From NCBI GenBank assembly GCA_038217285.1, contig JBBQPO010000184.1, positions 1-12,237 of the forward strand: a stretch of 12,237 nucleotides of DNA, in the 5' to 3' direction. A program made the translations under genes and the position numbers. The notes under the pieces were generated by a model. That model saw nothing but the letters and a program-made list of their open reading frames with translations, had not been told where the DNA came from and ran no database searches. Below, in pieces: positions 1 through 12,237 of this stretch. This stretch comes from Chthonomonadales bacterium. Its GTDB lineage: Bacteria; Armatimonadota; Chthonomonadetes; Chthonomonadales; Chthonomonadaceae. The first letter of the stretch is position 1; each line of letters opens with the position of its first letter.

Positions 1-38
1 TCGAATAGATCGGCCTGGCTGCTTCGTTTTCCAATCAT
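1..38 (-). CDS. 5' end of a putative transposase (partial, MIGKRSSQADLF...)
   Basis: ATG ATT GGA AAA CGA AGC AGC CAG GCC GAT CTA TTC GA is open to the window edge, with AGGAG 11 nt upstream. M-x-G-(K/R)-x3-Q-x2-L-F resembles IS1182/IS5-type transposase N-termini. Only 12 codons are visible. Confidence 0.45.
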   Translation of the reverse strand, partial: MIGKRSSQADLF

Positions 39-136
39 GTGAGCATGGTCTCCTGGGAGCATTGTGTGATGGCTATAGATTCACCACACAACCCAACAAT
101 TCCTTTGGTTTGGAAGGCGACTTTTCGGCCGCGCTT
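1..136 (-). mobile_element. Probable left end of an insertion sequence (IS5/IS1182-like DDE element), running off the window
   Basis: On the minus strand, CTAG (140-137) is followed by AAGCGCGGCCGAAAAGTC (terminal-IR-like), then AGGAG (54-50) and an ATG at 38 opening a transposase-like N-terminus. The upstream sacsin ORF loses its character at this point. The other end is not visible. Confidence 0.5.
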
Positions 137-2051
137 CTAGCGTCGTGTAAGGCACCGACGCAGGGAGCAAGACCACAGCCTCGGAAGAAATCATAGTAAA
201 GAGACGATGAACGCTTTCGAGATTAAGGCGCAGAGTTTTTACGCCGCACTCCTGAAAGGCTTCCCGGATCTTGTGCAAAAGTACAGATTGCCAGGATTTC
301 GTTGCTGTCTGACCGAGGGCTGGATTTTCCATTTGATCATTGCAATGCGCTTGAGGCGCGTTCAGAAATGTCGTCAGATAGTCCAGCATCTCCCTCTGAC
401 GGAATACCTCGTTGGCTGGCATACTGTTCAATAATGAGGGAAGCAGGGGCTGCCAGGATGCGGACGGCGCACTGATCAGTCGAGGCAGTTCTGAAAACGT
501 GATCGGTATGTTTTGGCAGAGAGTCAGTTCTGGAAACAAGACAAAAAGAACCGACAGCTGATCTGTCGGTAGCGTGGGAAGAATATAGTAGGGTTGTTCG
601 GCTGGCAGCAACTGCCACGCGATCCCATCCAATGTTAGGCAGGCCATCCATTGATGCTGGCCGCAAAGAGCTGCCTCTTTTCCTGCCAACAATTTGCAAG
701 TGGAGAGCGCTTCCGTCAATCCACAGATTTCATGGGAAGAGAGCAGGAGATTACTGGCAAAATCCCGAAGCGCAGGCAACACCAGTGGAAGCAGGGTCCG
801 CTGCTCCAACGCCCAGTTCCAGTCTCCTGCCAGTATTTTGTGTTGATCCGTGTATTCCATCCGTGGTTCACCTGACGATAGCACAACATCACGCCGTCCA
901 GCATCCACAAAGTAGCATCCGTGCAGATGTAGACGGTAACTCCGACTGGCACCAGGAATATACTGCGTCTCTTCGCTATCTGTTAAGGGAAGAAAAACAT
1001 TGCGAGAGAGGCGGAGTGCGGCGGTTGGCTGATCGCAGAATGGCAACTGCTGAAATACTACGGCGGCATGTGGGCGAGTCTTGTCTTTCTCCTGAGTGCT
1101 TTCACCAGGTTTCTCTCCCCGCTTAGAAACCTTGGGCCAATCTTTACAATCCCGCATCTGATCGAAAATGAGATCCTGGCTTAAAACCTCCTGTCCGCAG
1201 TAAGAATAGTTCTGACGTTGCCCAAATTTATCTGTACACCCAATGGAGCCCTGTATTATCCCCGATAGTGTTCCTTCTTGTCGGTTGCCTTTATCTGCGG
1301 GATACCGACGGCGCAGCGCTCCCGTGTTCAGGGATACACAGAGGTGCGGTGCTTCGAAGTTTTGCCAATAGGTAACGGTTTGGAGATTTCGAAGCAGGGG
1401 GAGTAGTTCCGCGGCGTTGCGCGGAAAGTCTTCCGTCAGGATCTCGTCCAACGAGCAAAGTGCTGGCTGAACGATGGGTTCAACATCATCCAAGAGCGCA
1501 TCACATTTTAGAGGGATCCAGAGGCAAAACCAGGTGGGGATGTCGTGCAACCAGCCACCTATTGTTGATTTCAAAAGCGCGGTTATATCAGCGTCACAAG
1601 TCCAGTCGGTGTGGTACTCAGTTCCTTCCCACGGATTGAGCAGGCCTGGGTTCGAAGGAGATAGATATTCAGGCCCCTTTAAGCCCTGCTGATCATCGGA
1701 GCCGAAATAGAAAAATGCTTCACAGATATGAAAGATGCTCTTGAGCCCACGCCCAAATTTTCCTATCGCAAAATCATCCCCGCCCTTTGAGCCAATACCA
1801 ATCTGGGTAAAGGCAATAGCGTCTTTGGGAAGAAAAGGGCCATTGTTGAGGACGATAAGCGCGGGAACTCGCAACAGTGGATTGCTGTGACCCGCAAATC
1901 CGCCATGACTAGCGAGATAAAGGGTATCCGCTTGCGCATCATCTGCGTTTTGCACCAATTCCTTGAGAATAGAGCGAGCAACGTACTGATCGCGCAAAAG
2001 ACTACGGAGGTTTTCGACAACGCCATACGGATCAAGGACATAATTTGCCAT
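81..2051 (-). CDS. Sacsin N-terminal-like GHKL (HSP90-type) ATPase domain protein, probably 3'-truncated by IS insertion
   Basis: 656-aa ORF with Bergerat-fold motifs LKELVQNADDA, VLNNG and IGKFGRGLKSIFHI, plus sacsin-like FLPL and LHGCYFVDAGRR. AGGGG RBS at 2062-2058. The last 18 aa (EARPKSRLPNQRNCWVVW) lie beyond the CTAG junction. Confidence 0.8.
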   Translation of the reverse strand: MANYVLDPYGVVENLRSLLRDQYVARSILKELVQNADDAQADTLYLASHGGFAGHSNPLLRVPALIVLNNGPFLPKDAIAFTQIGIGSKGGDDFAIGKFGRGLKSIFHICEAFFYFGSDDQQGLKGPEYLSPSNPGLLNPWEGTEYHTDWTCDADITALLKSTIGGWLHDIPTWFCLWIPLKCDALLDDVEPIVQPALCSLDEILTEDFPRNAAELLPLLRNLQTVTYWQNFEAPHLCVSLNTGALRRRYPADKGNRQEGTLSGIIQGSIGCTDKFGQRQNYSYCGQEVLSQDLIFDQMRDCKDWPKVSKRGEKPGESTQEKDKTRPHAAVVFQQLPFCDQPTAALRLSRNVFLPLTDSEETQYIPGASRSYRLHLHGCYFVDAGRRDVVLSSGEPRMEYTDQHKILAGDWNWALEQRTLLPLVLPALRDFASNLLLSSHEICGLTEALSTCKLLAGKEAALCGQHQWMACLTLDGIAWQLLPAEQPYYILPTLPTDQLSVLFVLFPELTLCQNIPITFSELPRLISAPSASWQPLLPSLLNSMPANEVFRQREMLDYLTTFLNAPQAHCNDQMENPALGQTATKSWQSVLLHKIREAFQECGVKTLRLNLESVHRLFTMISSEAVVLLPASVPYTTLEARPKSRLPNQRNCWVVW

Positions 2052-2134
2052 TCAAATCCCCTGCTATCGCAATATCGTTTCTTTACATGCCTGCTCTTGT
2101 TGTTATGCAATCCGTGGCGATGTTCCTGCCCACC

Positions 2135-2163
2135 TTTATATTTTGGACAAAACGTAGTATAAT
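2135..2163 (+). promoter_or_regulatory. Sigma70-type promoter for the abiE operon
   Basis: TTTATA (2135-2140), 17 nt spacer, perfect TATAAT (2158-2163), upstream of abiEi. Confidence 0.55.
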
Positions 2164-2168
2164 GTCAA
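2140..2168 (-). promoter_or_regulatory. Overlapping divergent sigma70-type promoter for the sacsin-like gene
   Basis: Perfect TTGACA (2168-2163), 17 nt spacer, CAAAAT (2145-2140) on the minus strand. Confidence 0.4.
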
Positions 2169-2247
2169 TGTAATCAGACATTTTATCTGCCCTTCTCCTT
2201 ATGTGGTGAAATGTCTGATAAAAACATCTTTTGCAGGCATTTTGTCC
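2145..2247. promoter_or_regulatory. Inverted-repeat array, candidate AbiEi autoregulatory operators
   Basis: ATCAGACATTT (2173-2183)/AAATGTCTGAT (2209-2219) and GGACAAAA (2145-2152)/TTTTGTCC (2240-2247) share a symmetry axis at 2196. Also AATGTC-N10-GACATT (2161-2182) and AAATGTCTG-N16-CAGGCATTT (2209-2242). AbiEi antitoxins are known to repress their own promoter via inverted repeats. Confidence 0.55.
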
Positions 2248-2257
2248 GATCAAAACC

Positions 2258-2869
2258 ATGAATACACAGGATCCACAACACGAATCTGTTTGTTCTCCCT
2301 CTCTGGCCGATGGCATATTGCGGGTGCGCGATATGGCGCAGCAGGGAATCTCCCGTCAGACTATCCAACGGATGACAGAGGAAGGGGAGTTGCTCCGCAT
2401 CGGGCGTGGCCTCTATAGTCGTCCCGATGCTGTCGTCACCGAAAACCACACACTGGCTCAGGTCTGCGCCCGGGTTCCGCATGGCGTTATCTGTCTGACT
2501 TCCGCTCTGCAGTTTCATGAACTGACCACCCAGAGCCCCTGGCAGGTCTGGCTGCTGATCGAGCGGCATGCCCGCGCTCCCAAGTTGGACTATCCGACCT
2601 TGCGAATCATGCGGGCCAGCCCCGAGTTTCTTGCCGAGGGCGTGGAAGAACATAAGATCGAGGGAGTGACGGTGCGGGTAACCAATGTCGCCCGGACCGT
2701 GGCCGACTGCTTCAAGTACCGCAATAAGATCGGGTTGGCTGTCGCTATGGAGGCATTGCGGGAATGTCTGGGCGAACGCCGCACCGACAGAGCCTCTCTG
2801 CATCGCTACGCCCGCCTCTGTCGGGTGGAGCGTGTAATGCAACCTTATCTGGAGATACTGGCGCTATGA
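2258..2869 (+). CDS. abiEi: Type IV toxin-antitoxin system AbiEi-family antitoxin / transcriptional regulator
   Basis: N-terminal wHTH (GISRQTIQRMTEEGELLRIGRGLY), VICLTSALQFHELTTQ and ARTVADCFKYRNKIGLAVAMEAL motifs. Stop overlaps the next start (ATGA, 2866-2869). ATG 2258 preferred over TTG 2231. Confidence 0.9.
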   Translation: MNTQDPQHESVCSPSLADGILRVRDMAQQGISRQTIQRMTEEGELLRIGRGLYSRPDAVVTENHTLAQVCARVPHGVICLTSALQFHELTTQSPWQVWLLIERHARAPKLDYPTLRIMRASPEFLAEGVEEHKIEGVTVRVTNVARTVADCFKYRNKIGLAVAMEALRECLGERRTDRASLHRYARLCRVERVMQPYLEILAL

Positions 2870-3812
2870 ATGAGCAGAATACACGGCCCATAACCAATGT
2901 AGCGGCCTCCATGCGGCAACGACTGCTCAATCTCTCGACGGTCCGCCAGGATAACTTCAACCGCCTGCTTACTCAGTACGCACTGGAGCGTCTCCTCTAT
3001 CGCATCAGCCGTTCGCCTCATAGCGAACATTTTATTCTCAAAGGCGCTATGCTGTTCCTCCTCTGGATGGAGGAGCCACATCGCCACACGCGGGATCTGG
3101 ATCTCTTGGGCACGGGTGATCCGGCCCCAGAGCGTCTGACGGCTCTATTCCAGGAGATATGCATTCTGGAGGTCGCAGAGGATGGTATGGTCTTCGATCC
3201 GACAACAGTGACGGCTAAGAACATTCGAGAGGAGAATATGTACGGAGGGGTGCGGGTAAGGCTAACGGCCTTTCTAGAGAAGGCGCGTATTCCCCTGCAG
3301 ATCGATGTTGGCTATGGCGACGCTGTCACTCCTGATCCTGAAGCCATGACCTTTCCGACACTGCTGGACTTTCCGCCGCCGCTCTTGCGTGCATACGCCC
3401 GAGAGACGGTCATCGCCGAGAAACTGAGCGCCCTGATAACCCTGGATATGGACAACAGCCGCATGAAGGATTTCTTTGACTTATGGATCCTGACAAAGCA
3501 GTTCGGCTTCGAGGGAGAGCAACTGGGTCAGGCCGTTGTCGCTACGTTTGCCAGGCGCAGCCTACGCCTTCCCGAGGGAACGCCCACAGGCTTATCGGAG
3601 ACGTTCTGGGGTAGTCCGGCCAAGCAAGTCCAGTGGCGGACATTCGTAAGACAGAGCGTATCGCCATCCCTACAGACGCTGACGTTGGAAGAGGTGATCG
3701 ACTTTATCGCTTCCTTTTTATCGCTTCCTTTTTGCTGCCGCTTCTGGACGCGCTGAGTAAAGGAAACGAACTCCGCAAAATGTGGGCACCAGGTGGACCC
3801 TGGCAGACCTAA
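2866..3812 (+). pseudogene. abiEii: AbiEii/AbiGii-family nucleotidyltransferase toxin, frameshifted near the 3' end (current ORF 2866-3756, 296 aa; restored 310 aa ending at TAA 3810-3812)
   Basis: ERLLYR, FILKGA, HTRDLDL, QIDVGYGD, IAEKLSA and NSRMKDFFD motifs. A 14-bp duplication at 3703-3730 shifts the frame; removing it gives ...FIASFLLPLLDALSKGNELRKMWAPGGPWQT*. Whether the shortened protein is inactive is unknown. Confidence 0.85.
3703..3730 (+). repeat. Perfect 14-bp tandem duplication (TTTATCGCTTCCTT x2)
   Basis: 3703-3716 is identical to 3717-3730, followed by TTT microhomology (3731-3733). Confidence 0.95.
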
Positions 3813-3882
3813 GAAACTGAAGCAAGGGGCATTCCTTCCCTGTACCCCATTTCGGTAAGCGCCTGTAAAGGCCAAAAGCGGT

Positions 3883-3919
3883 GCAGAGTCAGGGCGAGCA
3901 CGTCTCAGCCCGACTCTGC
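3883..3919 (-). terminator. Hairpin at the MFS stop codon, candidate terminator between convergent units
   Basis: GCAGAGTC-a-GGGC-GAG-cacgt-CTC-a-GCCC-GACTCTGC forms 15 bp with two 1-nt bulges. A short TTTT follows about 5 nt later on the minus strand. The weak U-tract and overlap with the stop codon lower confidence. Confidence 0.35.
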
Positions 3920-5155
3920 TCTGCAATAATTGCGCAGCACCGGGGCACGGGATGCGATCCAGGCGACGGCCAGCAGGCAGCCCATTCCGCCGCTGATGAC
4001 CGACCAGGGCGCGCCCGCCACCCCTGCCACCAGTCCGGCCTCCAGATTTCCGAGCTGCGGTCCGCCCATGAAGAAGATCATATTGATGGCCGTCATGCGC
4101 CCGCGCAGATGGTCCGGTGTGCCCATCTGACGAATTGTCTGCCGTAGGATGCTGCTGACGGTATCCGCCGCGCCTGCCACGGCCAGCGTCGCCAGCGAGA
4201 GCCCGAAGCTATGCGACATGCCGAACACGACCGTCGCGGAGCCGTAGACGGCGACCGCTACGAGCATCGTCAGGCCCTGCCGCATGACCGGGCGTCGGAA
4301 AGCCATGACCGAACCGGCCCCCACGGAGCCGGCGGCGGCGGCGGCGGTCAGAAGGCCGTAACCACGGGCGTCCACACGCAGAATGTCGCGGGCGAAAACC
4401 GGCAGCAGCGCTTCGGCGGAAGAGAAGAACGTGGCGGTGAAATCGAGCGCTATCGTCCAGACCTGGATCGGCTGGCTCCAGACAAACTTCAGCCCGTCCC
4501 GCAGTCCCGCGATATTCACCGGGCTCCGCTCGCTCTGCGCACGCTCCATAAGCTCCGGCTTGATGCAGAGCAGCGCGATCAGTACCGCCAGAAAGGAAGC
4601 GGCATTGATCCCGTAGATCAGGGCCAGGCTGCCGCGCTGGATCAGAGTGCCCGCCAGATAGGGGCCCACGACCGTGGCCATCTTGAAGGCGGTGGAGGTG
4701 AGCGACGCCGCATTGGAGAAGTGCTTGCGCGGCACGAGGTTGGGGATCAACGACTGTCGGGCCGGGCTGTCGAAGGCGAGCGCGCCCGCCGTCACGGCGT
4801 TCACCGCATAGAGGCTCGCCGCAGAGATGACGCCTTTCCAGGTCAGAAAGGCCAGCATGGCGGCTCCGGCGGCGAAGACGGTCTGCGTGACGAGGAGAAT
4901 CTTGCGGCGATCCTTCGCATCCGCGATAGCCCCGCCTACCAGCGAGAAAAAGACGAGCGGGATAAAGCGGTAGAGGCCGATCAGGCCCAGCGCGACCATC
5001 GAGTGGGTCAGGCCGTAGACGTGCCACCGGACGGTCGCATCCTGCATCTTCGTGCCGACCGCAGAGACGGTCAGTCCGATCCAGAGAAGGCGGAACGCCG
5101 GGCTACGCAGCGCCGGAAATCGGCCTGCGGGTGGTTCTTCCGGCTGGCCGGTCAG
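3905..5155 (-). CDS. MFS transporter (EntS / transmembrane secretion effector-like), probable exporter
   Basis: Multiple hydrophobic segments, N-terminal ALRSPAFRLLWIG...VSAVGTKMQ, motif A GGAIADAKDRRKIL, FDSPARQSLIPNLVP and TPDHLRGRM. The start most plausibly is CTG 5155 overlapping the ggt stop. ATG 5353 would overlap ggt by about 200 nt. Confidence 0.9.
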   Translation of the reverse strand: MTGQPEEPPAGRFPALRSPAFRLLWIGLTVSAVGTKMQDATVRWHVYGLTHSMVALGLIGLYRFIPLVFFSLVGGAIADAKDRRKILLVTQTVFAAGAAMLAFLTWKGVISAASLYAVNAVTAGALAFDSPARQSLIPNLVPRKHFSNAASLTSTAFKMATVVGPYLAGTLIQRGSLALIYGINAASFLAVLIALLCIKPELMERAQSERSPVNIAGLRDGLKFVWSQPIQVWTIALDFTATFFSSAEALLPVFARDILRVDARGYGLLTAAAAAGSVGAGSVMAFRRPVMRQGLTMLVAVAVYGSATVVFGMSHSFGLSLATLAVAGAADTVSSILRQTIRQMGTPDHLRGRMTAINMIFFMGGPQLGNLEAGLVAGVAGAPWSVISGGMGCLLAVAWIASRAPVLRNYCRAESG

Positions 5156-6807
5156 TAGCCTGAGGCCTTTCCGCTGATACGCGCGTCCGCCACGCCGACA
5201 TACGTTCCCTGCGGGGAGACCCGGATCGTATGAGAGTCGCCCTGGAACGGGAGAGGCGTGGGCGCGACGATCCGGTGGCCCATCGCGGTCAGCGCGGCGA
5301 CGGTCTCGGGAAAGCGCTCCGGCGATTCCATGCGGATATGGTCGGGGAACCACTCCTGCGAAAAGCGCGGATGCTGAACCGCCTCCTCGACCGACATCCC
5401 GAAATCGAGTACGCTCACGAGGATGTTCAGGATCGTGTTCGGAATGGCCCGACTGCCGGTGCTCCCGGTGACCAGGAGAACCTTCCCCTCCTGCGCCACA
5501 ATGGTCGGCGTCATCGAGCTGATGGGCCGCTTACGGGGAGCGATGGTGTTGGCGGCGGCAGCGATGTTGCCTTTCGTATCCGTCTCGCTGGGGAAGAGAT
5601 TGAAGGCGCGCATGTTGTTGTTGAGCAGGAAGCCCATGTCCTTCACCACGACCCGGGAGCCCCAGCGGCGCTCCAGGGTGTAGGTGTTGGCGACCGCCAT
5701 GCCGTTTTTATCGATGACGCCGAAATGCGTCGTGCTCGTCGATTCGTCCGCCAACGGAAGGGAGGCGGAGAGGGAGGCGCTGGGAGTGGCCTTTCGCAGG
5801 CTTATCGTAGCGGCTCGGGCGCGGGCGTAGGGACGAGACGTGAGCCAGTCCGGGTTTTGGACGAACGCCGGATCCCCCGGATAGCGGGCGCGGTCGTACT
5901 GTGCGCGACGCATCACCTCCGCCATCAGATGCACCGTCTCCGCCGACCATCGCGCCGAGCCTTTCAGGTCGAAACAGTCCAGCATGTTCAGCGCTTCGAT
6001 CAGGCAGACACCGCCCGCGCTCACCAGCGGCGGCACGGTGATGTCGTACAGCCCGCGATAGCGCGTGGTGAGCGGCGTTCGTTCGAGGGCCCGATAGGCG
6101 GCCAGATCGTCGGCGGTGATCAGCCCCTGCCCGCGCTCCATCTCCGCGATCAGCCGGTCGGCGATGGGGCCACGGTAAAAGGCGTCCGGGCCGAGGGTCG
6201 CGAGCAGTTCGAGGGTGTGGGCCAGATCCGGCAGCACCATGCGGTCCCCTGCCTGCCAGAGTCCGCCGGTGTTGCCATAGACACGCTGAAGTTCGGCATG
6301 TTCGGGCGCGGCGGCCAGGGTTTCGTTCGTGGACTGAGCCAGAGAGGCGTCCACGAGGAACCCCTCACACGCGAGCGCGATGGCAGGCTGGACGAGCGCA
6401 GACCAGGGCAGTGTGCCGAAGCGGCGATGCGCCATTTCGAGGCCCCGGATCGTCCCCGGCGTCGCGACCGCTCGGTGGGTGAACTGCGACTCCTCCGGGG
6501 TAACCATGGTCGGCCAGGCGGCCGCCGGGGCCGTCTCGCGATAGTCGAACGCCACCGGTTCGCCACCGCTCGGAGCGGGATGGACGAGCATGAAGCCCCC
6601 GCCTCCGAGATTACCGGCCAGGGGGTAGGTGACCGCGAGCGCAAACGCCGTCGCGATGGCGGCATCGACAGCGTTGCCGCCCTGCCGGAGGATCGAGACA
6701 CCCACATCGGAGGCAGGGGCGGAGACGGAGACGACCATCCCGTTGTTGCCTTCGACGCAGTGGGTTGATTCTGCCTGGTTCGGCGTGTCGTGGCGAGAAA
6801 GGCTCAT
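5152..6807 (-). CDS. ggt: Gamma-glutamyltransferase-family Ntn hydrolase, no signal peptide, atypical acyl-binding pocket
   Basis: GGNAVDAAIATAFALAV, GNLGGGGF, FDYRETAP, nucleophile TTHFGVID (Thr359) and RPISSMTPT. No hydrophobic leader. GGGGG RBS-like run at 6818-6814. Confidence 0.92.
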   Translation of the reverse strand: MSLSRHDTPNQAESTHCVEGNNGMVVSVSAPASDVGVSILRQGGNAVDAAIATAFALAVTYPLAGNLGGGGFMLVHPAPSGGEPVAFDYRETAPAAAWPTMVTPEESQFTHRAVATPGTIRGLEMAHRRFGTLPWSALVQPAIALACEGFLVDASLAQSTNETLAAAPEHAELQRVYGNTGGLWQAGDRMVLPDLAHTLELLATLGPDAFYRGPIADRLIAEMERGQGLITADDLAAYRALERTPLTTRYRGLYDITVPPLVSAGGVCLIEALNMLDCFDLKGSARWSAETVHLMAEVMRRAQYDRARYPGDPAFVQNPDWLTSRPYARARAATISLRKATPSASLSASLPLADESTSTTHFGVIDKNGMAVANTYTLERRWGSRVVVKDMGFLLNNNMRAFNLFPSETDTKGNIAAAANTIAPRKRPISSMTPTIVAQEGKVLLVTGSTGSRAIPNTILNILVSVLDFGMSVEEAVQHPRFSQEWFPDHIRMESPERFPETVAALTAMGHRIVAPTPLPFQGDSHTIRVSPQGTYVGVADARISGKASGY

Positions 6808-6839
6808 GGCGCGCCCCCGTGCAGGAGAGAATGCATCGT

Positions 6840-8081
6840 CTACTCCACCTCGTAGATGTCGGACCAGGAAGCGATCCGATCGACGCTTCTGCGAACGGTA
6901 TCTGCATCGTTCGACTGCAACTCGATATAGAGCGGCGCCCGATAACCGCTGCGGGCGAGCCCCACCGGCTGCCCTGCCACGCCGCGCACCTCATGGTAGA
7001 GATAGCCCGGCAGATCCACCAGTTCGTCCAGATGCCGTATCGCGCGGAGAGCGCCGTTCTGAGCCGGGAACGGCGTGACGATGGCGGCAGATCCCTGCTG
7101 TTTCCGACTCAGATCCGGAATCTTGCCCACCAGAATATCGTGATAAGCGCCAAGCTCATCTATGCCGTAGGCCAGCTTCAAAATACGCGGCCGATTGCCG
7201 CCGGGCCGGGCGGCGATCTCACCCAACCGGGTGCCGATAAACTCGACATGGGCGGCACAACTCGTCATATCCAACGCGCGCACCCCTGCTGTCGCCAGAG
7301 CGTCCAGTCGCTGCTGCTCCACGGCAGGCAGGACCGAAGGCACGATGCGGGCGAAATGATGGTAGTCGTCGATGCCGATATCTTTGCCTGTCAGAACGTC
7401 CACGATCGGCAAAGTGTAGACCCTGCCGGTGTTGTCGATCAGGCAGTCGATCGAGGTGTTGGCACCCTGGAGATACTCCGCCACGATGACCTTGAGCTGC
7501 GTGCCCGGTTTGCCCAGTCTTGCGTAGTACGCCGGGACTTCGCTCTGCATCACGCGATAGTGGCGCAGCAACGTCTCCTCGTCCGGGTTGGAGGTGGACC
7601 ACATGCTGGCGGAGACGTTGGAGGGCTGCAGAAAGACCGGATAGCCCAGTTCGGCGGCGAAGCGGATCAGGTCCGCTTCCGACGTCACGACATGAAAACG
7701 GGCCGAGGCGTCCGGCCCGATCCGCTCTTGAAACCGTTCGCGCATCACGCTCTTATCGAGGCAGAGTTGCGCGGCGGAGGCGGAGATGCTGGGCAGACCG
7801 AGTTGCGCTGCTACCGCCGCCGTCTGCGCCACATAGAACTCGATGACGTTGAAGAGACAGGAGACTCCGCACCGCTCCTGGACTCCCCGCACCGCCTCGA
7901 CAAGCTCTTCCAGTGGGCGGGAAAAGTCGAACCGCTCGACCACCTTGAACTGCGACACATCCGCGAGGCGCTGTCTGTTGTTGGTATCTACCAGCACTCC
8001 CAGCGCGAGACCTCGCTCCTGCAAGGTCTCGTACTCGCCGCGCCGGACCATCCCCAAAAACAGCACGATTCCCGATTCCAA
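6840..8081 (-). CDS. ATP-grasp ligase (L-amino-acid-ligase-like)
   Basis: LCLDKSVMRERF, LGYPVFLQP, EYLQG, AHVEF and GEIAARPGG motifs. GGAG (8092-8089) lies 7 nt before TTG 8081, giving 413 aa without overlapping the aminotransferase. Confidence 0.85.
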   Translation of the reverse strand: MESGIVLFLGMVRRGEYETLQERGLALGVLVDTNNRQRLADVSQFKVVERFDFSRPLEELVEAVRGVQERCGVSCLFNVIEFYVAQTAAVAAQLGLPSISASAAQLCLDKSVMRERFQERIGPDASARFHVVTSEADLIRFAAELGYPVFLQPSNVSASMWSTSNPDEETLLRHYRVMQSEVPAYYARLGKPGTQLKVIVAEYLQGANTSIDCLIDNTGRVYTLPIVDVLTGKDIGIDDYHHFARIVPSVLPAVEQQRLDALATAGVRALDMTSCAAHVEFIGTRLGEIAARPGGNRPRILKLAYGIDELGAYHDILVGKIPDLSRKQQGSAAIVTPFPAQNGALRAIRHLDELVDLPGYLYHEVRGVAGQPVGLARSGYRAPLYIELQSNDADTVRRSVDRIASWSDIYEVE

Positions 8082-8112
8082 TAGTTTTCTCCATGATTTG
8101 AGGGATGCCTCT

Positions 8113-9303
8113 TTAGTCCAGCGAACGAACAAACCGATTCAGACTCTCCAGACCCTCCGTGATCTCCGCCTGGGGGATCGCATACGAGATCCGCAGATGC
8201 CGGTCGGAGCCGAACGCCGACCCCGGCACCACCGCGATATGCGCGTACTGCAGGAGCATCTCGGCCAGAACCTCGACAGACTCCAGGCGATGGCCGTCGA
8301 TAGACTTGCCCAGCAGGCTGCTCACCTCCGGAAAGAGGTAGAACGCGCCTTCCGGGTGAACGAACGGCAGGCCGGGGATCTTCTCCATCAGGTTCATCGC
8401 GGCGGTGCGCTGGCTCGCCAGCTGAGTGCGAACGCCTTCCACAAACGCATCCTCCGACGGCGCGAGCGCGGCCAGAGCGGCGTACTGGACCAGATTGCTG
8501 GCATTGGACGCCGTGTGGCTCTGGAGGTTGCCGATGGCCTTGACGACGGCCTTCGGCGCAGCGAAAAACCCGGCTCTCCACCCGGCCATGCAGTAGGTTT
8601 TCGAGAGCGAGCCGACGAGGATCGTCCGCTCCTTCATCTCTGGGACCAGCTTCACGATATTATGGTGCGTGGCAGGCGCATAGACCAGGGCCTCGTAACA
8701 CTCGTCGAAAATGCAGGTCAGGTTGTGTTTCAAGACAAGGCGCGCCAGTTGCTCCAGAACCTCGGCGCCGTAGACCACGCCGGTCGGGTTGTTGGGCGTG
8801 TTGAGAATGATACCCCGAGTCCGGGGGTTGATCAGTCGTTTCAGGGCGTCGATGTCGATCTGGAAATCGTTCTCGACGGTCGAGAGAAAGACAGGGGTCG
8901 CCCCTGCCAGACGCACCTGCTCCGGAAAGGTGACCCAGTAGGGAGCCGGAATGATCACCTCATCACCCGGCTCAAAGGTCACCATCGCCGCATTGAAGAG
9001 GGCCTGTTTGGCCCCGGCGGTGAAGCCTACCTCCTCGATGTCGTACGATGTGCCGGTCTTCTCGGAGACTCTTTGCGCCAGCCGCTCCCGCAGCTCACGA
9101 ATCCCGAGCGTGTCGGTATACTGCGTGCGACCGGCATCGATGGCCTGTCGCGCCGCCTGCTTGATGTTGGGGCTCGTGTCTTGGTCGAGCTCTCCGGCGG
9201 CGAAGTTGATGATATTCACACCTTCGGCCCGCAGCTTGCGGGCGCGGTTACGCATGCCGGATGTCTGAGATCCTCCGAGGCTCTGCGCGCGCTGAGACAG
9301 CAT
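8113..9303 (-). CDS. PLP-dependent class I/II aminotransferase (aspartate-aminotransferase-like)
   Basis: GELD, AGAKQAL, PYWVTF, NTPNNPTG, DECY, SLSKTYCMAGWRAG (PLP lysine) and LRISY motifs. GGAGG lies 8 nt before ATG 9303; 396 aa. Confidence 0.93.
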   Translation of the reverse strand: MLSQRAQSLGGSQTSGMRNRARKLRAEGVNIINFAAGELDQDTSPNIKQAARQAIDAGRTQYTDTLGIRELRERLAQRVSEKTGTSYDIEEVGFTAGAKQALFNAAMVTFEPGDEVIIPAPYWVTFPEQVRLAGATPVFLSTVENDFQIDIDALKRLINPRTRGIILNTPNNPTGVVYGAEVLEQLARLVLKHNLTCIFDECYEALVYAPATHHNIVKLVPEMKERTILVGSLSKTYCMAGWRAGFFAAPKAVVKAIGNLQSHTASNASNLVQYAALAALAPSEDAFVEGVRTQLASQRTAAMNLMEKIPGLPFVHPEGAFYLFPEVSSLLGKSIDGHRLESVEVLAEMLLQYAHIAVVPGSAFGSDRHLRISYAIPQAEITEGLESLNRFVRSLD

Positions 9304-9307
9304 CGTC

Positions 9308-10207
9308 CTAACCTCCCTCGAACATTCGTTCCAGCGCGTCGATCCGGTTGGCGCCGACATCCTCGGAGACCTTCTTTACCGTAGAGATCTCCTTCTCGAC
9401 TCCGCCGCTCGAGGGCAGTTCCGCCAGCGCACGGAAGACGCGGTCCATGGCGGCATGGGCGGCGCGCAGGCCCTGATTGGCGTGGATGATGTGCGAGGCT
9501 CCTGCCGCGAACAGCTCCGTCTTCGGGATGTGGGAGATACGCGTGGGCGCGAGGAAAACGGGGGTTCGCCGCTGCCAGCCCCGGCAGAAATCGAGGATCT
9601 CCCCGCCAGTTCCATCGACCGACTGGACGAAGACGGCGTCGGCGCCGGCATCGGCATACGCGGAGGCGCGGCTCAACGCCTCTTCCACGCCGAGGCAGGC
9701 CAGGAAGGCTTCGGTGCGCGCGACGATCATACAGTCGCCCTCGATGTCCGCGACCGCAGCTTTGGCGGCACGGACGCGCGCCGAATGCTCTTCGGGCGTC
9801 ACCAGGATGCGCTCGAGGCCATCGTAGAGGCTGCAGCGTTTGGAGCTGGGATTGTCTTCGATGCAGAGGGCGGTGGCGCCCGAGCGGACCATCTCTTTGA
9901 CGACATGGTAGATTTTCAGTGGATCCCCATACCCGGCATCCATATCGACGACGATAGGGAGGGAGGTGTTGCGGCGCACCAGGCGCACCATGCCCAACAT
10001 CTCCTCGGCGCCGAGGATGCCCGCGTCCGGCAGTCCCATCGCCGCGCTGTTGCAGAAGCTGCTCACCCACACGAAATCGAAGGGGTTCTGGGCAGCAAGC
10101 AGGGTGGACAAGCCATCGTGGACGCCGACACCGGTTTGACCGCGGGGATCGAGGAGGCGTCGCAAATTGACTTGCGACGAGACGTGGCTCGCAGGCTCAT
10201 GAATCAT
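9308..10207 (-). CDS. PEP mutase / isocitrate lyase superfamily enzyme with a PepM-like scaffold and non-canonical catalytic loop
   Basis: HDGLS, WVSS, GLPDA, DMDAGYG, IEDNPSSKRCSLY, VARTEA, EEALSRASAYADAGADAVF, APT and IIHANQGLRAA motifs. GGAGAG lies 10 nt before ATG 10207; 299 aa. The symbol pepM is withheld because EDKxxxxxNS is not matched. Confidence 0.88.
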   Translation of the reverse strand: MIHEPASHVSSQVNLRRLLDPRGQTGVGVHDGLSTLLAAQNPFDFVWVSSFCNSAAMGLPDAGILGAEEMLGMVRLVRRNTSLPIVVDMDAGYGDPLKIYHVVKEMVRSGATALCIEDNPSSKRCSLYDGLERILVTPEEHSARVRAAKAAVADIEGDCMIVARTEAFLACLGVEEALSRASAYADAGADAVFVQSVDGTGGEILDFCRGWQRRTPVFLAPTRISHIPKTELFAAGASHIIHANQGLRAAHAAMDRVFRALAELPSSGGVEKEISTVKKVSEDVGANRIDALERMFEGG

Positions 10208-10374
10208 GACTGGTTTTCTCTCCGAAAGATGTGATCCCTGCCAAATCTCGTATAAGGCTGCTGCCAGGGAGAGCAAGGTAACCGACTCTGGTTACGCTCC
10301 GCCGACGCGGTCTGTTGGATTCGTTCGTTGGATCCTGGGGGTGACGATGCTAAGCTATGCGAGAGCATGCGTAG

Positions 10375-10403
10375 ATTATGCCCTCTTAGACGAACTTTTG
10401 CAC
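10375..10403 (-). promoter_or_regulatory. Candidate sigma70-type promoter for the five-gene operon
   Basis: GTGCAA (10403-10398), 17 nt spacer, CATAAT (10380-10375); implies a leader of about 160 nt. Confidence 0.35.
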
Positions 10404-10482
10404 GTCCCGTATCTTAGAGTATTCTGAGGATCGATTTGCGTGGTGACGGAGGGGCGTTTTGCGGGTGCGTAGAGAGCGACGT

Positions 10483-11058
10483 TTAGCGTGGTAGACCGAC
10501 TTCGACATCCAGTCCGTCGCCTTGAACGACGACTCCACGGATAACGGACTTTGCCGCGTTACCCTTCCAGTCATCGGGCAGGTGACCGATTTTGACATCC
10601 GCGAGGCGTGGTGGAACCACCTTACAGAGTTCGGTAAACAGTCCCTGGATCGCAGGCAGGCCGCCGATTGGCTGCAGAATCGGCATAAGCTTCGGAGGAA
10701 CGGTGTCGAGTCTGGCATTCGCCAGGCGGACGTTCGTGAGGAGGAACTCCCCGGCGACAGGATCGTAGTGCAGGTCGCCGTCCAGCGAGAGGCGTCCGGT
10801 GATTGCAGCATCGGGCGTGGCCTCGAGGCGCGTCTTCGCCTCGACGCCGATCCGGTCCGCGTGGAGCAGAACCTGCGGATCGCTGAAGACGACTTTCAGG
10901 AGCAACTCCCGCTTCTCGATAGGGAAGCGCACGGCCAACTGCTCCTGTATCTTCGCCTTCGAGATATGGACGGTGACACTGTCTCGCGCCGGGCATCCGG
11001 TCAACGCCAGAAGCGCCGAAACAGCGAGAAGGTACGCTACAATACGATGGATCTGCAT
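10483..11058 (-). CDS. Putative lipoprotein, DUF1439 (YceB)-like
   Basis: From ATG 11058: basic N-terminus, hydrophobic stretch and lipobox LTGC (Cys22), then ISKAKIQEQLAVRFPIEK, SDPQVLL and LHYDPVAGEFLLTN, which resemble DUF1439; 191 aa. Confidence 0.7.
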   Translation of the reverse strand: MQIHRIVAYLLAVSALLALTGCPARDSVTVHISKAKIQEQLAVRFPIEKRELLLKVVFSDPQVLLHADRIGVEAKTRLEATPDAAITGRLSLDGDLHYDPVAGEFLLTNVRLANARLDTVPPKLMPILQPIGGLPAIQGLFTELCKVVPPRLADVKIGHLPDDWKGNAAKSVIRGVVVQGDGLDVEVGLPR

Positions 11059-11083
11059 GACAATCTTCTTCCCGGCGAAACGG

Positions 11084-11659
11084 TTATAAACGTGATTTTC
11101 GCAGCATTGCGTTAATCTCTGCCGGGTCGAACGCTTCGGCATCGAACTCCCCGCCGATCCATTCGAGCAGCTCTTCATGCTGCGCGTGTTCGGGATCCGC
11201 AATCGCCTCCAGAAACTCAGAATATCCCCACGCCCCGCCGCAATCCTCCGGCGGACAGGCCCGCTTTCCCGTGACGCAGAACGGGTAGGACTGCCCGTCT
11301 TCTGGGGGCAGGATCTTTTCCACGACGATCAGATGCTGCCAATCGTCGCCAAAGTCATAATCGTAGTAGAACTGGCTCTTCGCGGTAGGCGCTATCTGTG
11401 ACAGGCGTATTCTGTTCTCATTCTCCATCCAGTCATCGAGTTCCGGGTCGGGCTCTCCATAGCTGGTATCTCCCACCCGAAAAGCGTGCATATGTCCCCC
11501 GCCCCATCCCATGACCCCCAAGATCAGATGGTGCAGTTTTGGCAGGGTCATATTGGCGGAAACCAGCACACGTCGCCAGACAGGCGGGCGGATGCCCCGC
11601 AGGGTGATCTTCAATTGGTAGATGTCCGCTGTTTCGGTCTTGCTCAAGGCTTTCCGCAT
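11084..11659 (-). CDS. Plasmid pRiA4b ORF-3 family protein
   Basis: YQLKITLRGIRPPVWRRVLV, LHHLI, HMHAF, YDYDFGDDWQH and RACPPEDCGG motifs; GGAGG RBS at 11669-11665. Confidence 0.92.
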   Translation of the reverse strand: MRKALSKTETADIYQLKITLRGIRPPVWRRVLVSANMTLPKLHHLILGVMGWGGGHMHAFRVGDTSYGEPDPELDDWMENENRIRLSQIAPTAKSQFYYDYDFGDDWQHLIVVEKILPPEDGQSYPFCVTGKRACPPEDCGGAWGYSEFLEAIADPEHAQHEELLEWIGGEFDAEAFDPAEINAMLRKSRL

Positions 11660-11669
11660 CGCTTCCTCC

Positions 11670-11819
11670 AGCTATCTCGATTTGCCTCACGGCATCCCCA
11701 GTCATGAGACCTTTGCCCGCCTGTTTGCTCGGTTGCATCCGCAGACCCAGGGAAGTTGTTTGCAAACCTTGACCCAGCAATTGGCCACCTCGCTTGAGAA
11801 ACTCATCGCCCCCGTTTGA
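11670..11819 (+). pseudogene. ISAs1-family transposase internal fragment
   Basis: SYLDLPHGIPSHETFARLFARLHP matches the hallmark ISAs1 motif LxLPxGIPSHDTFxRVFxxLDP. There is no start of its own and it stops at TGA 11817-11819, where the DGK motif would be expected. Confidence 0.75.
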
Positions 11820-11834
11820 TCCGCGTATTGGACT

Positions 11835-12110
11835 CTACTGAAAGAGTGACTGCCTGGTAGCCTCCAGCGTGATCGGTGCGCTCCAGAAGGTATCCTTGCC
11901 CGGCTTGAATCGCGATGCGATGGAGGTGCGGGAGAAGTAGGTGAGTTTCTCCGGGGAGTTGTAGATCTTCTTGAGCTCGTCGCTAGTGAAATCCGAGGAT
12001 TTGCGGGAGTAGCCGAATCGGATCGTCCGCTTCCCCGGTTTGCCACGAAACATCAGCAGACTTGGCTCCTCGACATGTTTTTCGCCCGGCGCGAGGACGG
12101 AATGTGTCAA
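11835..12110 (-). CDS. Hypothetical protein or C-terminal gene fragment (start uncertain)
   Basis: Strong G/C third-position bias over about 11850-12050 (e.g. GAC GAG CTC AAG AAG ATC TAC AAC TCC CCG). No RBS at TTG 12110. The frame has no stop up to the window edge. Confidence 0.45.
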   Translation of the reverse strand: MTHSVLAPGEKHVEEPSLLMFRGKPGKRTIRFGYSRKSSDFTSDELKKIYNSPEKLTYFSRTSIASRFKPGKDTFWSAPITLEATRQSLFQ

Positions 12111-12178
12111 TAGCTTTGAGACACTTTTTTTCGACGGGGACTGTAGTGTTCTCCCGCCAAGGCTCCGTCGATCAGAAC

Positions 12179-12237
12179 CTAATCCATATCTGGTAGTTGA
12201 GCCAAGCTCTCCTCCAGGCGTTCCAGTCTGGCGATCA
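12179..12237 (-). CDS. Possible 3' end of an upstream gene (...IARLERLEESLAQLPDMD*)
   Basis: Amphipathic-helix-like peptide ending at TAG 12181-12179. Only 18 codons are visible and it competes with the open frame of the 11835 ORF. Confidence 0.35.
   Translation of the reverse strand, partial: IARLERLEESLAQLPDMD

Follow-up and report, generated by a model that had tools for sequence, protein, structure and literature searches.

The window, by which we mean the whole 12,237-nt stretch of Chthonomonadales DNA analysed here, carries at positions 3905-10207 five genes, all on the minus strand, that follow one another in the 5′ to 3′ order PEP-mutase/isocitrate-lyase-family enzyme, AspAT-like aminotransferase, ATP-grasp ligase, GGT-family protein and MFS transporter. 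Analysis of the open reading frames and junctions bore out the five co-directional genes, with gaps of 4, 31 and 32 nt and a 4-nt overlap, that a first-pass annotation of this DNA had claimed. The cassette and its borders comprise the following features.

10208..10290, minus strand: 5′ leader with ribosome-binding site (GGAGAGAAAA) and possible operon promoter (leader conservation)
9308..10207, minus strand: PEP-mutase/isocitrate-lyase-family enzyme of an off-motif clade, 299 aa (Pfam PEP_mutase, 5e-49)
8113..9303, minus strand: class I/II PLP aminotransferase, AspAT-like, subgroup Ib type, 396 aa (Aminotran_1_2, 1.7e-75)
6840..8081, minus strand: ATP-grasp ligase of the L-amino-acid-ligase type, 413 aa (BacD PDB matches)
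5152..6807, minus strand: GGT-family Ntn hydrolase/transferase, 551 aa (G_glu_transpept, 3.9e-150)
3905..5155, minus strand: MFS transporter of the MFS_3 / EntS-DHA3 (efflux) type, about 416 aa (MFS_3, 4.8e-52)
3872..3924, minus strand: likely operon terminator, a hairpin overlapping the MFS stop codon and followed by a short U run (fold)
3806..10434, no strand: span of the shared unit, outside which the window has no DNA similarity to its nearest relative

The mutase-like gene starts with ATG, 10 nt downstream of a GGAGAG sequence, and is followed after 4 nt by the aminotransferase (ATG), after a further 31 nt by the ATP-grasp gene (TTG) and after another 32 nt by the GGT gene (ATG). The ATP-grasp frame opens at 8132, and its start was set at 8081, where orthologue alignments begin at residue 1-5 of the resulting form. 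The MFS start that gives the 4-nt overlap with GGT is CTG, an unusual codon; no ATG, GTG or TTG lies between a GTG at 5353 and the first MFS membrane helix, and the overlapping CTG is kept in all three loci with that junction (the window, L001 and L002). About 60 nt directly 5′ of the mutase-like ATG are conserved among the window, L001, L002, L003 and L026, and the DNA farther upstream diverges. A sigma-70 consensus scan gave no site, so the operon promoter is only putative. The terminator hairpin folds at -32.1 kcal/mol (z = -3.3; equalled by 0 of 200 shuffles), and the consensus terminator scan missed it on account of a T run of only 4. By blastn, the nearest relative, L001, matches the window in a single segment (3806-10434, 92% identity) and L002 matches it over 3923-10258 (78%). 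The G+C content is 0.644 inside the shared unit vs 0.529 to its left and 0.578 to its right, and a search for terminal repeats found none.

Cassettes with the same gene order were found in Armatimonadota, Verrucomicrobiota, Planctomycetota and Binatota, the relatives all being MAGs or metagenomes; as the loci were retrieved by patterns derived from the cassette clade, the following counts describe a non-random sample. In 24 of the 26 loci that are informative on it, the aminotransferase comes after the mutase-like gene (it is absent from L009 and L025); the corresponding counts are 19/21 for the ATP-grasp gene, 13/14 for GGT and 15/17 for an MFS gene. Flanking genes are not conserved. The arrangement is more than chance: other genomes show the same order, and the cassette is found with very little change in bacteria from soil and water that belong to several phyla. 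The main test by which the first-pass annotation could have been refuted, whether the genes co-occur elsewhere, did not refute it, as the five functions recur in one order in four phyla or more. That the genes are merely neighbours serving no common pathway is very improbable: the empty promoter scan would agree with it, but it is opposed by the shared order between unrelated flanks, by gaps of 4 to 32 nt, and by the retention of a transporter through two replacements with non-orthologous MFS genes. The MFS_3 / EntS-DHA3 type is found, besides the window, only in L001 and L002 (in the window it scores 174 bits against TIGR00900 and 155 bits against EntS, both under their cut-offs), and each of the three transporter versions has its highest scores with efflux families.

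[quoted passage not shown] In place of EDKx5NS it reads EDNPSSKRCS, the clade form EDNPxSKRCS being invariant in 40/40 aligned members, and Q195 stands where PepM has H190. Its best PDB matches are PepM 5unc (9e-46) and the phosphonopyruvate hydrolase (PPH) 2dua (2e-43), and the counterparts of the PepM Mg2+ ligands and of R159 (D61, D88, D90, E117 and R164) are invariant in the clade. Three positions fixed in canonical PepM are replaced (K116N, N122C and H190Q in PepM numbering). The N122 position has been credited with the mutase/hydrolase split (available part of PMC3266647). It also aligns with the catalytic Cys (KRC) of the lyase branch. A chemistry other than that of PEP mutase is therefore conceivable: it is possible, although unlikely, that the PepM-scaffold enzyme makes or rearranges another 2-oxo acid, by way of the Cys at the lyase position or a changed pocket, and that this acid is transaminated, ligated, processed and exported. 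The three substitutions, the failed equivalog cut-offs and the K-R-C string, which resembles the KxCGH motif of lyases, would all suit such an enzyme. The loop, however, has PepM length and sequence (CSLYDG vs NSLHDG) and not CGH, and the methylisocitrate lyase model is outscored on this protein by the PepM and PPH models.

The genomic company of similarly substituted relatives also argues against a non-phosphonate product. In a tree of 78 rows, the cassette clade (27 rows) is sister to a clade formed by L028-L032 with 99% SH-aLRT support, and it alone combines Cys at 122 with Gln at 190. Three members of the sister clade, L029-L031, share N119 and Q195 with the cassette clade, have Ser in place of Cys, and directly adjoin a split Ppd-like ThDP decarboxylase and a 455-aa, HEPD-like cupin with 36-37% identity to the cupin of canonical PepM-Ppd loci; L029 and L030 also contain PhnJ. 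A separate Cys-bearing group with EDNxFPKRCS (L035, L037, L040 and L041) likewise adjoins Ppd-like genes. Off-motif enzymes from outside the cassette clade were represented by 32 loci; the DNA fetched for 23 of these includes a Ppd-like gene, and another five have an Ldh_2 dehydrogenase with an AMP-binding enzyme, which points to a general rule that pairs a PepM-like enzyme with one consuming a 2-oxo acid. Fold, Mg2+ ligands and Arg are common to the cassette enzyme, canonical PepM-Ppd loci and the off-motif Ppd loci (L029-L031, L035, L037 and L040-L044), as is such a consuming neighbour; the aminotransferase takes the place of Ppd in the cassette clade, where Ppd was found in 0/28 loci.

That aminotransferase (best PDB match AspAT 1j32, 2.4e-87) has orthologues that are 69-94% identical. 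It retains the Lys that forms the Schiff base (in SLSK), the Arg of HLRISYA, NNPTG and the Lys in AGAKQAL, whereas GEPDF has given way to GELDQ, fixed in 21/21. The ATP-grasp protein reaches 26.8 bits for the ATP-grasp_4 domain against a cut-off of 27, and on NCBIfam 79 bits for the PRK02186 N-terminal ATP-grasp and 31 bits for BacD; its nearest Atlas clusters combine ATP-grasp_4 with LAL_C2. Among solved structures, its sequence matched only the BacD/YwfE-type L-amino-acid ligases (PDB 3vmm, 3wnz and 3wo1), and although these share the DK, H-x-E and E...R...G motifs with it, the match is weak (E about 1e-10, far under the BacD family threshold). In its presumed nucleotide site, the cassette ligase has two clade-fixed changes, K152Q (Gln for the Lys of the LKP strand) and E201A (Ala for the first Glu of EE(F/Y)L), with Q152 fixed in 20/20 orthologues. 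Of 111 wider relatives, 109 keep K152 and E201, so it is uncertain whether the cassette ligase uses ATP in the ordinary way.

The GGT-family protein scores 464 against TIGR00066, above the cut-off of 357.85, and matches the periplasmic gamma-glutamyltranspeptidase of E. coli (PDB 2e0w and 2dbu; 8e-129 for 2e0w) over its full length. Both have the Thr nucleophile site (TTHF) and, for holding the alpha-carboxylate, an Arg (DYRE) and Ser-Ser. In the cassette versions, by contrast, E. coli D433 is replaced by A or G and N411 by E (12/12 each), R or F stands at the D432 position, and the lid loop varies in its region; in the E. coli enzyme such residues serve to bind the alpha-amino group. No signal peptide was found in the window's version. 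Judged by eye, 8 of 15 orthologues are predicted to be cytoplasmic, the window's included, and 7, with a signal peptide or lipobox, to be secreted or lipid-anchored, so one fixed role is hard to fit to both. The alignments of the mutase-like, ATP-grasp and GGT proteins confirm that, as the first-pass annotation had stated, three of the four enzymes are altered in their active sites, and the altered ATP-grasp and GGT would also fit a non-phosphonate pathway with unusual substrates throughout.

The extracytoplasmic GGT versions lend something to a further alternative, namely a unit that catabolises or salvages phosphonoalanine conjugates, in which the GGT-like hydrolase frees phosphonoalanine from a gamma-glutamyl or peptide conjugate, the MFS protein moves it, the aminotransferase yields phosphonopyruvate, and the PepM-like enzyme either hydrolyses this or turns it into PEP, which is the favoured direction. 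Nutrient-releasing GGTs usually lie outside the cytoplasm. The phosphonoalanine catabolic operon of Variovorax sp. Pal2 combines a PepM-family hydrolase (PalA) with a transaminase, a transporter and a LysR regulator (available part of PMC3266647), PPH departs from PepM at the same position as the cassette enzyme, N122, and PnaA-type transamination is reversible (available part of PMC11867202). However, PalA-type enzymes keep EDK...TS and H190, and a bona fide PPH (L046, 393 bits vs a cut-off of 374) nests in the canonical PepM clade, far from the cassette clade, and forcing the two together, a grouping named after the tree had been seen, was rejected (AU p = 8e-5). The PalA-like alternative allowed for by the first-pass annotation is weakened by this distance. 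Moreover, an ATP-dependent ligase would have no role in catabolism, yet is kept in 19/21 loci; the transporters resemble efflux families; neither a LysR-type regulator nor a phosphonate ABC transporter is conserved around the cassette loci; and the decarboxylase found beside the nearest clades is irreversible, a mark of the biosynthetic direction. The Pal2 operon, as far as the available part of its description goes, has neither ligase nor GGT, and the cassette lacks a LysR regulator. We consider this catabolic role improbable, somewhat more so than the non-phosphonate one.

The closest published precedent is the Streptomyces phosphonoalamide (pna) pathway, in which PnaD is the PepM, the AspAT-like phosphonopyruvate transaminase PnaA pulls its unfavourable reaction, and PnaB and PnaC are ATP-grasp ligases (available part of PMC11867202); the PepM, AspAT-like and ATP-grasp logic proposed from the first reading is that of this pathway. 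Both systems place a PepM-family enzyme directly beside an AspAT-family transaminase able to couple with it, followed by ligation of the L-amino-acid-ligase type and, for the cassette, a predicted small polar product like that of pna. The cassette differs from what is available on pna in a mutase-like enzyme without EDKX5NS and H190, in one ligase (with K152Q and E201A) instead of two, in fixed GGT-family and MFS genes, and in its hosts, which are Armatimonadota, Verrucomicrobiota, Planctomycetota and Binatota and not Actinomycetota or Bacillus. The words 'glutamyl' and 'MFS' are absent from the available text of PMC11867202, and no GGT appears there or in the phosphonate cluster papers found by literature search, in keeping with the initial statement that GGT is not known as part of phosphonoalamide clusters; no published description of the five-gene set was found.

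We favour, with a probability of about 0.5, the reading that an off-motif PepM and a coupling transaminase make phosphonoalanine, which is then ligated, exported and subjected to GGT-like processing. At about even odds, the cassette would be an autonomous biosynthetic operon that has spread horizontally and whose product, a small amide or peptide, is exported and built on an acidic amino acid resembling aspartate, L-phosphonoalanine being the likeliest. The mutase-like enzyme would isomerise PEP to phosphonopyruvate, and the AspAT-like enzyme would transaminate this to phosphonoalanine, thereby pulling the unfavourable isomerisation. The single ligase may couple phosphonoalanine to another amino acid through an alpha-peptide or gamma-glutamyl-type amide bond, the phosphoryl donor being open given the changed nucleotide pocket. 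Export by the MFS protein is suggested by the efflux-type fit of all three transporter versions, and the GGT-family enzyme could cleave or transfer an acyl group of the compound, as a step of maturation, of pro-drug release or of protection of the producer itself; the window's version would do so within the cell, and those with a lipoprotein signal beyond the membrane.

The phosphonoalanine reading draws on the tight spacing, leader and terminator hairpin, on an order kept across phyla between unconserved flanks, on the retained Mg2+ ligands and R159 counterpart with best matches to PepM and PPH, on the Ppd-like, cupin and PhnJ neighbours of the off-motif sister and cousin clades, and on the PnaD/PnaA/PnaB/PnaC precedent (available part of PMC11867202). 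Against it stand the failed PepM tests, the N122 change, the single ligase, the ATP-grasp losses, a GGT without an assigned step and the missing aminotransferase in L009 and L025. The first-pass interpretation as a whole is partly supported: the gene set and order hold and the proposed pathway logic matches that of pna, while one ligase stands against two, the side of the membrane on which GGT acts varies among versions, and the chemistry is one that we infer. Current phosphonate mining requires a perfect EDKX5NS and therefore skips the cassette, as the first-pass annotation had anticipated; one published pipeline, a further precedent for the phosphonoalanine reading, already admits PepMs beside Ppd in which one or two residues of the motif are missing. 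The probable product of the cassette is an exported small molecule, one that would escape the usual searches for phosphonate producers.

Five co-directional genes on the minus strand of the window form a compact cassette, for which the first-pass annotation had given gaps of 4, 31 and 32 nt and a 4-nt overlap; the open reading frame (ORF) table and the junction sequences, from which the gene coordinates were taken, bear these spacings out:

9308-10207, minus strand: PEP_mutase-family protein (299 aa), the first gene and mutase-like first enzyme; ATG start with GGAGAG upstream
8113-9303, minus strand: class I/II aminotransferase; ATG start, 4-nt gap to the previous gene
6840-8081, minus strand: ATP-grasp protein, the candidate ligase; TTG start, 31-nt gap to the previous gene
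5152-6807, minus strand: GGT; ATG start, 32-nt gap to the previous gene
3905-5155, minus strand: MFS_3 transporter; CTG start, 4-nt overlap with the previous gene

The CTG of the transporter gene overlaps the GGT stop codon (CTGA) at 5153-5155, an arrangement repeated in two related loci (L001:9693 and L002:15015). No usual start codon lies within reach, the sole common one upstream of the first membrane helix being a GTG 66 codons earlier, located within the GGT gene, which would add an Arg/Pro/Gly-rich extension; translation appears to begin at the CTG. A hairpin of high stability (-32 kcal/mol, z = -3.3) lies over the transporter stop codon, and a leader of about 60 nt preceding the first ATG is kept among close relatives. 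Across the window, Rfam returned no match, a sigma-70 consensus scan found 0 sites, and a terminator-like scan gave 6 sites against 4.1 +/- 2.0 expected, which amounts to no signal.

The remainder of the window carries other genes. Convergent with the cassette, and ending about 150 nt from its terminator, is a type IV toxin-antitoxin pair made up of an AbiEi-like antitoxin (2231-2869, plus strand) and an AbiEii nucleotidyltransferase toxin (ORF 2764-3756, plus strand). A 656-aa protein at 81-2051 (minus strand) carries at its N-terminus an ATP-binding-like domain of the sacsin type, matched by Pfam SACS at 3.4e-16 and by NCBIfam at 65 bits (cut-off 50), and is otherwise without a match. Two genes in the same orientation as the cassette lie upstream of it at 10483-11659 (minus strand): one encodes a DUF1439-like protein with a lipobox-like LALTGC, a weak match whose 22.8 bits stay under the cut-off, and the other a PRiA4_ORF3 protein (1.6e-67). 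Neither was found beside the cassette in any other cassette locus examined.

A profile of the first enzyme was scanned against 185,579 species genomes, yielding 80 loci that were fetched with peptide patterns drawn from the cassette clade and whose proportions are not valid for the whole family. The window's own clade accounts for 28 of them (L001-L027 and L034), two of which end within the first gene and are uninformative. Counted by tblastn with the window's proteins, the aminotransferase is present in 24 of the 26 loci having at least 500 nt downstream (absent from L009 and L025), the ligase in 19 of 21 having at least 1.8 kb (absent from L009 and L011, where a 1.2-kb insertion shifts it beyond the contig end), the GGT in 13 of 14 having at least 4.5 kb (absent from L023) and the transporter in 15 of 17 having at least 3.1 kb (absent from L023 and from L004, whose contig stops inside the GGT gene). 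The co-occurrence of the five-gene set elsewhere, proposed as a check at first pass, is thus found across phyla, and that the five genes are chance neighbours is hardly credible. Clustering of all ORFs in 29 loci recovered only the five cassette functions, apart from one secreted ORF and, in some of the loci, a two-component system.

Hosts of the cassette include Chthonomonadales (Armatimonadota), many Verrucomicrobiota, Planctomycetota, one Binatia MAG and one 'Saccharimonadales' bin, with cross-phylum protein identities of 69-74% for the aminotransferase, 61-74% for the ligase and 60-71% for the GGT. Relatives of the mutase-like protein with no less than 59% identity make up at least 120 clusters (clustered at 90% identity), and those of the ligase with no less than 66% likewise at least 120. 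Genes flanking the cassette vary between loci. In the nearest relative, L001, the first enzyme is 98% identical in protein and the cassette 92% in DNA. On these comparisons, the cassette has moved among lineages as a discrete unit, since the DNA common to the window and L001 extends only over 3806-10434 and the flanks differ between loci. A block with a G+C content of 0.61-0.68 at about 3500-10500 of the window is set between flanks of 0.49-0.58, a contrast that is plain in the window and L014 and which, because it is missing in L002, L015 and L017, lends weak support to transfer. The repeat search of the window detected no terminal direct or inverted repeats bounding the cassette, and PLSDB plasmids held no close ligase relative, all 153 matching records being below 60% identity and the ten listed at 24-30%.

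Several loci carry additional features. One Verrucomicrobiales MAG has two copies, L023 (L023:5898-9315) and L024; in L023 the aminotransferase and ligase matches are truncated and the GGT is missing despite 6.6 kb of remaining contig, so that it looks like a decaying duplicate. A secreted protein of about 234 aa, matching no Pfam or NCBIfam model, accompanies the cassette in four loci (L010:16675-17379, L009:7133-7840, L005:2096-2797 and L017:19578-20312), and directly follows the mutase-like gene in L005 and L009. In seven Verrucomicrobial loci (L005, L007, L010, L012, L013, L025 and L034; for example, L012:185-2310 and L007:7559-9855), the cassette adjoins a HAMP sensor kinase and a response regulator of the OmpR type, the latter showing 57-82% identity between these loci; no such system is present in the window. 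Their best NCBIfam models are of the heavy-metal (czt/sil/cop) type, with scores below the cut-offs (regulator 224-239 bits versus 279, kinase 199-214 versus 292), and these neighbours could hint at regulation by metals and at a product that binds them.

The solved structures nearest by sequence to the first enzyme are the PEP mutases (PepMs) 5unc and 1m1b and the phosphonopyruvate hydrolase (PPH) 2dua. It scores 195.8 bits with the PepM equivalog model TIGR02320, against a cut-off of 319.55 and 365.9 for the canonical control L059. The PepM signature EDKX5NS reads EDNPSSKRCS in the window, with K replaced by N and N by C, the S being retained, and a motif of this type is invariant in 40 of 40 aligned clade members. 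Gln195 occupies the position of PepM and PPH His190, a residue that we take to sit in the phosphoryl pocket of PepM, and is likewise invariant within the clade. Among the 40 aligned members (56-98% identity), N119, P120, K123, R124, C125, S126, L127, Y128 and Q195 are all invariant, as are D61, D88, D90, E117 and R164, the counterparts of D58, D85, D87, E114 and R159 in the Mytilus numbering of PepM, the first four of which presumably form the Mg2+-binding set of PepM, alongside Arg159. Because the motif, Q195 and these counterparts are invariant, the alignment indicates an active site that is selected and distinct rather than decayed. The AspAT-like gene 4 nt downstream supplies the coupling neighbour looked for beside a PepM, as a candidate consumer of phosphonopyruvate.

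Membership of two other families is not borne out. As a PPH, the first enzyme falls below TIGR02321 (155.8 bits against a cut-off of 374.4, the reference L046 reaching 393.4), is without EDK...TS and lies outside the PPH clade. As a methylisocitrate or isocitrate lyase, it has K-R-C followed by SLY instead of GH, the catalytic loop of the lyase branch being, as we assume, K(K/R)CGH, and it remains below the family cut-offs (prpB, 138.6 versus 354.4; isocitrate lyase models, 46-49 bits).

In a quick IQ-TREE analysis of 78 rows with midpoint rooting, the cassette clade forms one group (support 86), sister to L028-L032 in a joint clade supported at 99%. Bona fide PPHs (L046, 393 bits versus the 374 cut-off, and L047) lie within the canonical PepMs, well away from the cassette clade. 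This placement bears on the salvage of phosphonoalanine conjugates, which we regard as an improbable role for the cassette. Against its hydrolase variant, a tree forcing the PPHs and the cassette clade into one group, defined after inspection of the tree, loses 88 log-likelihood units (p-AU 8e-5). In its favour, one active-site substitution is thought to split PPH from PepM, according to excerpts of a review (PMC3266647), and because the position concerned is the one altered here, a changed reaction of the first enzyme is possible on the alignment.

Many PepM-like proteins with other off-motif loops occur among the 80 loci. Gln at the His190 position is also found in L028-L031, which are linked to phosphonopyruvate decarboxylase (Ppd), and in a Streptomyces clade fused to FMN_dh. 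The enzymes of L029-L031, from the actinomycetes Amycolatopsis, a Pseudonocardiaceae MAG and a Frankia symbiont (L029:9857-13246, L030:5846-13280 and L031:9929-13318), have N, S and Q at the three altered positions (motif EDNPLxKRSSLY plus Gln190). Their gene directly adjoins a split, Ppd-like ThDP decarboxylase, for which the phosphonopyruvate and sulfopyruvate decarboxylase models score best, followed by a HEPD-like cupin of 455 aa that is 36-37% identical to the cupin of canonical PepM-Ppd loci (Kitasatospora, Planosporangium); L029 and L030 also contain PhnJ-like genes. From their gene content, these look like phosphonate clusters that would escape motif filters too. Cys at the first enzyme's Cys position recurs in a separate group on the canonical side of the tree (L035, L037, L040, L041 and L056), four of whose five members have a Ppd-like neighbour; the decarboxylase of L042 exceeds the Ppd equivalog cut-off (356 versus 312).

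Fusions are a further feature of these relatives. In Streptomyces and Streptosporangium (L067:10052-12100, L070:9989-12004, L072, L075, L076, L079 and L080), a PepM-like domain with the motif EDNxFPKRNS and Gln190 is fused to an FMN-dependent alpha-hydroxy-acid dehydrogenase, beside a split Ppd-like decarboxylase, a FemAB-like/GNAT protein, an NDK-like protein and an MFS_3 transporter. In Nannocystis and its relatives (L036:8722-12406, L038, L039, L055 and L033), the PepM-like domain is fused to or adjoins an AMP-binding enzyme and is preceded by a gene of the Ldh_2 (sulfolactate/malate dehydrogenase) family, so that, by gene content, a PepM-like enzyme again stands next to a putative 2-oxo-acid consumer.

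Outside the cassette clade, 32 loci are off-motif: the fetched DNA includes a Ppd-like gene in 23 of them, Ldh_2 plus AMP-binding genes in five and neither in four; Ppd accompanies 16 of 18 canonical rows and none of the 28 cassette loci, where an AspAT-like enzyme takes that neighbour's place. The common theme of these loci, judged by gene neighbourhood, is a PepM-like enzyme beside a predicted consumer of a 2-oxo acid. Such a neighbour is a known means of pulling the unfavourable conversion of PEP to phosphonopyruvate. A milder proposal, which we hold tentatively and at somewhat below even odds, is that the enzymes of the cassette clade and of its Ppd-linked sister clades are genuine mutases that form C-P bonds and are dropped by every motif filter, so that phosphonate producers would be under-counted.

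The first-pass annotation had also noted altered active sites in three of the four enzymes, which holds for the mutase-like protein, the ligase and the GGT, each change being fixed in the clade. The aminotransferase is an ordinary-looking AspAT relative (1j32, 2.4e-87) that has all catalytic residues and one fixed change in the substrate loop, GELDQ replacing GEPDF. BacD is the sole match to the ligase among solved structures; Pfam ATP-grasp_4 gives 26.8 bits against a cut-off of 27, some close homologues carry a precomputed LAL_C2 domain, and in feature space the protein is placed among the ATP-grasp_4/LAL_C2 families. A profile search of 1.84 billion representatives returned 4148 relatives at E <= 1e-3. 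Lys152 and Glu201, positions that we take from other ATP-grasp structures to bind the nucleotide, are present in 109 of 111 sequences (the window and 110 relatives), with Gln and Ala only in the window and its own cluster representative; Gln152 is fixed in all 20 cassette orthologues. The Mg2+ and catalytic residues K110, H278, E280, E288 and R292 are retained. The structure model of the ligase (19 close orthologues) is poor, with a mean pLDDT of 61 and residues 204-300 below 50. The GGT exceeds its family cut-off (TIGR00066, 464 bits versus 357.85) and keeps TTHF, with the autoprocessing Thr nucleophile, as well as the carboxylate-binding Arg of DYRE and Ser-Ser of SSM. At the position of E. 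coli Asp433, which presumably anchors the gamma-glutamyl donor by its alpha-amino group, 12 of 12 cassette GGTs have Ala or Gly, and at that of Asp432 they have Arg or Phe.

Three architectures can be distinguished. Architecture A (the window and L001-L004) comprises the mutase-like enzyme, aminotransferase, ligase, a GGT without a signal peptide and MFS_3; B (L006, L007, L010, L013, L014, L018 and L025) has an MFS_1 transporter between the ligase and a GGT without a signal peptide; and C (L012, L015, L016, L017, L021, L022 and L027) has a different MFS_1, less than 40% identical to that of B, in the same place and a GGT with a lipobox or signal peptide. In all three, the presence or absence of a signal peptide was judged by eye from the N-termini. 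The transporter, on these arrangements, has been swapped twice yet always kept in the cassette; in all architectures it best matches efflux-type families, every score being below cut-off. Transporter type and GGT signal peptide co-vary in 11 of 11 loci, which is not functional evidence because the genes adjoin and may move as one block.

Our preferred reading, to which we assign a probability of about one half, is that an off-motif PepM would isomerise PEP to phosphonopyruvate, which would be transaminated to phosphonoalanine, joined in a single ligation and exported, with the GGT-type Ntn hydrolase cleaving or transferring an acyl group either before export (A and B) or after it (C). The first three steps are modelled on the phosphonoalamide precedent, in which PnaA couples with PepM and prefers phosphonopyruvate, according to excerpts of PMC11867202. 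The GGT step is the weakest part of the proposal: extracellular release of a pro-drug would fit architecture C, and cytoplasmic tailoring or self-protection would fit A and B. A phosphonoalamide cluster combines PepM and an AspAT-like transaminase with two ATP-grasp ligases, whereas the cassette has the transaminase and one ligase, no second ligase being found either in the window or among the conserved genes. The cassette therefore falls outside the phosphonoalamide-type definition, and the PepM membership of the first enzyme is itself unproven.

Should the first enzyme turn out not to be a mutase, the cassette would be something further afield. That it is biosynthetic but makes something other than a phosphonate is, in our estimate, unlikely. 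A bolder and rather doubtful proposal holds that the PepM-scaffold enzyme, with its lyase-position Cys and Gln190, rearranges its substrate or forms a bond in a way unlike PepM, PPH and the lyases alike, that the ligase, whose nucleotide pocket is rebuilt, uses a non-ATP donor or activates a non-carboxylate group, and that the cassette makes a new class of exported acidic amino-acid amides, common in Verrucomicrobiota and Planctomycetota. Under this proposal the product might be a metal-binding compound, which is conceivable because the copper/silver-type two-component system adjoins the cassette in seven loci.

Phosphonate natural products include fosfomycin and phosphinothricin, and they are mined almost solely via PepM with a perfect EDKX5NS. 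This requirement appears in excerpts of published inventories and mining studies (PMC8942020, PMC12723261), and one preprint tolerates up to two missing motif residues, only beside Ppd or MpnS, the rest being binned as isocitrate-lyase superfamily. As anticipated at first pass, motif-filtered mining would skip the cassette, which is discarded under all three published rules. Database names of its relatives are automatic labels only ('phosphoenolpyruvate phosphomutase', 'biotin carboxylase', 'hypothetical'), and in the main text of freely accessible full-text articles we found no description of the PepM-like/aminotransferase/ATP-grasp/GGT set or of a GGT in a phosphonate cluster. The cassette is abundant in several poorly cultured phyla and invisible to motif filters. 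If the first enzyme is a mutase, the EDKX5NS rule is too strict, a whole branch of C-P biosynthesis, together with the Ppd-linked off-motif clades, is missing from surveys, and a new type of phosphonopeptide with a GGT-dependent step would await isolation. If it is not, the cassette marks novel chemistry on a well-studied scaffold. Either way, the 6.6-kb five-gene unit is small enough for direct heterologous expression.
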